Part shown: piece after piece, positions 1-64,000 of the stretch
Numbering within the stretch: position 1 is the first letter of the stretch
Layout of the letters: each line of letters starts with the position of its first letter
Source: a virus
IMG/VR virus record: IMGVR_UViG_3300037485_001282
Span: 64,001 to 128,000 of that record
Direction: 5' to 3' (one strand)
DNA: 64,000 nt
Translations under genes and position numbers: made by a program
Notes under the pieces: model-generated
What the model saw: the letters and a program-made list of their open reading frames with translations, nothing else
Told to the model about the DNA's origin: nothing
Database searches by the model: none

Positions 1-842
1 CTCTTAAGATTGAACTTCTGAAAATCTTCGGTTCTTACTAGGTAAGTAAATTTTGCTTCTATATTTAAATTCTCAGTAACTACTTGTATCATAGGTTTAC
101 CGTGAACTTCAATAAGTGGCTTGGGGAACGTATATCCTGCTTTTGAGAATCTACTTCCAGCGCCTGCCATTGGGATTAAAATATTCATTTTTGTTCCTTT
201 CCATTTCTGTTTTATTGGATTTTTGAGTTTAATTATTGAAGAGTAAATATTTTCCATATTTACTTCGCTTGGGTTCTTAACAATTACTACATTTGCCCCA
301 GATGCTTGCGCTGCTGTTATTCCAACATGCGAATCTTCGACTATTAGAGTTTCGAATGGACTAAGTGAGCAACTAAGCATAGCCTTAATATACATGGAGG
401 GATTGGGCTTAGGGTGCTTTACGTCTTCGTTTGAGATATAATCATCTACCCACTCCATAAGCCCTAGATGAAGTAAAAACATCTTAATTGTTTGCTTTAT
501 TGAATTAGAGCAAACCATTATCTTAATACCATCTTCTTTAAGTTTCTTAAATAGTTCTATAATTCTAACATTAGGGACTACTGAAGTTTTAATAGCATCA
601 AATGTCTTTTGTTGCTTTAATTTCCATATTTTTTCATGAAGTTCCTTTGGCAACCCTCGTTCAGCGGTAAGTAACTCTAGTTTCTTATTAGTAGGCAATC
701 CATCAAATTTCTTGTGGTGATCGTCTAGACTAATAACATATTTAATATCAATTTCAGCAAGAGCTAAGTTCAGTGCCAAATAATGGGTTTCTTTGGATTC
801 TACCAAAACTCCATCTAAATCAAAACATACTAACTTGATCAT
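1..842 (-). CDS. HAD-family phosphatase fused to sugar-phosphate nucleotidyltransferase (3' end runs off the window)
   Basis: ATG at 842 overlaps the upstream stop (TAATG). Reads MIKLVCFDLDGVLV (HAD motif I), KPNP and IVEDS (HAD motifs), then MNILIPMAGAGSRF..GYTFPKPLIEV (NTP-transferase N-terminus). Absent from the ORF track because it is truncated. Confidence 0.85.
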   Translation of the reverse strand, partial: MIKLVCFDLDGVLVESKETHYLALNLALAEIDIKYVISLDDHHKKFDGLPTNKKLELLTAERGLPKELHEKIWKLKQQKTFDAIKTSVVPNVRIIELFKKLKEDGIKIMVCSNSIKQTIKMFLLHLGLMEWVDDYISNEDVKHPKPNPSMYIKAMLSCSLSPFETLIVEDSHVGITAAQASGANVVIVKNPSEVNMENIYSSIIKLKNPIKQKWKGTKMNILIPMAGAGSRFSKAGYTFPKPLIEVHGKPMIQVVTENLNIEAKFTYLVRTEDFQKFNLK

Positions 843-1519
843 TATATTCCTTTGAGTCTATTTAAAGTTTCTTCGTCAGTAAGTTCATCAAAGGTTCTTC
901 CCTTTGGCTTCATTAACTGAACAGTCGATAATTCATTTATAGAAAAATGGTTATGCTCTCTATATCGTCTAGACCATTCCACGTCTTCTCCTTGCTCCCA
1001 CACCAATCCTTCGTTTAGTGGATAGTTAACCATTATATGTTTTTTTGCTACCCAATATGCTCCAGATATGTATTGATATTTGGAAAGATTTGTTACGTTA
1101 TATGGCAATAGACAATACTGTTTATTAACTCCGATTCTCGATGCGTCTTCGTGACATAATAACCAATCTCTAAATCGTTCTCCACCATATCCTAATACTT
1201 TGGTCATACAAACCTGGAAATTATTACCATAATTGAGAAACCCATTATACCAATCTGGAAGAAACTTAATGTAATCGTGGAGATAAACTATGTTTTCATA
1301 TTTAGCTAAAGAGGTTATTGTGTTTTTCTTTCTAGTTATCCACATTGGAACTATATTTTCATTAAAAGGAACTATATTGGTGTTTTTTCTATTGAGTTCA
1401 CACTTTCCAACTATTATAATTTCGTAGTTTGGTATATTTAGAAACTCAATAGAATCTATTATTTGTGAGATTAGCCCATCGTTCCCACCACAGGTAATTA
1501 TTCCGAAGGTAAAATCCAT
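842..1519 (-). CDS. GT-A fold (family 2-like) glycosyltransferase
   Basis: FTFGIIT start, YEIIIVG, ITRKKN, LHDY (DxD-like), SGAYW and EDVEWS motifs. Confidence 0.75.
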   Translation of the reverse strand: MDFTFGIITCGGNDGLISQIIDSIEFLNIPNYEIIIVGKCELNRKNTNIVPFNENIVPMWITRKKNTITSLAKYENIVYLHDYIKFLPDWYNGFLNYGNNFQVCMTKVLGYGGERFRDWLLCHEDASRIGVNKQYCLLPYNVTNLSKYQYISGAYWVAKKHIMVNYPLNEGLVWEQGEDVEWSRRYREHNHFSINELSTVQLMKPKGRTFDELTDEETLNRLKGI

Positions 1520-2172
1520 TAGTTTGCCTTTTCTTCTAAAAATTCTCTAATACATTCATATCCATAATCGGTTGGGTGAAAGTCTCCATCTTTAAAAACT
1601 CTAGTCATATCATAACGATCTTTAAATTCAAAAAGATTAATTGAATTGTTTGGGTATTTTTCTTGCAAGTCGCTGTAACATAAATGATTATCGAATTTAC
1701 CTCTAGTTATCTCGGTTCCAAAGTGACACCAGAATACAAATTTAACATTTTTTATATTACTAACATACCAATCCAGCCACATTTTATAAAACTCATTTTG
1801 AATATCAACTATTATAGGATCTTTTAGATGCTTTTTTAGGACATACCAATTTTCTTCATTATTAAATGCGGAAACAAATAAATTATGATCCATTCTTTTA
1901 CTAAAATCTTTAGTTTCTAAATTTCTTTTCATCCATTCCCATAACGTGTTGAACGCTATAGATCTAAGTGGAAACAAGAAAATATTTTTGTATCTTCCAC
2001 TATATTCATTGCAGATATTAATGAATGTATGATGAAATATGGGCATGCTATTATTTCCTACTATAGAACCATAGTCCCATTTTTGACTATTGCTCCAATT
2101 AGGAAATGGTCTATTATCTCCTTGCTTTAAGAAGGTAATATGTGAACATCCGACTATAGTGTTTTTTTCCAT
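1519..2172 (-). CDS. hypothetical protein, possible SGNH/GDSL-like hydrolase
   Basis: N-terminal VGCSH (GDS-like) and C-terminal DGDFHPTDYGY (DxxHP motif). Confidence 0.4.
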   Translation of the reverse strand: MEKNTIVGCSHITFLKQGDNRPFPNWSNSQKWDYGSIVGNNSMPIFHHTFINICNEYSGRYKNIFLFPLRSIAFNTLWEWMKRNLETKDFSKRMDHNLFVSAFNNEENWYVLKKHLKDPIIVDIQNEFYKMWLDWYVSNIKNVKFVFWCHFGTEITRGKFDNHLCYSDLQEKYPNNSINLFEFKDRYDMTRVFKDGDFHPTDYGYECIREFLEEKAN

Positions 2173-2180
2173 AATTTCCT

Positions 2181-3266
2181 TTAATAATCTAAATAAGGCT
2201 CAATTGCGATCATTCCGTTTTGTTTGACATGTAAATCTCTATCTTCTTTTGTATTGAATAGATATAGAATAAATCCACCAAACCCACCGCCGCAGTATTT
2301 AGAAGCAATTCCAAAATCTTCTACTTTGTTCATTCCCTCTAATAACTGAACAGAATAAGAAGTATCTATTGCTTTCGCTAAAGTATCTATAGATTTTGAC
2401 ATACACGCTTCTCTAGCCAAAGCGCCTGCCTTTAATATTAAATTAAAGTCTCGTTTATTATCCACAAATTCGTATGTCTTGTGGGTATTACCAGACCATA
2501 GTAAAGCCATTTTACCATATAGCCAATCTGGATTAATTTTAAAATCTAATATCGGAGTATTGCCGCTTCGCCAAACACACAATCCTGTTTCTTTTATTAC
2601 TGCTGGATCTTGCCAACCAACACCAAGATCAAGTTCGGATTTTACCGAATCTTTCCCAGTAAGGTAAGCATAAGCCGCGCTACCACCCAATCCGCTTCCT
2701 ATAGGATATATCCAGTCAGTTAAACTTACTAGTGGCTGAATCGCGCAATTTACAATATAGCCACCATTAACAGAAAATTTTGGAACGTCAAGCCACCCAC
2801 CAGCAAAATCTACGCGCAATGGTGATTCTTTTGGTGATTTAATCCAATTCAATATATCCGTGGTTGATACTTTTTCAACGTTTAGTGTCTTTTCCAGACA
2901 GACATATTGGCATCCCCAACTAGATTTCAAGCAAATATCGATTTTTTTATCTTTAAATTTATCGTCTTCGGTAGATATTAGAAAATTTGGTTTAAGATTA
3001 TTAAAATGATTAATAAAATCTAAACCATCTTCATCACAAGAATCACCAACGACAACTTTATCTATTAAAAAAATAGATTCAAGCAATCGTTTCTTGTGTT
3101 CGGTTGGAATTGAAGATTTTCTTTTTTTGTGCTTTAGTAATACATCATCGTTGGCAAATGAAACTATTAAATAGTTTCCGTATTTTTTGGCTTGACTAAA
3201 AAACTCAATATGTCCGCCATGTAAAATATCAAAGCACCCAGAAACCATTACTTTCTTATCTTCCAT
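2181..3266 (-). CDS. bifunctional cytidylyltransferase-like domain plus GHMP sugar kinase (HddA-like)
   Basis: GCFDILHGGH (HxGH) and VSTTDI, then SPLRVDFAGGWLD, PIGSGLGGS, GWQD and GGGFGG GHMP motifs. Confidence 0.85.
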   Translation of the reverse strand: MEDKKVMVSGCFDILHGGHIEFFSQAKKYGNYLIVSFANDDVLLKHKKRKSSIPTEHKKRLLESIFLIDKVVVGDSCDEDGLDFINHFNNLKPNFLISTEDDKFKDKKIDICLKSSWGCQYVCLEKTLNVEKVSTTDILNWIKSPKESPLRVDFAGGWLDVPKFSVNGGYIVNCAIQPLVSLTDWIYPIGSGLGGSAAYAYLTGKDSVKSELDLGVGWQDPAVIKETGLCVWRSGNTPILDFKINPDWLYGKMALLWSGNTHKTYEFVDNKRDFNLILKAGALAREACMSKSIDTLAKAIDTSYSVQLLEGMNKVEDFGIASKYCGGGFGGFILYLFNTKEDRDLHVKQNGMIAIEPYLDY

Positions 3267-3290
3267 GAAAACCCTCTAGATACAATTATA

Positions 3291-4346
3291 CTAAATTATC
3301 GATAATTTTTCTTTAATTTCCAGTTTAGCTAGAGAGAATTTCCCATCATATACGTTTTCTTTAACGTAATCCATTGGGATGTAATCGTGGTCTTTAAAAC
3401 TATTTATTAAAAGCTGATTCGCGTCTTTAATATTTCCAAGTTTTTTTGGAATTATAAAACATTTTTCTCCCATTTTTAATAAAACTTTTATTAATTTTCT
3501 TCCAGCAGCGTCACTAAAGTAACTATCAACGCACCAAATTCTATGTTTATATTTAGAACACAAATCCATTATATAAGATTCACCTAAAGTGGCACCACAG
3601 GTCGCTATTCCGTTTCTGAAAGCACAAGCGTCAAGAGTTCCTTCACAGATTACTGTCTCTGTGTTCGCTGTTGTTCTCCACTGACCCCATAGTTCCTTAG
3701 ATTCCATCTGTATATTATTCTTTTTATCGGAAAGAAATAGATACTTTGCTGGATTTTCTCTACCCAACATAGCAAATAGTCTTCCTTGGATGTGTATTAC
3801 GAATTTCTTGGATTGGTCGAAGAAAGGAATACCGATATATCCTCTCAGTGGCCCATGTAGAAAAATACTGAAATCATTTGAAATTTCAGAAGGGATCTTT
3901 CTATTGTTGAGATACTCTAAAGCCTTATGTCGTAATATCTCAAGTTTCCCAGATTGGGTTTCCACTATATTAAACGAGTTATCTTTAATATATTGTCTCA
4001 ATTTATTATCGAGTTCCTCTAAGTTTATTTCTTTCTTTTTGGAATTCGATTTTCTTTTCTTAAAAGCATCGCCAGTTCGAATAGAATCTAGTATTGACGC
4101 TCTAAGTTCGTCATATTCTTGGGGGAAATTATCTTTTATAAAGGCTTCAAATGATGTACTATAGCCACAATTATGACATTTTACATTAAAGAAAGTTGAA
4201 TATTCTCTAATATATAATCTTGTTTTATAATCGCTGCATATTGGACACTTAGCCTTATATAAAAAAACAGATGACGAGTTCACTTTGACAGCCGAAATTC
4301 CAATTTTATTTAGAATTGACTGCACAACATACGAAGGTAATTTCAT
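3291..4346 (-). CDS. gp61: DNA primase (T4 gp61-like)
   Basis: Zn ribbon CPICSD...CHNCG; TOPRIM ICEGTLDA, DAAG and KDAN motifs. Confidence 0.9.
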   Translation of the reverse strand: MKLPSYVVQSILNKIGISAVKVNSSSVFLYKAKCPICSDYKTRLYIREYSTFFNVKCHNCGYSTSFEAFIKDNFPQEYDELRASILDSIRTGDAFKKRKSNSKKKEINLEELDNKLRQYIKDNSFNIVETQSGKLEILRHKALEYLNNRKIPSEISNDFSIFLHGPLRGYIGIPFFDQSKKFVIHIQGRLFAMLGRENPAKYLFLSDKKNNIQMESKELWGQWRTTANTETVICEGTLDACAFRNGIATCGATLGESYIMDLCSKYKHRIWCVDSYFSDAAGRKLIKVLLKMGEKCFIIPKKLGNIKDANQLLINSFKDHDYIPMDYVKENVYDGKFSLAKLEIKEKLSII

Positions 4347-4354
4347 TTTGCCTC

Positions 4355-4762
4355 TTAACTTTTGCGCTTGTCTTTTCTAAAAAACTTATGTTCTATTTTA
4401 TAGTTTTTTCTTTCATGAAACGGAATTATATCTATTTGTTTTCGTAAGATTCCATTAAGCGCATCTGGATTAATTACTTTTATTAAATTCCATTTCTGGA
4501 GAAAATATGCTATTGTCTTTCTTCTAACAAAATCTAAACTAGAAATATCTGATTTTTTCCCGTGTATCTGGAAAAGTTCCTTGAAATGAACAATATAAAA
4601 TCGAGTTACTCCATTATCATCCTTAGTTGTGTATAGATAGCAACTAGGATACAATATTTTCTCTTTAACTTTTAATATTCCTATTCTTTCCAACGTTTCA
4701 TGTACGATTGCCTCATCGACTATTAGTTTTACTTCAATTCCGTGTTCCATCTTTGCCCCCAA
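4355..4762 (-). CDS. regA: translational repressor RegA
   Basis: ETLERIGI, LYPSCYL, YIVHFKELF and RRKTIA..LQKWNLI are RegA hallmarks; lies next to the clamp loader. Confidence 0.92.
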   Translation of the reverse strand: MGAKMEHGIEVKLIVDEAIVHETLERIGILKVKEKILYPSCYLYTTKDDNGVTRFYIVHFKELFQIHGKKSDISSLDFVRRKTIAYFLQKWNLIKVINPDALNGILRKQIDIIPFHERKNYKIEHKFFRKDKRKS

Positions 4763-5159
4763 ATTCTTGCATTATTGAATTGGCCCAATCTTCGCCTTTT
4801 AATGAGATATACTCAATTGCTTCTTTCCTAGAGCATTCAAAATACCTTTCGATACATTCAATATATTCGTTTGTTTCTTTTTTTGGTCCTACAAACTTAA
4901 CAAATTTTCTATTTTCTGGAATAATATCTACTAACAATTTATACATTTGTTTTTTATCTAATATTCCCTGATATTGGTTTAAAATATTACAATCATTAAC
5001 GCAGTCTCTATCCATTGATAGAAATTTAAGAACTATATAATTATTAAAATCTTTTAAGTTACTTTCATCTTCCAAAAGATCCCCAGATTTATTAATTCTA
5101 ATATCATCTAATATTAGAAATAAATTGGATTTCTTTTGTTTTTCTTTAGTTGTCTTCAT
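4734..5159 (-). CDS. gp62: clamp loader small subunit (gp62-like)
   Basis: FNNYIVLKFLS, RKFVKF and YFECSRKEAIEY motifs; synteny with gp44/regA. Confidence 0.8.
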   Translation of the reverse strand: MKTTKEKQKKSNLFLILDDIRINKSGDLLEDESNLKDFNNYIVLKFLSMDRDCVNDCNILNQYQGILDKKQMYKLLVDIIPENRKFVKFVGPKKETNEYIECIERYFECSRKEAIEYISLKGEDWANSIMQEFGGKDGTRN

Positions 5160-5167
5160 AGGTGGTG

Positions 5168-6280
5168 TTATTGTTTTGTGGTATTTGAAAGTAAACTATT
5201 AGCCCGTTTTGCCATATTACTTATCTCATCGGATGAAATATCATTATCTTGAATTGTTAGATCAACCTTAGTATCTTTATGTCTAAAATTTTCAATCTGT
5301 TTCTGTAAATCTTCATCATTATATTCTTCGGATATTCCACTTGGATCCCTTTGATTTATAGCGGCTAATTCAGCTTGATCTAATTCATATACGGACCCTA
5401 ATCTTTCCATTTTCGGTGGTTCTGGTTTTACTTGATTCCCAGCCATAGTTGCCATCATCTTAGCCATCATTTCCATAAACATTTGTGGATTGGCTGCCAT
5501 TTGAGAAAACGCTTCTGGCGTCACGTTTTGATTGGTTTGATCATTTCCTAAAAGTTTTCTGTCTGCCGCAGATAATGGCCCAATATCCTTTTTATCTACT
5601 TTAGTAACATAATCCTCTGGAAGCGTTGGTGGAACGTGACTATATTCTACGGCACTTTCTGTCCCATACTGATCCCTTGCCATTAAGTTATCTCTTGATA
5701 TTGGTTGTTGTCCTGGAAGGCTTTCTCTTGGGCCTGGGATATAGTTCCACACTAATCCTGGTTTACTAAGAATTGGTAAAATTTGGGTTAAATTGGTTGC
5801 TCTTGTTGCCGCCGCAATTACTTGAATCAATCCTCTCGAACCTGGATTAGTTGCTGTAAGCGTTCTCCAAAAAAGACCCTTCGCTGTTGCAATATCTGGG
5901 GCATTAACTATAGAGAACGTCTTTAGTCCCAGTGGCATACCCAATGCCTTTGCGTTTAACTCGTTACCAGGGGAACTATCATTATCATCTTTAGCTTGCT
6001 TTGAAGATGACATACTTTTAGTATCTACTACTATAAGCCAATAGTTTCTTAAGTTGTTTAAATCCATTTTTATTTCCTTCGGTTGTTGAATATCTACTTT
6101 TTTTAACTCGGCGTTTTTTGTTTTAATCTCTTCTTTAATTACGTTACTTTTATTAGAGTCAGAAACATTCCATAGAATTTTTACTTCTATTTTTTGTTTT
6201 TTTCTAGTAAAAATTCCTTTTAGCCATTTTAGCAAAGCAATCTCTTTTACCCAATTTCGGTCATAACTGCGTCTAAGCAC
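5168..6280 (-). CDS. hypothetical protein inserted between gp44 and gp62 (true start may be downstream, e.g. ATG 6067)
   Basis: Long ORF co-oriented with the operon; Met/Gln-rich low-complexity C-terminus; AAGGA precedes ATG 6067. Confidence 0.6.
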   Translation of the reverse strand: MLRRSYDRNWVKEIALLKWLKGIFTRKKQKIEVKILWNVSDSNKSNVIKEEIKTKNAELKKVDIQQPKEIKMDLNNLRNYWLIVVDTKSMSSSKQAKDDNDSSPGNELNAKALGMPLGLKTFSIVNAPDIATAKGLFWRTLTATNPGSRGLIQVIAAATRATNLTQILPILSKPGLVWNYIPGPRESLPGQQPISRDNLMARDQYGTESAVEYSHVPPTLPEDYVTKVDKKDIGPLSAADRKLLGNDQTNQNVTPEAFSQMAANPQMFMEMMAKMMATMAGNQVKPEPPKMERLGSVYELDQAELAAINQRDPSGISEEYNDEDLQKQIENFRHKDTKVDLTIQDNDISSDEISNMAKRANSLLSNTTKQ

Positions 6281-7137
6281 GCCATGAAGTTTATTTCTGG
6301 GTCTATTATTATACTATGTCGGTAAAGATATTCAGCGACGATTCCCCGAATTGTAATAAATTTAGTATCTGATAGAGTTTCTGAATTATCGAACAATATT
6401 TTATATAATTCAACATAGTCCAACTTACCAACTATACTAGATCTTATTGAATTCCATTGTTTAGTTTTTACTAATTCCATAAAATTTTCTTGAATCCCGT
6501 TACTGGAAACAGTAAAATCAAAAACACCATTTAAACAGTTTCTTTCCATTTCATTTATTGTTTTTCTAATATCTGGATGAAACTTCTTAACTAGAGAAAC
6601 CAGTCCATTAATATCTTTAATTTTTATATTCTCTTGCTTAAGAATATCCATACACCGTTTACAAACTAATTTGGGTGATGAATCGGTAAACCGAAACATC
6701 TGAGTTCTTGATTTAATGGCATCCATTACTTTATTAATATAGTTACAAGTAAAGATAAATCTACACGATTCTGTAAATTCTTCAATAACATTTCTAAGTG
6801 TCGCGTGTGAATTAATAGACATGAAATCAAATTCATCTAATATAACTACTTTTAAATTATCACCAAATGATGACGTGGAACAAAAGTTAGCCACTTTTCC
6901 ACGTATAACATCTACCGATGTTTCAGAAGAAGCACAAATATATAGAATATCTTCGGTAATCTTTTTAGATAAAATTTTAGCTATTGTGGTTTTACCCAAC
7001 CCAGAAGTACCATAAAATAACAAATGAGGTATTGATTTCTTTTCAATAAAAGAATTAAAAATATTCTTATCCTCTTCAGATAAGATACAATCATTTATCT
7101 CTTGTGGTCGATACTTTTCTACAAAAGGAATTGACAT
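6247..7137 (-). CDS. gp44: clamp loader AAA+ subunit (gp44)
   Basis: VEKYRP, GTSGLGKTT Walker A, ILDEFD Walker B, SRT and PDIRK RFC motifs. Confidence 0.95.
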   Translation of the reverse strand: MSIPFVEKYRPQEINDCILSEEDKNIFNSFIEKKSIPHLLFYGTSGLGKTTIAKILSKKITEDILYICASSETSVDVIRGKVANFCSTSSFGDNLKVVILDEFDFMSINSHATLRNVIEEFTESCRFIFTCNYINKVMDAIKSRTQMFRFTDSSPKLVCKRCMDILKQENIKIKDINGLVSLVKKFHPDIRKTINEMERNCLNGVFDFTVSSNGIQENFMELVKTKQWNSIRSSIVGKLDYVELYKILFDNSETLSDTKFITIRGIVAEYLYRHSIIIDPEINFMACLDAVMTEIG

Positions 7138-7145
7138 GGTTATCC

Positions 7146-7895
7146 TTAAATCGTTGTTTTAATGTAAAAATTGGTTGTGTATAATGGATGAATTCCATCA
7201 ATGTGAATCATATCTTTACAAATACCAATAATAAATTTATCGAAACTAGAAGAAGCCAATATAGGTAAAATATGCTGTTTATTTACGACTAACTTAAAGT
7301 CCTCGGTTGGTTTTGATGATACTATTTTTTGGTTAAATGAGTTTGCTTTTATGTCCTTTTCAGTGACTACTAAAGTAGTAATTTCCGAATTGGTGCTCCC
7401 TTTTAAAACTATGAACTCATTATTTAATAATGGTATCGCTTTAATAAAAGGCTTGTAGTTTTCGGGAGCGAAATCAAATTTTTGAATATATTTAAGCGGA
7501 GCACTAAGACACTCTGGGGCTTTTCGTATTGTCTTTAGGTTAGAAGAATAGAATTCATATTCAGATTCACTTACTCTAATTATTAACTTTTCTGGAGATA
7601 TTAACAACTCAAACCCAGTTTTAAATAATGAAAGAAAAGAAACCAGTTCATCTGAGTTATAAACACCAAATTTAAATTCTTGAGAAGACTCACATTTATC
7701 CAAGTATTCACCATTGAATGTTACTATGCTTATAATAGATTTAGATTCATTAACGGCTGAGATCTTTAAACTCTTATCTTCAGTAAAATGAAATGCAAAT
7801 TGATTACATCCTATCTTCTGCAAGTCTCTTAGAGACAGATAGAGAGCCTCGGCTTTTATGTCATCGAAATTACCTGAAAATAAAAATTCGCTCAT
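7146..7895 (-). CDS. gp45: sliding clamp (gp45-like)
   Basis: 249 aa, FKFGVYNSDELVSFLSLF motif, directly upstream of gp44. Confidence 0.7.
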   Translation of the reverse strand: MSEFLFSGNFDDIKAEALYLSLRDLQKIGCNQFAFHFTEDKSLKISAVNESKSIISIVTFNGEYLDKCESSQEFKFGVYNSDELVSFLSLFKTGFELLISPEKLIIRVSESEYEFYSSNLKTIRKAPECLSAPLKYIQKFDFAPENYKPFIKAIPLLNNEFIVLKGSTNSEITTLVVTEKDIKANSFNQKIVSSKPTEDFKLVVNKQHILPILASSSFDKFIIGICKDMIHIDGIHPLYTTNFYIKTTI

Positions 7896-8206
7896 TTACT
7901 TCCCCTCAACTTAGCAATTGCGTCCAATTCTTTTTGAGTTAATCCATCTTTACCCAAAGCATCTACTATTTTTTCGTTTATTTTTGACTGTGTTTTAAGA
8001 GTTACTATATCAACTACGGTTGTGCATATTAACCAAACAACCGTTAGTATTGTTAGGTTCAATAATATAGTAGATATATTGTCTCTACCAAACCACATTA
8101 GAAATATTACTACACCAACAGTAACTAATAGTTTCCTAGATAGCCACTTTGGCTGCTCTATTTTCTTTAGGCTATTGAGTGCTTCTTGTAAAGAGTTAAG
8201 ATCCAT
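7892..8206 (-). CDS. small two-TM membrane protein (holin-like)
   Basis: KWLSRKLLV followed by two hydrophobic segments and a charged C-terminal tail. Confidence 0.5.
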   Translation of the reverse strand: MDLNSLQEALNSLKKIEQPKWLSRKLLVTVGVVIFLMWFGRDNISTILLNLTILTVVWLICTTVVDIVTLKTQSKINEKIVDALGKDGLTQKELDAIAKLRGSK

Positions 8207-8220
8207 GATATTTTTCCTTA

Positions 8221-8853
8221 TTAAAACTTAAATGAAGTGGAAATGAAAAACAAATTTCTTTCCGAGAAGTTATCTTGAAAGGTAAAGACTTTACCATAAC
8301 CAAGACCAACGTGACTTAATATTTTGTAATCCGAATTAACAAACGGATAAACAGAAAGACCAATTCCTGTTGCCTTTTGTGATAACAGTAAATCTGGAGC
8401 AACATATTCCCCTATCCTAAAGGGAGAGAATCTAACACCATAGTCGAAATTATTTGTGTCTTCTCTTATCTTCGGGCCACAGATATATCCAGCGTACAGC
8501 CCAACATCTAAATCGACATCAACAAGATATTTAGTTTTGTGTAGAGAAATATCATAAACTGGGGACAACTTTCCGTTTTCGTCTTTCATTAAAATATTAT
8601 TAGTTCCGTCACTGTTTTTATCGAAATATACGTTGTTGTCTTTTATTAATAAACTTAAAGTATCGCCAGAATCTAAATGAGTAGCGGTTAGTTTATTATC
8701 TTGCTCTTTGTCCCCAGTTCTGATAAGTTCGAACTTTGTTTTTGTTGGTATGCTATCATACTTCTGGTGCTTTTTAATTGCTTTAGAACCAATAACAATT
8801 AAAAAAACAATAACCAGAAGTATCATACCGATTACTACGAGATTTATCTTCAT
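8221..8853 (-). CDS. N-terminally anchored membrane protein with beta-strand-rich C-terminus ending in Phe
   Basis: Hydrophobic residues about 3-22; C-terminal amphipathic strands ending FISTSFKF. Confidence 0.55.
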   Translation of the reverse strand: MKINLVVIGMILLVIVFLIVIGSKAIKKHQKYDSIPTKTKFELIRTGDKEQDNKLTATHLDSGDTLSLLIKDNNVYFDKNSDGTNNILMKDENGKLSPVYDISLHKTKYLVDVDLDVGLYAGYICGPKIREDTNNFDYGVRFSPFRIGEYVAPDLLLSQKATGIGLSVYPFVNSDYKILSHVGLGYGKVFTFQDNFSERNLFFISTSFKF

Positions 8854-8899
8854 ATAGTTCCTTAATAAATAAACCCAAGATAGTATTGGGTACTAAAAA

Positions 8900-9856
8900 T
8901 CACTTCGCGTCATCAAAAAGATCATCAATATTAGTAAAATCTATTCCCTCGGGATCCTCGACTGTGTGTGAATTGTCAGCGTCAGTCTGCTCAATCACAT
9001 CAGCAATTCCCTCTGGCTCATCCTTTTCCATGGTTGGTTCGGAGGCATACGTCTTACCTTCAACTGGTCTCTCTGATTGTTCGTTTTGATTTTCCTTTGG
9101 TTTACTTCCACCACCAGTTAATAATGATGTAAGTTTATCTGTTGTTGCGATTTTTTCCTTTATTATACTCTTAATATCTACTATCTGTGAGTGGATTCTT
9201 TCCAACTCTTCTGATTTGGTGGATATTGGGGTTGATTCTCTGGAAAAGAAACAACCTTCGTAATTTGCGTTATCGCCTTTCATCTTAATAACAACATTAA
9301 AATTGAAACCTTCGTTAACATCATAGAAATTAACGCCCTGAACAAACGCTTCCTTCAGTTTTTCCTGAACCTGAATACCATATTCCCAAGTCAATACTTG
9401 TCCTGTTTGGTTTTGATCACCTGCCCGTGGATCAGATACTACCAATACATTCGTGATGTATCGGAACTTGGATCCAAAGTTTCTAGCTTTGGCTTCATCA
9501 GAAGGACCAGCAATATTTTTATTTACCTTATCCCAATATTTTCTAGATTCTAAGCAAAGGGGGCACTTAGCTTCTTTATTGAAATACCAGGGACATACAG
9601 CATAACCCTTCTTACCAGAAGCGGTTTTTGGCATATGGGCCTTGAACTCAAAGTATGGTTCATCTAATCCTTCATTGACGAAGATATTTGGTAGAATTCG
9701 AACGATGAAATTTTCCTTTTGCTTTCCTTTGGGGACAGAAGGGCTGAATTTCTTCGAGGTGTCGGTCTGAGTCTTATCTGACTCAGTTTTGTCAGATTGG
9801 GATCTCATCTTTTGGGCGATTTCTTCGAATCGCGCTTTGGTGCTTTTAAAAGGCAT
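8900..9856 (-). CDS. gp32: single-stranded DNA-binding protein (gp32)
   Basis: VRILP, CP...CPLC Zn ligands, YITNVLVVSDP, EGFNF and an acidic tail ending IDDLFDD. Confidence 0.9.
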   Translation of the reverse strand: MPFKSTKARFEEIAQKMRSQSDKTESDKTQTDTSKKFSPSVPKGKQKENFIVRILPNIFVNEGLDEPYFEFKAHMPKTASGKKGYAVCPWYFNKEAKCPLCLESRKYWDKVNKNIAGPSDEAKARNFGSKFRYITNVLVVSDPRAGDQNQTGQVLTWEYGIQVQEKLKEAFVQGVNFYDVNEGFNFNVVIKMKGDNANYEGCFFSRESTPISTKSEELERIHSQIVDIKSIIKEKIATTDKLTSLLTGGGSKPKENQNEQSERPVEGKTYASEPTMEKDEPEGIADVIEQTDADNSHTVEDPEGIDFTNIDDLFDDAK

Positions 9857-9892
9857 GTTTATTCTCCTTAAGAATATGTTTGTATGGCACTA

Positions 9893-10189
9893 TTATATTT
9901 TTGTTTTTTTGGATTTCAACTTAAATCTTATGTCGCCGTATTTCGATTTCGCATCGTCAGAAAGTTCTTTTCTAAGTTTTTTATTAAGTTTATTAACTGC
10001 TTCTTTCTCAGTCATTCCGAAAAGATCTTTAATGGCTACTACACTATCCCATATATTAATATGTTTTTCGTGAACCATTCTTTCTATTATTATATTATAT
10101 ATTCTTTTAACTTCAAGGTGCGCTTTATTCGGGGAAATATTTAGGATTTTTCCCAATTGGTCATAGGTTAATTCGTTTTTAATTTGCAT
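9893..10189 (-). CDS. gp33: late transcription coactivator (gp33-like)
   Basis: IERMVHEKHINIWDSVV...EAVNKLNKKLRKELSDDA fits the gp33 helical pattern; upstream of gp32 as in T4. Confidence 0.6.
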   Translation of the reverse strand: MQIKNELTYDQLGKILNISPNKAHLEVKRIYNIIIERMVHEKHINIWDSVVAIKDLFGMTEKEAVNKLNKKLRKELSDDAKSKYGDIRFKLKSKKTKI

Positions 10190-10208
10190 ATAATTTTTCC
10201 TTTTAAAT

Positions 10209-11618
10209 TTATAAACTATCTGTCAAGTCGTCCGAATCAGTCCCGCCTACATGTGGTTCTTTACTTTTAGTTGTATTTTCTTTTGGCTGACTTGATGGTC
10301 TCTGTATTAGGCTTGAATTATTACCAGCATTAATATCGTATAGTCTCATGTGTGGGTAATCGACTCCGATAGTAAATCCAGTTCCATTTTTAGAGAATCT
10401 AGATTTGGCAATGTTAAACCATACTTGATTAAGTTCTTCCATTTCTTTTGTTCTGGAAACCATAATCATCACATCTGCGGTCATTGGAATACCTAACGAG
10501 TCTGATGTTTTTTCTAATCCAATTTCAGCATCAGCATAACCACCTCTATTAACTTGGACAGCACTAAAAATTGGAATATTTAATTTTACTGCTACTGCTC
10601 TAAGTTCTTCGGCAACTGTTTTAAGTTTTCCATAAGTATTGTCCGAAAATCCCTTTCCGTTAGGGATCATTAACCCAATATAGTCTAATGCAATAAACTT
10701 TGGTTTGAATCCATTCTTTTTAACTTCAAGGTCTCTAACTAAAGATAATATTTGATTAGCATTGATCGTTGCTGGGGGATATTCCTTAATTATTAGTTGA
10801 CCAAATGGTTTCCCCTCTTCTTCAGCTAATTTCTTTCTTTCGAGAATACTCATCATTAGTCGCTCTGGATTTACATTAATATCATCCATTGCTGTGTCTG
10901 AAATATTAGCATCAATTCTAGAAGAAAGCATATCTTCGTTTATTTCTAATGATATATACAGCCCGTTTAAACCACTTTCAACATATGATTTGGTTATATG
11001 TCCCAATATTAAAGTTTTACCGACATTAGTTGCCGCGCCAAATATATTTAACGTCTTATTTCTAAACCCACCCCCAACACTTTCATCTAAAGAATAAAGA
11101 CCAGTTTTTAGGATAATATCTGGACTTTTTAATCTGTCCATTCTTTCCTTAATGTCATTAAAATAATCAGTCCCTAGTGTTTCGTCGAAGGAAACATGAG
11201 AAGCATCAATAATTTTCTTAATGGCTTCTTGCTTTTTTCCTTGATCCATTAAATCAACGCAATCTATTAAAGCTAATTCGATACGTTTAGTTTGGATATA
11301 GTCTTTTGTTATCTCAGAAAGCCAGTCATAATAATCTTCTCTATCGAATTTTATTATGCCAACATTATTTAAAAGTTCAAGACAATGAGATAGATATTCT
11401 GGTTTCTTTTCGCAAATCTGAGGAACCGCAATATCACAAAGAATGGCTAACGTTGGTCTCTTAGAATATTTTAGATAATAAAATCTAATTGCCTTGAAAA
11501 TCATATTCATAGGCACTTCTGAGAAAAATCTAGGATCCATCTTATCTACAAATCTCGATAGATAATCATCGAAAGTTATAAGACCTTTTAATATATAAAG
11601 TTCTGTTTTATCTGACAT
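10209..11618 (-). CDS. gp41: replicative DnaB-like helicase (gp41)
   Basis: ATNVGKT, ISLE, LDYIGLM, AEELRAVA, SAVQVNR and KSRF motifs. Confidence 0.95.
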   Translation of the reverse strand: MSDKTELYILKGLITFDDYLSRFVDKMDPRFFSEVPMNMIFKAIRFYYLKYSKRPTLAILCDIAVPQICEKKPEYLSHCLELLNNVGIIKFDREDYYDWLSEITKDYIQTKRIELALIDCVDLMDQGKKQEAIKKIIDASHVSFDETLGTDYFNDIKERMDRLKSPDIILKTGLYSLDESVGGGFRNKTLNIFGAATNVGKTLILGHITKSYVESGLNGLYISLEINEDMLSSRIDANISDTAMDDINVNPERLMMSILERKKLAEEEGKPFGQLIIKEYPPATINANQILSLVRDLEVKKNGFKPKFIALDYIGLMIPNGKGFSDNTYGKLKTVAEELRAVAVKLNIPIFSAVQVNRGGYADAEIGLEKTSDSLGIPMTADVMIMVSRTKEMEELNQVWFNIAKSRFSKNGTGFTIGVDYPHMRLYDINAGNNSSLIQRPSSQPKENTTKSKEPHVGGTDSDDLTDSL

Positions 11619-11628
11619 GTGTTACGGC

Positions 11629-12816
11629 TCACTTATCTGATTCTGCTGAGTCGTTAGTTTCTTCGGTGTCAGAAAGAGAAGCAATTGCCTCATCTATATC
11701 CAAAACGTTACTAAAAGCATATTTATTCTTTGCCTTTTCGTCCATTTCATTGATTATTGGTGCCCAGATTTCTTCGTTCGCTGCCAGATAAATTTGCTTC
11801 TCGAAGAAATTCTTATTTAAATGCTTAACTATCATTCCACGGGAAGATTTTTCAAAAAATCCGAAATTTAGCGCATCGTCAAGCAATCCATACCACTTAT
11901 GTAACCCAAACTTAAAGTGAACTAAAATTTCTCTGCAAGTTCCTTCGGGAACTATTCTATTCTTAGTAGTGGTTGCTTTTATAATAAAGTGAGTAGGAAT
12001 TTTTTCTGTTTCGCCGCTTGCTTGCTTAATTTCTTCTCTTCGCATAAACTTCTTCAAGTTAATAATAGTAGAGCAACAGTAGTTGAATCCTTCACCACCA
12101 GAGAAAACTTCGACAGGTGGGCAATTTGGATTAGCCCCTGGTTGATCATATGTGTGGTTAGTTATTAACATAGCAGCATTATTATATGCAACGCAATTAG
12201 TAAGAACTCTACTTGCTGCTTTTAGTTGCTTGGCTCGAAGACCCATATCCTGAGCAGTCTTTCCTTCGATAGCATCTGCCATTTCCTTCTCGGTACTTAA
12301 GTTACCGAGTGAATCGACAACAATAAACAATTTCTGATCTGGATCAATCTTATGCATTTCAGTTAAAGTATTAACTACTTGTGTCTTAAAGTCATTTACT
12401 GTATTGATTGACTTAAAAGTTACTTCATCAACATTAACACCAAGTCTAGTTAAAAAGTCTCTATCCAGAGAAGATTCAGAGTCAAACACGAAGACCATAT
12501 AGTTTTGCTTCTGTGCCTCTCTCATACAATTAGCACAAATAAAAGATTTACCAACTCCTTTTTTACCAGCCAACCCAGTTATTCGACCATGTGGAATACC
12601 TTTAAAGTAACTTCCAGAAACTAAACCATTAAGCGAATATGATCCAGTTGATATATATTCACTAATTATAGTTAGTTTGGATTCGGAAAAAATCTCAAAT
12701 CCTTGCTTCTTCCCCATAGCAGTCATAAACTTCGCTATGAGTCCTTTCTTTGATGGATTTTCCGAAGATTTACTTACTTCGGTTTCTTCTGTCACTTCTT
12801 TTATTTTTTTAGCCAC
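11629..12816 (-). CDS. uvsX: RecA-like recombinase UvsX
   Basis: STGSYSLN, GKKGVGKS, FDSE, DSLGNL, DMGLRAK, NHTY and SGG motifs. Confidence 0.93.
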   Translation of the reverse strand: MAKKIKEVTEETEVSKSSENPSKKGLIAKFMTAMGKKQGFEIFSESKLTIISEYISTGSYSLNGLVSGSYFKGIPHGRITGLAGKKGVGKSFICANCMREAQKQNYMVFVFDSESSLDRDFLTRLGVNVDEVTFKSINTVNDFKTQVVNTLTEMHKIDPDQKLFIVVDSLGNLSTEKEMADAIEGKTAQDMGLRAKQLKAASRVLTNCVAYNNAAMLITNHTYDQPGANPNCPPVEVFSGGEGFNYCCSTIINLKKFMRREEIKQASGETEKIPTHFIIKATTTKNRIVPEGTCREILVHFKFGLHKWYGLLDDALNFGFFEKSSRGMIVKHLNKNFFEKQIYLAANEEIWAPIINEMDEKAKNKYAFSNVLDIDEAIASLSDTEETNDSAESDK

Positions 12817-12881
12817 GGTTATTCTCCTTGATGACCTAATTATATCATATTTTTTTCAATTCCAAATACTTTGTTTAAAAT

Positions 12882-12889
12882 TATAAATA
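12882..12889 (+). promoter_or_regulatory. T4-type late promoter TATAAATA
   Basis: Exact consensus 22 nt upstream of ORF 12912; gp55 is encoded in the window. Confidence 0.8.
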
Positions 12890-12911
12890 CCATTATTAAC
12901 GGAGAAACAAA

Positions 12912-13601
12912 ATGACACAAGAACAAATTAATGAGAGTTTAGCCAATGATATACTTCAATACGAAGAACTTAAAGAAGGTATCTTCAGTAAAATGGGAGA
13001 AATAGGCGCTGGTATCGGTGGAATATTCAGTAACATAAAGAAAAACTTTAAAGATGGACGTAGAGATAAAGTTATAAACAACTTTAAAAATGAAATGACT
13101 AAGGCAATGCAAGCCGATGATTCGAAAGTAAAAAGCTCAATCGAAACATTAAACCAAGCCTTAAATAAAAGAACAGCCGATCTTGAAAAAGTTAAACAAA
13201 ATATTCTAAAAAAATCAGCAAATGATCCACAACTCCAACAAGCACTAAAAGCAGCAATGGACCAAAATACTCAAGATATTAAAAAATTCCAAAATTCTTT
13301 AGCAACTTTCCAAAAAGCAATTACTCCACCAGCACCACAAGCAACTAAAGCACCACAAACTGCTCCAACTCAAGCACCTAAAGCAAAACCAGCTCCTAAA
13401 AACTCTGCTAAAAAGAAACCCCAAGCACCTAAAGTTCCTCCAGTTGCTCCTACTCAACCCCCAGCCGCTCCAGCACCTAAAGCACCTAAAAAATCCACTA
13501 AAAAGAAACCTAAGCCACTCCCAGAAAATAAAAAGCAAATCCTAGAAAATAGTAAGTTGATGCTAGTTTCGGTAAATAAACTCTTAAAGGATCACAAATG
13601 A
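12912..13601 (+). CDS. late protein, probable internal head protein with Pro/Ala/Lys-rich linker
   Basis: Late promoter, GGAG SD, INE/LKE/ILE protease-type sites, repeated APKAP/PQAP units. Confidence 0.6.
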   Translation: MTQEQINESLANDILQYEELKEGIFSKMGEIGAGIGGIFSNIKKNFKDGRRDKVINNFKNEMTKAMQADDSKVKSSIETLNQALNKRTADLEKVKQNILKKSANDPQLQQALKAAMDQNTQDIKKFQNSLATFQKAITPPAPQATKAPQTAPTQAPKAKPAPKNSAKKKPQAPKVPPVAPTQPPAAPAPKAPKKSTKKKPKPLPENKKQILENSKLMLVSVNKLLKDHK

Positions 13602-14050
13602 ACCCAGAAGAAAAACAAAAGTTTCTTAAAGAATCTAAAAAGATCCTCAAAGCAACTTCTAAGTTAATCGAAAATAAATTTAAAGGAACTCAAAGTTCCG
13701 ATGAAGTTCCTCCTGGTAGAAAGTCACCTAAAGTTTATGGCGATTTCACTATAAATGATGCAATACAGATAATAACTCAAATCAGAAACAAACAAGGAAA
13801 CCCCAAGGCTATAGAGAAAATTTTATATAATATTATGGACTTCTCAGTAAACGGCAACGGTAAGGTTGAGGCGCAACTGCTTAGAACAGAACTAGTTAAT
13901 ACAATAACTGAGTTTAATGCTAATTATTCTTACGCAATTTCTAAATTAACCGAATATATCAAATCAGAGGAATCTTCGAGAGATCTTGATAGCCCAGTAA
14001 CAAAAACAGATAAACGAAGATTTAAAATACCGTCTGGGCCAAGTAAATAA
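13598..14050 (+). CDS. hypothetical late protein
   Basis: ATGA overlap with the upstream gene; N-terminal FLKE/LIE motifs. Confidence 0.65.
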   Translation: MNPEEKQKFLKESKKILKATSKLIENKFKGTQSSDEVPPGRKSPKVYGDFTINDAIQIITQIRNKQGNPKAIEKILYNIMDFSVNGNGKVEAQLLRTELVNTITEFNANYSYAISKLTEYIKSEESSRDLDSPVTKTDKRRFKIPSGPSK

Positions 14051-14094
14051 AATTCGGGTTATTCGAGCATATGTAATTTTATTTCAGTAGCTTA

Positions 14095-14133
14095 TATAAA
14101 TAATATTGACTTTTTTCAAAAACAGGATATAAT
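14095..14133 (+). promoter_or_regulatory. tandem late promoter (TATAAATA 14095-14102) and sigma70-type promoter (TTGACT 14106-14111, TATAAT 14128-14133) for the tRNA operon
   Basis: Near-consensus boxes with a 16-nt spacer; the leader ATG lies 7 nt after the -10 box (leaderless geometry). Confidence 0.8.
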
Positions 14134-14140
14134 AGAAAAC

Positions 14141-14209
14141 ATGAACCAAGTACTATCATTATCATCGTCCAGTTATCTCAGTTCCTATCTCGGAACGGGG
14201 CGAGGGTAA
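14141..14209 (+). CDS. attenuator leader peptide MNQVLSLSSSSYLSSYLGTGRG
   Basis: 22-codon ORF; codons 5-17 are exclusively Leu/Ser/Tyr; followed by alternative hairpins and a terminator. Confidence 0.8.
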   Translation: MNQVLSLSSSSYLSSYLGTGRG

Positions 14210-14271
14210 TATTGTAGTTTTCTACAGTAAACTCCAAAGCCCCGAATCGAAAGACTCGGGGCTTTTTCTTT
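14165..14271 (+). promoter_or_regulatory. ribosome-dependent transcription attenuator (1:2, 2:3 and 3:4 hairpins)
   Basis: TCGTCC(14165)/GGGCGA(14198) plus GTTCC/GGAAC; antiterminator CGGGGC(14196)/GCCCCG(14239) with inner TATTGTAG/CTACAGTA; terminator GCCCCGA/TCGGGGC plus T tract. Confidence 0.8.
14236..14271 (+). terminator. intrinsic terminator of the attenuator
   Basis: AAAGCCCCGA-ATC-GAAA-GAC-TCGGGGCTTT followed by TTCTTT. Confidence 0.88.
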
Positions 14272-14297
14272 GACAAATATATAGGTTAAAATTATAT

Positions 14298-14379
14298 GGG
14301 GATGTGGCGTAATGCAGCCGCGCAAGTCTTAGGAACTTGTACCTTCCATGGTGTGTGGATTCAAGTTCCACCATCCCCA
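14298..14379 (+). tRNA. tRNA-Leu (anticodon TAG)
   Basis: Acceptor GGGGATG/CATCCCC, anticodon arm CAAGT-CTTAGGA-ACTTG, long variable arm, TTCAAGT T-loop, discriminator A, no encoded CCA. Confidence 0.92.
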
Positions 14380-14383
14380 CTAC

Positions 14384-14465
14384 GAGTATGTCCCATAGCG
14401 GCAATTGGGAGGCGCTGTAAACGCCTTGGATTTATCCTTCGAAGGTTCGATTCCTTCCATACTCA
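14384..14465 (+). tRNA. tRNA-Tyr (anticodon GTA)
   Basis: Acceptor GAGTATG/CATACTC, AGGCG-CTGTAAA-CGCCT, long variable arm, GAAGG-TTCGATT-CCTTC. Confidence 0.93.
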
Positions 14466-14470
14466 TTTTT

Positions 14471-14554
14471 GGATCGTTAAATCATCGGGGATGATCTTTG
14501 CTTGGAAAGCAAATGGAGGATAAAAACCTTGAGTTTCGACTACTCAGCGATCCG
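14471..14554 (+). tRNA. tRNA-Ser (anticodon GGA), compatible with 8/4 fold
   Basis: GGATCGTT/AGCGATCC, D stem ATCATC/GATGAT, TTTGC-TTGGAAA-GCAAA, GAGT-TTCGACT-ACTC, discriminator G. Confidence 0.85.
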
Positions 14555-14560
14555 TTATCT

Positions 14561-14641
14561 GGAAAACAAAGCAGTCAGGGATTGCCGTCGCCTCGAAAGC
14601 GAATGGACCTTCGGGTTGCGTTTCGAGTACGCTGTTTTCCG
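14561..14641 (+). tRNA. tRNA-Ser (anticodon CGA), 8/4 fold
   Basis: GGAAAACA/TGTTTTCC 8-bp acceptor, D stem GCAGTC/GATTGC, TCGC-CTCGAAA-GCGA, GCGT-TTCGAGT-ACGC, discriminator G. Confidence 0.85.
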
Positions 14642-14644
14642 TTT

Positions 14645-14728
14645 GGAATATCAACTCTACAAGGTAGAGCCTTCTTTGCTAAAGAAGTGGTGCCTAATAA
14701 GCATTTGGGGCAGTACCAAGATATTCCG
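14645..14728 (+). tRNA. tRNA-Ser (anticodon GCT), 8/4 fold with atypical T-loop
   Basis: GGAATATC/GATATTCC, D stem CTCTAC/GTAGAG, CTTCT-TTGCTAA-AGAAG, TTGG-GGCAGTA-CCAA, discriminator G. Confidence 0.8.
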
Positions 14729-14733
14729 TATTT

Positions 14734-14820
14734 GGCAAGTTAACCAGTCAGGCGATTGGCGCTGTTTTGAAAGCAGAGGGTTCCCGAATAGGGAATGGGT
14801 TTCGATTACTCAGCTTGCCG
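14734..14820 (+). tRNA. tRNA-Ser (anticodon TGA), compatible with 8/4 fold
   Basis: GGCAAGTT/AGCTTGCC, D stem CCAGTC/GATTGG, CTGT-TTTGAAA-GCAG, variable arm TTCCC/GGGAA, GGGT-TTCGATT-ACTC, discriminator G. Confidence 0.85.
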
Positions 14821-14826
14821 TTATTT

Positions 14827-15816
14827 TTAACCCCAATTAAAATGGGCTTCTATTTCACTTTCATTTAACTTAGGAACTTCCCAGTTAAGTAAGTTAAAGA
14901 ACTTTGAGAGTGGATTAAAGAAGGCTTTTTCGAATTGATGTTCTCTATCGACATATTCTTCAATATTCAATTCATTAATCCACTTTTCTTTATATGAGAT
15001 TACGTTACTATTCCAGTCTCTACCTGTTTTGGTGTGGATAAGTTTAATCTTATCGCCTTCATATATCAAATCATATTTAGTTCTTAAATCCTCGTTCTCT
15101 AATAGAACATCATTATAGAGAATACTTCCTCTAATGTGAATAGGGGTTCTGTGGAACTTTCCTTTCTCATTGAAACTATCTAGGTACTTTTTAAGATTAT
15201 TTGCTGTACTTGGAAAGGCAATATCGTCAATATCAGCAACTAAAAATTTGCTTCTAACATCTTTTAATTTACTTATAATCAACTCTCTATTAGTAGTTTT
15301 AAGCATCTCAAACAAGCAGTCTTTCATATGCTTCTTAGCTAATTTAGGAGTTGAGGATCTTACGAGTTCAATTCCAGTTGCTTTAAGTTTATCGACAGCC
15401 ATCTTAGATTCACCATCATAAACTACCCACATTATATACTTCTTTTTCTCTAGGAAAAAGGATCTTCTAGAAACTTTTTCAACTTTAAAGGAAATCTTAT
15501 TTTCCTTGCAGTTATAGCGACTTAAAGATAACGCATCCATCGAACGGTTAATAATATTCGATACAAAGGGAACTATTTCGTCGTTAATAAATTTAATGAC
15601 TGGTTCTATTTTTTCTGGGTCGGTATTATTCCGATCAGGTATATGAAGAGAATCCAGGATTTTACCTATATCGACATAAAGCGAATTATGTACTAAGATA
15701 CCATTAGCGAAAAAGGTATTTGGTGCGTCTTCCATACCTATGTCATAAACTTCTTGTTCGACTGTCCCGTCCGAAACAAGTTCGATTGATTCTATTTCAT
15801 CTATATAATAATTCAT
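14827..15816 (-). CDS. gp43: family B DNA polymerase C-terminal half carrying the split-intein C fragment (ORF track start 15828; ATG 15816 has a GAGGA SD)
   Basis: Begins with IntC (VYDIG...FFANGILVHN), then S-LYV, KKKY, GIELVRSSTP, TPIHIRG and EGDKIK polymerase motifs. Confidence 0.93.
   Translation of the reverse strand: MNYYIDEIESIELVSDGTVEQEVYDIGMEDAPNTFFANGILVHNSLYVDIGKILDSLHIPDRNNTDPEKIEPVIKFINDEIVPFVSNIINRSMDALSLSRYNCKENKISFKVEKVSRRSFFLEKKKYIMWVVYDGESKMAVDKLKATGIELVRSSTPKLAKKHMKDCLFEMLKTTNRELIISKLKDVRSKFLVADIDDIAFPSTANNLKKYLDSFNEKGKFHRTPIHIRGSILYNDVLLENEDLRTKYDLIYEGDKIKLIHTKTGRDWNSNVISYKEKWINELNIEEYVDREHQFEKAFFNPLSKFFNLLNWEVPKLNESEIEAHFNWG
15685..15816 (-). other. split intein C fragment (44 aa) of DNA polymerase; +1 residue Ser
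   Basis: Block F VYDIG and block G ILVHN followed by Ser. Confidence 0.9.
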
Positions 15817-15817
15817 T

Positions 15818-17467
15818 TTATTCCTCATTCCAAATAAATTTTATGTGTCCGCAGTCCCATACTCTTCTATAGTTATTATTAATCATATTAGAAAATTCTG
15901 TTAACGTTTCATCATAAATTGGTAATATTTTTTTTAAATTCTCTTTATAACATTTAAATCTACTTACATATATTTCTTCATCTTTAACATAAAAATAGTT
16001 TGGAGAAGATAACCCACTATGTTTAAATCCAATATTTTCAAAATTTTTGCCATCAGATAATCTAAAATCGCACACAAATAGAACCTCTCTTGGGGTGAAT
16101 TTTTCTTTAAAATAATCAAACAATATTTTTTCGCTTTTGAAAATGCTTATGTTATTTAAATTACAATATCTTGTTATCTCCCACTGGTGTTTGGTGTTTG
16201 AGCAAATACCCATTACTGATATTATCGCGTTGTTATAAAATAACCCAATTTTTATTTTTGATAATTTTACTCCATTTAAATTATTATGGGTACAAAAATT
16301 ATTAAATTCTTTATCTGAAATTTCTTTAACTACACATTCGCTCGCGTCTATAATGTTGCTGATTTTATTTAATTTATTCTTTATTATCGATTTCCAAATC
16401 TCCCTCTTCACAACATTTTTCCACTCAAATTCGAACATATGCAATAATTCTATATTTTTTTCTTTACATAATATTGTTTTATTTGCATGATAATTTTTCT
16501 CTTTTTCAGTTTCTTCTTTATTGAACGAATGCCAATAATTACCATTGAATTCAATAGCCAGATTTTTATTTGGAACAAAAATATCAATTTCTTTCGGGGG
16601 TATAATATATCGCACATTTTCTACTATCGATTCATCGAGTTCCTTGATAAAATCACATACCTCTTTTTCTTGATGTGATCTAATTTGGCTGCAATATGGA
16701 CAACCATAGCCAGATTTATGATCATTTGGCGTTTGCCAAAATGACCCATGCTCTTTACATTTTATTTCTACTTTTTCTTTAGCTGATCGGTAAACGACAA
16801 AACTATAATCATAAAGATCGCCATGTGATTTTTTAAAATCAACTATAGTTTCTTCTTGTGTTTTAAATGATCTTATGCTATTAAATTCGTTAGCGCATTT
16901 AGGGCAGCCATGTCCTAATAAGTGAATAGATGGTAATTGAAAGAATACACCGTGCTTTTTGCAGTGTATTTCTAATTTTTTGTCTTCCGTAAAGTTATTT
17001 ACGTAAGAATATAAGTTATTGTGTTTTTTATTAAGTAACTCATCCCATTTCTCGAACGAATAACTCAGCGCCTTACTAATGTTTTCTCTTTTGCATATTG
17101 GACAACCTATTCCCCTAAAATGAGGAGCAGGGGCTTGCCAAAAAGAGCCATGCTTTTTACATATTATTTCTACTTTTTCCGAACAAGATACATATTTTAC
17201 TTTTGAGTAGTCATATTTGTATTTGTGTTTTTCGTTAGATTTTTCTATAAACATTTCGTTGGTGAATGTTCTTTTAAGGGCATATGATTCTCTTCTACAA
17301 ATTGGGCACCCTAGGGTTCTACTAATATCTGCGTTTCTTTTTTTAAATTTTATACTGTGTTTATTACAAAACAGTTCTATTATTTTCTTGTCGTGGTCTA
17401 AAATTTTAATTACACTCACATGCGGCAAATGTTTTTCCACTCTAATTTTTATCTGATCAATGTTCAT
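15818..17467 (-). CDS. free-standing homing endonuclease (Zn-ribbon repeats, Vsr/PD-(D/E)xK-like core, Hef-like C-terminus)
   Basis: Repeated YDYS..CKKHGSFWQ.P..H..G.GCP.C units; KEIDIFVPNKNLAIEFNGNYWHS; ends RVWDCG; lies between the polymerase halves. Confidence 0.85.
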   Translation of the reverse strand: MNIDQIKIRVEKHLPHVSVIKILDHDKKIIELFCNKHSIKFKKRNADISRTLGCPICRRESYALKRTFTNEMFIEKSNEKHKYKYDYSKVKYVSCSEKVEIICKKHGSFWQAPAPHFRGIGCPICKRENISKALSYSFEKWDELLNKKHNNLYSYVNNFTEDKKLEIHCKKHGVFFQLPSIHLLGHGCPKCANEFNSIRSFKTQEETIVDFKKSHGDLYDYSFVVYRSAKEKVEIKCKEHGSFWQTPNDHKSGYGCPYCSQIRSHQEKEVCDFIKELDESIVENVRYIIPPKEIDIFVPNKNLAIEFNGNYWHSFNKEETEKEKNYHANKTILCKEKNIELLHMFEFEWKNVVKREIWKSIIKNKLNKISNIIDASECVVKEISDKEFNNFCTHNNLNGVKLSKIKIGLFYNNAIISVMGICSNTKHQWEITRYCNLNNISIFKSEKILFDYFKEKFTPREVLFVCDFRLSDGKNFENIGFKHSGLSSPNYFYVKDEEIYVSRFKCYKENLKKILPIYDETLTEFSNMINNNYRRVWDCGHIKFIWNEE

Positions 17468-17485
17468 AAGGTATATCCTTAATCA

Positions 17486-17493
17486 TATTTATA
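17486..17493 (-). promoter_or_regulatory. late promoter for the endonuclease within the polymerase locus
   Basis: TATAAATA on the minus strand between the polymerase-N stop and the endonuclease start. Confidence 0.75.
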
Positions 17494-17506
17494 TAAATTT
17501 TAACAT

Positions 17507-19642
17507 TTATATGACTATAATTTTATCTCCAATTTTTAGGTTATGTGATTCTTTGTTTACCATGTTACTATTGGCGTCAATAGTAATTAACGGATGATCA
17601 GATGTAACTGTAATTGTTTTTCCTGATTTCGTTTTTATCTTATATAATTTCTTTTTTGTCAGATGCTTTTCTATATATTTGACTTTGCCAGAAATTACAT
17701 TTGATATGGTCGAATCAAACATAGGTAAAAGTAAGTTATTAGGGAAAACGAATTCTCTTCCATCATAATTTTTCTTGAAATTGATTGGTTCTTCTGTTTT
17801 TAATTCGGAAAAAATATCTTCTATTGCTATGTTTCTATTTTTACCTAAGTCATTGATAACCATGGACTTAGCCACGGAATCGGTATCTGCGTATATACAA
17901 ACATCATTAACGTTAATTGCGTTGTGTCTTTTCGCTAATTCCGTATCTTTAAATTTAGTTAAAAAATAGTTCTGAACCGTATCATTTACTGTTTTCGTTA
18001 TAGATTGTCCAGTTAAAGTCACCGCCATAGCATTATCTAGGTCATAAAATCTTGAATAAGGTGTCGATAAAAACCCATAAACAGAGTTCAAAAGCAGTTT
18101 GTAGTTGATTTGACGAGCATCGTGGGCGCTATATTCTGCTTTATTATTGTTTCTTTCTGCTTCTAACATTAACTCTTTATAATATTTTCTTTTATCAAAC
18201 CATTCAGAAATAAACGAAGGAACAATACCTTTAACATCTTGGCGATAGATAGCCCCATTGCCAGCCAAGCAGAAATTCTTTGCTTTAATTAACTTTGCTA
18301 GTTCCCTTATAGAAGTTTCTATGCCACTAAAAGTTACTAAATAGTCATCTATATCTTTACCAGCGATTAACTTACGTAAATCTGGAACATATTGACCATC
18401 GACTCTTCCTATTTTAGTTTCTGGGCTAATGTTCCAACCCATCATAATAGAAGGATACAATGAAGTAGCATCGAAAGATACCGTCCATTCATGTAGTCCC
18501 TTTATAGGATCTTTAACGTAACCACCTGGAAACTTTTTAGGTTCTATGTCTCGTTTCACATCTGGAAGAACAATATTTTTCTTTGATAGTTCCGATAAGA
18601 AGGCACCATCAAGGACTCTAACAGTTTTCTGATAGAACTCGAAAGGAACTCGGCAACCATAGCAGAAACTGAAGAGAATATTTAGGAACTTCTTTTTTGC
18701 TTCTAGTTTCTTTAGGAGTCTAACGTCATGGACATTATACTCTACATATTTCTGCCAGTCGTTATTATAGAGATCAACTAGAGTTCCTGTGTATTCTAGT
18801 TTACGTTCCCCTAGTTCCTCTTCAGCAATAGAATCTAATTTCCAGCTTGGTCTAGCGGAAAAGGTATATGTTTTAAATACTTCTAACATATCAATACAAG
18901 AGATGCCAGCAATTGAATAAGTTTTCTTAATTTTTCCATTTTTCAAAGTAGTTTCTATTTCTTTAACTACTCCAATGGGACTTAAGTCACTTGCAGCGTC
19001 TTCGTGGAAGATTTTGTTAATTCTATTTACTATGTAGGGAATATCGAAAAAGTTACTATTCCAGCCACTAAGGAAATCTGGGTGACTGTTTCTAACAAAG
19101 GTCATGAATTGGTTTAGTAATTCATTTTCATTTGATATGATAGTTTTTTCGTATTTCTCGTTTGCTTCATCTAGGAAACTTGTATTAAAGTCTCTTTCAG
19201 CAAATATAAAGTATTTTTGCTGTTTAGTTGACCAAACAGTAATAATAGTTATTGGGAAGTTAGCATCTTCTGGTTTAGGGAATCCTTTTTCAGAATGCAC
19301 CTCAATATCCAATAACCATATATCGAAGTCAGGAATGGTTAGTTCCTGACCTAGATAGTGGCTAACTATAAACTTAGTTTCTAGTGGAATGTCTGATTCA
19401 AACAGTTCCATTCCACTTGCTTTAAGTCTTTCGATTTTCTTTTTATATGCGTAGATGGTATCTGTTTCTATTTTTCTTGCTGGATCACCGAAAATAGTTT
19501 TATATTCTGGATTCTTTAAGAGTTTATCTTTCAAGAAAAAGAATAGAGGAGCGGGAAGACGCTTATGAACTTTATGTCCATCTTCATATTCCCACAGATT
19601 TATTTCTGACTTTCGGTAATCAACAAAAATATTAGAATACAT
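17507..19642 (-). CDS. gp43: family B DNA polymerase N-terminal half (3'-5' exonuclease and palm) ending in the split-intein N fragment
   Basis: DIEV, GWNSNFFDIPY, YNVHD, SFDATSLYPS, KLLLNSVYG, then YADTD followed directly by intein sequence. Confidence 0.95.
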   Translation of the reverse strand: MYSNIFVDYRKSEINLWEYEDGHKVHKRLPAPLFFFLKDKLLKNPEYKTIFGDPARKIETDTIYAYKKKIERLKASGMELFESDIPLETKFIVSHYLGQELTIPDFDIWLLDIEVHSEKGFPKPEDANFPITIITVWSTKQQKYFIFAERDFNTSFLDEANEKYEKTIISNENELLNQFMTFVRNSHPDFLSGWNSNFFDIPYIVNRINKIFHEDAASDLSPIGVVKEIETTLKNGKIKKTYSIAGISCIDMLEVFKTYTFSARPSWKLDSIAEEELGERKLEYTGTLVDLYNNDWQKYVEYNVHDVRLLKKLEAKKKFLNILFSFCYGCRVPFEFYQKTVRVLDGAFLSELSKKNIVLPDVKRDIEPKKFPGGYVKDPIKGLHEWTVSFDATSLYPSIMMGWNISPETKIGRVDGQYVPDLRKLIAGKDIDDYLVTFSGIETSIRELAKLIKAKNFCLAGNGAIYRQDVKGIVPSFISEWFDKRKYYKELMLEAERNNNKAEYSAHDARQINYKLLLNSVYGFLSTPYSRFYDLDNAMAVTLTGQSITKTVNDTVQNYFLTKFKDTELAKRHNAINVNDVCIYADTDSVAKSMVINDLGKNRNIAIEDIFSELKTEEPINFKKNYDGREFVFPNNLLLPMFDSTISNVISGKVKYIEKHLTKKKLYKIKTKSGKTITVTSDHPLITIDANSNMVNKESHNLKIGDKIIVI
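17510..17878 (-). other. split intein N fragment (123 aa, Ser1, no Cys) of DNA polymerase
   Basis: Starts SVAKS right after YADTD; contains YIEKH and block B TVTSDHP; ends LKIGDKI. Confidence 0.88.
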
Positions 19643-19998
19643 CAGGCATCCTTATTTTCTACTATGTCGAAATTAGCTGCTGATGGATTAGCTTCCATCC
19701 ACTTAGCAAAATCTAATGGATCAACTCCAATTTGCAATAGAACATCTCTAGCAAATAAACGAGAGTCACCATATAAAGAAGCATTAAGATTCTTTAAGAA
19801 AGAATTGGCATGTTCAAAGTGAATATGCGTTCTCTTTTCGGTAACGTCATCTTGATAGAACTCGGTTCTATTAGTTGAGATCTTTCCATTATCCATGATT
19901 TCGATCTGGATACGGAATTGCACCTTGGGCTTGGGTGGCTTTTTTTCTTTAGGTTCTTTTGGCATTATGTGCCTCCTTGTGGGGAGCAATAATACCAT
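19642..19998 (-). CDS. hypothetical protein (likely start MPKEPK)
   Basis: TGATG overlap with the polymerase start; AGGAGG SD before the internal ATG. Confidence 0.65.
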   Translation of the reverse strand: MVLLLPTRRHIMPKEPKEKKPPKPKVQFRIQIEIMDNGKISTNRTEFYQDDVTEKRTHIHFEHANSFLKNLNASLYGDSRLFARDVLLQIGVDPLDFAKWMEANPSAANFDIVENKDA

Positions 19999-20032
19999 AA
20001 CTTTTTCATTTGTAAATAGGCAGTTTTTAAAT

Positions 20033-21121
20033 CTATTTTATTTTGAATGTTTTCTCGTATAATCCGTAGTTTTCTGGATTTTCCATCCAGCGTTTATTAA
20101 GTTCGGTTTTTCCTGCTTCGAGACTATTATTCTTAAAGTTCAAATCTTTTTCGAACTTTTTAAGAGCCTGATACCACTCATCTACTCTGTTTTCAACGGA
20201 AACTACTCCGTTAATTAAATCATACGGCCCAATGCCCTTTCCTATTGATGAACATAGACAAGGGAGACCCATTGCAGAAAATTCTAATAGTTTTAAATCA
20301 GACTTAGCGTAATTGAAAATATGGTCTTTAATGGGTATTATTCCAACATCAGCGTTTATTTCATCCATTTTTTGTGGATAGTCATAAAAATCTTCCCATT
20401 CATGGAACTCAACCTTACCTAAAAGTTCTGGTGGCATTGTTCCCATAAATACCCATTCAAATTCGTTAATAGTTTTATAAATTAAAGGCAAAAGAAACTC
20501 CATATCCCCGCCTTTTGCTATATGACTTGAGGATCCAGACCAAAATATACGCATTTTTTTACTTGTATTAAATTTATTTCGCTTTCCACAACCGTACCAA
20601 AGATGCTTTGGTAAAAAATTAGGAATAACTACTGAATTTTTTACATTATGCTTTTCTTCATAATAGTCTTTTAAAAACTGGGTACTAAAAGTAACTACAT
20701 CCGACATATTAAATAAATCTATTAAGTTATTTTTTCTGGTTTGAGTGTAGTATCTATAAGCCTCTATGTTACAAGGCTCTATCTCATGAACCAAGTCATC
20801 TAGATCAAAAGTTATTCTAGTTTTAAAGTTGTTTTTAGTGATTAGTTTCTTGTATTCGTAGATATAGGATTTTTGGCGATGAGTTGTTTGTCGCTGAAAT
20901 CTTAGCCAATCCATATTAGAAATATATGTTATATCAAAATTAAATCCGAATAAAAAGGGACTAACAAAGTTAGATTTAGAAATTAAATAAGAAAACGGAA
21001 TAAAGGTTCTATAAAAACCGCACCCAGCCGTATCGCTTGGGAAATTTAATACACAAGTATGTGGTGGTTTAGGTGATTTAAAAAGTTTTTGTAGATCTGT
21101 TTTAGCTTGGTCTGATGGCAT
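20033..21121 (-). CDS. GT-B fold glycosyltransferase
   Basis: GCGFYRT..P, FDLDD, VTFST, VIPNFLP, WSGSSSH and FNYAKSDLKLLE motifs. Confidence 0.8.
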   Translation of the reverse strand: MPSDQAKTDLQKLFKSPKPPHTCVLNFPSDTAGCGFYRTFIPFSYLISKSNFVSPFLFGFNFDITYISNMDWLRFQRQTTHRQKSYIYEYKKLITKNNFKTRITFDLDDLVHEIEPCNIEAYRYYTQTRKNNLIDLFNMSDVVTFSTQFLKDYYEEKHNVKNSVVIPNFLPKHLWYGCGKRNKFNTSKKMRIFWSGSSSHIAKGGDMEFLLPLIYKTINEFEWVFMGTMPPELLGKVEFHEWEDFYDYPQKMDEINADVGIIPIKDHIFNYAKSDLKLLEFSAMGLPCLCSSIGKGIGPYDLINGVVSVENRVDEWYQALKKFEKDLNFKNNSLEAGKTELNKRWMENPENYGLYEKTFKIK

Positions 21122-21178
21122 TTTGTTCCTTTAAAAGTTTTTGTAAAATGGGTATAATAATTATTAAGTGAGGAAAAT

Positions 21179-21649
21179 ATGAAAAAAGCAAAGTCTCCGA
21201 GAATTTTTAATTCGATTAGAAAAAGTCGATCTTCTTCAACCCCAGATAGATATTATATCGATAAAAATGAATATTTGAGGGAGTTACTTAAATTCAAGAA
21301 AACTGGGAAATCTTCTGAACGATTGGGTGAATTATTTAAACTACATGTAGATAAGATGGGAACATCTTTTGCTTTTAAGAACTATACCTACTTAGATGAG
21401 ATGAAATCAGATGCTTTAATCTTTCTTTTAAAATATGCTAATAGATTCGATCCCGAGTTTATATCTGACAAAGTTCAAGGAACTACTTGCTTTTCATATT
21501 GTTCTACTATAATATACAGAGCTTTCATTCAGACGATAAACCGAGAACAAAAATACGCCAATTTAAAAAATGATATTATTCAGAATCAAGATCATTTAAA
21601 TGGTAGTGCGCCAAAGGCAAGTATTTTTGATGAGATGACATTAGATTAA
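21179..21649 (+). CDS. gp55: late sigma factor gp55
   Basis: YYID, FKNYTYLDEMKSDA, RFDPE and FSYCSTIIYRAFIQTINRE motifs; precedes gp47/gp46. Confidence 0.9.
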   Translation: MKKAKSPRIFNSIRKSRSSSTPDRYYIDKNEYLRELLKFKKTGKSSERLGELFKLHVDKMGTSFAFKNYTYLDEMKSDALIFLLKYANRFDPEFISDKVQGTTCFSYCSTIIYRAFIQTINREQKYANLKNDIIQNQDHLNGSAPKASIFDEMTLD

Positions 21650-21660
21650 AGGATTTTATA

Positions 21661-22773
21661 ATGACATATAAGTTAGGAATCTTAAGTGACTTCCATTTAG
21701 GATATAAAAATAACAGTGAAAACTACCTAACTATTATGGAAAATTATTTTCTGAAGACGCTTCCCTCGATACTTAAAGAAAATAAAATAAGTGATGTTCG
21801 ATTATTGGGGGATATATTTGATAATAGAAACACGATTAATGTAAGAACATTAAATATTGCTTTAAATATATTTAGATGGTATCAAACTAATTTACCACAC
21901 GTTAAGTGGTCAATAGTTGTTGGAAATCACGATATTTACTATCATAATCGTTTAGATGTTAACTCTCTAGAGGTTTTTAGAGAGTTAAATAATATTAATA
22001 TAATTGATAAATTGACTATTGAAAAAATAGGAAATAAATCTATTGTTAGCGTTCCTTGGATTATAGATGGAGCAGAAGCGGATATTAAGTTTAAGGAGCT
22101 AACAAACGGTACTAATATCTATGATCTGTGTTTAGGGCATTTCGATATTCAAGGATGTGAAATGCAAAGAGGACACGTATCTGAACATGGAATCCCCAAA
22201 GGAACATTTAAGAGTTTCAAAAAATTATTTTCTGGACATTTTCATATTAGAAACACAGGTAAAGATGATAAGATTACCTTTTGTGGTTGTCCCTATCAAT
22301 TAACTTGGGGTGATTATGATAATACTAAAGGTTTCCATATTTACGATATAGATACTAATGAGACCACATTTATAGAAAATACAGATTCTCCTCAGTTTAT
22401 TAAAATTACGGTCGAAGACTTTATTAGTAAAAACGTAGAGAAGATAAAAAAAGTAACTGGAAATTTTGTTAAGTTAATTATAGAAAAGCAAATAAAAGAA
22501 AGTGATACTATAAAGTTAATTCAGAGAATAGAGTCACTAAAGCCACTAAAATTAGATATAGAAAATAATACTTTAATATCTCTTGCTGAATCAGAAGAAG
22601 CAACTAAACTTGTAGAAAAATATAAAGATACTAATTTAATGTCTGGGGATTCTAATCTTTTCATGACTGATTACGTCGAAAATATTTTAGAAGTTAACGA
22701 TAAGGACATTAAGAAAGAATATTTAATTTCAATTCTTAATGATTTCTACCAAAAAGTAATAAAGGAAAAATAA
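21661..22773 (+). CDS. gp47: recombination nuclease gp47 (Mre11/SbcD-like)
   Basis: SDFHLG, LGDIFDNR, VGNHD, GHF and SGHFH metallophosphoesterase motifs. Confidence 0.95.
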   Translation: MTYKLGILSDFHLGYKNNSENYLTIMENYFLKTLPSILKENKISDVRLLGDIFDNRNTINVRTLNIALNIFRWYQTNLPHVKWSIVVGNHDIYYHNRLDVNSLEVFRELNNINIIDKLTIEKIGNKSIVSVPWIIDGAEADIKFKELTNGTNIYDLCLGHFDIQGCEMQRGHVSEHGIPKGTFKSFKKLFSGHFHIRNTGKDDKITFCGCPYQLTWGDYDNTKGFHIYDIDTNETTFIENTDSPQFIKITVEDFISKNVEKIKKVTGNFVKLIIEKQIKESDTIKLIQRIESLKPLKLDIENNTLISLAESEEATKLVEKYKDTNLMSGDSNLFMTDYVENILEVNDKDIKKEYLISILNDFYQKVIKEK

Positions 22774-23013
22774 ATGGCTAATTTAGAATTTAAAGACATT
22801 ACCGTTAAGAACTTCATGAGTTTCGGTAATGTTGAGACTACTCTTGACTATAAGACTGGGCTTAATCTAGTTACTGGGAAAATAGAAGGCACTAATGCGG
22901 CAAATGGGGCAGGTAAATGTTTAAAAAAATCTACGGAAATTTTAGTAGATTTTGAAGATGATGCGACCAAAAAAGCATTTGAAAATTATATTCTAAGTTC
23001 CGAATATAAATAG
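22774..23013 (+). CDS. gp46: gp46 (Rad50/SbcC-like) N-terminal 48 aa plus 31-aa split-intein N fragment
   Basis: KNFMSFGN...NGAGK Walker A interrupted by CLKKSTEI (intein block A). Confidence 0.9.
   Translation: MANLEFKDITVKNFMSFGNVETTLDYKTGLNLVTGKIEGTNAANGAGKCLKKSTEILVDFEDDATKKAFENYILSSEYK
22918..23010 (+). other. atypically short split intein N fragment (31 aa, Cys1)
   Basis: Cys directly after GAGK; ORF stops 31 codons later. Confidence 0.82.
23005..23012 (+). promoter_or_regulatory. late promoter for the endonuclease within the gp46 locus
   Basis: TATAAATA overlapping the IntN stop codon, then AGGAG SD. Confidence 0.75.
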
Positions 23014-23031
23014 TGGTATAGGAGATTCCCG

Positions 23032-24045
23032 ATGCCATTATCGAAAAAACAACAAACGGTTAAAAAAGAAAATTCAAAACGAGGGCCAACTTTTAGTCCG
23101 TTTTCTAAAGAATTCTATATGCATTATAAAGGCATGACCTTGGAAGAGGCAACTAAAGAAGCCAAAACAAAAAGACCATGTAATGTTGAATATTGGATTA
23201 AAAAAGGATTCAGTGTTGATGCCTCAATATTAAAAGTAAAAGATCATCAGAAAAAAACATCTATTATAAGAGTTGAAAAAGTTAATAATGGTGAACTTAT
23301 ATATTTTGGGCCAAATCAGACAGAATATTGGAAAAATAGAGGGTTTACCGACGAAGAAGCAATATTAAAAGTTTCAGAAAGACAATCTACTTTTTCTAAG
23401 GTAAAATTAATAGAAAAATTGGGAGAAGAAAGGGGATTGGCGAGATGGAAAGAGAGACAGATTAAGTGGCAAAAAACACTGGGGGAGAAATCTAAAGAAG
23501 AAATATCTGAAATTAATAGAAAGAAATTAGTTACGCTGTCTAATATGCAAGAAAAATATGGTGAAGTGTTGGGTGAAGAAAAATATAATATCTGGAAAAA
23601 CAGTCATAACATGTTTTCCTCAAAAGAAGCAACTGAGTTTTTCAAAAAAATAACTGATTATATAGTTGATAATTTTCAAGTAAATAGAAAACAAATATAT
23701 TTTGAGGACAATGATAATAATGAAATGTTCCTAAAAGACAACGACGGAAAACATTTTTTATATGATTATTGCGTTCGAGATTTATTTTTAATAATAGAAT
23801 ACCATGGAATAAAATTTCACCCAAATAAAGATAAACTATCCGAAGAAGAGTGGGCCGAGTGGAAATGTCTTTTTTCAGAAAATACAGCAGAATATGTTTA
23901 TTCAAGAGATCAATATAAGAAAAAATTGGCTATGGACTGTGGATTTTCTTTTTTCGAAGTTTTCTCAGACGATCCAGACAAATTTAACAGAGTAATAGAA
24001 TTTATAAGGAAACATCATGAAGACAACAATAGGCACGATAAATGA
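23032..24045 (+). CDS. free-standing homing endonuclease (Vsr/EDxHD-like C-terminal domain)
   Basis: Repeats EYW.K.GF..EEA and KYGE..G; C-terminal YDY..IIEYHG..FHP...RDQYK; lies between the gp46 halves. Confidence 0.8.
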   Translation: MPLSKKQQTVKKENSKRGPTFSPFSKEFYMHYKGMTLEEATKEAKTKRPCNVEYWIKKGFSVDASILKVKDHQKKTSIIRVEKVNNGELIYFGPNQTEYWKNRGFTDEEAILKVSERQSTFSKVKLIEKLGEERGLARWKERQIKWQKTLGEKSKEEISEINRKKLVTLSNMQEKYGEVLGEEKYNIWKNSHNMFSSKEATEFFKKITDYIVDNFQVNRKQIYFEDNDNNEMFLKDNDGKHFLYDYCVRDLFLIIEYHGIKFHPNKDKLSEEEWAEWKCLFSENTAEYVYSRDQYKKKLAMDCGFSFFEVFSDDPDKFNRVIEFIRKHHEDNNRHDK

Positions 24046-24385
24046 TTTCTACGAAAAATTTCCAGAATATAAAGGGAAAATTTCAGTAAAAACCCCATAT
24101 GGATTTAAGAAAATCTTAGAAGCGAAGATTACTGATTACTCAGTTCCTATGGAATTAGTCACTGAATCAGGTAAGCAAATAGTAGGTTCTAAAAAGCATC
24201 TAGTAAAAAACGCAGATGACCAATGGGTTACTTTAAGCGACTATAAAATTGATGATTTAATTAAAACTGAAAGCGGAATTGAAAAAATTACGTCACTCAA
24301 GTCGCTCCAAGTTGCTGAGTATCTTTATGATATTCAAGTAGCTGAAGTTGAGCAATATTACTCAAATGGAATATTAAGTCACAAT
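24017..24385 (+). other. long split intein C fragment (123 aa) containing blocks B, F and G
   Basis: VKTPYG, GSKKH (block B), YDIQV, SHN followed by Ser. Confidence 0.85.
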
Positions 24386-26041
24386 AGTTGCTTATTATCC
24401 GATGCGACCTCGTTTGCTTTATATGGTAAAGTAATGCGAGGAGCTAAAGTTACTAAGGATCTTATAGTAAATAAGTTTAATAAAAAAGACTGCGTAGTTA
24501 AGTTAAATTTACTTATCGATGGGGAACCTTATAAAATTGTTCGTTCAATTAAACCAACGGAACTTAAAGTTTATTTTGGTGAATCGCAAGAAGAAATGAA
24601 ATTCGATTCAATGGCGCATACTCAAGAGTGGCTAGAAAAGAAACTTGGTATTTCTCATTTATGCTTTAATAATATAATCGTTCTTAACGTTGCTTCTTCA
24701 GTTCCTTTCTTAGATATGGACGCTGCTAAAAAGAGAGAAGTAATAGAAAATGTTCTTCAATTAAATTCTTATTCTAAAATGGCAAATATGGCTAAAGATT
24801 TTTACTTAGATCTAAAGACAAATATAAAAGTCTATGATACCGAATACAAATCATCTTTAAGAGACTTGGAAACTGCTAAAGGAACTCAGGAGAAACTATT
24901 AAAGGAACAAATGGAATTCGATAGTAGAAAAAAAGTTGCTACCGATAGAATTAAAAATCAAATCGAAGCTACTTCTAAGGAACTTGAAGAAACTAAGGTA
25001 AAGATAGTAAATAAAGATTACAATGAGAAAATAACGGAACTCCAAGGAACTAGAGATAAATTAATTTCGGAAATTAATAACTGCCAGAATAAAATAAACT
25101 TAAGTAAATCTGATTTAGATAATAGTAACGCTGCTATTAAGAGATTAGTCGAGAAACCATATTGTCCAACTTGTCATACTCCTACCGATAATCCACTTAT
25201 AGTTGACTTTTTAAATTCTCTAAAAGACAAAGTATCTAAAAATACTTCAATTATAGAAGAACAGAATAACCTAAAGGAAACTAATAGAACTAAAGTTACT
25301 AAGATAGAAGAAACTATAAGTAAAGCGAAGACAATAATTAACGATCAGATACGTTTAAAGCAGCGAGTAGGAATATTAACTTCTCAACTTGAATCTTTTA
25401 ATAAGGAACTCACAACAGAAAATTCTAGAGAGTTTTCAGTTAATGTTATATCAAACGATGATATTAAGTTATTAGAAGAAAAGGTTAAGCAGAAAGAGAA
25501 AATATTAGATACCGCTAATACTGATTTCAAGCACTATGAAGTTATTAGAAACATATTGGGAGAAGAGGGTCTTAGAAAATTCGTAGTTTCTAAAATTCTT
25601 CCATTATTTAATACCAAGTTAAATGAGTATTTAAAGATTCTTGGATCTGAATATACGGTTGCTTTTAATATGAACTTAGAAGAAAAGATAATGAACTGCA
25701 TTAAAGAAGAAAGACCATATTCTTCATTTTCTAGTGGAGAAAAGAAGCGAATAGATCTCAGTGTATTATTGTCACTAATGGATATTTCTAGATTGCAGAA
25801 CTCGGTAGATACTAATATTTTAGTTCTTGATGAAGTTCTAGATACTAGTATGTGTTCCGATGGTGTTGAAAATTTCTTAGAACATCTTAAAGAAGGATTT
25901 AAACAAGCTTATCCAGATAAGTGCGTTTATGTAATTTCTCATAGAAAAGAAATTTCGAACGATGTCTTTGATAGAAAAATTTCGTTAATTAAGAGAAAAG
26001 GATTTACTGAAATCGAATCAATTACTGAATTTTCTCGCTAG
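24017..26041 (+). CDS. gp46: gp46 C-terminal part preceded by a 123-aa split-intein C fragment
   Basis: IntC ends LYDIQV...SNGILSHN, then S-CLLSDA.FALYGK, CPTC zinc hook, FSSGEKKR signature, LVLDEVLD and ISH motifs. Confidence 0.93.
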   Translation: MKTTIGTINDFYEKFPEYKGKISVKTPYGFKKILEAKITDYSVPMELVTESGKQIVGSKKHLVKNADDQWVTLSDYKIDDLIKTESGIEKITSLKSLQVAEYLYDIQVAEVEQYYSNGILSHNSCLLSDATSFALYGKVMRGAKVTKDLIVNKFNKKDCVVKLNLLIDGEPYKIVRSIKPTELKVYFGESQEEMKFDSMAHTQEWLEKKLGISHLCFNNIIVLNVASSVPFLDMDAAKKREVIENVLQLNSYSKMANMAKDFYLDLKTNIKVYDTEYKSSLRDLETAKGTQEKLLKEQMEFDSRKKVATDRIKNQIEATSKELEETKVKIVNKDYNEKITELQGTRDKLISEINNCQNKINLSKSDLDNSNAAIKRLVEKPYCPTCHTPTDNPLIVDFLNSLKDKVSKNTSIIEEQNNLKETNRTKVTKIEETISKAKTIINDQIRLKQRVGILTSQLESFNKELTTENSREFSVNVISNDDIKLLEEKVKQKEKILDTANTDFKHYEVIRNILGEEGLRKFVVSKILPLFNTKLNEYLKILGSEYTVAFNMNLEEKIMNCIKEERPYSSFSSGEKKRIDLSVLLSLMDISRLQNSVDTNILVLDEVLDTSMCSDGVENFLEHLKEGFKQAYPDKCVYVISHRKEISNDVFDRKISLIKRKGFTEIESITEFSR

Positions 26042-28259
26042 ATTGAAGTTTCCTAAGAAGGCTTAATATTTTTTCTGAATTATAATAATGAGTAGTACCG
26101 TAGAATTGATTTAAAATTTCTTTATTTTCTATCGGTTTGTTGTTTATCATAAAATCTTTTATTACCAAATATGGTCCATCGTAATATTGCGAGAGGACCA
26201 TTTTTGTTCCTTCTCTGAATTTATTAATTAGATCATAGTCAATTTCAATATCATTTGAGTTGAAATCTAATTTCTTTGTATAGTAAATCATTAAACTTTT
26301 AAAACTATTTAAAACTTCAGCGTATTGGCGTAATAAACCAATCTTATCTGAATTTTTAGCAATTAATTTATCTAAAATTTGAACTCGTCTAAAAATTCTA
26401 TTGATACTCCAATACTTTCTTCTCGTTTCGTCCTTTAAGTTTTCTTTCAATAAACTAACCATTTGGTCCATTTCTTCGTCGATACTAACCGCATAAGAAT
26501 CAGCCATTATAGATAATCGTTTGTTTGAACCACCTGCTTTTGTTTTTCTTTCTGATGGATCTTTTCTTCTCATTTCTTTTTGTTTGAATGAAATTATTCC
26601 ATAACTTTCATTATTTTCGTCTGTTAACTGAAGAATAAACTGATTTACTTTCTTCGGTCTTCCCATTACACTCTTGCCAGTTCTCTTGGCTTGTCTCTTT
26701 TTATAAATTTCATAATCAGAATCATCATTTATATCCAATACAGACGCTTTGATGTTACGTGAACGCATGTATTCGGATATTAAAGTACTAAAAACTCTAA
26801 TCTTACCCTTATCCTGCGCTATAGACACTAGAGTAGAATCTTCGTGTCCATGTGCGTACATGTCAATAATAGTAAAAATAAACTTTATTAACTTATCGTT
26901 GCTTGTAAATTCTATGGATTGAAAATATGATTTCATATTATCCATCAATAACGAGGAATCACAAATAATTGCTTCACCAGTTGGCGATGGTTTAAAAATT
27001 TCGTCCCATTTCAATGCCGAAAAATCTAAACCAGATTGCTCAAATATCCATTTTAAATTACTTCTATTTTCTTCATTGAAAACAAAAGTAGCTACATCGG
27101 TTCTATTGGATGCTTTTAGTGAAAAATTATAAACTTTCGAAGTTTTAACTCCGTTTCTTGAAAGTGCTTCAAATTCAATTAACTTAATTTCAGCATCTTT
27201 CTTAATTTTACCAGCCAATTCAGGATCGAAAGCACCTAAGTCACCTGTGGAAGAAATTTTCAAATCAATAATATCAATTTCGCCATTATTAGCTAAATGT
27301 TCTAAATATTCTCTGGATTCAATGATCTCTGGAATATTTACTAATTGTTCCAAGTATGTTTCAATCATAGAAAAAAGATCGCTAAACTCTGGTCTTGAGT
27401 GATCGTTTAAAATAGTTCTAATATCATCTAGTAACTCTGGAGTGTGGCTTAACTTTAATGAAACTTTAATGTCATCTTTGCTATCTGTTACTTTAAAGGA
27501 TACTTCGTTACTTTCATTTAACTTACTAGGGACTACAACGAAACTAAAAAGAGCAGAGATTCCACCTTGTCCCCTTAGTGATCCTTTAGTTTCAGTAACT
27601 ACTATTTCTGGATTATTTAGTGACTCTCTTTTACTAGCAGCGTTAACTCTAATATACTGTCTAGCAGAACCTTCGGTCTTTTCCTCTGTAGGTAAATGAT
27701 GAGATGCTCTGAACATTTTAGCATAGTAATATACTTTGTTACCATTAATTTCATCTTCGCCTTCAGTAGTAAACTTCTGAGGATCCTCTGAATTTTTATT
27801 AACATTGAAATCTTTTAAAACTTTATTCTTAATGTCATTTATTTTCTCCGTAATTCCCAATTTCTCATAGTACTTTTCTGATTGAGTTTCACTATAAAAT
27901 AATTTATGCTCAAATGTGTCACTCTTAGGTTTAATTTCCTTAGTGGAAGATGTTCTTTTTTGAAGGTCGATCTGTTTAGTTAGAAATATTGCATTTTGGT
28001 CACTAATTTTACTATCGTAAACTACTATTTCCTTTGCTTCGTTATTACATACATAAGTTAATCCATTAAGAATATCATTAGATGATGTTTCCTCAGATAC
28101 AAAGAAATCAGCTATACATATAGGAAACACTAGTTCACTAGCGCCACCCATAAAGTTCCTATGAGTTTTAAGTAATTCCTCATTTTCAAAAATTTTAGTT
28201 TTACTTAAATGGTAAATCTCGTTAATCTTAGTTAAGAAAGTATCTCTGTAATTTTTCAT
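26022..28259 (-). CDS. hypothetical protein (745 aa)
   Basis: Long ORF with AAGGA SD; no motif recognised. Confidence 0.7.
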   Translation of the reverse strand: MKNYRDTFLTKINEIYHLSKTKIFENEELLKTHRNFMGGASELVFPICIADFFVSEETSSNDILNGLTYVCNNEAKEIVVYDSKISDQNAIFLTKQIDLQKRTSSTKEIKPKSDTFEHKLFYSETQSEKYYEKLGITEKINDIKNKVLKDFNVNKNSEDPQKFTTEGEDEINGNKVYYYAKMFRASHHLPTEEKTEGSARQYIRVNAASKRESLNNPEIVVTETKGSLRGQGGISALFSFVVVPSKLNESNEVSFKVTDSKDDIKVSLKLSHTPELLDDIRTILNDHSRPEFSDLFSMIETYLEQLVNIPEIIESREYLEHLANNGEIDIIDLKISSTGDLGAFDPELAGKIKKDAEIKLIEFEALSRNGVKTSKVYNFSLKASNRTDVATFVFNEENRSNLKWIFEQSGLDFSALKWDEIFKPSPTGEAIICDSSLLMDNMKSYFQSIEFTSNDKLIKFIFTIIDMYAHGHEDSTLVSIAQDKGKIRVFSTLISEYMRSRNIKASVLDINDDSDYEIYKKRQAKRTGKSVMGRPKKVNQFILQLTDENNESYGIISFKQKEMRRKDPSERKTKAGGSNKRLSIMADSYAVSIDEEMDQMVSLLKENLKDETRRKYWSINRIFRRVQILDKLIAKNSDKIGLLRQYAEVLNSFKSLMIYYTKKLDFNSNDIEIDYDLINKFREGTKMVLSQYYDGPYLVIKDFMINNKPIENKEILNQFYGTTHYYNSEKILSLLRKLQSSEKIQ

Positions 28260-28289
28260 GAGCTATAGTTCCTTGTCTTATTTATCATT

Positions 28290-28480
28290 TTAGTAACTAT
28301 GTATTTTACCCATTATCCATTCTCAACCACTCAGTTACTTTAGTTACTTTAGTTAATTTTAATTTCATAAACTTATGATTGTAAATATGTAGTTACTTTA
28401 GTTACTATTAGTTACTCTGTAGTATGTTTAATTTTGGTTTCTTCTAATAGTAACTGAGCTACTATTAAGTAACTATACAC
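28290..28480. repeat. clustered AGTTAC(TTT) short repeats in intergenic DNA
   Basis: AGTTACTTT at 28333, 28342 and 28391; variants at 28351, 28400 and 28410; inverted GTAACT copies nearby. Confidence 0.7.
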
Positions 28481-28630
28481 TTTTCCTAAGTTGCTTTGCG
28501 AAATTTCATTATATATTATCTTTATGTAGTTGACTTGTTCTGCGTCTTATAACCATTAAAGATATTAGGTTATAGTCTGAGCTTGGTTGTGCTTACATTA
28601 CTGTAAGACAATATAGGAGGTTATTAGCCT

Positions 28631-28756
28631 AACTCTTCAGTTCACTAGGAAAGTCGATCCCGTGCCTATACCTTTGAATCCTTTTCTCTAAAGGAACTCC
28701 CTTTTCTGGGCTTAAAAATATTCACTAAACTTTATACTCCCTAGTGACTAAGAGTT
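28631..28756. repeat. imperfect ~20-bp inverted repeat enclosing further hairpins
   Basis: AACTCTTCAGTTCACTAGGAAAG (28631-28653) versus CTCCCTAGTGACTAAGAGTT (28737-28756). Confidence 0.65.
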
Positions 28757-28762
28757 TTATTT

Positions 28763-29857
28763 TTAATCTACACCAATCTCAATAGGTAAATTTGAATTAT
28801 ATTTTTTATTAACATCAGTAAAAATTAAGGCTAACCATTTCCTTTCAGGTCCATAGAAAGAAGCGGTTGTAGTTCTAAAATAAGGAAATCTATTTCTCCA
28901 CTTTTTGAATAATTTAGTTCCTTGAGTCAAATATGCTTTTTGGTTAACTTCATTTAATAAATTCTTTTGTCCGTCTGATAAATGGAAACAATCAGCATCT
29001 ATAGCAAAATTTTTATATCCTTGATTTATACAATTTAAGCAAATATCAGCACCATAGAAGTGATAATGATCGAAAGTTACTTCATCAAATAAAATATTTA
29101 AATTAGAACTACAAGCCAATACACATTCATCTAGTGTCTGAACCTCTTTATATGCTCCATTATTTTGGCGCATTATCTGAGCATAAGAAATTTCTTTTCC
29201 ATTATATGTAGTAGCCGTATTAGACAAATAGATAGCACCAGATTCAGTAAATACACCCATGTTGCTTTTACTAGTTCCAGCTATCCCAAGAAATCCTATC
29301 TTCATTCCAGTAGTTTCAAATTTAATAAAGTGACTATAAATTTTCTGAAGCCAATTAGTAGGAACTATTAGATCCTGATGGCAAAATAATAGATACTCAG
29401 AGTTACTTAAGGATCTACCGAAGTTAAGCATCTCAGCGGAACTATTAAATTCATTATTAAAATTAAAAATACTGATTATCTCAAAAGTTACGTTAGTCTC
29501 TTGGTTTCTTAAAGAATTTAAAAAGCCAATATATTGTTCCTTATTGTTGATAGGAACTATAATTGAAAATTTGGTTCTATTAAGTTTCTTAAGATACTTA
29601 GATTTGCTAAAAGGAACTGAAATATCGATAGCATTTAGTTCATCTAAAGCAACTTGAAGTATCTTAGAATTTTCTTCGTTATTATTCATTTTATTAATTT
29701 CATTTATTATATTCTCGTTTTTTATAATTTCTTTTAAACCATTATAATATGCAAGTTCAAAATTTCCAGTTATTTTTTCCCCAGGTCGAATAAAGTGCTT
29801 TTTCCCCTGATGAATTACAGAGATTCCTCGTTTTGTGATGTTTTTAAATATTGGCAT
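28763..29857 (-). CDS. GT-A glycosyltransferase with an extra N-terminal domain
   Basis: FSIIVP, LFCHQD, LGIAG, VQTLDE, FDE..FDHYHFYGADICL motifs. Confidence 0.8.
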   Translation of the reverse strand: MPIFKNITKRGISVIHQGKKHFIRPGEKITGNFELAYYNGLKEIIKNENIINEINKMNNNEENSKILQVALDELNAIDISVPFSKSKYLKKLNRTKFSIIVPINNKEQYIGFLNSLRNQETNVTFEIISIFNFNNEFNSSAEMLNFGRSLSNSEYLLFCHQDLIVPTNWLQKIYSHFIKFETTGMKIGFLGIAGTSKSNMGVFTESGAIYLSNTATTYNGKEISYAQIMRQNNGAYKEVQTLDECVLACSSNLNILFDEVTFDHYHFYGADICLNCINQGYKNFAIDADCFHLSDGQKNLLNEVNQKAYLTQGTKLFKKWRNRFPYFRTTTASFYGPERKWLALIFTDVNKKYNSNLPIEIGVD

Positions 29858-29877
29858 TTTATTTCTAGAAAAATAGT

Positions 29878-31317
29878 TTAGATCGGAATTTCAAAAATCT
29901 TAAAAGGAAATTCGTTCTTCTTATAGTAGCTTATTCGATGCCATAAATGCTTTTCGGATAGATTTAGGTTCTCAGTTATATCATATAATTGAAGTTTATT
30001 TTTAGTAATATGCATTCTTAAACCACGACCAACCGATTGAAGAGTCTGGATTTTTGATTTTCCAGCAGCCCCGAAGATTACCACATGAAGCCTATTAATA
30101 GAAATTCCAGTAGAGAAAACACCAGTAGTGGCTACAGTAATTATTCCGCTTTCTTCATTCATCTTATGTCGAATACCAGATCTTAGATCCTTTTCAGTAT
30201 CTCCACATATAAAGTTGCATTTACACCCAGATTCTTCTAAGATTTTTAAAAGAGTTTTACCGTGATCTACTCTTCTCACTAAAATTAAAATATTTTCGTT
30301 TTTATTTGCGTGTTTCTTCGCTATGTTACAAATAGCCAAGTTTCTTTTCTTATCATCTATCAAAAATTGCTTCTGATCAGCATACTCTTTTACATTAATA
30401 GCATCTAGTATCTCGTTCTTATACAGGAATTTAACTATAGAAATGTTAATATCCGAGATTTGCTTTAATTTGATTAGATCCTTAGCAAATACTTGGTCAA
30501 CTACTGGACCCAAAGCACCCTCAACTGACCAATAGTTACATTTATGGTCTGGCATAGTTCCTGTAGTTCCTATTTTGTACTCAGCGTTAATTGAATACTC
30601 AGAAACTTTTTTAATTTCATCCGATTTAACTCCATGACACTCATCAACAAACAAAGCAAAGCACTGTTCAAGTAAATCTTTTTTATCGTATATTGATTGC
30701 CAAGTACTTATAGTTACTTGAGTCTTAAAGTTCTTCTCTTTCCCATAAAAATTACCTAATATTTCCTCTTTCATCCCATAAGAAACTAAATCTTCCCTCA
30801 TCTGGGAAATTAAGTCAATCGTAGGGACTATAAGAATTATTTTCTTTCCAGGATTCTTATGAACTAGGTAGTTTATCATAAGGAAAATAGAAAGTGACTT
30901 ACCAGATCCTGTACAATGTTCTAAAATGGCTCTCCTCTTATAAAGAGCCTTCAAAGAACCTCTGATTTGATACTCTCTCGGTATCATCTCTGGATTAATG
31001 TTACTCTCAGTTATATCATTAAATTCCTTTATAAAAGAAACTTGATCTACTTTAGGAGCTATTAATTTAGGATCTATTTTAGGTTTATCTTCTTCATCTT
31101 TAAAGTAATTGATGATCTTTTGAAGATGACCCAGTTCAAATAGACCATTCCGCTTAACAAAAAGAATATTACCATCCCATTGCCCAGCTTTGTACTTCGG
31201 CATAAACTGATAATTTTCAGCCTTAATGGAAAATCTTCTAATAATGCCACTCATTATTAAAGCATCATCAGATAATATTCGACCGTGAGTATTATTAACT
31301 TTTAAAATTTCTATCAT
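29878..31317 (-). CDS. uvsW: UvsW SF2 helicase
   Basis: PKYKAGQWDG, REYQ, TGSGKS, STWQS, DECH, GTTGT, FSTGISI and QSVGRGLR motifs. Confidence 0.95.
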   Translation of the reverse strand: MIEILKVNNTHGRILSDDALIMSGIIRRFSIKAENYQFMPKYKAGQWDGNILFVKRNGLFELGHLQKIINYFKDEEDKPKIDPKLIAPKVDQVSFIKEFNDITESNINPEMIPREYQIRGSLKALYKRRAILEHCTGSGKSLSIFLMINYLVHKNPGKKIILIVPTIDLISQMREDLVSYGMKEEILGNFYGKEKNFKTQVTISTWQSIYDKKDLLEQCFALFVDECHGVKSDEIKKVSEYSINAEYKIGTTGTMPDHKCNYWSVEGALGPVVDQVFAKDLIKLKQISDINISIVKFLYKNEILDAINVKEYADQKQFLIDDKKRNLAICNIAKKHANKNENILILVRRVDHGKTLLKILEESGCKCNFICGDTEKDLRSGIRHKMNEESGIITVATTGVFSTGISINRLHVVIFGAAGKSKIQTLQSVGRGLRMHITKNKLQLYDITENLNLSEKHLWHRISYYKKNEFPFKIFEIPI

Positions 31318-31769
31318 TTCATTCCCAGCGTAAGTTTATGGTATTCACGCAGTTCCTTTAAACTATATATAGTCTTATGCAACGAATCGTACTTTTTAGT
31401 TAATAAATTAACTACGTCTTCCTGATAGTCAAAAGCAGTTTTAATCTTTACCCAGTTTTCATTTTTATAAACATATTGCTCTAAATCTCCTTTTTTAAGC
31501 GCCATTCCATTTTTAAACTTTAGATCATGAGTTATGTTACCTTTAATTTCTTCTTTTTTTAACGTTAGCGCCTTTAAAAGTAACTTCTCGGTACTCAATA
31601 AACATAGACACTCACCTATTTCCTTAAAGTTCCTTAGATACTCTGATTTTAGATCCATCTCGTTAATAGGATGGTCATACATAGCAATATACTCCTGAGA
31701 TTTTAACTCGAAGTATGCGTCAATTTCATCTAAAGTTGATTCAGTAACTTGTAATAGACTCATTTCCAA
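31314..31769 (-). CDS. uvsY: UvsY-like recombination mediator
   Basis: Helical 151-aa protein directly upstream of uvsW; LKKGDLEQYV and SLKELREY.K C-terminus. Confidence 0.55.
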   Translation of the reverse strand: MEMSLLQVTESTLDEIDAYFELKSQEYIAMYDHPINEMDLKSEYLRNFKEIGECLCLLSTEKLLLKALTLKKEEIKGNITHDLKFKNGMALKKGDLEQYVYKNENWVKIKTAFDYQEDVVNLLTKKYDSLHKTIYSLKELREYHKLTLGMK

Positions 31770-32233
31770 ACCCGATCAAAGTTCTGTAAGTAACTAACTA
31801 CCTTCAGTTTACTAGCAAGAGAATCAAGTAACTTATCAAAGTATTCACAAATTATTTCTTGGTAATCTTTGAAAATTTTTATTTTCTGATAGTTTATGTT
31901 GGTGTAGATCCATTCCTTTATTTCATATTCGCTACTAAATGTTCTACTAACTTCTTTTCCGTCTGGTCTAGTAACTATTACTCTCCCTTCCTTTGCCTTC
32001 GTGTATAGCGAAGTATAAAGTTTCTGGGTTTCTCTGGTTATTTTAACTAAAGCAGTTTTCGCTTTCATCCACTCAGATCTAACTGAATGGAGTTTATATA
32101 TCGTAGCGACATATTCTCCGCTGATTTCATTTTGGTCGATTATGAATAGACTCTCATATTTACTATGAAGGGCTTCTATTTTTTCCTCGAAAAACTTTTG
32201 TATTTCCTCAAATGATTTACTTGATAAATTCAT
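31760..32233 (-). CDS. second UvsY-like protein
   Basis: Similar size and pattern (IDQNEI, EIKEWIYTN, YQEIICEY, FDRVWK). Confidence 0.45.
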   Translation of the reverse strand: MNLSSKSFEEIQKFFEEKIEALHSKYESLFIIDQNEISGEYVATIYKLHSVRSEWMKAKTALVKITRETQKLYTSLYTKAKEGRVIVTRPDGKEVSRTFSSEYEIKEWIYTNINYQKIKIFKDYQEIICEYFDKLLDSLASKLKVVSYLQNFDRVWK

Positions 32234-32249
32234 TAAGATTTCCTATAAT

Positions 32250-32636
32250 ATGATTATATCAATTATGGGGGAATTTATGTCAAATATAAACTTAAAGCTA
32301 GAAGAAGAGATTTTTAAAGTTGAGAAAGAAAAGGTTGACCCTTTAGAGAAGAATAAAATAATGGAGATACTTAATCTTTTAAAAAACATTGATCATGACC
32401 TTAAACCGATATTAAACATCATTCAAAGGTTTATAGATGAATCGGATGATCAGACACTGAACACTCTAATGATTATTAAATTATTAAAATTCTACGGGAT
32501 TAATAATAAGGACATTCTGACTGTCAGACAAAAAATGCTTCTGGTTGACAGGGAATTAGTAAAGGTTCCATATTTGAAGAAGAATCAAGTCGAATGTATT
32601 AATATTTTATTAAAATCCTTTAATTTTGACTTTTAA
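32250..32636 (+). CDS. hypothetical protein (likely start ATG 32277)
   Basis: ORF with GGGGGA SD before MSNINL. Confidence 0.6.
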   Translation: MIISIMGEFMSNINLKLEEEIFKVEKEKVDPLEKNKIMEILNLLKNIDHDLKPILNIIQRFIDESDDQTLNTLMIIKLLKFYGINNKDILTVRQKMLLVDRELVKVPYLKKNQVECINILLKSFNFDF

Positions 32637-32660
32637 GTACTAATTTTTATAAATATATAA

Positions 32661-33521
32661 TTGAAAGTTAATGAGAGGTCTATGGAAAAATTCAAAGATT
32701 TTTACGCCACCAATGATGATAAATCACTTTTTAAAAAAATTGATGTGGTGCTATTTTTGGGTGATTATGATCCTATTACTAAAGACGAATACAGTAGAAT
32801 AAAACAATTCATATCTGAAGTAGTTAGAAGCCCAACACATATTTCAAAATTTTCCGAAAAAGTTGACGTTGGGTTGTTAATAAACTGTGAAAAGATAGAC
32901 GCTAAACTAGAAACCAGAAACAATAATGATTTAAACTTTGAAGAAAAAAACTATATAACAACTAAAATATTCGGTTTAAAGTGTTATCCAGTCAATTTAG
33001 ACAAGTTGTTTATTTCTAGTCTTTTAGAAACAGATGATAGCGGGGATACCGAAAAGTATATTTCGGAAATTACAGATCAATTAAAAAAATATTTTCATAA
33101 ACAAAACATACTTATAGTATTAAGTCACACAGATAGAAACTTTGAAGAGGTATTGTTCAGAATAAAAGAAATAGTTTCTTCAGATAACATCAATATTGAC
33201 TTTTTGATTTTTAACCATAAACCAGAGATTAATGAGCTAGGTCTTCCATTTGATGGAAAACTAATTAAGTCTGTGGTTTTGTTGGACTATGAAAAACCAA
33301 ATCCAGAAGACTTAAAGGCATTTTCAGCTAAAAATGGACTATTAGATTACGTTGACGAAATACGAAAAATACATTTTAAATCACTAGGTAATAATTATTC
33401 TTTAATTTTTGAGTTGCTTTTCCCTGACTTGCAGTTTTATGTAAACGAAAAAAGTGATACTAAAGAATCTAATTGTAAATTTTTAATGGATTTACTACGC
33501 AATATGTATCTGAAAAAGTGA
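32661..33521 (+). CDS. late hypothetical protein, degenerate HIGH-type nucleotidyltransferase fold
   Basis: Late promoter at 32648; VLFLGDYDPITKDEY resembles GxFDPxTxGH without the His. Confidence 0.45.
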   Translation: MKVNERSMEKFKDFYATNDDKSLFKKIDVVLFLGDYDPITKDEYSRIKQFISEVVRSPTHISKFSEKVDVGLLINCEKIDAKLETRNNNDLNFEEKNYITTKIFGLKCYPVNLDKLFISSLLETDDSGDTEKYISEITDQLKKYFHKQNILIVLSHTDRNFEEVLFRIKEIVSSDNINIDFLIFNHKPEINELGLPFDGKLIKSVVLLDYEKPNPEDLKAFSAKNGLLDYVDEIRKIHFKSLGNNYSLIFELLFPDLQFYVNEKSDTKESNCKFLMDLLRNMYLKK

Positions 33522-33552
33522 TTAACTTTATAAATAACTATTAATTCAGGAG

Positions 33553-35091
33553 ATGCCAATGAAATGCCCCTTTTGCGGTTCCAATAAATTAGAAGAGACT
33601 GCTAACTTTAATGAGTTTTCTTGTAAACTATGTAATTGTGAGTTTAGAGACGAGAAACCAGGATACACGACATTCGAGGAAGGGAAATACGAAAACTTCT
33701 GCGAAAATGTTGCTGACTGTGTACTACAAGAAGCATCTGGCGGCATAACTCACGTTATAAACGCTATAGCAAAAGAAGCATCTCAGGCTGGAATCGAATA
33801 TATTGACATTCCTATTGAAAGACTTCAGGATCTTTATGAGTCGGTTAAAAATGAATCTAGTTTGGGCATCATAGATTCGTTCGACCTCAAGTATATTAAA
33901 GAAGGAATGGATAAGTTTATCGTATTGGGTGAGAATATCCTTAAGAGAACCGATTTAGAAATCAATATGGAAAGATTTTCTTACTTGAAGGAAAACCAAT
34001 TATCCACTATTTCAGTTAAGCCACTTGGTCCTGTGGGCGGCGGAAAAAGAAAAGAAGTTATTGCTGGTGCTGTTGAAGAAGAAATAACTCCTGAAGTTAA
34101 TATAGTCGATGATGAAACAATAGAAGCAATAGCAGATGATAGTTTAGATGAATTAAAATCAATGTATAGCGATTCTCCAGAAGGAACCTTTGATTTCGAG
34201 ATACAATATATCATTGAAGTTGCCAAAAAATATTGGCCAGAGATCGAAACATATTCTCCCGAAACTTTAGACAAAATAAAGACAGTTTTAGACCAAAAAG
34301 CAAATGCTGGATCAAGTCAAGATTTCACAGAAAATGAAGGTGACATTGATACATCTAACATGCATAATTGGGTGTCTATAATTGGTGATGTTGCGATGGA
34401 AGTAGAAGACAAAATTAGAAATCCAGACCATCAAATGACAGCAGATGAAGCAAGAGGTTTAATAAGACAAGAAGCTATTAAGATGGGGGTCAGTGAGAAT
34501 AAGGTTGACGAGCAGTTTATTGATAGAGTTATTAAGTACATTAAATCTAGATCATATGAAGAGTTTGGTCCTGGTGAACTTGACTGGTTAGATGACCGAA
34601 GTATAAAAGAAACCCCAAATTATTCTGGAGACACAGACTTATCTCATTTATCATCAGTTGGGTCAGACGAAGATCCTAATTCACCAGAAGCCCAAGGAAT
34701 AGAAGACGATTCTGAGTTTTACGATGATAAGATTGGTGGAGTTAGTGATTTTGCTTCTGATATTAAAGAACCAAAGAATCCAATTGATATTGATTCGGCT
34801 ATTACTATTATCAAATCAGAGGGACTACAAGACGATTTGGAGATTTATAAGCGTCTATTGGAACTAGTAGGTAATATTAGTGGCGAAGAAGCAGATAAAG
34901 TATTAGATACTGTTAGAGGTATTTCTGTTGGAGTTCGAGAAGATAGTCTAACTGGAACTGGAATTGGAGACGGAACCAACGATATTGGCGCTAATCCAGA
35001 TGAGTTAGATATAGATGAATCCAATTTAATGGAAGCAGTCGAACATATAGTTTCTAAAGCAACTAAGGTAGAAGAACTAAGGGATCTATGA
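33553..35091 (+). CDS. acidic late protein with N-terminal Zn ribbon
   Basis: Late promoter at 33529, AGGAG SD, CPFC..CKLC, very D/E rich. Confidence 0.7.
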   Translation: MPMKCPFCGSNKLEETANFNEFSCKLCNCEFRDEKPGYTTFEEGKYENFCENVADCVLQEASGGITHVINAIAKEASQAGIEYIDIPIERLQDLYESVKNESSLGIIDSFDLKYIKEGMDKFIVLGENILKRTDLEINMERFSYLKENQLSTISVKPLGPVGGGKRKEVIAGAVEEEITPEVNIVDDETIEAIADDSLDELKSMYSDSPEGTFDFEIQYIIEVAKKYWPEIETYSPETLDKIKTVLDQKANAGSSQDFTENEGDIDTSNMHNWVSIIGDVAMEVEDKIRNPDHQMTADEARGLIRQEAIKMGVSENKVDEQFIDRVIKYIKSRSYEEFGPGELDWLDDRSIKETPNYSGDTDLSHLSSVGSDEDPNSPEAQGIEDDSEFYDDKIGGVSDFASDIKEPKNPIDIDSAITIIKSEGLQDDLEIYKRLLELVGNISGEEADKVLDTVRGISVGVREDSLTGTGIGDGTNDIGANPDELDIDESNLMEAVEHIVSKATKVEELRDL

Positions 35092-36629
35092 AAAGAGTCG
35101 ATGAAGCGGATAAAAATGATAAAGAGACTATAGGCGGTCCCGCTGGTTCTGTAGTGGGACGAGGAGCATCTGCTGTTGGTGGTGCTTTAAAAACAGTTGG
35201 AACAGCTTTTAAAAAAGATATATTTAAGAATGCTGGTGAAATAGAGAGCGTTGTTGATGCTGTATGGGATAGATTATCACAAGACCCAGAGTTTATGCGT
35301 AAGCATGGTAGAATTAAAGGTAAATTTGATAAAGCTAAAGATATTAAAGAAGTTATTTTGATAATTAAAAATGACCAACGTGGATCTGTTGATTTTTTGG
35401 TTTCAACAATACAGCATTCTTATGGAAAATTTACTAAAAATAAAATAGAAACAGCTAGAGGTTGGCTCCGAAGTTATTTAAAGGCCGATGGACCTGGATT
35501 TAATCAACTCAGTAAACAAGAACAAGATAATATAAACCAAACAATAGAAAATGTATTAAAAGCAGCATTTCCAGCGGAATATGTGCCACCAAAAAATACA
35601 AACCAACCACAAAAAAAATCTAAAAAAGCTACACAGCCAAAACAAAATCAGCCAGCGCCAGTAATAAATAAGCCAGCAAAGCCAATACCAGAGGAACGCA
35701 ACATGACATTTAAATCATTTTTCGAATCAGAAAATATCAAGGAAGAAGAAGATATTCAGAAACTTGATGCTGAAGTAAATAAAGACAAAGAAAAACTAGC
35801 GGATACTCAGGTAAAGAAAGCCCAAGCGATTCAAAAAGTTACTAAGGATAATATCGCAAAGAGTACCAATAAAAAGGAAGAAAATCCTTTAGCTGAAGGT
35901 GTATATGCTGGAGCCGATGGTATCAATAAAAAGATTCCATTTACTCAAGACCCACTCCTAAAGAAAGCAGAAGACTCCAAAGAAAAAGAAGATCCTATTA
36001 AAGATGCTGGTGAAGAAAGACGTAAGAAACTCGAAAGAATAACGAAGGAATTACAAGAATTGGCAAATGAAGTTTCTTCAGATGTAAACTCAAATATTAA
36101 CGAAGAACCACCATTAAGTGTATTAGCCGCTAAAGAGAAATTTGCTTTAGATGAAGCGGCACATCAATGGGAACAAATGCAATGTGCAATGGGTGAATGC
36201 GGAGTCGAGAATCAACTTCCAGTAGAAATAACTGCCCAAAGTATGATTGATTCTGGTGAGTTTAATAATGCTGGGTTAGAACAAAGCGAAACTACAGCAC
36301 AAGTAGCTGATAGAGCAAGTATTTACGGATTTATTAAGAGTAATAATCTAACAGGAATCCCAAGAGACCAATCATTGAATATCCTTTTAGGTCAATTCGG
36401 AAACTCATCCACAGAACTTTCACAAATTTTAAGTGACGCTATCTTATCTGATGGCGAACCTTCCGATATTGATAACTCTTATGGTTACACAGATTCACTC
36501 AGACAAATCAGTTCCCCAGAAGTACAACCTGCTCCAGTTGATTGGGATGACTCCGAAAGAAGCCACCTTAATAGACTCCAGGATACTTGGAAGGACATGG
36601 AAGCTAAATTTAACTTAAAAGATCTTTGA
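35088..36629 (+). CDS. late protein, probable internal head protein
   Basis: ATGA overlap; Gly/Ala amphipathic N-terminus, Pro/Lys/Gln linker, MTFKSFFESE and LxE motifs. Confidence 0.65.
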   Translation: MKRVDEADKNDKETIGGPAGSVVGRGASAVGGALKTVGTAFKKDIFKNAGEIESVVDAVWDRLSQDPEFMRKHGRIKGKFDKAKDIKEVILIIKNDQRGSVDFLVSTIQHSYGKFTKNKIETARGWLRSYLKADGPGFNQLSKQEQDNINQTIENVLKAAFPAEYVPPKNTNQPQKKSKKATQPKQNQPAPVINKPAKPIPEERNMTFKSFFESENIKEEEDIQKLDAEVNKDKEKLADTQVKKAQAIQKVTKDNIAKSTNKKEENPLAEGVYAGADGINKKIPFTQDPLLKKAEDSKEKEDPIKDAGEERRKKLERITKELQELANEVSSDVNSNINEEPPLSVLAAKEKFALDEAAHQWEQMQCAMGECGVENQLPVEITAQSMIDSGEFNNAGLEQSETTAQVADRASIYGFIKSNNLTGIPRDQSLNILLGQFGNSSTELSQILSDAILSDGEPSDIDNSYGYTDSLRQISSPEVQPAPVDWDDSERSHLNRLQDTWKDMEAKFNLKDL

Positions 36630-36663
36630 GTTCCCGATATAATAGGGACTCAAAGGAACTAAA

Positions 36664-37266
36664 ATGGATCTAGATTTAGAAGAAGCACCTGAAAGTCCCT
36701 ATAATAAGGAACCTAAGCCAAGAGTAAATTCTAAGAAAAAAGGCAATAGATGGGAACTTCAGTTAACGAAGATCCTTGGAGAAATCTTTGGAGATGAGTT
36801 CCGAAGAGTTCCTATGTCTGGTGCCTTTTGTGGTGGAATAAATAGATTTAGAAACCAATCAGTAAATCAAGATGCTAAAAATGCTCTAACAGGTGACTTA
36901 ATAGTTCCTACTTGGTTCCCTTTCTCAGTCGAAGCAAAGAACTATGAAGATTCTCCTAAGATGCATAATCTGTTATCTATAGGAGATAAAGATTTAGATA
37001 AGTGGATCGAACAGGCAAAAGAAGAATCTAAAATGTCCAAAAGAGACTGGATAGTTATTTTTAATATAACATCTAAACGAAGAAGCTTTGTCGCTGTAGA
37101 TTATAAAAAGTTCCTAGAAGTTACTAAAAGTTCCTTGAGTTCCTCTATAGTTTATAAAGATACTATAATATTTGATATGGAAGATTTTCTAAATAAAATG
37201 GCTATATATTACTTTCCAGAAAATTGGCGCGAAATAAGAGACTCCAATAAAATTAAAAATATTTAA
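36664..37266 (+). CDS. Holliday junction resolvase (Hjc-like PD-(D/E)xK)
   Basis: NSKKKGNRWE, FRRVPMSGA, TGDL, SVEAKNY and WIEQA motifs. Confidence 0.85.
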   Translation: MDLDLEEAPESPYNKEPKPRVNSKKKGNRWELQLTKILGEIFGDEFRRVPMSGAFCGGINRFRNQSVNQDAKNALTGDLIVPTWFPFSVEAKNYEDSPKMHNLLSIGDKDLDKWIEQAKEESKMSKRDWIVIFNITSKRRSFVAVDYKKFLEVTKSSLSSSIVYKDTIIFDMEDFLNKMAIYYFPENWREIRDSNKIKNI

Positions 37267-37300
37267 CTCTATTATAAATAATAGTCACTAGGAGCAAAAA

Positions 37301-37942
37301 ATGATTATAAATGATGTTGATTTAAATAAAGCATATGCGCTAATTGAAGCTGCTGAATACGGCACTAAAAAGGTTGAAGTTAAGAAAGACGAAGGAGCTA
37401 AAGATGCTCCTAAGAAATTCGAAGCAGATGCAACTGTTAAGGCTGAGAAAAATAAGAGAGACGAAAAAGCATCTAAAGCTCCTCAGAAGTTCGAAGGAAA
37501 TAAAGATACTGCTGGTGACAAGAAGAACGAAAAAGATAAAGAAGGCGCAAAAGATGCTCCTAAGAAATACGAAACAGTTAAAGAATTTCAACAAAGACTC
37601 AAGGAATCCCTTGGGCTTTTAGATAATCTAAAAAAAACAAGTGAAATAACTGAGACTGCTTTAGTTCCACCAGATAATGGTTCACAAGCTGGACCATATA
37701 AATTTAGAGGAACTTCAGCAAAACCATTTATTAATGCTGTTTTGAGTTATTCATATGAAGGAGCCGAGCCATGTATGGTAGTTGCTAACGTTGCTACTAA
37801 AGAAGGAATGGCTACTTATAAATATAGAGTGTCTTTAAATGAGTTTGTAGAGTATATAAATGGAATTGATTCTGGTGCATTAAATATTGGAAAAGTAATG
37901 GCTGACATCAAAGATAAATTAATTTCCAAAGATTTAGTATAA
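37301..37942 (+). CDS. late K/E-rich repeat protein (probable prohead core/internal protein)
   Basis: Late promoter at 37273; EGAKDAPKKFE-type repeats; LIE/LKE sites. Confidence 0.65.
   Translation: MIINDVDLNKAYALIEAAEYGTKKVEVKKDEGAKDAPKKFEADATVKAEKNKRDEKASKAPQKFEGNKDTAGDKKNEKDKEGAKDAPKKYETVKEFQQRLKESLGLLDNLKKTSEITETALVPPDNGSQAGPYKFRGTSAKPFINAVLSYSYEGAEPCMVVANVATKEGMATYKYRVSLNEFVEYINGIDSGALNIGKVMADIKDKLISKDLV
37391..37573 (+). repeat. coding direct repeats GAAGG.GC.AAAGATGCTCCTAAGAAAT.CGAA
   Basis: Copies at 37391 and 37541, partial copy near 37475. Confidence 0.7.
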
Positions 37943-37967
37943 ATAAATAACGAAGAAGGAATAACCC

Positions 37968-38426
37968 ATGGAAAAAGCAAAAACCCTCGTTGATATTATC
38001 AAAGAACGCCAAGCCCTTAAAGAATCCGAAACGATTAAAGGCGCTACAAATTCTGGTAAATCAACCCTCAAAGACGAAGAAGGTGGTTCCAAGCCAGCAG
38101 AAGGCGCAACTGTTAAACCAGTTACCGCTGGAGATGGCGTAAAGGACGCACCAAAAGATTTCACCCCAAAGAATGGTGACATCGGCAACACCAAATCAGT
38201 TGCCCGTGAAGAAGGCGCTAAAGCAGGCGTAAAGGAAACTGGAGAAGGCGATAAGAACATCGGCAATAAAGCCGCTGTCGAAGGAGCCAAGCCAGTTGAT
38301 CGTAAAGAAGGCGCTGGGGGTGCCCCAAAGGAATTCTTAGCTGATTTCCGTAAGCAAGTCCGTTCAGCCCTCGGTCTCCCTTTAGATTCCGAAAAGAACC
38401 AAGGCAACAAGGGTCTCAACAAGTAA
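37968..38426 (+). CDS. late repeat protein related to 37301 (probable internal protein)
   Basis: Late promoter at 37938; EGA repeats, KDAPKDF, C-terminal FRKQVRSALGL similar to FQQRLKESLGL. Confidence 0.65.
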   Translation: MEKAKTLVDIIKERQALKESETIKGATNSGKSTLKDEEGGSKPAEGATVKPVTAGDGVKDAPKDFTPKNGDIGNTKSVAREEGAKAGVKETGEGDKNIGNKAAVEGAKPVDRKEGAGGAPKEFLADFRKQVRSALGLPLDSEKNQGNKGLNK

Positions 38427-38456
38427 TTTTATAAAAATTGATTTAAAGATTTTTTC

Positions 38457-38492
38457 ACCAACGTCAGTTATTTTAATTGACGTTGGTTTTTT
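38457..38492 (+). terminator. intrinsic terminator
   Basis: ACCAACGTCAGTTA/TAATTGACGTTGGT stem followed by a T run. Confidence 0.8.
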
Positions 38493-38525
38493 GTTTGTTA
38501 TAATGGTCCTCTTCAGGAGACCATT

Positions 38526-39413
38526 ATGAAGAATCTTTTAATAGATATTAGTCCACTTGCTTACAGAACTCTTTTCGCAAATAAAGAAGATTTTAAGATG
38601 CTTGGGGAAAATATTTTAAGACATAATTTACTAGGATCAATTTTTTACTATATTGATAGATTTAAGCCTAATAAAGTTTTTGTTTGCTTCGAATGTGACG
38701 GAAAGAATTGGCGTAAAGAAAAATTCGACTTCTATAAAGCACAACGAAAAGAAGCAAGAGAAAAACAAGATGTTAACTGGGATGAGTTCTATTCGTTCAC
38801 TTCTAGTTTCTATAATGAACTAAAAGAAAATTTTCCTTTCTACGTCCTCAAACACAATAAACTAGAAGCAGATGATATTGTTTCTATTCTAGTAAAGAAG
38901 TTTCTAGGTAACGATAATATAATGATTACCAACGACGGTGACTATAAGCAACTATTAAAGTACCCTGGAGTTAAATTTTTCGATTCTATGAAAGGGGTAT
39001 TTAATGAATGCGACTCACCTAATAAATTCCTAGAAACTAAAATAATAATGGGCGATAGATCAGATAATATCCCACCAATTAGACCAAGATTCGGTGAGAA
39101 AACCGCTGAGAAACTTATAGAATCTGAAGAAATTTATAAGATGCTTAAAGAAGTAGATCCAGATGGAAGCCCATGTGAACTAAAAAGAAACTATGATCGT
39201 AATAAGTTACTAATTGATCTAGAAAATACCCCAAGAGACTTAGTTGAAAGCCTAGAAAATATGGTAGATGAATACCAGCCACCATCAAGTAAATATATGG
39301 TTACTTATTTTAGAACTAAGCGACTCGTAGAACATCTTGGAAATATTTCGAAAATAAGACAAAACTTAGAATCTTTGGTCAGCGAAGAAGCTCAGTTAGA
39401 TTTTGCTTTTTAG
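38526..39413 (+). CDS. rnh: RNase H / 5'-3' exonuclease (T4 Rnh)
   Basis: LLIDIS, NWRK..FYKAQR, EADDI, DGDYKQL, GDRSDNIP and RNKLLIDL motifs. Confidence 0.92.
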   Translation: MKNLLIDISPLAYRTLFANKEDFKMLGENILRHNLLGSIFYYIDRFKPNKVFVCFECDGKNWRKEKFDFYKAQRKEAREKQDVNWDEFYSFTSSFYNELKENFPFYVLKHNKLEADDIVSILVKKFLGNDNIMITNDGDYKQLLKYPGVKFFDSMKGVFNECDSPNKFLETKIIMGDRSDNIPPIRPRFGEKTAEKLIESEEIYKMLKEVDPDGSPCELKRNYDRNKLLIDLENTPRDLVESLENMVDEYQPPSSKYMVTYFRTKRLVEHLGNISKIRQNLESLVSEEAQLDFAF

Positions 39414-39885
39414 CTTCTTTAAAAGATGATCCCTCTAAGTAAATAATCTTAAAATTCCATTTATGTGCCTTACAATAAGCCCTTGCGGCTTCCCATTTGG
39501 CGCTATTGAGAATCCATCGCTCCTGTTGCTCCCTAAGAGTCTTCCGTCGTTTCTTCTCAGTTACGATGGGTGGCTCCGTTTCGTGCTTTGGCTTAATCTC
39601 TATTAACTCAATCCTAGTCCCCGAAGAATCCCTTATCTTACATAGGAAATCTGGATGATATTTCCAGATAGTTCCTGTTAAGGGATTTAAATAGGGAATC
39701 TCTGGTTTCTCCGAAATCCACTCAAGAACATTGGGGGAATTATCAAGGAACTGGGCCATTTTAAATTCCCAATTGCTACGCAGGAAAGGAAGCGTCTTTC
39801 CTTTATATTTCTCTTTGTTTTTAGGAGAGTAGAATCCCTGGTGTAATTTTGATTTTTTATTTGGAGAAAATCTTAGGTTTGACAT
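39379..39885 (-). CDS. gp4: head completion nuclease (gp4, TnsA-like)
   Basis: PKNKEKYKG, RSNWE, IPYLNP, YHPDF, IEIKP and NSAKWEAA motifs. Confidence 0.9.
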   Translation of the reverse strand: MSNLRFSPNKKSKLHQGFYSPKNKEKYKGKTLPFLRSNWEFKMAQFLDNSPNVLEWISEKPEIPYLNPLTGTIWKYHPDFLCKIRDSSGTRIELIEIKPKHETEPPIVTEKKRRKTLREQQERWILNSAKWEAARAYCKAHKWNFKIIYLEGSSFKEAKKQNLTELLR

Positions 39886-39890
39886 ATATT

Positions 39891-39909
39891 TATTTATAAA
39901 TTATAAATA
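39891..39909. promoter_or_regulatory. divergent pair of late promoters
   Basis: TATAAATA on the minus strand (39891-39898) and the plus strand (39902-39909). Confidence 0.75.
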
Positions 39910-39915
39910 GAAGAC

Positions 39916-40614
39916 ATGCGTTCTATCGGAGCAAATGTCTCTTTTAACTTACGTGACCCTAGTGTTCTTACGAACATTAGGGTTTCTTCGTTTATAAATT
40001 CAGCCAACAATGCCAAGGTTGAATTAGATAATAAAAAATATACTAATAATATCTCAGAGGAAATAAGGTCTGGGGAGTTTATTTCTTTTAAACTGAACTC
40101 ACCATTAAAGGAAATTGACCCAACTATAGTAAATACGAGTAGCAAGCAAAATAACTATAACGAAAAGAAACTTATTAATAGATTTGGCATATTTGTTAAA
40201 AGCGAACCTAGAAATAAACAAATTCACTACATTGAACTTAAATTTTACTTAATGAATCAGAAAGACGAAAATAAAAAACTAATAACTCAATCCGAGGGAC
40301 TTAACTTCATAGTTAATCAATATATTCCATTTATGTTCAAAACTATAGATGGACTTCAATATGTACTAGATTTCGAAAAATGGGATATTTTAGGGGAAGG
40401 TATATTAGAACTTAAAAACAACTTCCAATCGTATATGGATATTAATAAGTTACTTCAATCAAAGAACCCAATTCATAAGCACGTTCAAGGATTTTATAGA
40501 AAATTTAATATAAACGACATAAAGCAACTTAAAAAGGTAACTACTATTGACGAGATAAAAGATGAGATGAAAAATATATATGTTTATAATATAGCAGGAC
40601 ATAAAGGAAACTAA
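39916..40614 (+). CDS. late protein, possibly gp2-like DNA end protector
   Basis: GEFISF, EGLNF..YIP and FYRKF..NDI loosely resemble gp2 motifs; adjacent to gp4. Confidence 0.35.
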   Translation: MRSIGANVSFNLRDPSVLTNIRVSSFINSANNAKVELDNKKYTNNISEEIRSGEFISFKLNSPLKEIDPTIVNTSSKQNNYNEKKLINRFGIFVKSEPRNKQIHYIELKFYLMNQKDENKKLITQSEGLNFIVNQYIPFMFKTIDGLQYVLDFEKWDILGEGILELKNNFQSYMDINKLLQSKNPIHKHVQGFYRKFNINDIKQLKKVTTIDEIKDEMKNIYVYNIAGHKGN

Positions 40615-40617
40615 AAA

Positions 40618-42192
40618 ATGGCTTTAAGAAACTTTTTTAATTTTGGAAGAAACACCAGAGGTAAGCAGGTCAGTGACGCTTTCTCCCCCAAAGAAAAGGA
40701 AAATCTTTTCAAGGTCCGTCAAGGAATATTTAATGCACTAGAAAATAATAATGATAACGCAAAAGGGAAAACTGAAAAAGTTGGAATCTCGGATATTCAA
40801 GATTTTTCTGGTATAGGCGATTTTGGCGGAATGATGAATGTTTACTCAAAGTACATTTATCAATCAGAAGCAAATAAACAGCAACGAGTAGAAATTTATA
40901 GAGAAATGTCTAAGTTCCCAGAAATTGCCTTTGCTATAGACGAATATGTAGATGAAGCAGTTAATTTCGATAGTGAAGGTTGTAAATTCTGTACTCTTAA
41001 AATCAATAACGAATATATCAAAAAAGACGAAGAAATGGCAAAAACCATTCAATCAGAGTGGGACCATCTTGTATATGAAATTATGAAAGCAGATGAACAA
41101 GTAGCTAATTGGTTCCGAGAATATCTTATTGATGGCGAAATTGCTTTCGAGAAAATCTTCGATAACGATGAACCAGAAAAGGGAATCACAAAAGTTAAAA
41201 AATTATTAACAACTAGAATCCATCCAATTTGGGAAGATATAGAAACAGACGAAATTCAGTTTTTTGCCTATAAAGGACAATCAGAGTTACTATCATTAAA
41301 TAGACAACAAATAGCCTACGCAAACTCTGGCTTATATAACTTCAACTCAACTGAAGATGATAAAATGGTTCTTAGTATCTTAGAAGCGTCTAAAATATCT
41401 TATAGACGCTTAAAGTTACTAGAAGATGCTTTAGTCATTTATAGAATCGTTAGAGCACCTGAACGTAGAGTATTTAATATAGCTTCTGGTAATCTCCCAA
41501 CACACAAAGCAGAATCATATCTAAAAAATCTAATGACAAAGTATCGTCAGAGAAAATATTATGATCCTAAAACTGGAGACGTTGGTGAAGGCTTAGATCC
41601 AATGGCTATGACGGAAGACTATTGGTTCCTTAAGTATCAAGACGGTAAAGGATCTACAGTAGAAACTTTAGCTGGTGGTGAATCTTTAGGAAAAATAGAA
41701 GACGTTGAATATTTCCTCAAGAAACTCTATAGGGGCTTGAAGATTCCTAAGAGTAGATGGGGTGAAGACGATAAGTTTCAAATTGGTGGTGGTGACGGTG
41801 AAATTACTAGAGAAGAAGGAAAATTTGCTAAAGAAGTAAAACGTTACTGCAAACGATTTATGAATGTTTTTAAAGATACATTTATTACTCACTTGGAACT
41901 AAAAGGAATTTGGGCACAGTTTGGTTTAGAGCGAAAAGATATTCAAGTAAATATGACCAATAATAATTTATTTGATAAATACTTTGAAGCAAAAATAGAA
42001 GAAATTAAATTTAAGAACTTTAGAAACTTCGATGGTCTAATAGACGACGAAGAAGCTATTTTCTCAACGGAAATGATAGTTAAGAAGTATCTTAATGTAT
42101 CTGATGAAGAATGGGATGAGCATATTCAGAAGAGAATGGCTGAGAAAATGGCTAAGGATATATTGAAGAAAGACGAAGAAACCGATAAATAA
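40618..42192 (+). CDS. gp20: portal protein gp20
   Basis: YREM..PE, YLIDG, LEDALVIYRIVRAPERRVF, MTEDYW, ETLAGG and ITREE motifs. Confidence 0.97.
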   Translation: MALRNFFNFGRNTRGKQVSDAFSPKEKENLFKVRQGIFNALENNNDNAKGKTEKVGISDIQDFSGIGDFGGMMNVYSKYIYQSEANKQQRVEIYREMSKFPEIAFAIDEYVDEAVNFDSEGCKFCTLKINNEYIKKDEEMAKTIQSEWDHLVYEIMKADEQVANWFREYLIDGEIAFEKIFDNDEPEKGITKVKKLLTTRIHPIWEDIETDEIQFFAYKGQSELLSLNRQQIAYANSGLYNFNSTEDDKMVLSILEASKISYRRLKLLEDALVIYRIVRAPERRVFNIASGNLPTHKAESYLKNLMTKYRQRKYYDPKTGDVGEGLDPMAMTEDYWFLKYQDGKGSTVETLAGGESLGKIEDVEYFLKKLYRGLKIPKSRWGEDDKFQIGGGDGEITREEGKFAKEVKRYCKRFMNVFKDTFITHLELKGIWAQFGLERKDIQVNMTNNNLFDKYFEAKIEEIKFKNFRNFDGLIDDEEAIFSTEMIVKKYLNVSDEEWDEHIQKRMAEKMAKDILKKDEETDK

Positions 42193-42206
42193 GAAAGAGG
42201 CAATAC

Positions 42207-42626
42207 ATGAAAAATAAGTATAAAGAAAAGTTTAATGAAAGTAATGCTCTCATAAAAACCATTTCTGTTAAAACAGGAATACCAACAAATCAATTGGAAG
42301 GATTTTGGGATTTATCTGTTCAGAAAAACGAAAGTGGAAATAGAGACGAATTTTTTTGGAACAAGGTTATGGAAGACTTTCAGCGTTTAGTAGATCAAGT
42401 AGATATTCAGGAGGCAAAATATACCATGGACAATATTTCACAATACCAAGAACACGCTCACTCGTTTATCAATCATTTAATTGATGATAATCAAGTCGAG
42501 GCACAGAAAGCATTTGAACAAGTAGTTCAGGCTAAACTTTCTGGTATCATAGATGAAAAGAAAGAAAAGTTCTGTAAAGAAATTCTTTCTAAACAAGCAG
42601 AAAAAATTCAACGGGATTCCTTCTAA
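42207..42626 (+). CDS. prohead core protein (gp67-like C-terminal half)
   Basis: FINHLIDDNQVEAQKAFEQVVQAKL pattern; lies between portal and protease. Confidence 0.55.
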   Translation: MKNKYKEKFNESNALIKTISVKTGIPTNQLEGFWDLSVQKNESGNRDEFFWNKVMEDFQRLVDQVDIQEAKYTMDNISQYQEHAHSFINHLIDDNQVEAQKAFEQVVQAKLSGIIDEKKEKFCKEILSKQAEKIQRDSF

Positions 42627-42655
42627 AGTTTATAAATAGATTTTAAAGGATTTTT

Positions 42656-43333
42656 ATGTTAAAACTTATAACAGAAGCATCGTCCCCTAATTACTTTGGT
42701 ATAAAAGATGTAATGATAGTTGAAAATACTACCATGGGCACTAAGGACATGTATATAACTGGTCCTTTTATGCAGAGTAAAGTAAAGAATCGAAATGGTA
42801 GAATCTACGATAAGAGAGTTTTAGAAGAAGCAGTTAAGAGATATGTTGCCGATAGAATGTCAGGCCCGAAACTAAGATCATATGGTGAACTTGGACACCC
42901 AGAAGGAGTAGAAATTAACCCAGAGCGGATTAGTCATATAACTACTGAGTTGACTTGGAATGGCGATGATGTAATTGGAAAGGCTAAATTAGTAGAAACT
43001 ACATATGGGAAAATTGCAATTTCTTTGTTAAGAGCAGATGGTCAGTTGGGTGTGTCTTCTAGAGGATTGGGTGAATTAGTAAAAGAAGTAGTTAACGCCT
43101 TTGAGTTAATCGCTGTAGATATTGTTATAGATCCTTCTGCTCCTGATGGGTTCGTCCAAGGTATTTTAGAGGGTAAAGAATACATAATCGAAGGTGGAAG
43201 CTATACGGAACATTCTATCAATAAAAGCGTTAGAGCGTTTGGAAAATTTGAAAAATCATTAACTACGTTACCTAAAAAAGACGTAAATTCCTATTATTTA
43301 AAGCAAATTGAGAATTTCCTTAAAGAAATTTGA
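42656..43333 (+). CDS. gp21: prohead protease gp21
   Basis: MLKLITE, KNRNGRIY, GELGHP, GVSSRGLG and DIVIDPSAP motifs; late promoter at 42631. Confidence 0.96.
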   Translation: MLKLITEASSPNYFGIKDVMIVENTTMGTKDMYITGPFMQSKVKNRNGRIYDKRVLEEAVKRYVADRMSGPKLRSYGELGHPEGVEINPERISHITTELTWNGDDVIGKAKLVETTYGKIAISLLRADGQLGVSSRGLGELVKEVVNAFELIAVDIVIDPSAPDGFVQGILEGKEYIIEGGSYTEHSINKSVRAFGKFEKSLTTLPKKDVNSYYLKQIENFLKEI

Positions 43334-43373
43334 TCAACTCATTATAAATAATATTCAATCAAAAGGATTAACC

Positions 43374-44432
43374 ATGAGCGACAAAAATATTGCAGATAAA
43401 TTACTCGAATCCACTGACGCTGAATTGCTCTCTCCAGAAACCAAAGAGAAAGTTAATAGCATGATTGAGGCGAAAGTAGAGGCTAGATTAGCCGAAGCAA
43501 CAAAACAGTTAAAAGACAAAGAAAAGAACCTCAAGGCTTGGTTAGAAGAACAAAATAGACAATTGAAAGAAAAAGAAGCTGCATTAGAAGAAGTCGCTGA
43601 ATCATTCGCAAAACAATGTGCAGATGAAATGATCCAAAAAGAAGCGATCATGTTTGAGTCTTTACAGGAACTAAAGCAAAGATCCGAAGAAATTGTCGCT
43701 GAATCTTGTGCTGAATTTAAAAAGAATATTTTAGAAACCACTCTTCAAGAATGCGGAGAATACAAATCAGCAATCGAAGAAGAAACAATAACACATATCT
43801 CGGAATACAAAAAATTGCAAGAGGCGGCTCTTGCTAAAGAAGTTGATAATGCTAAGGCAACTATAGTTGACCGTATGAGTAAGTATTTAGATACTAAAGT
43901 ACAAGACGCTATTCCAGCCAAAGTAATGGAAGCCGCTGTAGAAGTTGCTGCATATAGACCCTTGGTTGAAAGTATGATCAAGACTTTCGCACAAGGTTAT
44001 GTCAAATTTGATTCGACTGGTTATACAGCGATCAAAGAGGCAAAAGCAGAGGCATTAAAACTTTCGGAAAGCGTAACAGCTAAATCGAAAGATAACGTGA
44101 GGTTAGCAGCTAAGGTTAAAGAACTAGAAAGATCGCAGAAAATTCTTTCATTGTGTGAAAGTCTAACTGCAAAACAACGAGTCCAGGCCAAGATACTCTT
44201 AGAGAAAGTCGAAACTGATAATCTCGATGAAGCCTTCAATAAAATGAAGAAAAATCTAATCGAAGAGTCAGTGAGAGTTCAGCCCCAGGCTCAAAAAATT
44301 ACTGAATCTGCTAAAAAGCAATTGGAAAAAATCCAAGAATCAGTAATCGCTCCAGACGCACCAGAAGCTTCAGATGTGTCATCTGAAATCTCTTCATGGG
44401 CAAAAGATCTTAATAGAAATTACGAAAAATAA
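43374..44432 (+). CDS. gp22: prohead scaffold gp22
   Basis: Coiled-coil protein between gp21 and gp23; late promoter at 43343 and AAGGA SD support ATG 43374. Confidence 0.85.
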   Translation: MSDKNIADKLLESTDAELLSPETKEKVNSMIEAKVEARLAEATKQLKDKEKNLKAWLEEQNRQLKEKEAALEEVAESFAKQCADEMIQKEAIMFESLQELKQRSEEIVAESCAEFKKNILETTLQECGEYKSAIEEETITHISEYKKLQEAALAKEVDNAKATIVDRMSKYLDTKVQDAIPAKVMEAAVEVAAYRPLVESMIKTFAQGYVKFDSTGYTAIKEAKAEALKLSESVTAKSKDNVRLAAKVKELERSQKILSLCESLTAKQRVQAKILLEKVETDNLDEAFNKMKKNLIEESVRVQPQAQKITESAKKQLEKIQESVIAPDAPEASDVSSEISSWAKDLNRNYEK

Positions 44433-44481
44433 AATTTCTATTATAAATAGTATTTAACCTTAAAAGGAAAAAGGAAAAATC

Positions 44482-45894
44482 ATGAATCACAAGTTAGCAG
44501 AATCTTTAATCAAAAAGTGGAAACCCATGTTGGGCCACATTCGTTCTAGTCAGAAGCAAGCACACACTGCTGCTCTTCTCGAACAAGAACATCGTTATTT
44601 CAACAACAAGCTCAGCGAAGCTTATGGTGGAGCAACTGTATCTGGTCCTGGTGGGGCTGGTACTCTTGATTCAACCGCAAGTTGCGACGGCACCGCTGGT
44701 ATCGCTCGTTTCAAGCAAATCGCTATGCCTTTAGTTGCTCGCGTGTTCCCAGAACTCGTTACCAACGACTTGGTTGGCGTTCAACCAATGTTTACCCCAG
44801 TTGGTCTTGCTTATGCTCTTCGTTATCGTTATCAAACCACTGCTGGCGGCGCTACTGCTGGTCAGGAAGCTGGTTATAACACCGTTAACGCTCTCTTCTC
44901 AGGTTCAAGTCCTGCTTCAGCAACTGCTCTCCCCACCTCTGGTGATTTAGCAAGTGTAGCTGAATGGGCAACCCGTGTTGATAGTGGTAACATCCAAGGT
45001 GGCGATCAAGCACTTGGCAAGCGCGGTGGATATGATACATTCGTTGGTGAAAAACTTGGCGAATCTTATATTTGTAATGACAGCCCAGATGGCATTCGCT
45101 ACATGGGTCTCTCAGTTGAAGCTCAGGAAATCGTTGCTAAGACCCGTAAATTAGCAGCACGTTGGACTCATGAAGCCCAACAAGATCTCCAGAACATGCA
45201 TCAGATCGACGTTGCACAAGAACTCAGCGACTTGCTTGCTTATGAAGTTGCTGCTGAAATTGATGCCGAAGTCAAGAACAACATCATCGAACTCTCGAAG
45301 CTCGGTGGCGTATTTACTTGGAACTACGGCACCGCTGGTGCAGCTAATGGTTCCGCTGATGGTCGTTGGGAACAAGAAAAATTCCGTACCCTCTACACTG
45401 TATTGTTAAAAGCATCAAATGAAATTGCCGTTGCTACTCGTCGTGGCGCTGGTAACTTCGTCCTCGCATCCCCAGCCGTTGTTGCTGCTCTCGAAGCTCT
45501 CGAAGCTTTCGCCGCATCTTCAGTTGCTACACAGTTGACCACAGAAGTCTCTGGTGTTGCTAAGGTTGGTCAGATTGGTCGTTTCACTGTTTATCGTGAC
45601 CAATTCGCTCGCGTTGACTACGCTGTTGTTGGTTATAAAGGCCCAAGAGACAATGACGCTGGTTTAGTCTATTGTCCTTACGTCCCACTCATGTTCGTTA
45701 ATGCAGTTGGACAAGATAGTTTCAACCCCCGAATTGGCGTTTTGACCCGTTATGGCATCGCTAACAACCTTTTCGGTTCTGAGAATTACTATCGTTATAT
45801 TTTGATTCGTAACTTGGCAAATAGTTCACTCGCACCAAGTGTTCCTTCTTCAACTGGTTTTAGAACTGTAACAGATGGCACCAGCCCATTCTGA
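44482..45894 (+). CDS. gp23: major capsid protein gp23
   Basis: KWKPML, VGVQPM, AKTRKLAARWT.EAQQDL, EIDAE, YCPYVPL and FNPRIGVLTRYG motifs; late promoter at 44442. Confidence 0.97.
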   Translation: MNHKLAESLIKKWKPMLGHIRSSQKQAHTAALLEQEHRYFNNKLSEAYGGATVSGPGGAGTLDSTASCDGTAGIARFKQIAMPLVARVFPELVTNDLVGVQPMFTPVGLAYALRYRYQTTAGGATAGQEAGYNTVNALFSGSSPASATALPTSGDLASVAEWATRVDSGNIQGGDQALGKRGGYDTFVGEKLGESYICNDSPDGIRYMGLSVEAQEIVAKTRKLAARWTHEAQQDLQNMHQIDVAQELSDLLAYEVAAEIDAEVKNNIIELSKLGGVFTWNYGTAGAANGSADGRWEQEKFRTLYTVLLKASNEIAVATRRGAGNFVLASPAVVAALEALEAFAASSVATQLTTEVSGVAKVGQIGRFTVYRDQFARVDYAVVGYKGPRDNDAGLVYCPYVPLMFVNAVGQDSFNPRIGVLTRYGIANNLFGSENYYRYILIRNLANSSLAPSVPSSTGFRTVTDGTSPF

Positions 45895-45916
45895 TTAGTT
45901 TAATATTGTAGTGTTC

Positions 45917-45948
45917 AAAATAAGCCACCGCAAGGTGGCTTATTTTTT
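45917..45948 (+). terminator. intrinsic terminator after gp23
   Basis: AAAATAAGCCACC-GCAA-GGTGGCTTATTTTTT. Confidence 0.9.
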
Positions 45949-45983
45949 GTCTATTTTTATTTTAATCGTTAAAAATAAATCCA

Positions 45984-46011
45984 TTGACTTTCGTCTTTTT
46001 AGGTTTATAAT
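45984..46011 (+). promoter_or_regulatory. sigma70-type promoter for the endonuclease after gp23
   Basis: TTGACT, 16-nt spacer, TATAAT. Confidence 0.7.
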
Positions 46012-46030
46012 TTGGCTTAAGGAAAATTTT

Positions 46031-47824
46031 ATGCCAAGACCAAGATCTTCTTTTGATGACTTTAAATACCTTTATGAAGGAACTAAATACGAGGTAGATA
46101 CTTCAAAGCATTTTACCGTAAACACGTCAATCACAATAACTTGTGATAAAGGACATAAGTTCCGTTCAAGCGTGACTAAGGTAAAATCTTTGGGGAAAGA
46201 TCCAAAAATATGCCCCCATTGCATAAATGAATCTAAAAACAATGAAGTAAGAATATCTTTCACCGATATTAGTGATTTTTTTAAAGAAACTAACTGGGAA
46301 GTAGTCTATGAAAACGATTTTTATAGTAAATGGGAAGGACGAATTACTCTAAAATGCAAAAACGATGGGAACATTCAGTATATAAAATCTATAAAATATT
46401 GGAACGATAATCGCACAATACCATTATGCGATAGATGCAAGGAAATAAACACCGAAAAGAAGTTAGGTGTTTTCTTAGAGAAACTAGAAGAAAAAGTAAA
46501 TATCACTCATGAAAAAACAGAACTAAAGCCAGAATACACTGGGATTGATACTCTACCACCACAATTAAAGGAAAGATACTTAGCACAAACTCAGTGGAGA
46601 TTAATAGAATATATTAATACTAAAACTTTTGCTATTTTTCAATGCATCAAATGTGGCTTTATTAAAAAAGCACTACCATATAACTGTTTATTGGCGGTTA
46701 GAGATAGATGCGAGAATTGTATGAGAATTGAAATGAGAGATAATGTTTACAATAAAATGTATGAGCAGTGTAAAGAATCATTAATTTTACCAATAGAAAA
46801 CACACCATATGTTGCACCGAGAGACTATATTCGTTTTAAATGTGAAAAATGCAATCACGAATTCGAACAGAAATGGTATAACATAAACAGCGAATGTGGT
46901 AGAAACAAATTAAGTTGTCCTAACTGTTTTAAGAACATAAAGCGAAAAGAGGAAACTGAATTTGCTGATTATATTAGAGAATTGGTAGGGGCAGATAAAG
47001 TAACCCAAGATACTAAAAAAATAATTGCTCCATATGAACTAGATGTATATATCGAAGAACTTAAATTAGCATTTGAATACTGTGGAAACATATGGCACTC
47101 AGAATTGTATAGAGATGATCCAGATGTTCATAAAAAGAAACATGAACTTTGTGAAACGAATGGAATTAGATTAATAACTTTATTTGCCGATGAATGGAAA
47201 GATTCTAGGAACATCTGTGAGTCCAGAATTAAAAATCTGCTAGGTCTTCTAACAAATAAAATCCCAGCAAGAAAATGTGAAGTTAAAGAGGTAGATACTT
47301 CAGTAGCTTTAAGTTTCTGTGATGAAAATCACCTCCAAGGAAAAGGTCAGTGCCGAGAAGCATATGGTCTTTACTTTGAAGGTTCTTTAGTTTCTATAAT
47401 GACCTTTTCAGTTCCTTCTATTTCCAAATCTGGTTCAACTAGGAACTATGATTGGGAACTTAATAGGTTCTGTTCGAAACTAGATACCGTAGTTATTGGT
47501 GGTGCTAATAGGTTAATAGAAGCCTTTAAGGAAAAACACCAAGGACAGACTATAGTAACTTTTTGTGACTTAAGATGGGGAAACGGGAAAGTCTATGAGA
47601 ACATGGGATTTACTTTTGATTACAAGACAGATCCTAATTATTACTACGTAGGCGCTATAACTAACTGGAAGAGGAAGCACCGATTTAACTTTACTAGAGA
47701 GCGCCTTAGAGAGATCTTTAAAGTAACTGACGAGACTAAGACCGAGCGAATGATAGCAGAGGAAAATGAACTTTTTAGGATCTACGATTGTGGACATAAT
47801 AGATACTCGTTGAAAATAAGTTAA
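46031..47824 (+). CDS. free-standing homing endonuclease (Zn ribbons plus Vsr-like/Hef-like domain), paralog of 15818-17467
   Basis: CxxC repeats, YELDVY..LAFEYCGNIWHS, WELNRFC, RIYDCG; AAGGA SD before ATG 46031 (the ORF track extends it to 45911 through the terminator). Confidence 0.85.
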   Translation: MPRPRSSFDDFKYLYEGTKYEVDTSKHFTVNTSITITCDKGHKFRSSVTKVKSLGKDPKICPHCINESKNNEVRISFTDISDFFKETNWEVVYENDFYSKWEGRITLKCKNDGNIQYIKSIKYWNDNRTIPLCDRCKEINTEKKLGVFLEKLEEKVNITHEKTELKPEYTGIDTLPPQLKERYLAQTQWRLIEYINTKTFAIFQCIKCGFIKKALPYNCLLAVRDRCENCMRIEMRDNVYNKMYEQCKESLILPIENTPYVAPRDYIRFKCEKCNHEFEQKWYNINSECGRNKLSCPNCFKNIKRKEETEFADYIRELVGADKVTQDTKKIIAPYELDVYIEELKLAFEYCGNIWHSELYRDDPDVHKKKHELCETNGIRLITLFADEWKDSRNICESRIKNLLGLLTNKIPARKCEVKEVDTSVALSFCDENHLQGKGQCREAYGLYFEGSLVSIMTFSVPSISKSGSTRNYDWELNRFCSKLDTVVIGGANRLIEAFKEKHQGQTIVTFCDLRWGNGKVYENMGFTFDYKTDPNYYYVGAITNWKRKHRFNFTRERLREIFKVTDETKTERMIAEENELFRIYDCGHNRYSLKIS

Positions 47825-47857
47825 AAGAAGGTATAATAGTTTTTTGAAAGGAACTCT

Positions 47858-48148
47858 ATGTCAGTTTTAATTAATAAAGTCAAATCGGAGAAGATAGCGA
47901 AGGGTCAGTTACTTTTTGAGCATCCAGCTACAAAGGTAAAGGAAAAGTCGCCTCAAGGAACTAAAAAGCCAGTTAAGAAGATACTGGAGCCAGAGACCGA
48001 GAAGGAACTTGAGCAGCTTTACGATACTATTTTGGGATTAGTAACTAATAGCGAATATTGGGCAACTGTATCTGACGTTGATTTAAAAGTCGCTTCTGAG
48101 TTAATTTTGGCTGAATATGAGAAGAGAGCAACTAAGGCTAAGGGGTGA
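47858..48148 (+). CDS. hypothetical protein
   Basis: AAGGA SD, co-oriented ORF. Confidence 0.6.
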   Translation: MSVLINKVKSEKIAKGQLLFEHPATKVKEKSPQGTKKPVKKILEPETEKELEQLYDTILGLVTNSEYWATVSDVDLKVASELILAEYEKRATKAKG

Positions 48149-48151
48149 TCC

Positions 48152-48427
48152 ATGGAATTAAATCCAGTACAGAAGATGGACTTTGTTAATCCTAATAATG
48201 AACGTGAGTTGCTAAATGCGTCTATAGCCAATGTAGAGGAAATGTTGGATGAATTGGCTACTGGATTACATTTAGCTGAGGATCGTCAATTAACTCTCAT
48301 TAAAACTGGAGATATTAAGTCTTCTATTTATGATGATACCAAAGAAGCTATTGAGGATCTTAAAAGAGAAATCCACGACAATAAGATTGAATTGAAGCGA
48401 CTAAGGGATCTTAGAGCTAAAATTTAA
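48152..48427 (+). CDS. hypothetical coiled-coil protein
   Basis: Tightly packed co-oriented ORF. Confidence 0.6.
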   Translation: MELNPVQKMDFVNPNNERELLNASIANVEEMLDELATGLHLAEDRQLTLIKTGDIKSSIYDDTKEAIEDLKREIHDNKIELKRLRDLRAKI

Positions 48428-48455
48428 ATTTCTATAAATAACAACTGGAGCAAAT

Positions 48456-49010
48456 ATGGCACTGGCAGTTTACAAACGAATTCGCCCAGACGCTTACCCA
48501 TTAAATATTGGTGGGCGTAGGGTTTATATTAAGGGTGGAGAAACGGTAGTAGTCGAACAGGCTCAGATGATGGGTGTGTCGGGCTTTGCTTTCGTTAGAT
48601 TATACAACGATGATAGACACTATGGGAAGCCAGAATCCTCCGTAACTGCTAATGTAAGAGTAAATAACTTAGAAAACCCACAAAATAGAAACTTTTCTTT
48701 TGAAATTCAGGAACTTAGGAACTTTAATACACAAGAAGTTCCTATTGAGTCTCTTAATAAAGCAACTTATGGTGTTCAAGAAGTTCCAGAAGTACCAAGA
48801 GTTGAGATAATTGAAGAGACTAATAAGGAACTAGGATTTTCTAAGGAAATAGTAGCACATTTGAAATCATTTGATAATAAGAAGTGGCTATCATTAAAGA
48901 AAGATGAAGTTATTAAGTTCTTTAAAGATGCTGGAGTTACTTTTGATCATATACCAAACGAAAAATGGGAACTTGTTAAATATTTGAAGACACTAATTAA
49001 GGAACTATAA
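48456..49010 (+). CDS. late hypothetical protein
   Basis: Late promoter at 48433, GGAG SD; abuts gp13. Confidence 0.7.
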   Translation: MALAVYKRIRPDAYPLNIGGRRVYIKGGETVVVEQAQMMGVSGFAFVRLYNDDRHYGKPESSVTANVRVNNLENPQNRNFSFEIQELRNFNTQEVPIESLNKATYGVQEVPEVPRVEIIEETNKELGFSKEIVAHLKSFDNKKWLSLKKDEVIKFFKDAGVTFDHIPNEKWELVKYLKTLIKEL

Positions 49011-49967
49011 ATGAAAGTCAGGACGAAGGAAGATTTAGCAATTTGGATTAGGCGATCATTAGGTGAGCCAACAGTGAATCTTCCCATTGCTCCTGAGCAA
49101 CTTGATGATTGCATAGATGAGGCTATAGAGTTCTTTACAGAGAGATGTACTGGTCATGGGTCCGAGGAAAGCTATATTGCTATATTGCCAGTGGTTAGGG
49201 CTATAGAGGCTGCTGGACTACCTTCTACAAACGCTAGAGTTAGTGGAAGTGCTCATGGGGTTGCTGAGATACTTTATCAAGCAGAATATCAACTACCAAG
49301 GAATGTTTTGGCTATTGGTGAGCCTTTAGATAATACTGCTACTACTCCAGCAATTAATGGACAATGGGTGACTGCTGGCGGTGGATATGCTTCTAATGAT
49401 CCAATGTTAAATTTTGCATTTGCTTCGGCAGAAACATTCAATTCCCCAACTCTTGGTGGAATTGCTGGATCCGCTATGGCTGCTGGGTTGTTTTTCCCTG
49501 GAACCGTCTGGGCTGATTTCTCTGGATTTAACTCATATGGTTCAAGAGGTGGTTCCCGTGGTCAAGGTGGTGGAGTTGATTTAGTTACATATGAACTTGG
49601 CTTAGAATATATGGAAATGATGAAGCAACGTTATACCATTCATATGTCCTGTCAGTTTATGGAAGCGCAGAGAAAAGTTAGAATTTCTCCTAGACCAAAT
49701 TGCTTTGGTATGTTAGTTATTCCTGTTTGGGTTCGTGTTGCTGATGCGGATCTTTATGATCATATTTGGATTCGTCGTTATGCAAGAGCATTAACTATGA
49801 GAAATATTGGTATGAATACTGGGTTCTTTACTGGCGCTAAATTTCCTGGTGGTGTTGAAATTAATTCTAAGAAATTCGAAGAAGAAGGCGAAAAAGAAAT
49901 CGAAAAATTAGAACAACAGATAAAAGACTTCGATTATGGAGAACCTGGATCTTTCAGAATAGGCTGA
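49011..49967 (+). CDS. gp13: neck protein gp13
   Basis: DLAIWIRRSLGEP, EQLDDCIDEA, WIRRYARAL, FPGGVEIN and FRIG motifs. Confidence 0.9.
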   Translation: MKVRTKEDLAIWIRRSLGEPTVNLPIAPEQLDDCIDEAIEFFTERCTGHGSEESYIAILPVVRAIEAAGLPSTNARVSGSAHGVAEILYQAEYQLPRNVLAIGEPLDNTATTPAINGQWVTAGGGYASNDPMLNFAFASAETFNSPTLGGIAGSAMAAGLFFPGTVWADFSGFNSYGSRGGSRGQGGGVDLVTYELGLEYMEMMKQRYTIHMSCQFMEAQRKVRISPRPNCFGMLVIPVWVRVADADLYDHIWIRRYARALTMRNIGMNTGFFTGAKFPGGVEINSKKFEEEGEKEIEKLEQQIKDFDYGEPGSFRIG

Positions 49968-49985
49968 TTTTAGTTAGGGGAAATA

Positions 49986-50753
49986 ATGGCGGGACTAGAT
50001 AATCCACTTCAGTATAAGCAGTATTATAATCAGTTCTCTGGTCCTTGGAAGCAGAAGAATACTATAGAAATGTATGATAATGCATTGGCTCAGTATTTTG
50101 GTGTTTATGGTATTCCTATTGATTATTACCCAGTTGAAGTAAATTACAACAAAGATAGAATATTTGGCGAAGATACCGCTAAAAGATATATTCACAAGAG
50201 ACAGTTAACTTGTGTAGTTAAAGACGGTGCTTTTGAGGAAAATTTAGTTTATAATGGGTTCGGTGAAATAACTCAAGTAGAGTTTCAAATTTATATTCAT
50301 TTACCTACGTTTAGAAAATTAGTAAATAGAGATCCTCTTGCTAGTGATAACTTTTATTTACCTAATAGTAGCAATATAGGCTATGAAGTAGTACATGTTG
50401 ACTGGATGACGTTGGGGCTTGATGGAAATATTTTCGGGCAAAAAAGTACTTATATTTTAACCTGTAAATCCAGAGAATATTCTGAAGAACAATATGGTCT
50501 TCTTGACCAAAGTGGTAATTTAATTTCTAATGCTCCAGCAGATGCATATGTTCCAGATGGATCCTTAAGAATACAAGATAAATATAATGTTCCAATTCCA
50601 AAGACAACTCAAGCAACTAATTCTAATGATAAGAATGCGTCAGATAACAACGAAATAGCAAATATTACTGAAGGAATAGAAAATCAAACAACTGGTGTTA
50701 GAGAGGGTGGGTTAACATTTAAGAAAAATAAGATTTACTGGGGCGATTGGTGA
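49986..50753 (+). CDS. gp14: neck protein gp14
   Basis: YGIPIDYYP, IFGED, FGEI, YEVVHV and YILTC motifs; follows gp13. Confidence 0.85.
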   Translation: MAGLDNPLQYKQYYNQFSGPWKQKNTIEMYDNALAQYFGVYGIPIDYYPVEVNYNKDRIFGEDTAKRYIHKRQLTCVVKDGAFEENLVYNGFGEITQVEFQIYIHLPTFRKLVNRDPLASDNFYLPNSSNIGYEVVHVDWMTLGLDGNIFGQKSTYILTCKSREYSEEQYGLLDQSGNLISNAPADAYVPDGSLRIQDKYNVPIPKTTQATNSNDKNASDNNEIANITEGIENQTTGVREGGLTFKKNKIYWGDW

Positions 50754-50768
50754 ACTAAAGGAACTAAC

Positions 50769-51446
50769 ATGAAATCAGAGCTACTTATGCAAAAGAGAAT
50801 ACTAAGTCTATTTAAAGAATCTAACGCTCTTAAAGGCGGACTAGCTGATGGGAAAACAGTAAACGATATTGCCAAGAAGCATAATGTTCCTATCGAAGTT
50901 ATTTTGCATCAGGAGCAACTAGGTCTTAGTGTAGAGAAGGAACACGCTGATGATATATATCTTCGTGGAGAGATAGTAAGAGATCACCTATGGGAAGATC
51001 CTTATTATTATGATAAACTCAGTAAAGCAAAATTAGAAAGTACTTCTGTTTTAGATGAAATGCCTTATTTTCACGATGTTCCTAGTGAAAACCACGTATC
51101 CTTAGATTTACAAATAGAAAAATTTGATATAAAGGAACTAAAATTAGCTTTAACTCAGTTATTCATGGGAGAAAAGCCATTTGGTGATAACATTAAACAA
51201 CCAGAAGTTATAATAGATGACCCCGATAAGTTCAAAGAAATGTTACTTAACTTCACCGATGATATAACCGAACCAGCAAATCAGTTCTTAGTCCAATTTA
51301 TAAGAAAATATAACCCATTTAATATATCATCTAAGTTTAGACCAAATGTAACATTAAAGAATATAACAAAGTACGAAAAGCAATATGTAGTAAATTACGT
51401 TAACCAAGCTTATTCAGATGCTATGGAAAATAAACATGTTAGATAA
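50769..51446 (+). CDS. hypothetical virion-associated protein with G..VE.EH...DHL.E.P.YY..L domain (DUF5661-like)
   Basis: GLSVEKEH...EIVRDHLWEDPYYYDKL. Confidence 0.6.
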   Translation: MKSELLMQKRILSLFKESNALKGGLADGKTVNDIAKKHNVPIEVILHQEQLGLSVEKEHADDIYLRGEIVRDHLWEDPYYYDKLSKAKLESTSVLDEMPYFHDVPSENHVSLDLQIEKFDIKELKLALTQLFMGEKPFGDNIKQPEVIIDDPDKFKEMLLNFTDDITEPANQFLVQFIRKYNPFNISSKFRPNVTLKNITKYEKQYVVNYVNQAYSDAMENKHVR

Positions 51447-51654
51447 TATCAATAAGATTATAGCTAGTTACGATGAAGAGATAAAGATCTGCAAAAGCGC
51501 CTTAAAGGAACTAAAAGAAACTGATTTTGCTGAAATGATTCTCTATAAGACGCAACTAAGTGAAAAAAGAATGATACTCCAGACGCTAAAGAATTTAGTT
51601 CACATCGATAGTTCCAGAGTAATTGATACCGAAAGAATATATAAGAAACCATGA
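51436..51654 (+). CDS. hypothetical protein
   Basis: Overlaps both neighbours; ATGA coupling to gp15. Confidence 0.5.
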   Translation: MLDNINKIIASYDEEIKICKSALKELKETDFAEMILYKTQLSEKRMILQTLKNLVHIDSSRVIDTERIYKKP

Positions 51655-53048
51655 AGAATTTCTACTTTTCAAATATACTTTATAACGGAATTTCCAGCTT
51701 TGCCGATATATTCAATGATATGTCAGTTTGGGTCTATGATGCTGACGGAAGAGCAACTAGATCCAAGAAAGTTCCTGTAATTATCGCGCCAAAGGAAAAA
51801 GTAGTTTCTGCGTTAATGAAAGGAAATTTCGGAACTGATTCGAGTAACCAAGGAGTTACTATTGAAAACTATCTCCCACAGATTTCGATTTTCTGGAATA
51901 ACCTTTCTTTAGATACTGAAAGAATGGCTGGTCAGAGAAACCAAAGAAGATTATATACAGAAGTATCAGATAGAAACGAAGATGGTTGCGACGAAAGTTA
52001 CGTTCATACAGATATTAAAACGGTTCCCTATAAAATGGGATTTGAAGTTACTTTATGGACTAAGTACGAATCAGATATGGCGCAGTTACTAGAAAATATT
52101 CTTCCATTTTTCCACCCAGAAGCTTATGTAAGTATATATGAAAAAGGAGTAGGACTAGAAAGGCAATGTAAAGTAACTAAGGAAAGTGAAAGTTTAAACT
52201 TCACCTATGATCTAAACCAACCAGATAGAAGAGTTCTCCAATCAACGCTAACTTTCTCAATGGAAATAAACTTCTATAAACCAGAAAACCCAATAGCTAA
52301 ACCAATCCAAAAAATGTACATGAATATCGCAGAACCTAAAGAAAATGGTAAAGCCCACGGTGAGAAACTAGTAGTAGAAGCAGCTTCAGAACCTGGAATG
52401 TGCTTCCATGACTTAGATTCAAAAACAAGATCATTCATTAAAGAATTTAACCTAGAAGATCAAATATATACCTCACAATTTTACCCAGACGTAAATGGCA
52501 TAGTTCCTCAACCAAAAGAGATTCTACCAACTCACCTTCCTAAAGAATTCATAGATACTCTCCTTAGAAGAGATCCTAATTACGGTTCCCAAGATATTAC
52601 CAACATAGTCACTACAGACAACGTTACTACCGATGAACTTCTAGTAACTAATATGAACGTAAAGAAATCTTCGATAATAAGTTCCTATGTAGTTACTCCT
52701 AATGGTTTCCCTATATTAACTTCAAGTATCTCAAGAGTTGATACTGGGAAATTTACTATAAAATTATCAGAAGTTCCTACAAGCAACTTGTATAAGATAG
52801 TTTATAGAATAGAACCTATAGGCGACTTAATAGTTAATATTCCAATAGGCTCTAATACAGTCACTATAGTTAATGAGAGAATTAAAGCTACTTCAATCCC
52901 CGTTGTGCAAATATATAATACTACAGAAGCCCCTAATATTGCTATTGAGGGGATCTTAAGTATCTCTGATGGGAGTTTTTCAATTAGATTATCAAGTACC
53001 CCAGCAGTTGATGGTTATAAAGTTACTTGGTCAGTGGAGGAACCTTGA
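51651..53048 (+). CDS. gp15: tail sheath stabiliser/terminator gp15 with C-terminal extension
   Basis: FADIFND, KVPVIIAPKEK, LPQIS, VPYKMGFEV and QLLENILPFF.P motifs. Confidence 0.88.
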   Translation: MKNFYFSNILYNGISSFADIFNDMSVWVYDADGRATRSKKVPVIIAPKEKVVSALMKGNFGTDSSNQGVTIENYLPQISIFWNNLSLDTERMAGQRNQRRLYTEVSDRNEDGCDESYVHTDIKTVPYKMGFEVTLWTKYESDMAQLLENILPFFHPEAYVSIYEKGVGLERQCKVTKESESLNFTYDLNQPDRRVLQSTLTFSMEINFYKPENPIAKPIQKMYMNIAEPKENGKAHGEKLVVEAASEPGMCFHDLDSKTRSFIKEFNLEDQIYTSQFYPDVNGIVPQPKEILPTHLPKEFIDTLLRRDPNYGSQDITNIVTTDNVTTDELLVTNMNVKKSSIISSYVVTPNGFPILTSSISRVDTGKFTIKLSEVPTSNLYKIVYRIEPIGDLIVNIPIGSNTVTIVNERIKATSIPVVQIYNTTEAPNIAIEGILSISDGSFSIRLSSTPAVDGYKVTWSVEEP

Positions 53049-53572
53049 GTCAATTAGATGCTAGTATAAACGATATTCTTGACATTAAAGATACTATAGG
53101 AGACTTAGTTTCTGATAGCGAAACTGATACTAAAGTATCCGATGAAGAGAAACAGTTTAAAGAGAGAATGAAGAAAATAGAGCAACTTAAAGAAGAACTT
53201 AAGACAAAAAACTCTGTAGATGATGAAGAGTTTATTAAATCGTCACTTAAGAAAATAGTTAATCTTGGAGTTGTAGCTGCTGAGTCACTTGGAATGGAAC
53301 TCGAAGCACATCCTGATGGTAGAGGAACTGAATGTTTAGCTACTGTGCTTAATGCAGCAACTACGGCTGTTAAGGAACTCAATAATGTAAACACTGATAA
53401 AGAGAAGATTAAAATATCTAGAGAAACTTTGGATATGAAAAAGATTAGTAACCCAGGTAATCAAAAAATAACTCAAAACAATAACTTCTTTGGTAACCCA
53501 TCAGATTTACTAGATATGATGAAAAAAGGCGCTATGAAAACGGTAGATGCTCAAGTAGAAAAGATTAGTTAG
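53027..53572 (+). CDS. gp16: terminase small subunit (gp16-like)
   Basis: Helical protein with HP.R..ECLAT and ITQNNNFFGNPSDLL; precedes gp17. Confidence 0.75.
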   Translation: MVSGGTLSQLDASINDILDIKDTIGDLVSDSETDTKVSDEEKQFKERMKKIEQLKEELKTKNSVDDEEFIKSSLKKIVNLGVVAAESLGMELEAHPDGRGTECLATVLNAATTAVKELNNVNTDKEKIKISRETLDMKKISNPGNQKITQNNNFFGNPSDLLDMMKKGAMKTVDAQVEKIS

Positions 53573-53599
53573 ATTTAATAGTCAATAAAAGTAACTTAT

Positions 53600-53632
53600 A
53601 GGAACTACCAGTAACTTGGTAGTTCCTTTTTT
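53600..53632 (+). terminator. intrinsic terminator between gp16 and gp17
   Basis: AGGAACTACCA-GTAACT-TGGTAGTTCCT followed by TTTT. Confidence 0.75.
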
Positions 53633-53701
53633 ATTTGGAACTTAAAGTTAATTATAGTTCCTATAGTAACTTATATTATAAATAAGAATAGGGAACCTGA
53701 A

Positions 53702-55336
53702 ATGCCAATTAGTTACAATGTTAAGGGAATGAAAAGACCAAACGAGGTGACTGAATATACTCCAGAAATGCTTCAGGAGTATGTTAAATGCGCCACCGAT
53801 ATTATTTATTTTGCGGAGAATTATTACTATATAACATCTACACATAACAATAAAGGAAAACAGTTAGTTGAATTATATGATTTCCAGAAGGATATTTTAC
53901 ATGGATTAGTTAACAACGATCATGTTATTCTTAATGCAGCTAGACAGGTTGGTAAATCTACGTGTTCTTGTATTTTTTTATTGTGGTATGCTTTATTTAA
54001 TAAAGATATTGAAATTGCGATATTGGCTAATAAACAAAGAACAGCAACCGAATTAATGGGTGACGTAAAAAATGCTTATTTGGAGTTACCTAATTGGCTA
54101 AAACCAGCGCCATTGAAATATGATGAACTAAACATTGAATTTGATAGTGGAACTAAAATTATTGCGGCAGCAACATCAAAAGACGCTATACGTGGTAGGT
54201 CCATATCAGCCCTACTAATTGATGAGTTCGCACATTTACCAACCAACATAGCCGAAGAGTTCTGGACTGCTGTTTTGCCAACAATTTCCAACGGTGGTAA
54301 GTGTATAGTTGTATCAACCCCCAACGGCGCTGGTGGATTATTCTACGATCTATGGAGAAAAGCAACACTTAAGATAGAAGATTGTGATTTTATTCCGTTT
54401 AAGGCGCGATGGGATGTAGTTCCTGGTAGAGACGAATCATGGAAGAAGAAAATGATGTCTTCTATGAACTCTATCGTTAAGTTTAATCAGGAATTTGAAT
54501 GTAACTTCTCAGGATCTTCCAATACACTTATAGAAGGAAATACGTTGGAACGTTTAGTTTCTCAAGTTCCTTTATTAGTGCCTGAAGAGGGATACAGTAT
54601 TTGGAAGGCACCTCAGAGGAATCGAATTTACTTAGCGTCTTGTGACGTTGCTAAAGGTGTTAATAGTGACTTCTCGGTAGTTGACATTTATGATGTTACT
54701 ACTTGGCATGTTAATGGAAGATATGATCAAGTTGCTCAGCTACGAACTAATTCACTTGCGTTACTTCCAGAGTTTAAACCCAAAGTAGTTCAGATTTGTC
54801 GTCAGTGGAATAATTGTGCTCTAATAATCGAGAATAATAACTTAGGCGATGTATTAGCTAAAGCGATTCATGAAGAAGATGAATACGAGAATCTTTATTA
54901 TGACTATGACCGAAAGGAAATAGGAGTAAATGCTAATGTTAAAACGAAACCATTAGCTTGTAGGCACTATAAAGAAGATTTAGAGACTAGCGTATTAACT
55001 ATAAGATCTACTGATACTATAAAGGAACTGGCAACATTCGAAGAAGTAATGAGTGGGGTATTTAAGGCGCGTAAAGGAAACGCTTTTCATGATGATACAG
55101 TAACTGTAGGATATTGGGCTGCTTATTGTTTGAGATCGAAGTGGTGGGAAGATCATTTGCATGATATTAGAAAAAATAGCAAAGTAGCTTTATTAGGAAG
55201 TGGATCTAAGAGTTCTCTGATAAATACTCAAGTTAAGGATCCTGACGAAGAAAGTATGAGTAGATTCATGAATATGTTTGACGACAACTTTGAAGACGAA
55301 TTAAAAGGATTTACTGCTGGTCTTGGGAAATTCTGA
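53702..55336 (+). CDS. gp17: terminase large subunit gp17
   Basis: LYDFQ, ARQVGKST, LIDEFAH, VSTPNG, QEFEC, DVAKG, IENN and HDD motifs; no intein. Confidence 0.96.
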   Translation: MPISYNVKGMKRPNEVTEYTPEMLQEYVKCATDIIYFAENYYYITSTHNNKGKQLVELYDFQKDILHGLVNNDHVILNAARQVGKSTCSCIFLLWYALFNKDIEIAILANKQRTATELMGDVKNAYLELPNWLKPAPLKYDELNIEFDSGTKIIAAATSKDAIRGRSISALLIDEFAHLPTNIAEEFWTAVLPTISNGGKCIVVSTPNGAGGLFYDLWRKATLKIEDCDFIPFKARWDVVPGRDESWKKKMMSSMNSIVKFNQEFECNFSGSSNTLIEGNTLERLVSQVPLLVPEEGYSIWKAPQRNRIYLASCDVAKGVNSDFSVVDIYDVTTWHVNGRYDQVAQLRTNSLALLPEFKPKVVQICRQWNNCALIIENNNLGDVLAKAIHEEDEYENLYYDYDRKEIGVNANVKTKPLACRHYKEDLETSVLTIRSTDTIKELATFEEVMSGVFKARKGNAFHDDTVTVGYWAAYCLRSKWWEDHLHDIRKNSKVALLGSGSKSSLINTQVKDPDEESMSRFMNMFDDNFEDELKGFTAGLGKF

Positions 55337-55442
55337 TTTTTAAAATTATAAATAAGATGAAAACCACACATTATAGCATAAAAATAAAAATATTTACTGC
55401 TCGCTTATAAATAAACATAAGAGAAACTATAAGGAGCTTGGT

Positions 55443-57446
55443 ATGGCACTTTCACCTGGAATCGAATCGATTGAACGCGATATAACAGTAAGAATTCCAA
55501 CAGTAACATCAAGTGTTGGTGCGATTGTTATTGCTGCTGAGAAGGGTGCTATAAACAAGCCCCTTTTAATTAACGACGAAAAACAATATAGAGAAACTTT
55601 TGGTGAGCCTGATGATGTCAATTATCGTCACTGGTTTACTGGAGCAGCTTTCCTAAAATCGTCTGATCAACTTTGGGTTGTTCGTACTGAAGATAAGACA
55701 AAAATGGTTGCTGGTTTAACTATCGGAACTTCTGGTGGTCTTACTTCTTGTGGAACTCCTCTAATCAGTTCTTACCCAACACCAAAAGCATCCGAATACT
55801 TCCCATTAAGTTACGATAATGTCAGTGACGAGGAAGCAAAAGTTGGATCTGTTCCAGTATTCAATACTGGAAACGGCAAAGAAATTTTCCACATTTATGC
55901 TGTTGGTGCTGGTCCATATTACGAAGGAGTTGAAGTTGTTACAATCAACTCTCTCGACTATAAGACACTTTTAGAACTTAAAGAAGAATATGTTCAAGCC
56001 ACAACTACTCAACAAAAACAAGCAGTTGCTAAGAAATACTACACTGGAACTCCAGCAACTTCTGCTGATGCAATTTGGGCTGGTTCTACTGCCCCAGCAT
56101 CTGGCGATGCTTACTACGTTGACAGCGGCAACTATCTTGCTTGCTCATTAATTAAAGACGATGTTATTTCTTCCGAAGTTGTTGATAATCAAGTAGTTTG
56201 GTCAGTTGATACTGGTCTTTTGAATACTTATACTTCATTCTCATTCGGCCCACAAGCAAATTACGACTCAAACACCAGAGTATATAGTAATAGTGATGAG
56301 TTCGCAGTCATGGTATTTGATCCAAACGGCAATCTCGCTGAACAATATATTGTATCAAATGAAATCGATAAGTTAAATGACGCTGGTCAGAAAATGTTCG
56401 CTCCAGATGTAATCAATGAAAGCAGTAACTTCATTTATTTCTTCATCGGTGGGGATCCTTCTGAGGCTGGTGGAATTGAGCCAGTAACAACTGGTAAAGT
56501 TAACTTGGCTGGCGCTGACGCATTAACCACAGACTTGTCACAATTAAGTGGCGAGATCGAAGAACAATGGAGAGAATGGTTTGCTAATAAAGAAACCTAT
56601 CAAATCGACTTAACTTTCGATCCCGACTATCCAACTGTTCTCAAACAAGCATTGGACGATATTAGCAAAAATATTCGTAAAGACTGTTTTACCCTTTTGA
56701 ATGTTCCTGAAAGCGTAATGGTAAATACTTCTACTCATCGCCCAATCGCACAATATATTACTTCAATGAAGAACTATGTTGCAAATACTCTTAATATTGA
56801 TTCATCTTACTCAGCAATTTATGGACAATATTTCAAGATTTATGATAGATTCAATGAAAAGAACCGTTGGGTTCCTGTTACTGGATATGTCGCTGCTAAT
56901 ATAGCAACTTCGGATTTCAGTACTGCACAATGGAATGCTCCTGCTGGTTTTGCTAGAGGCGTAATTGACGGAATAGTTGATGTTGCAATTACTCCATCCC
57001 AAGCACAGCGCGATGTTATGTACTCAAATAAGATCAATGCTATTGTTAACTTTAATGGTCAAGGCATCGTTATTTGGGGACAAAAGACTATGCAAGGTCG
57101 CCCAAGTGCATTCGATAGAATCAATGTTCGTAGATTGTTCCTACACCTCGAAAGAAGTATCGAAAAGTTAGCTAGATATTTCATCTTCGAAATTAACGAC
57201 GAAACCACAAGATCAAGATTCCGTGGAATTGTTAATGGTTTCTTGGCAGAAATCAAATCTCGTAGAGGCGTAACTGATTTCTTAGTAGTTTGTGACTCAA
57301 CTAATAACGGTCCAGATGTTATTGATCGAAATGAATTTGTTGCTGAAATTTTAGTTAAGCCAAGCAGAGCAATCGAATTCGTTAGACTCGTATTTACTGC
57401 TGTTAGTACTGGGGTTAGTTTCTCAGAAGTAGTTGGTAGAGGTTGA
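55443..57446 (+). CDS. gp18: tail sheath protein gp18
   Basis: LSPGIESIERD, FGEP, LWVVR, WNAPAGFARG, WGQKT and FDRINVRRLF motifs; late promoters at 55347 and 55406. Confidence 0.97.
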   Translation: MALSPGIESIERDITVRIPTVTSSVGAIVIAAEKGAINKPLLINDEKQYRETFGEPDDVNYRHWFTGAAFLKSSDQLWVVRTEDKTKMVAGLTIGTSGGLTSCGTPLISSYPTPKASEYFPLSYDNVSDEEAKVGSVPVFNTGNGKEIFHIYAVGAGPYYEGVEVVTINSLDYKTLLELKEEYVQATTTQQKQAVAKKYYTGTPATSADAIWAGSTAPASGDAYYVDSGNYLACSLIKDDVISSEVVDNQVVWSVDTGLLNTYTSFSFGPQANYDSNTRVYSNSDEFAVMVFDPNGNLAEQYIVSNEIDKLNDAGQKMFAPDVINESSNFIYFFIGGDPSEAGGIEPVTTGKVNLAGADALTTDLSQLSGEIEEQWREWFANKETYQIDLTFDPDYPTVLKQALDDISKNIRKDCFTLLNVPESVMVNTSTHRPIAQYITSMKNYVANTLNIDSSYSAIYGQYFKIYDRFNEKNRWVPVTGYVAANIATSDFSTAQWNAPAGFARGVIDGIVDVAITPSQAQRDVMYSNKINAIVNFNGQGIVIWGQKTMQGRPSAFDRINVRRLFLHLERSIEKLARYFIFEINDETTRSRFRGIVNGFLAEIKSRRGVTDFLVVCDSTNNGPDVIDRNEFVAEILVKPSRAIEFVRLVFTAVSTGVSFSEVVGRG

Positions 57447-57489
57447 ATTAGGTAGGTCAGATTAGATTAAATAAACACAGGAGAAAACC

Positions 57490-58152
57490 ATGCCATTCCC
57501 ATCAGACGTAGAATCAATGAATCTTTATAGTTTCCGTCAAACTATTAGAGATGTTAGTCGTCCTTATCTGTTTATGGTCGAGATGCCAAATATTGATACT
57601 AGTGCCGCTAAGTTAACCGCTTTTGCGAGAACTACATCATTACCAAAGTATTCTCTTTCTACAATTGATATTCCGTTTCAATCACAGAAACTTAAATTGG
57701 CTGGTCCAGCTAACATTGAAGGAACTTGGCAGGTTGAGTTTCTCTGTGACGAACTACATACTTTACGAAATAAATTCCTTAGTTGGGCTCAGATTGGGTT
57801 CGATATTCAAAGACTTCAAGCTGGTGCTCCGTCTTCTTATAAGTATGATTTAGCTAAAGTTGTTCAATTAGCTCGTAATGGCGCTAGAATTGCACAATAT
57901 CAGTTCGTTGGCCTATTCCCAACTTCAGTTGGTGAAATTCAATTATCACACGAAGAACAAGGTTACGCTAAGTTCCCAGTAGAATTCGCGTATGATTACT
58001 ATACTATCGATCAAGCAAATTCATTTGACGTTAACTCAAGTGCATTCCAAATTGGCGCTACTGGTATTGGTGCTACTACTGACTTGGCTGCATTGGCTGG
58101 CGCAACTAATATCAATGAAGTAACTGGTACTATTGGTAACAACGGGGGCTGA
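57490..58152 (+). CDS. gp19: tail tube protein (gp19-like), copy 1
   Basis: SRPYLFMVEMP, TSLP, LKLAG, WQVEF, GLFPTSVGEIQLS and FPVEFAYDY motifs. Confidence 0.9.
   Translation: MPFPSDVESMNLYSFRQTIRDVSRPYLFMVEMPNIDTSAAKLTAFARTTSLPKYSLSTIDIPFQSQKLKLAGPANIEGTWQVEFLCDELHTLRNKFLSWAQIGFDIQRLQAGAPSSYKYDLAKVVQLARNGARIAQYQFVGLFPTSVGEIQLSHEEQGYAKFPVEFAYDYYTIDQANSFDVNSSAFQIGATGIGATTDLAALAGATNINEVTGTIGNNGG
57571..57590 (+). other. TTTAT plus near-match (14/15 nt) to the predicted TnpB guide
   Basis: TTTAT-GGTCGAGATGCCAAA versus guide GATCGAGATGCCAAA. Confidence 0.75.
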
Positions 58153-58174
58153 GATTAATTTTTAAGATCGATTT

Positions 58175-58215
58175 ATTAGCCCTAGATCGAATTAAACGAT
58201 CTGGGGCTAATTTTT
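58175..58215 (+). terminator. intrinsic terminator between the two tube genes
   Basis: ATTAGCCCTAGATCG/CGATCTGGGGCTAAT stem followed by TTTT. Confidence 0.8.
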
Positions 58216-58224
58216 AAGGAAAAA

Positions 58225-58935
58225 ATGCCATTCCCATCTAATAATCTTTACAATAAAGATAACGACATGAATCTTCTTGATTTCAGGAAGATAATTAATG
58301 ACGTTTCTAGATCTTATTTGTTTATGTTGGAGATGCCGAACATCGATACCGATGCGAGAAAATTAACATCATTCGCTAGATCAACGACAATGCCTGGATA
58401 TAATATCGAAGAAACTTCTTTTAAATTTCAAACAGCTACAATAAAACTAGGCTATGGGGCTACTTTTAATGATTGGACCGTTGAATTTTTAAACGATCAA
58501 GTTTATTCTTTAAGAAGTAAATTTTTGGCTTGGATGTCGCAAATATATGATCCAGTTAGAGTTATGTCAATGTCAGCCAATTCCTATAAGTATGATGGTG
58601 TTAAAATTCATCAATTATCTAGAACTGGGAAAAAAGTTCAAACATGTCAATTTGTTGGGCTATTTCCTAAATCAATATCAGATATTAACTTAAAACACGA
58701 TGCGACTGAATTGCAGACATTTACGGTTAATTTCGCTTATGATTATTTTACTATTGATTCTGGAAACCCTCTGGAAGCGACAATAGACCTCGCTACAGGA
58801 AATACGGACGGAAATGGTATAGGATTGAGTGGGATCGTGGGAAGAGCGCCAGCAGCGGGAACTCCGCAAAATAACGTAGCTGGAGTATTTGATGTATATG
58901 GTGGAATGAAGAAAGCAAAATCCGCATTAATATAA
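58225..58935 (+). CDS. tail tube protein (gp19-like), copy 2
   Basis: Clear paralog of 57490-58152 (MPFPS, DVSR.YLFM.EMPNIDT, QFVGLFP, FAYDY). Confidence 0.88.
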   Translation: MPFPSNNLYNKDNDMNLLDFRKIINDVSRSYLFMLEMPNIDTDARKLTSFARSTTMPGYNIEETSFKFQTATIKLGYGATFNDWTVEFLNDQVYSLRSKFLAWMSQIYDPVRVMSMSANSYKYDGVKIHQLSRTGKKVQTCQFVGLFPKSISDINLKHDATELQTFTVNFAYDYFTIDSGNPLEATIDLATGNTDGNGIGLSGIVGRAPAAGTPQNNVAGVFDVYGGMKKAKSALI

Positions 58936-58950
58936 AAAATATCTTTTATA

Positions 58951-58980
58951 TTGTCAATAAAATTTAGTTTATGATATAAT
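58951..58980 (+). promoter_or_regulatory. sigma70-type promoter of tnpB (probably leaderless mRNA)
   Basis: TTGTCA, 18-nt spacer, TATAAT; ATG 6 nt downstream with no SD. Confidence 0.6.
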
Positions 58981-58986
58981 ATTACC

Positions 58987-60117
58987 ATGAACCTGACCAT
59001 TAAATGTAAACTATTAGCTAACCAAGAACAACATCAGCAATTGCGGGACGTAATGATAGCATTTAATAATGCTTGTAACTGGGTTAGTGAAGTTTGTTTT
59101 AATAAAAAGATTTTTAATAAGTTCGGACTACATAAAGAAGTTTATTACGAAACAAGACAGCGTTTTAATCTTTCTAGTCAGATGGTTATTCGAGTAATAG
59201 GCAAAGTAGCGGATAGTTATAAAGATTTTAAAAAGCGAGAAACCCAGCACGAATTTAAAGATTTAGGGGCAATCGATTACGACGAAAGAAATTTCGGAGT
59301 CAAAAAAGATGGAATTTCTATTTCTATCTTAGGTGGAAGAACAATAATGGATTATCGTTCAAGAAAACCTCTCTCAGAATACAAAATTTGTAGCCAGTGC
59401 AAACTATCCTATGATAAGCCAAAGAACAAGTTTTATGTTTTGTTGTCGGTTGAAGAGATGGAACCAGTTCCAGATAAAGTTGAAAATTTTATTGGTGTTG
59501 ATATGGGAATTGTTAAGTTGGCAACTTGTTCTGATGGAGAAATTTTTACTGGTGAAGCAGTTGAGAATCATAGAGTTAAACTAACATTATTAAAGACGAA
59601 ATTGCAGAGTAAGGGAAGTAAGTCAGCGAAACGGCATTTAAAAAAGATTTCGAGAAAAGAAGGAAGGTTTAAGAGAGATGTAAATCATTGTATTAGCAAG
59701 AAGATAGTAAAGAAAGCAAAGGCACTTGGCGTCGGGGTAAAGATCGAAGATCTTTCTTTTGACAACAAAGAACCAGTTATGAAGTTTAACCAGAAACAGC
59801 GTGATAATAACGCTAAGATGGGTAAATGGGCTTTCGGTCAATTGACCAACTATCTTGGGTATAAGGGGAAAAGAGCAGGAGTTCCTGTTTTGTTTGTTAA
59901 TCCCGCTTATACTTCGCAAAAATGCAGCAAGTGTGGACATACTGAAGAAGATAACCGTCTGTCCCAATCTGAATTCTGTTGTATATCCTGTGGATACAAA
60001 GAAAACGCAGATATTAATGCTGCAATTAATATTTCTCGGGCTGCCGTCAACCAGCCTATTGTAGCCACTAGAAAAAGTGCGTTACAAGCCCCGCTATTAA
60101 TTGGTGTGGGTAGTTGA
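58987..60117 (+). CDS. tnpB: TnpB RNA-guided endonuclease (IS200/IS605 family), solo, catalytic residues intact
   Basis: TIKCKL N-terminus, RuvC-I GVDMG, RuvC-II IEDL, VNPAYTSQKCSKCG...CISCG Zn finger, RuvC-III NADINAAINI. Confidence 0.95.
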   Translation: MNLTIKCKLLANQEQHQQLRDVMIAFNNACNWVSEVCFNKKIFNKFGLHKEVYYETRQRFNLSSQMVIRVIGKVADSYKDFKKRETQHEFKDLGAIDYDERNFGVKKDGISISILGGRTIMDYRSRKPLSEYKICSQCKLSYDKPKNKFYVLLSVEEMEPVPDKVENFIGVDMGIVKLATCSDGEIFTGEAVENHRVKLTLLKTKLQSKGSKSAKRHLKKISRKEGRFKRDVNHCISKKIVKKAKALGVGVKIEDLSFDNKEPVMKFNQKQRDNNAKMGKWAFGQLTNYLGYKGKRAGVPVLFVNPAYTSQKCSKCGHTEEDNRLSQSEFCCISCGYKENADINAAINISRAAVNQPIVATRKSALQAPLLIGVGS

Positions 60118-60138
60118 CGATCGAGATGCCAAAAGATT
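60040..60138 (+). ncRNA. TnpB omegaRNA/reRNA 3' scaffold and guide (5' boundary uncertain)
   Basis: GTCAAC(60046)/GTTGAC(60113) pairing; ACAAGCCCC...GGGTAGTTGAC right-end motif; guide predicted to start at 60119. Confidence 0.7.
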
Positions 60139-60168
60139 AAAGACAAAAACCAACAAGGAGACATTCAA

Positions 60169-60966
60169 ATGTCAGATCGACCAACTTTTTCAGCTAGTGA
60201 CTTAAAGAAACTATTAGCTACTAAATCTTCCCCAGAGAATGTAGTAAAACTATGCTACAGTCAAAGAGAAGTTTATATTAAGCCAATTAAGATTAAGGAT
60301 AAGAAAGAAATCTTAAAGTCCATTGAAACTAAGAATGAAGTAGTTATCAATAAAGCCTTTGATGATATTTTGGAAAAATTCGTAGAAGCCGTAGATGGTC
60401 AAGAGTTTACTATTGGTGAACTTACGACTCAGGAACGTCAGCAACTTTTAGTTCATATTAAAGTCGCCGCTTCGGGAACTAACGCTAATATTATGCACGA
60501 ATGTCCAGCATGTGGCGACGTTAATCAGAATATTAAATATGATTTATCAAAAATGTACGTGAAGAACTACGTGAAGCCAGAAACTGGAGAAGAGATAATT
60601 ATTTCCACTCTCTCAGGAACCATTAAGGTTAAATTAGGTCCAGTTACAAGAAATAAAGAAATTGAGATTGAAAACTATATTAAGCGAAACAAGATAACGC
60701 AAACAACCGAAAAGAACTTCGTCATGATGGCTGCTGCTATTAAATCAATTTCTATTGTTCAGGATGATATAGAGAATGAAGTTAGCATGAGTATGGCGGA
60801 ATTAATTGATATTTTCGATAGTTTACCAGAGAATGAACTTGAGAAAATAATGAATTATTTCAAGTCTTCTGACTTCGGAGCAAAAATGCCGTTTGATTTT
60901 AAGTGTCAAAAATGTGGACACGAATCAGAACAAGAGGTCAACGTTATAGCTTTTTTTATCAATTGA
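60169..60966 (+). CDS. gp26: baseplate hub assembly / tail chaperone (gp26-like)
   Basis: YIKPIKIKD.K.IL, L...ERQQLLVHIK, CPACG and CQKCG Zn ribbons, terminal FF. Confidence 0.75.
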   Translation: MSDRPTFSASDLKKLLATKSSPENVVKLCYSQREVYIKPIKIKDKKEILKSIETKNEVVINKAFDDILEKFVEAVDGQEFTIGELTTQERQQLLVHIKVAASGTNANIMHECPACGDVNQNIKYDLSKMYVKNYVKPETGEEIIISTLSGTIKVKLGPVTRNKEIEIENYIKRNKITQTTEKNFVMMAAAIKSISIVQDDIENEVSMSMAELIDIFDSLPENELEKIMNYFKSSDFGAKMPFDFKCQKCGHESEQEVNVIAFFIN

Positions 60967-61244
60967 TGCTAATGAACTCCTGTTACCAGCAGGAGCTTAA
61001 TTATGAAATAGAGTTACTCTGTTGGGGTGATAAGTTATTTACTTACTCCGAAGTAGAAAATCTAGATACTCATGAGTTTGAAGTGTTTAGGACTATCTTT
61101 AAGGAAAAAGCAGAGTCAGAAGCTAAAGCCAAGCAAGAGTTCATTAAAAATACTTTTGAATTTGCTAGAAAATGCGTAGAAGTCATTTGTAAAACTATTT
61201 CAGGTGCGTTCGGAACAAAAACGACTTCTAATAAAGTTAATTGA
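60966..61244 (+). CDS. small hub assembly protein (gp51-like), or -1 frameshift extension of the upstream gene
   Basis: FTYSEVENLDTHEFEVF pattern; TGATG overlap; open in the -1 frame across the T7 run. Confidence 0.6.
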   Translation: MLMNSCYQQELNYEIELLCWGDKLFTYSEVENLDTHEFEVFRTIFKEKAESEAKAKQEFIKNTFEFARKCVEVICKTISGAFGTKTTSNKVN

Positions 61245-61272
61245 TTTTTAATTTTTATAAATAAAGATAATT

Positions 61273-64000
61273 ATGGCTTCAAATTTCACCACAGATCAAC
61301 TTAAAAAGATGCTTCAAGAGAACCAAGCGAAATTGGATTCTCTTGACTCATCTGATATAGTTGCTTCTAAGGAACTAAAAAAGTCTATTGATAAGATCTC
61401 TAAGTTACTTTTAAGGACCGAGAAAGGTATCTTAAAGGAACTTAAAGAATCTAATAAAAAGAATCAAAAGAAAAAAGATGACTCAGTAGATATTAAACGT
61501 TTAGCCGAAGAAAATAAAAAGGATCTTAAGAATAGGTTTTCTGAGTTTTATCAGAGAAATCAATTAAATAGAAAAGCTATCAACGATTCATATATTAGAA
61601 AAATCGACGATATAAATCATAGATATAAAAAGGATCTTAGAAAAGCGTTTTCTACTTTAAATGAAAATTTGCACGCAGATATTTTAGTAAATCAGAAAGT
61701 TATTGAAAAATATCTTAATAGATTTGCTGACTATATGACCGAAAAAATAACGAAAGTATTTAATGTTGCTTTTAGTTATTTAAAAAACGCTACATTAAAC
61801 GCTTTTAGTAAAATTAAAGGATTAGTCACATCATTAGGAGATAAGTTAGGTTCTGTTATTAAAGGTACTTGGGAGAAACTTAAAGGAGCTATATTTCATC
61901 CAATTGATTCAGTTAAGACTATAATTAGTAACTCTTTAAGTTATGTTTGGCAAGGTATAAAGAAAATAGGATCATTAATAAAAGATGCTTTCGTGTTTGT
62001 GATAAAGAAAATTTGGGAAGGACTTAAATGGGTAGCTGGGGTTATTTGGGGAGTTATTAAAATTGGATTTAAATTAATGTGGACTATATTATCTGGTATT
62101 GGAAAATTCGTATTCTCCATGTTTAAGTGGATAAGCACATTTTTACTAAAGGTTATATGGGGAACTTTGGTTAAGATAACATCCTTTTTATTGTCTGCTA
62201 TTTGGGAAGGAATTAAAACAGTAGGTTCTTTTTTAATGTCTGTTATGTGGGCGACTATAAAAGGAATCGCTAAAACCGTTTTCCAAATAGCTTTTACAAT
62301 AGTTAAAACAATTGCCAATATGGTAGTGACGTTAATTACATCGGCATTAGCTCCTTGGTTGGGGCTAATAGCTCTTGTAGGTGCTGGTGTTTACCTTTTA
62401 GGTTACTGGATGGGTTGGTGGGGTAGCAAGGGAAACAGTGAAACATCGAAAGCAGGAATTAATGTTGGTGGAAAAGAAATAAAACAAGGTGGAATATTTG
62501 AAACTATTGGAAATTGGGTTAAGAAAGCACTGGGGATAGGTGAGTCTTTTGCTGTTTGGTTATGTGATCAAATAGTATGGGCTTGGGATAAACTGTGGGT
62601 GGTTATTAAGAAGACGTGGGGGATTACCACTGACTTTGGTGGTTGGATTCTTGATCAGCTTAAGATTTTTTGGAACTGGGCAACATCAAAAGAAAAAAGA
62701 GACGATTATAGACTTTTTGAAAAAAATATTGAGTTTTATGAAAAACAATTAGAAAACTTAATGATGCTAGATCCAGACAAGATAAAGGAATATACAGAAA
62801 ACCTAAAAGCTGATAAAGTTTCATTAGAAAAACTATCAGACACAATGCCTTTATTATCTAAGCTCATTATAAAAATAGAAGATATGTGGACGAAGTATAT
62901 TAAACCAATAATCAATGATGTAATTAAAAAGATAGAATCGGCGTGGGAGTGGATAAGTAGTTTAGTAAAAGGAAAAGGTAGTTGGTCTTCGCCCGATGAA
63001 AATAGTATATTGGGGTCTATATATAAATCATTATTTGGAACAAATTCAATTAACTGGGCGTCTCCGTCATATGATAGTTTATTGGGTCAAATTTATAACA
63101 TAATATTTGGTAAAAACACTATTGATTTTAAATCAAGTCTGGGATTAGTTGGGTTTATATATAGCACAATATATGATATTAATTTCTTTATTATAGATTC
63201 GATAGAAAAATACATACTTCCTGTTTTTAATTCGATAATGGATTTTCTTTCTAATATCATAGAAATCATTAGTCCAGATTATGCTGAAAAAGTTAGTCAA
63301 ATTTCTGGTTCGGTTAAATTAAATATATCTAATAGAGTTTCTGAAGCTAAAGGATTTCAATTAACAAACACCAAAGAAAAAATATCCGAGTTATCCGAAT
63401 CCATAAAATCGCCAAGTAACGGTGAGTCAAAAGAACATTTTGAAAAAAGAAAAGAAGAAACAGAAAAACTAATAAAGGCATTGGAATCTAAAGTTGGCGG
63501 AAGGGAAAAATCAGATAACGAAAAGAAGCGAGCGGAGAAATCATTTGCTATTGCGTTAAGAAACACCACAAAAGTACTATCTGGATTACAAGTTTCGGTA
63601 AGTTCTTTATTAGGATCTACGTTAGACGAAAATCAAATTAAGGCGTTATCGAATAGACCAAGAAATTTTTGGAAAAGTAGGGGATTTGATACTGATTTTG
63701 TAAATACTCCATTAGATGCTTATTCAGAGTTGAGAGATTTATATTTAGCTAAGGATAAAAGTTACTATGGTAAAAACCTAAAAAACCTTCAAGCGGATTT
63801 TAATAAAAACAATCCAGATTGGAAAAAGTATATAGACAAAGATTTAATTGGAAAATTAAATACTATGCGGTCTAGTATAGACGAAAACAGATTACAAATT
63901 CAAGAATCACTAGATAATATGTATGAACAGAAGGCATCTAGTTTGGCTACTGGGTGGAGTTTTGGAAAAAAAGAATTAAATTGGTATAAAAAAGACGCCG
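61273..64000 (+). CDS. tape measure protein (runs off the window)
   Basis: Late promoter at 61256; frame open where spot-checked through to the window end; Trp/Phe-periodic amphipathic repeats (IWEGLKWVAGVIWGVIK) and a hydrophobic segment; follows the tail chaperones. Confidence 0.8.
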   Translation, partial: MASNFTTDQLKKMLQENQAKLDSLDSSDIVASKELKKSIDKISKLLLRTEKGILKELKESNKKNQKKKDDSVDIKRLAEENKKDLKNRFSEFYQRNQLNRKAINDSYIRKIDDINHRYKKDLRKAFSTLNENLHADILVNQKVIEKYLNRFADYMTEKITKVFNVAFSYLKNATLNAFSKIKGLVTSLGDKLGSVIKGTWEKLKGAIFHPIDSVKTIISNSLSYVWQGIKKIGSLIKDAFVFVIKKIWEGLKWVAGVIWGVIKIGFKLMWTILSGIGKFVFSMFKWISTFLLKVIWGTLVKITSFLLSAIWEGIKTVGSFLMSVMWATIKGIAKTVFQIAFTIVKTIANMVVTLITSALAPWLGLIALVGAGVYLLGYWMGWWGSKGNSETSKAGINVGGKEIKQGGIFETIGNWVKKALGIGESFAVWLCDQIVWAWDKLWVVIKKTWGITTDFGGWILDQLKIFWNWATSKEKRDDYRLFEKNIEFYEKQLENLMMLDPDKIKEYTENLKADKVSLEKLSDTMPLLSKLIIKIEDMWTKYIKPIINDVIKKIESAWEWISSLVKGKGSWSSPDENSILGSIYKSLFGTNSINWASPSYDSLLGQIYNIIFGKNTIDFKSSLGLVGFIYSTIYDINFFIIDSIEKYILPVFNSIMDFLSNIIEIISPDYAEKVSQISGSVKLNISNRVSEAKGFQLTNTKEKISELSESIKSPSNGESKEHFEKRKEETEKLIKALESKVGGREKSDNEKKRAEKSFAIALRNTTKVLSGLQVSVSSLLGSTLDENQIKALSNRPRNFWKSRGFDTDFVNTPLDAYSELRDLYLAKDKSYYGKNLKNLQADFNKNNPDWKKYIDKDLIGKLNTMRSSIDENRLQIQESLDNMYEQKASSLATGWSFGKKELNWYKKDA

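Follow-up and report, generated by a model that had tools for sequence, protein, structure and literature searches.

Phage tRNA genes are usually viewed as constitutive helpers of codon usage or as spares against tRNA-cleaving defences. The locus described here, from a T4-like phage with a genome of 143.7 kb and 32% GC, raises the question of whether such genes can be placed under the control of a ribosome that senses the supply of their own products. In the window, by which we mean the whole 64,000-nt stretch of this genome that was analysed, promoters are followed in turn by a 22-codon ORF, a group of competing hairpins, an intrinsic terminator and six tRNA genes; all window features located below lie on the + strand. 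Judging from the arrangement of these sequences, we consider it fairly probable that the locus is a ribosome-mediated leader-peptide transcription attenuator that gates the phage tRNA operon. The basis of this reading consists of the elements themselves, their energies and geometry, a non-random codon run, the lack of any other promoter and the reappearance of the same design at other loci.

The leader ORF and the tRNA genes

Two promoters could serve the locus. The first is a T4-type late motif, TATAAATA (14095-14102), which would leave the leader ORF with a 5′ UTR of approximately 32 nt; these 32 nt are A-rich. Of its 19 copies in the window, approximately 15 lie directly 5′ of an ORF in the same orientation. 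The second is a sigma70-like promoter, TTGACT-16-TATAAT (14106-14133), which agrees with the consensus at 11 of 12 positions and is the joint top among the 34 promoter-like sites of a 7-kb scan. Its predicted start, at approximately 14139-14141, falls on the ATG of the leader or 1-2 nt 5′ of it, and the resulting mRNA is predicted to be leaderless or almost leaderless. The layout of promoter and 22-codon ORF described in the initial annotation was borne out in both coordinates and sequence. The genes of this phage carry AAGGA at −11 to −7; before the leader ORF, no Shine-Dalgarno sequence was found at this usual spacing, and an AGGA is present only at −17 to −14.

The leader ORF (MNQVLSLSSSSYLSSYLGTGRG; 14141-14209) extends from its ATG to a stop codon. 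Codons 5-17 (14153-14191), the proposed stall sites, of which codons 5-14 would be productive, specify four Leu, seven Ser and two Tyr residues and no other, in agreement with the earlier count, and these three amino acids are exactly those of the tRNAs in the operon. No longer run of Leu/Ser/Tyr codons occurs in any of the six frames of the genome. A run of 13 was reached in one of 100 dinucleotide shuffles of the whole genome and in none of 20,000 shuffles that preserved the local composition, in which the run, the ORF or the leader was shuffled (P < 5e-5); even a run of at least 10 had a probability of at most 6.5e-4 in the local shuffles.

The operon was originally described as one Leu, one Tyr and four Ser tRNA genes. 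Five of these genes were called by ARAGORN, namely tRNA-Leu(TAG) (14298-14380), tRNA-Tyr(GTA) (14384-14465), tRNA-Ser(GGA) (14471-14554), tRNA-Ser(CGA) (14561-14641) and tRNA-Ser(TGA) (14734-14820). The sixth, a candidate tRNA-Ser(GCT) (14645-14728), is called neither by ARAGORN, even with lowered thresholds, nor by Rfam, and we propose it on a structural argument, the consensus fold of its paralogs. Its 8/4 cloverleaf is common to the other three Ser genes, among which Ser(GGA) has a long D stem, and its T loop is non-canonical. In the consensus of the four Ser genes, 20 of the 28 pairs stay paired through changes on both sides. No phage homologue of this Ser tRNA block was found.

The claim that the codons of the leader mirror the tRNAs holds in one direction, since all six anticodons of the operon have a cognate codon in the leader. 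In the other direction the match is incomplete: TTA is read by no tRNA of the operon, and CTC, which occurs twice, requires four-way wobbling by U34 of Leu(UAG) to be read. According to our own arithmetic from the leader codon table, enrichment at the codon level alone (rare codons; four Ser classes in four consecutive codons, P ~0.05) is not significant.

Alternative hairpins and the proposed switch

Segment 1 (14158-14170), which lies within the Ser/Leu codons, forms the 5′ arm of a 1:2 hairpin by pairing with 14198-14210 (−16.6 kcal/mol). This pairing covers codons 6-10 and the stop codon, and it encloses an inner hairpin, GTTCC/GGAAC (14181-14196). Segment 2 (14196-14210) holds the stop codon (14207-14209) and has two alternative partners, namely segment 1 and segment 3 (14236-14245), the 5′ arm of the terminator. 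In the latter case, 14196-14201 pairs with 14239-14244 to yield the 2:3 antiterminator (−24.1 kcal/mol), inside which a small hairpin of 7-8 bp stacks (14211-14229; −7.3 kcal/mol), counted as 8 bp in this fold. Segment 4 (14256-14271) comprises the 3′ arm of the terminator and the T tract; in the 3:4 hairpin (−18.8 kcal/mol), 14236-14245 pairs with 14256-14265 around a GAAA-capped inner stem, and the T tract follows. The stall codons lie within segment 1 and the stop codon lies within segment 2. The 3′ arm of the terminator also has an upstream duplicate, an exact 6-bp match made up of G and C only; the GC content of the genome is 32%. The initial annotation had claimed that three hairpins exclude one another, and their pairings were confirmed.

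The sequence from 14139 to 14272 folds with an energy of −41.9 kcal/mol (z = −4.9). In a nascent RNA that extends to 14246-14250, before segment 4 emerges, the 2:3 antiterminator is the minimum free energy (MFE) structure (−28.3 vs. −22.6 kcal/mol). In the full RNA, however, the terminator fold wins at −41.9 kcal/mol, and the terminator is in the MFE structure whichever part of the 5′ end is masked. Therefore, the attenuator model needs kinetics, as in trp.

Neither sequence inspection nor the promoter scan revealed a usable promoter between the terminator and tRNA-Leu, and because none lies there, the tRNAs depend on read-through. A TTGACA at 14270, which had been raised as a possible promoter, can be set aside: it has no acceptable −10 element, and its start would land inside tRNA-Leu.

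In the attenuation scheme, transcription would begin from one or both of the promoters, the late motif at 14095 and the sigma70-like promoter at 14106, and a ribosome would translate the 22-codon leader as the RNA polymerase advances. With fast decoding of the Leu, Ser and Tyr codons, the ribosome would reach the stop codon at 14207-14209 and cover segment 2, the 3:4 hairpin would form, and the transcript would end at approximately 14270. A stall at codons 5-14 would cover segment 1 and leave segment 2 free to pair with segment 3, the terminator would not form, and the six tRNAs would be transcribed. The fresh tRNAs would then relieve the stall, which would close a negative feedback loop. Translation of the leader, its coupling to the polymerase and the regulatory outcome are the parts of this scheme that we infer. 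The trp/his/thr-style attenuator put forward at the outset is favored by the geometry, by a codon run beyond chance and by two analogues in other phages; against it stand the missing Shine-Dalgarno sequence and codons 15-17, where stalls would mask segment 2 and not free it.

A plain leaky terminator, or a small noncoding RNA that spans approximately 14140-14270 and is not translated, would account for the tRNAs by unregulated read-through and would make the ORF a coincidence. Such an explanation agrees with the lack of a Shine-Dalgarno sequence at a working distance and with the presence of the terminator in every full-RNA MFE structure, as well as with weak Rfam matches, below the threshold, to sRNAs that carry terminators (Yfr10, 28.4 bits vs. 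a gathering score of 43) and with our failure to find conserved relatives in GenBank phages and JGI metagenomes. However, it leaves the codon run, which exceeds chance given the local composition and matches the amino acids of the operon, as an accident; the same is true of the GC copy of the terminator arm in so GC-poor a genome and of the recurrence of the ORF-plus-switch design, in unrelated sequence, at the Leu/Ser/Tyr arrays of two other phages. We therefore regard this explanation as unlikely.

Directly 3′ of the T tract lies a putative boxA-like motif (14266-14276), an 11-mer that resembles the rrn boxA consensus. An identical 10-mer also occupies this place 3′ of the leader terminator in the GenBank phage LR756511.1. 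These motifs, the codon match, which is real, and the ability of the 5′ UTR to pair with 14218-14225 in the longer transcript would be compatible with a translated, tRNA-matched ORF that acts through another output, such as precursor processing, stability, Rho access or the boxA-like element as the control point. Nevertheless, a strong canonical intrinsic terminator and a competing antiterminator are present at all three loci, which makes termination the simplest reading, and the boxA-like motif alone is within chance (one in the window vs. 0.52 expected). We consider a non-termination output to be improbable.

Relatives and analogous loci

Searches of GenBank phages, IMG/VR and JGI metagenomes recovered no relatives of the leader or of the tRNA array. 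A blastn search of 13500-15500 against GenBank phages gave no match, and a search with the leader alone gave terminator-like fragments only. Pattern scans of IMG/VR for the leader switch returned only unrelated tandem terminators; the IMG/VR scan for the 3′ end of tRNA-Leu returned nothing, nor did the two scans of JGI metagenomes, one for the leader switch and one for tRNA-Leu. IMG/VR contains no relative of the 150-aa ORF upstream of the leader. The phages with the closest polymerases (L002-L005, 55-61% identity) have no tRNAs. In L002, the gene order, judged by ORF sizes, is the polymerase, one ORF on the opposite strand, a UvsX-size ORF and a helicase-size ORF. Because this order lacks the 150-aa ORF, the leader and the tRNAs, these three look like an insertion in the present phage. 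A separate idea, that the leader is a copied piece of the Ser-rich genes of the same genome, was rejected because there is no DNA similarity between them.

Two independent analogues with the same design and unrelated sequence were identified, one in an IMG/VR locus (L096) and the other in LR756511.1, a phage of 595 kb. As in the window, each combines an ORF rich in Leu, Ser and Tyr codons (and Phe codons in L096) with a hairpin switch, a strong terminator and matching tRNAs. The L096 leader (369-428; locus 369-515) is an ORF of 19 codons with an unbroken run of 13 that specify Leu, Phe, Ser or Tyr. Its 1:2 hairpin, 2:3 hairpin and terminator are arranged as in the window, and three Ser, four Leu, two Phe and one Tyr tRNAs follow, all 10 of which have a cognate codon in the leader. 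There is no DNA homology between this leader and that of the window, and a search through the neighbouring gene recovered no relatives of L096. The leader in LR756511.1 (1402-1485 in L195; locus 1402-1582) has a run of 12 Leu/Ser/Tyr codons, a GTG start and the same hairpin logic, and it precedes 11 tRNAs (four Ser, five Leu and two Tyr). The other 44 tRNAs examined in that genome have no such leader; a Met-rich ORF near LR756511.1 tRNAs had the appearance of a leader and was discarded, as it sits within a protein gene. In all three loci, the composition of the leader matches the tRNA identities of the array.

The analogues also differ from the window in several respects. Neither has clear DNA homology to it, both have a 5′ UTR, and the leader in LR756511.1 has a proper ribosome-binding site, AAGGA, 9 nt 5′ of its start. 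Moreover, the Ser tRNAs of both analogues are detected by standard tools and are not 8/4 oddities, unlike those of the window.

To judge whether matched leaders are a general rule, we surveyed 118 IMG/VR tRNA-Tyr loci, which provided 471 and 433 upstream gaps, with the antisense strand as the control. Across these 433-471 gaps, the sense strand showed no excess of matched leaders over the antisense control. Nine further tRNA loci had no codon-matched leader, a shared-motif scan for homologous leaders gave only chance matches apart from L096, and look-alikes of tRNA-Leu and tRNA-Tyr in the jumbo phages fHe-Yen9-04, Viktualia and RsoM2USA had no comparable leader context. Codon-matched leaders are rare and are not a general feature of phage tRNA blocks. 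Similar leaders upstream of tRNA arrays were thus found in L096 and LR756511.1, but not in the polymerase relatives, which have no tRNAs, or as a general trend in the survey. The broader proposition is that phages autoregulate their tRNA supply through a sensor of ribosome speed, and that the Leu/Ser/Tyr arrays of T4-like and huge phages would form a recurrent class of such loci, the first leader-peptide attenuators known for tRNA genes; it appears to us to be evenly balanced. We found no published description of leader-peptide attenuation of tRNA genes.

Known attenuators and possible functions

The locus resembles the enterobacterial attenuators thrL (Thr, Ile) and ilvL/ivbL (Ile, Leu, Val) in its short ORF packed with the codons of several amino acids, its 1:2, 2:3 and 3:4 hairpins and a stop codon that adjoins segment 2; in each case, an intrinsic terminator also precedes the regulated genes. 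Unlike the attenuators of amino acid operons, it is phage-borne, and its regulated genes are six tRNAs and not biosynthetic enzymes or synthetases. Because the regulated product is tRNA, the product would act directly on the sensor. The leader is not a member of any Rfam leader family; its score against Thr_leader was 18.2 bits, compared with a gathering score of 55 (E = 1.4). In E. coli, the pheM-pheST attenuator likewise uses a leader peptide to gauge how much charged tRNA is available, and its target belongs to the translation machinery. That system differs from the window in that it controls an aminoacyl-tRNA synthetase and not tRNA genes, and in that one amino acid is sensed. Leaderless polycysteine sORF attenuators reportedly operate in mycobacteria. 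As proposed for the window, they sense stalling through a short ORF that has little or no 5′ leader and is enriched in one type of codon; however, the organism, amino acid and targets are different, and they are not classical three-hairpin terminator switches.

T-box riboswitches likewise use a terminator/antiterminator switch that answers to the status of tRNA, but they bind uncharged tRNA directly and require no ribosome. The leader contains codons complementary to all six anticodons, and such codons might in principle pair with the anticodons in a T-box-like RNA sensor of tRNA. We think this very improbable, because 13 contiguous in-frame codons between an ATG and a stop codon point to translation, no T-box or other riboswitch matched 13900-15000 at E ≤ 10, and we saw nothing that resembles the T-box bulge for the acceptor end.

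If the attenuator reading is correct, a phage gauges how fast codons are decoded and produces tRNAs when they are needed, by means of a compact element of approximately 200 nt. Leader-peptide attenuation would then extend to a new target class, tRNA itself, with the shortest possible feedback loop. The reading also raises the question of why the tRNAs for Leu, Ser and Tyr, all of which have long variable arms, are those regulated. The arrays here and in LR756511.1 consist exclusively of such tRNAs. This restriction, together with the unusual 8/4 fold of the four Ser tRNAs, which could evade a nuclease, is compatible with a counter-defence role in which the same attenuator evolved specifically to sense that anti-phage nucleases have cut host Leu, Ser or Tyr tRNAs and to provide substitutes for them. 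The initial annotation had connected the locus with PrrC, PARIS and retron-type tRNA nucleases; this connection is speculation for which the sequence offers no evidence. The window has no sign of a nuclease or of a nuclease target, the Ser tRNAs of L096 are canonical, and we give the counter-defence role little credence. A simpler reason may lie on the demand side: the genome holds two Ser-rich ORFs (26.5% and 17% Ser), and late Ser-rich proteins, taken with the late promoter motif of the leader, are a possible reason for the operon.

Leader codon run and alternative hairpins

The promoter, the 22-codon leader ORF (14141-14209, + strand) and the codon composition described in the initial annotation were all recovered, and the observation on which it was built is confirmed. 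Codons 5-17 of the leader encode only Leu (four), Ser (seven) and Tyr (two), and of all such runs in the genome, whichever of the six frames is read, this run of 13 codons is the longest. One of 100 genome-wide dinucleotide shuffles contained a run of 13; in shuffles that preserved local composition (20,000 each for run, ORF and leader), a run of 13 never occurred and a run of 10 occurred in at most 0.065%. The remaining two frames of the leader DNA give a quite different reading. Therefore, the Leu/Ser/Tyr signal is frame-specific, as a coding sequence would be. The possibility that the leader is a copy of the Ser-rich genes of this genome was rejected on comparison.

The three alternative hairpins that had been proposed were likewise recovered, with energies of -16.6 kcal/mol for the 1:2 element, -24.1 kcal/mol for the 2:3 antiterminator and -18.8 kcal/mol for the 3:4 terminator. 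The fold of 14139-14272, which comprises the 1:2 hairpin, a small hairpin and the terminator, has an energy of -41.9 kcal/mol (z = -4.9) that was equalled by none of 200 shuffles. The antiterminator is built on a GC-only 6-mer that perfectly repeats the 3′ arm of the terminator, in a genome of 32% GC. Segment 1 lies at 14158-14170, and segment 2 (14196-14210) contains the stop codon (14207-14209). The footprint of a ribosome usually extends approximately 12 nt upstream and 15 nt downstream of the P site, and the stall geometry was computed with these values. Under this assumption, a ribosome with its A site stalled on codons 5-14 covers segment 1 and leaves segment 2 free, and a ribosome on the stop codon covers segment 2. 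Stalls on codons 15-17 would also mask segment 2, so fewer than all 13 codons can sense productively. In nascent RNA ending at 14246-14250, the 2:3 antiterminator is the minimum free energy fold (-28.3 vs. -22.6 kcal/mol for the 1:2 state). After segment 4 has been added, the terminator is part of every minimum free energy fold; therefore, the switch must be kinetic, as it is in the trp attenuator.

Promoters, translation start and tRNA genes

Two promoter elements precede the leader on the + strand. The first is a sigma70-like promoter, TTGACT-16-TATAAT (14106-14133), which matches at 11 of 12 positions, and the second is a match to the T4 late-promoter motif, TATAAATA (14095-14102). The latter occurs 19 times in the window, in approximately 15 cases directly 5′ of an ORF of the same orientation, and judging from this placement it is the T4-type late promoter motif used by this phage. 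Its sites include 12882, 23005, 33529, 37273, 44442 and 53677, and over the latter half of the window most + strand ORF starts have it 5-32 nt upstream. The interval between the terminator and tRNA-Leu holds no promoter. The weak TTGACA at 14270, raised in the initial annotation as an alternative source of tRNA transcripts, lacks an acceptable -10 element, and a start from it would land within tRNA-Leu. Therefore, tRNA expression depends on read-through.

The translation start is the weakest point of the case for an attenuator. The ribosome-binding signal of the genes of this phage is AAGGA, with a G peak at -9/-8, whereas the leader ORF has an AGGA only at -17 to -14. A transcript initiated at the late motif would have an A-rich 5′ UTR of approximately 32 nt, and the predicted 5′ end from the sigma70-like promoter falls at the AUG or 1-2 nt before it. 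Mycobacteria are known to have leaderless ORFs that sense stalling. The 8 nt just 5′ of the leader ATG (14133-14140) are perfectly complementary to 14218-14225, in the small hairpin; this pairing forms part of the fold of minimum free energy predicted for the longer (late) transcript and could occlude or time initiation.

The 10-mer TCTTTGACAA lies directly 3′ of the terminator T tract both in the window (14266-14276) and in the analogous leader of GenBank LR756511.1 discussed below (L195, a piece of that record, 1557-1566). It resembles the rrn boxA, and the boxA-like motif alone is not beyond chance. With the first tRNA beginning 17-22 nt further on, a role as a -35 element of the tRNAs is ruled out.

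Five of the six tRNAs originally listed were called by ARAGORN: Leu(tag), Tyr(gta), Ser(gga), Ser(cga) and Ser(tga). The Rfam tRNA model detects Leu and Tyr only and misses all four Ser genes. The sixth, a candidate tRNA-Ser(GCT) at 14645-14728, was not called by ARAGORN even at lowered thresholds and was recognized by the cloverleaf of its Ser paralogs. In that cloverleaf, the acceptor stem has 8 bp, the D stem 6 bp and the T stem 4 bp, the D loop measures 3-4 nt and the variable arm is long; 20 of the 28 pairs of the four-gene consensus still pair despite two-sided changes. The sharing of so unusual a cloverleaf by the four genes supports Ser(GCT) as the sixth gene. Its T loop lacks the usual TTCRA. 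The non-canonical 8/4 architecture, with its 6-bp D stem and 3-4-nt loop, resembles that of tRNA-Sec and allo-tRNA. Together, the four Ser genes (14471-14820) account for all six Ser codons.

Genomic setting and analogous leaders

The source IMG/VR virus record, of which the window is bases 64001-128000, is 143.7 kb long, an estimated 79% complete and approximately 32% GC, and its helicase, UvsX and family-B DNA polymerase genes mark the phage as T4-like. On the - strand are a DnaB/gp41-type helicase (10209-11618), UvsX (11629-12816) and the polymerase (14827-19642), which an HNH endonuclease gene interrupts. The leader and tRNA locus lies on the + strand, bounded on one side by a pair of small ORFs of the same strand (12912-14050), which have no PHROG match, and on the other by the converging polymerase gene. 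In L002, the nearest relative by polymerase (61% identity), the order of polymerase, one opposite-strand ORF, a UvsX-size ORF and a helicase-size ORF leaves no space for tRNAs. The leader and array therefore look like an insertion carrying its own promoters. The window polymerase consists of two ORFs (333 and 711 aa) around a 549-aa HNH/homing endonuclease gene, and the gene is unsplit (871-875 aa) in L002 and in a second relative, L005.

No relative of the leader or array was found in GenBank phages, IMG/VR or JGI metagenomes. Recurrence of the design was surveyed in all tRNA upstream gaps (471 or 433, by two definitions) of 118 IMG/VR loci with tRNA-Tyr, the score being the agreement of short ORFs or codon runs with the downstream tRNA identities. 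Across the gaps there was no overall excess: sense equalled antisense, and counts were at or below the random amino-acid-set expectation. Therefore, phage tRNA arrays are not generally under codon-matched leaders.

The same design does occur at two other loci. The outlier of the survey, the IMG/VR locus L096, scored 7.0; the highest antisense score was 5.0, and the window locus scores 7.9 on the same scale. Downstream of its 19-codon leader ORF, MKTLFSSYLLSLSLLSQGT (369-428), come a strong terminator and then tRNAs for Ser (three), Leu (four), Phe (two) and Tyr, and the leader holds a cognate codon for all 10, the single Phe codon matching both Phe tRNAs. Its fold follows the logic of the window leader: the 5′ half of the ORF pairs with sequence surrounding the stop codon, with an inner hairpin between, and masking of the 5′ part releases a segment that pairs with the 5′ arm of the terminator. 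The contig is 94 kb long and 19% complete by CheckV, so this phage is very large. It also carries a lone CTA-anticodon tRNA of the amber suppressor type (L194 558-632; G005:C1:30858-30930).

The second analogue is in LR756511.1, a 595-kb uncultured phage (L195 is its 430778-439102, reverse complement). Its 27-codon leader ORF (L195 1402-1485; GTG start, AAGGA 9 nt upstream) has a 12-codon Leu/Ser/Tyr run, the same hairpin logic as the window and a strong terminator, and precedes 11 tRNAs for Ser, Leu and Tyr only (L195 1583-4706). This array lies approximately 140 kb from the other 50 or so tRNAs of the phage, and the 44 of these that were examined have promoters and no such leader. Large phages seem repeatedly to have arrays of long-variable-arm tRNAs only. 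Comparison of the three leaders gave no convincing DNA homology; what they have in common is the design, a short stretch of Ser-Ser-Tyr(-Leu) and a tail rich in Gly, Thr and Arg, from which segment 2 is formed.

Proposed mechanism and tRNA demand

On the codon run, energies, geometry and recurrence, we believe that the best explanation, and a reasonably probable one, is the ribosome-mediated attenuator of the initial annotation. Leader translation coupled to the polymerase would gate the tRNA operon, attenuation would be relieved when codons for Leu, Ser or Tyr are decoded slowly, and the tRNA products would feed back on the leader sensor. Leader-peptide attenuation is textbook knowledge from the trp, his, thr, ilv and pheST leaders, and the type of mechanism is therefore known. 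The proposed window system differs in its target, tRNA genes, and its setting, a phage, and these are new: a full-text literature search found no paper on leader-peptide attenuation of tRNA genes. The leader falls in no Rfam leader family and is no T-box.

The accompanying suggestion of a sensor for tRNA-cleaving defence systems finds no support in the sequence, and we regard it as a low-probability sub-hypothesis of the attenuator reading. The late promoter motif before the leader and the Ser-rich ORFs of this genome make a demand-side rationale available, and these ORFs may place a heavy late demand on Ser tRNAs. They are two adjacent large ORFs outside the window (G000, the whole source genome, C1:136766-141352), with 26.5% and 17% Ser, long poly-Ser/Asn tracts and all six Ser codons in use.

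Follow-up and report, generated by a model that had tools for sequence, protein, structure and literature searches.

The locus lies in a 64,000-nucleotide stretch of a phage genome (positions 64,001 to 128,000 of the IMG/VR record IMGVR_UViG_3300037485_001282), hereafter the window. Tail tube gene 1 (57490–58152, 220 aa), tail tube gene 2 (58225–58935, 236 aa), tnpB (58987–60117, 376 aa) and a gene of the T4_baseplate family (60169–60966) all lie on the plus strand; in relatives, the last of these directly follows either tube 2 or a third tube gene, tube 3. Both resident tube genes are open reading frames, tube 1 with a weak Pfam match to Phage_T4_gp19; homologs of tube 1 in the relative L174 are called Phage_TTP_2. 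The tnpB product matches the Pfam families OrfB_IS605 and Cas12f1-like_TNB (E-values of 2e-12 and 3.5e-24, respectively) and has an intact RuvC triad (D172, E254 and D342) that does not vary across 24 homologs. By its domains and D-E-D triad, the protein belongs to the TnpBs of the IS200/IS605 type. No Y1 transposase (PF01797) is encoded in the whole 143.7-kb record (~79% complete), consistent with the original prediction of a tnpB that retains all RuvC acidic residues and is devoid of tnpA. In L176/L177, the tnpB copy is adjoined by a Y1 TnpA belonging to a different IS. The 51-nt spacer upstream of the window tnpB holds a sigma-70-like promoter (58951–58980, plus strand; TTGTCA-18-TGaTATAAT, that is, TTGTCA-18-TATAAT with a TG, 11 of 12 consensus matches) and no left-end hairpin, again as predicted. 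The TnpBs most similar to it, P0001 and P0124, are encoded on contigs of 62 and 97 kb, respectively. Megablast of 57400–60300 against GenBank phages gave no match, and the homologs recovered from GenBank phages by tblastn are all below 45% identity. Pairwise omega values of tnpB range from 0.06 to 0.09 and the window's own branch has an omega of ~0.06, with 23 synonymous versus 5 non-synonymous changes unique to this copy, which amounts to purifying selection. The window tnpB and its scaffold are intact and under selection. Ordinary IS copies likewise usually show purifying selection on tnpB.

The 3′ part of the omegaRNA scaffold (60038–60118, plus strand) is formed by five helices, in which 94.9% of cells are paired and 13 pairs show compensatory changes, with 0 of 500 shuffles being as good. 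The helix between GTCAAC (60046–60051) and GTTGAC (60113–60118) is 99% paired, with covariation at its outer pair (AU in 11, GC in 7). All homologs terminate with GGTAGTTGAY and are divergent beyond, the blastn homology of the window to sister tnpB copies ends at 60118, and other metagenome tnpB copies have contig breakpoints at 60117–60119. The homolog ends, the blastn limits, the contig breaks and the covariation thus back the predicted GTCAAC/GTTGAC scaffold ending at 60118, and the structured scaffold is sharply delimited from a variable guide. The predicted guide, GATCGAGATGCCAAAAGATT, occupies 60119–60138 (plus strand), and its nucleotides 1–16 are collinear with an F-M-x-E/D-M-P-K motif of tube 3. 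Rfam searches of 57000–61500 gave no match to an omegaRNA or intron family.

Related elements carry a left-end hairpin, GGCAAGGAAACCC...GGGAGGAATTGCC, which is absent upstream of the window tnpB. This hairpin is full in L176 and L179, halved in L174 and missing in the window; it is also present in L095 and others. The terminal right-end hairpin of the window still pairs, with its top altered from the clade's CCCTTTAGGG to TATTAATTGG. Accordingly, the window copy does not possess the set of left and right subterminal hairpins that TnpA recognises. In 13 of 19 elements of the clade, versus 0.15 expected, TTCAT or TTTAT is found at a fixed register, 7 nt before the foot of the left-end hairpin, and the 94%-identical L174 copy has TTTAT, which supports the expectation of a TTTAT-like TAM. 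The TTTAT at 58968–58972 (plus strand) of the window aligns with the TAM of the tube 3 motif (in L174, ...TTGTTTAT followed by GGTTGAT...), the expected left end being deleted, and homology among tnpB copies begins at 58972. Placement of the left junction at another TTTAT (58945–58949) was rejected because 58940–58967 better matches the native intergenic DNA of L174, L189, L008 and L009.

TnpBs that are 88–92% identical in DNA occupy at least five different sites, in the window, L174 (sheath/terminase), L176, L178 and L179, which identifies them as a mobile IS605-type element; additional tnpB copies with other flanks are found in metagenome contigs. In L174, the element splits the old 3′ end of the terminase gene, which adjoins a functional 3′ end of divergent sequence. 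In L189 the terminase gene is intact, and the guide of L174 agrees with it at 19 of 20 positions; this target is preceded by TTCGT, not TTYAT. Flank duplication was considered as a clade-wide trait and dismissed: a gene-end duplication is found in L174 only, L176 and L101 have repeated regulatory motifs, and the signal in L179 is not significant. The relatives share sample types, with a single Logan run, ERR4869827, yielding both L180 and L190. Contig-level mapping of the metagenome data revealed no variant at 57577 and no joints, and the RNA contigs came from a relative only.

The first 15 nucleotides of the guide resemble both resident tube genes. In tube 1, TTTAT is followed by GGTCGAGATGCCAAA (57571–57590, plus strand; codons F-M-V-E-M-P), identical to the guide at 14 of 15 positions with the mismatch at guide position 2; in tube 2, TTTAT is followed by GTTGGAGATGCCGAA (58321–58340, plus strand), identical at 12 of 15 with mismatches at positions 2, 4 and 13. 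Both sites are ~85 nt within the coding regions and not at promoters. These matches were part of the original prediction and are solid: counting both genome strands, chance would give 0.008 matches that have no more than one mismatch in 15, and one is observed. Coincidence, for which nothing but the AT-rich composition speaks, is effectively refuted by this expectation and by the motif, TTTAT-G.T.GA.ATGCC.AAAA, which all three tube paralogs carry at the same codon position. Among the tube 1 alleles of the close relatives, the guide is closest to that of L189 (TTCAT-GATCGAGATGCCAAAC, with TTCAT-GATCGAGATGCCAAA as the 15/15 match), followed by those of the window (14/15) and L174 (13/15). L189 is without tnpB at the window site, and its I allele of tube 1 is what had been anticipated, namely, the guide allele in the tube gene of a phage lacking tnpB there. 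Guide nucleotides 16–20 match no tube 1 allele. About five of the 15 motif positions (including 2, 4, 7 and 13) vary among tube alleles, and with so few variable positions any paralog-derived guide is expected to be highly identical to some tube allele. The resident V allele of tube 1 (GGTC) is also found in L174/L175, whose tnpB sits elsewhere with another guide. Since L174 carries this allele without tnpB at the window site, it is not a specific escape mutation, and the proposal that the seed mismatch provides adaptive self-immunity loses its footing. Nor did a general pattern of solo tnpB guides matching adjacent genes emerge: in a survey of 103 guides, a TAM-adjacent near-match nearby was found for the window alone, and for 0 of the 102 other phage and metagenome guides.

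The closest relatives, L174/L175 and L189/L190, have backbones 83–98% identical to the window and carry, at the position of the window tnpB, a 160-aa ORF, tube 3, which is 31–32% identical to tube 1 and tube 2 (E-values of 1e-20 and 5e-24). Its motif reads TTTAT-GGTTGA(T/A)ATGCC(G/A)AAAA. The TTTAT at 58968–58972 joined to the guide differs from the L174/L189 tube 3 motif by 3–4 mismatches in 16; the first 15 nucleotides of the guide match the two known tube 3 alleles at 12 and 11 positions, and nucleotide 16 (A, Lys codon) agrees with tube 3 (P-K) and not with tube 1 or tube 2 (P-N). After removal of the cassette, the window aligns with the tube 3 locus as native intergenic DNA, a gap, GTTTATGATCGAGATGCCAAAA on the motif, a gap, and the tube 3 3′ end with the ribosome-binding site (RBS), so that both outer flanks of tube 3 are preserved around the cassette. 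The native DNA downstream of tube 2 (58936–58967, plus strand), which provides the −35 box, shares homology with the sequence preceding tube 3 in L174/L189 and with the L008/L009 empty site; the tube 3 3′-end remnant and the RBS of the next gene span 60145–60168 (plus strand; AAAAACCAACAAGGAGACATTCAA versus AGAAACTAACAAGGAGACACCTA in L174). By local score, the left flank compared with the L189 intergenic region is no better than shuffles; its homology is based on an L174 blastn block that ends at 58960 and on the comparison of multiple relatives (L174, L189 and L008–L010). Likewise, the AT-rich right remnant (about 60134–60153), taken on its own, matches the tube 3 3′ end no better than shuffles. 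The cassette is absent from collinear relatives: in the more distant L008–L010, tube 2 is separated from the next gene by 42 nt, and in L174 and L189 tube 3 is found there. Presence of the guide sequence at the empty site of tnpB-less relatives had been named as evidence against homing. The short intergenic site of L008–L010 is without it, in favour of the original prediction, whereas the tube 3 motif of L174 and L189 lies at the very site of the window cassette and is in essence the outcome so named. With the same TAM and motif at this position in the closest relatives and both flanks retained, the claim that the guide was retargeted away from its own insertion site is not upheld. A tube 3 allele identical to the guide (TTTAT-GATCGAGATGCCAAAA) was not found, nor was an exact empty site. 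IMG/VR contained 0 exact matches to TTTATGATCGAGATGCCAAA and no 20-nt target, a degenerate search for F-M-[VI]-[ED]-M-P-K returned eight loci, of which none had fewer than 5 mismatches in 20 or could clearly be assigned to tube 3, and searches of IMG/VR for loci related to the baseplate-like protein or to tube 3 were empty.

We consider it probable that the window tnpB is a decayed, tnpA-less copy of an IS200/IS605-type element lying in a mostly deleted third tube gene, with the flank of the insertion site serving as the guide. A tnpA-less element composed of tnpB and omegaRNA would have spread through a clade of T4-like phages of freshwater sediment and inserted canonically, immediately 3′ of a TTYAT TAM, here the TTT-ATG of the F-M-x-E/D-M-P motif in tube 3, a putatively dispensable paralog between tube 2 and the baseplate-like gene. 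Subsequent deletions would have removed the left end and most of tube 3, leaving a minimal cassette of promoter, tnpB, omegaRNA scaffold and ~16 nt of flank. The guide would resemble tube 1 and tube 2 because all tube paralogs carry the motif. Homing of transposons by TnpB is reported as established (PMC10055086, PMC10690162), and the ribonucleoprotein (RNP) of the window would presumably cut element-free DNA with TTYAT and a match to the guide, to be repaired from an element-bearing genome. For the window copy, with neither left end nor tnpA, recombination would be the sole route of spread. The resident tube genes would probably be spared through their mismatches, at position 2 in tube 1 and positions 2, 4 and 13 in tube 2. 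Cutting of tube 1 alleles of relatives, such as that of L189, is possible as a by-product of paralogy, not as designed retargeting; a 2026 review names co-infecting phages among possible TnpB targets (PMC13565253). That the guide is more similar to the tube 1 alleles found in the close group than to the two tube 3 alleles known counts against the tube 3 origin, and a flank derived from tube 1, or gene conversion from tube 1, may have been the source of the guide. Insertion into tube 3 also requires two deletions that halted exactly at the functional edges of the cassette. The position of these edges hints at selection to keep the guide.

An unlikely alternative is that the immobilised cassette owes its retention to cleavage of tube 1 (TTYAT-GATCGAGATGCCAAA) in co-infecting relatives by its RNP. 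Repair from the carrier genome would then spread the resistant tube allele together with the cassette 1.4–2.6 kb downstream, or the rival would just be damaged, with the carrier being shielded by the mismatch at position 2. A fitting target exists in the sister phage L189, which has no cassette and in which the 15/15 site is preceded by TTCAT, the commonest TAM of the clade, and relatives turn up together in samples of the same kinds (L180 and L190 in ERR4869827). Also in keeping with such a role is the report that, for Dra2 TnpB, a heteroduplex of ~12–16 bp is enough for cleavage and mismatches at positions 1–4 abolish unwinding (PMC12803034). Further points in its favour are the closeness of the guide to tube 1 rather than to known tube 3 alleles, purifying selection on the tnpB branch of the window despite the lost left end and the decayed top of the right-end hairpin, deletions that spare exactly the promoter, gene, scaffold and ~16 nt of guide, and the parallel of the L174 guide with the L189 terminase gene. 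However, the insertion history accounts for where the guide lies, the V allele is not confined to carriers, guide nucleotides 16–20 match no tube 1 allele, the 20-nt target is absent from IMG/VR, no similar behaviour was seen elsewhere among the 103 guides, purifying selection on tnpB is also normal for plain IS copies, and the L189 terminase target has TTCGT in place of TTYAT. Thus, from the original prediction of a domesticated TnpB that cuts the gp19 allele of relatives, an active-looking nuclease and an existing target allele in L189 remain, whereas retargeting and adaptive immunity lack support. We regard as similarly doubtful a broader proposal, in which a lytic T4-like phage keeps a transposition-dead TnpB as an RNA-guided 'intronless homing' nuclease, whose fossil paralog guide would cut tube 1 of sister phages such as L189, driving the resistant allele and the cassette into rivals or excluding them, and in which the tnpB elements of the clade would more generally colonise conserved structural genes (tube, terminase) paired with a duplicated or paralogous copy.

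The element might instead have inserted first into tube 1 of an I-allele phage, an event lethal alone, whereupon ectopic recombination via the shared motif would have moved it with very short tube 1 flanks to the dispensable tube 3 position. The guide is identical to one tube 1 allele at 15/15 positions, against 11–12/15 for tube 3 alleles, and the split terminase 3′ end of L174 beside its divergent functional counterpart shows that, in this clade, duplication or recombination can rescue insertions into essential genes. Nevertheless, we find this sequence of events improbable: it takes more events than a direct tube 3 insertion, guide nucleotide 16 agrees with tube 3, and the small number of variable motif positions makes a 15/15 match weak evidence. 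Highly improbable is the suggestion, originally raised as the alternative to homing, that the RNP binds the resident tube genes without cleavage and tunes their expression in a TldR-like manner. Short or partial guide matches can lead to binding without cutting, as described for ISDge10 TnpB, in which a 10-nt guide gives binding without cleavage (PMC13507860), but the RuvC triad of the window TnpB is intact, unlike that of TldR, and the sites are inside coding regions rather than at promoters. Moreover, both resident sites mismatch at position 2, within the region (positions 1–4) where mismatches are reported to abolish unwinding (PMC12803034).

Among known systems, the window shares the OrfB_IS605 and TNB domains and the D-E-D triad with IS200/IS605 TnpB-omegaRNA elements of the ISDra2 type, some of which lack tnpA and persist through RNA-guided homing. 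As in the ISDra2 type, the omegaRNA overlaps the 3′ end of the gene, and right-flanking DNA serves as the guide; in related elements of the clade, a T-rich 5-nt TAM lies directly 5′ of the left end (TTYAT, against TTGAT in ISDra2), and the left and right ends carry similar subterminal hairpins. Unlike these elements, the window copy could not be mobilised by TnpA, its left end being lost and the top of its right-end hairpin mutated; its host is a virulent-type T4-like phage, and its insertion site was probably in a paralog of an essential structural gene, owing to which the guide also resembles the essential copies. The intronless homing endonucleases SegF, SegG and MobE of T-even phages, which act in localized marker exclusion, resemble the window in that a nuclease gene missing in relatives is wedged between conserved structural genes, relatives having a potential target in a conserved gene close by and the resident allele differing at the site. 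By contrast, recognition in the window would be by an RNA guide and TAM rather than by protein, the nuclease stems from a transposon insertion, the potential target is 1.4 kb from the left edge of the cassette, and cleavage with co-conversion is a candidate activity. TldRs, prophage repressors that resemble TnpB but are nuclease-dead and are directed at host fliC, are likewise phage-borne TnpB relatives with guides matching a structural gene that has a paralog; however, they are devoid of RuvC residues and target promoters, whereas the window triad is intact and the match is inside a coding sequence. Finally, IStrons, which combine a group I intron with an IS605 tnpB, also exemplify IS605-type elements that tolerate life within genes, but the window has no intron match in Rfam and the struck gene would have been lost, not spliced.

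If the ordinary reading holds, the natural history of an IS605 tnpB element among lytic phages can be followed here in good resolution, from five insertion sites and a defined TAM, TTYAT, to a left end lost step by step and a guide preserved as the fossil of a gene since deleted. A caution also follows, in that a guide matching a neighbouring gene can stem from paralogy. Should the less likely reading be true, the same locus would be a natural example of phages homing into, or interfering with, one another under RNA guidance; L189 tube 1 would be a concrete target allele, one seed mismatch would set apart the resistant allele, and the cassette is compact.

The tnpB gene (58987-60117), whose product has OrfB_IS605 and TNB domains, lies downstream of the large terminase (53702-55336), sheath (55443-57446), tube 1 (57490-58152) and tube 2 (58225-58935) genes and upstream of a T4_baseplate-family gene (60169-60966) and a long gene starting at 61273. 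Residues D172, E254 and D342 of TnpB are invariant in an alignment with 24 homologs. No Y1 transposase was found in the entire 143.7-kb IMG/VR virus record, of which the window covers bases 64001-128000. Pairwise dN/dS among tnpB copies of the clade is 0.05-0.10, and the unique changes on the window branch comprise 23 synonymous and 5 non-synonymous substitutions (omega ~0.06); these counts indicate purifying selection along the branch of the window copy. The 51-nt spacer 5' of tnpB contains TTGTCA-18-TGaTATAAT.

The predicted guide (60119-60138) is delimited by several features. In ~25 homologs of 54-95% identity, the conserved 3' region ends with GGTAGTTGA(C/T), with complete divergence beyond. 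The blastn alignment with the sister copy in L174, a locus from a related phage, spans exactly 58972-60118, and public-metagenome contigs carrying other copies leave the window at 58972/58986 and 60117-60119. The five-helix structure of the omegaRNA is 94.9% paired in 19 sequences, with compensatory changes in 13 pairs, and none of 500 shuffles gave an equally good structure. Its GTCAAC/GTTGAC helix is 99% paired, and the outermost pair covaries (A-U in 11, G-C in 7). Thus, homolog divergence, the blastn edge, the contig breaks and helix covariation all place the guide start at 60119, as in the original prediction. The top of the terminal right-end/omegaRNA hairpin (60089-60110) is now TATTAATTGG, versus the clade-invariant CCCTTTAGGG, with pairing kept, a change consistent with lost TnpA recognition and retained RNA structure.

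Of 19 independent elements, 13 have a TTNAT pentamer no more than 16 nt before the foot of the left-end hairpin, versus 0.15 expected (TTCAT in ten, TTTAT in three). Its register is constant in the closest subgroups, with the end of the TAM 7 nt from the hairpin foot; TTCAT is found in L176, L095, L097 and L098, and TTTAT in L096 and in L174, whose TnpB is 94% identical to that of the window. TTTAT is therefore a real TAM type of the clade, which bears out its proposed role. In L096, the guide differs at one of 16 positions from the reverse-complemented left-end hairpin of the same element (L096:3869-3888 and 5133-5148), probably following insertion beside or into the end of another copy.

Directly 3' of TTTAT, tube 1 matches guide nucleotides 1-15 at 14 positions, as originally noticed; with 0.008 such matches expected in the genome on both strands, chance is ruled out. 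The homologous tube 2 site has mismatches at guide positions 2, 4 and 13. The motif is common to all tube paralogs of all relatives, and the alleles vary only at guide positions 2, 4, 7, 13 (and 16). Consequently, a guide derived from any paralog would match every tube gene at 11 or more of 15 positions, possibly perfectly for some allele. Sheath and baseplate genes are 95-100% identical between L174 and L189 (a second related locus), but identity drops to 83-94% in stretches of the tube 1 and tube 2 genes, which lie in a local mosaic or hypervariable zone (window 57437-58800, by comparison with these two loci).

The 90%-identity cluster of the window TnpB has ten members, and four further insertion contexts could be read. 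The gene is antisense between sheath and terminase in L174/L175, near a RuvB-like gene and beside an unrelated complete IS200/IS605 in L176/L177, adjoining a RegA-like gene in L178, and near tail-fibre genes in L179/L180. The DNA of these copies shares 88-92% identity with the window tnpB. The left-end hairpin is full in L176 and L179, half present in L174 and absent in the window. Judging from the sequences, the tnpB element is mobile among the phages of this clade. In copies with intact left ends, a T4-type late-promoter motif, TATAAATA, lies just 5' of the tnpB start (L176:2555-2576, L178:85-110, L179:2623-2644); it also precedes the window terminase, sheath and 61273 genes, with 17 of 19 matches on the plus strand. 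The two copies with decayed left ends (window and L174) have TGaTATAAT in its place (58972-58980 in the window), and their expression timing may differ. The unrelated IS200/IS605 (L176:210-1690, L177:3634-5114) encodes Y1 TnpA and an HTH-bearing TnpB; lying ~900 nt away from the copy without tnpA, it may supply TnpA in trans. On phage contig L007, a serine-recombinase (Resolvase) gene precedes a tnpB fragment (6248-7453, IS607-like), and the contig also encodes a homolog 66% identical to the window TnpB.

In the more distant L008-L010 (tube 1 protein ~80% identical), tube 2 is followed by a 42-nt spacer and a baseplate-like gene; the guide sequence was not found at this spacer, and a third tube gene is absent from these loci. 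By contrast, L174/L175 and L189/L190, with DNA 83-98% identical to the window and 95-100% to each other, carry a 160-aa ORF at the exact position of the window tnpB (L174:1694-2176, minus strand; L189:4001-4483). This ORF is a third tube paralog, tube 3 (identity 32% to tube 1, E 1e-20, and 31% to tube 2, E 5e-24), and holds CCGTATTTGTTTAT followed by GGTTGA(T/A)ATGCC(G/A)AAAA, coding for F-M-V-D/E-M-P-K. Among 5.8 billion sequences, tube 3 turned up in just two protein clusters. It is bounded by a ~50-nt direct repeat, because the tube 3 RBS and first ~13 codons are a duplicate of the start of the baseplate-like gene that follows. When the window with the cassette (58973-60118) taken out was aligned to the tube 3 locus, native intergenic DNA extended to ~58967, followed by a gap corresponding to the tube 3 RBS and first 20 codons, GTTTAT and GATCGAGATGCCAAAA on the tube 3 motif, a ~390-nt gap, and AAACCAACAAGGAGACA aligned with the 3' end of tube 3 and the RBS that follows it. 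The left junction thus matches what precedes tube 3 in L174/L189, and the right one matches the end of tube 3 there. Since both outer junctions are kept, the ancestor appears to have carried tube 3, and tnpB now lies amid what is left of that gene, at the TAM of the conserved motif; insertion in tube 3 would have produced the canonical IS605 order of TAM, element and guide.

A parallel is found in L174, where the 94%-identical tnpB lies antisense within a duplicate of the terminase 3' end (last ~55 codons; region L174:5840-7400, compare window 55181-55336). This duplicate, of window/L189 type, is interrupted after VKDP. In the functional terminase upstream, the C-terminal ~60 residues are divergent, with a new tail. 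Of the 20 nt of the L174 guide, 19 match the intact terminase gene of L189, but the flank there is TTCGT rather than TTYAT. Together with the tube 3 site of the window, two of five element sites therefore involve extra copies of conserved structural genes.

The most likely account, and in our judgement a probable one, is that the window carries an immobilised IS605-type tnpB with a fossil guide, a relic of insertion into a tube paralog that has since been lost; the guide would resemble tube 1 because the motif is common to all tube paralogs. The original prediction went further, proposing a dedicated homing or competition nuclease acting on tube 1 of relatives in co-infection, which we consider unlikely, even though several observations point that way. 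The L189 tube 1 contains TTCAT-GATCGAGATGCCAAAC, a 15/15 match behind the commonest TAM of the clade, and L189 lacks tnpB at both the tube and terminase sites (7.6 kb of locus). Tube 1 alleles share more of the first 15 guide positions (15, 14 and 13) than do the two known tube 3 alleles (12 and 11), tnpB is under purifying selection, and the deletions on either side end at the borders of the minimal functional cassette. The right one, in the tube 3 body, starts at about guide nucleotide 17 (60134-60136); in ISDra2, TnpB cuts its target near this distance from the TAM, and the deletion start may reflect repair scarring or mere coincidence. Dra2 TnpB is reported to need a heteroduplex of ~12-16 bp for cleavage and to lose unwinding when mismatches fall within guide nucleotides 1-4 (PMC12803034), while another TnpB given a 10-nt guide bound without cutting (PMC13507860). 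On these data, the RNP could cut an L189-type tube 1 and spare its own.

However, the supposedly self-protecting GGTC (V) allele of tube 1 also occurs in L174/L175, whose tnpB is elsewhere with a different guide, which speaks against acquired self-immunity. Retargeting to the neighbouring gene fares no better, since the guide is most likely the insertion-site flank in the tube 3 remains, and any paralog-derived guide would reach at least 11/15 with every tube gene. When 103 distinct guides of phage and metagenome origin were compared with their retrieved loci, this guide alone had a TAM-adjacent near-match, which gives no general pattern of adjacent-gene guides. The observation of the original prediction thus stands, and its interpretation only in part. 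The concept itself is not new, because a 2026 review already names co-infecting phages among conceivable targets of 'non-restorative transposon homing' (PMC13565253); a natural example of tnpB homing on co-infecting phages would be.
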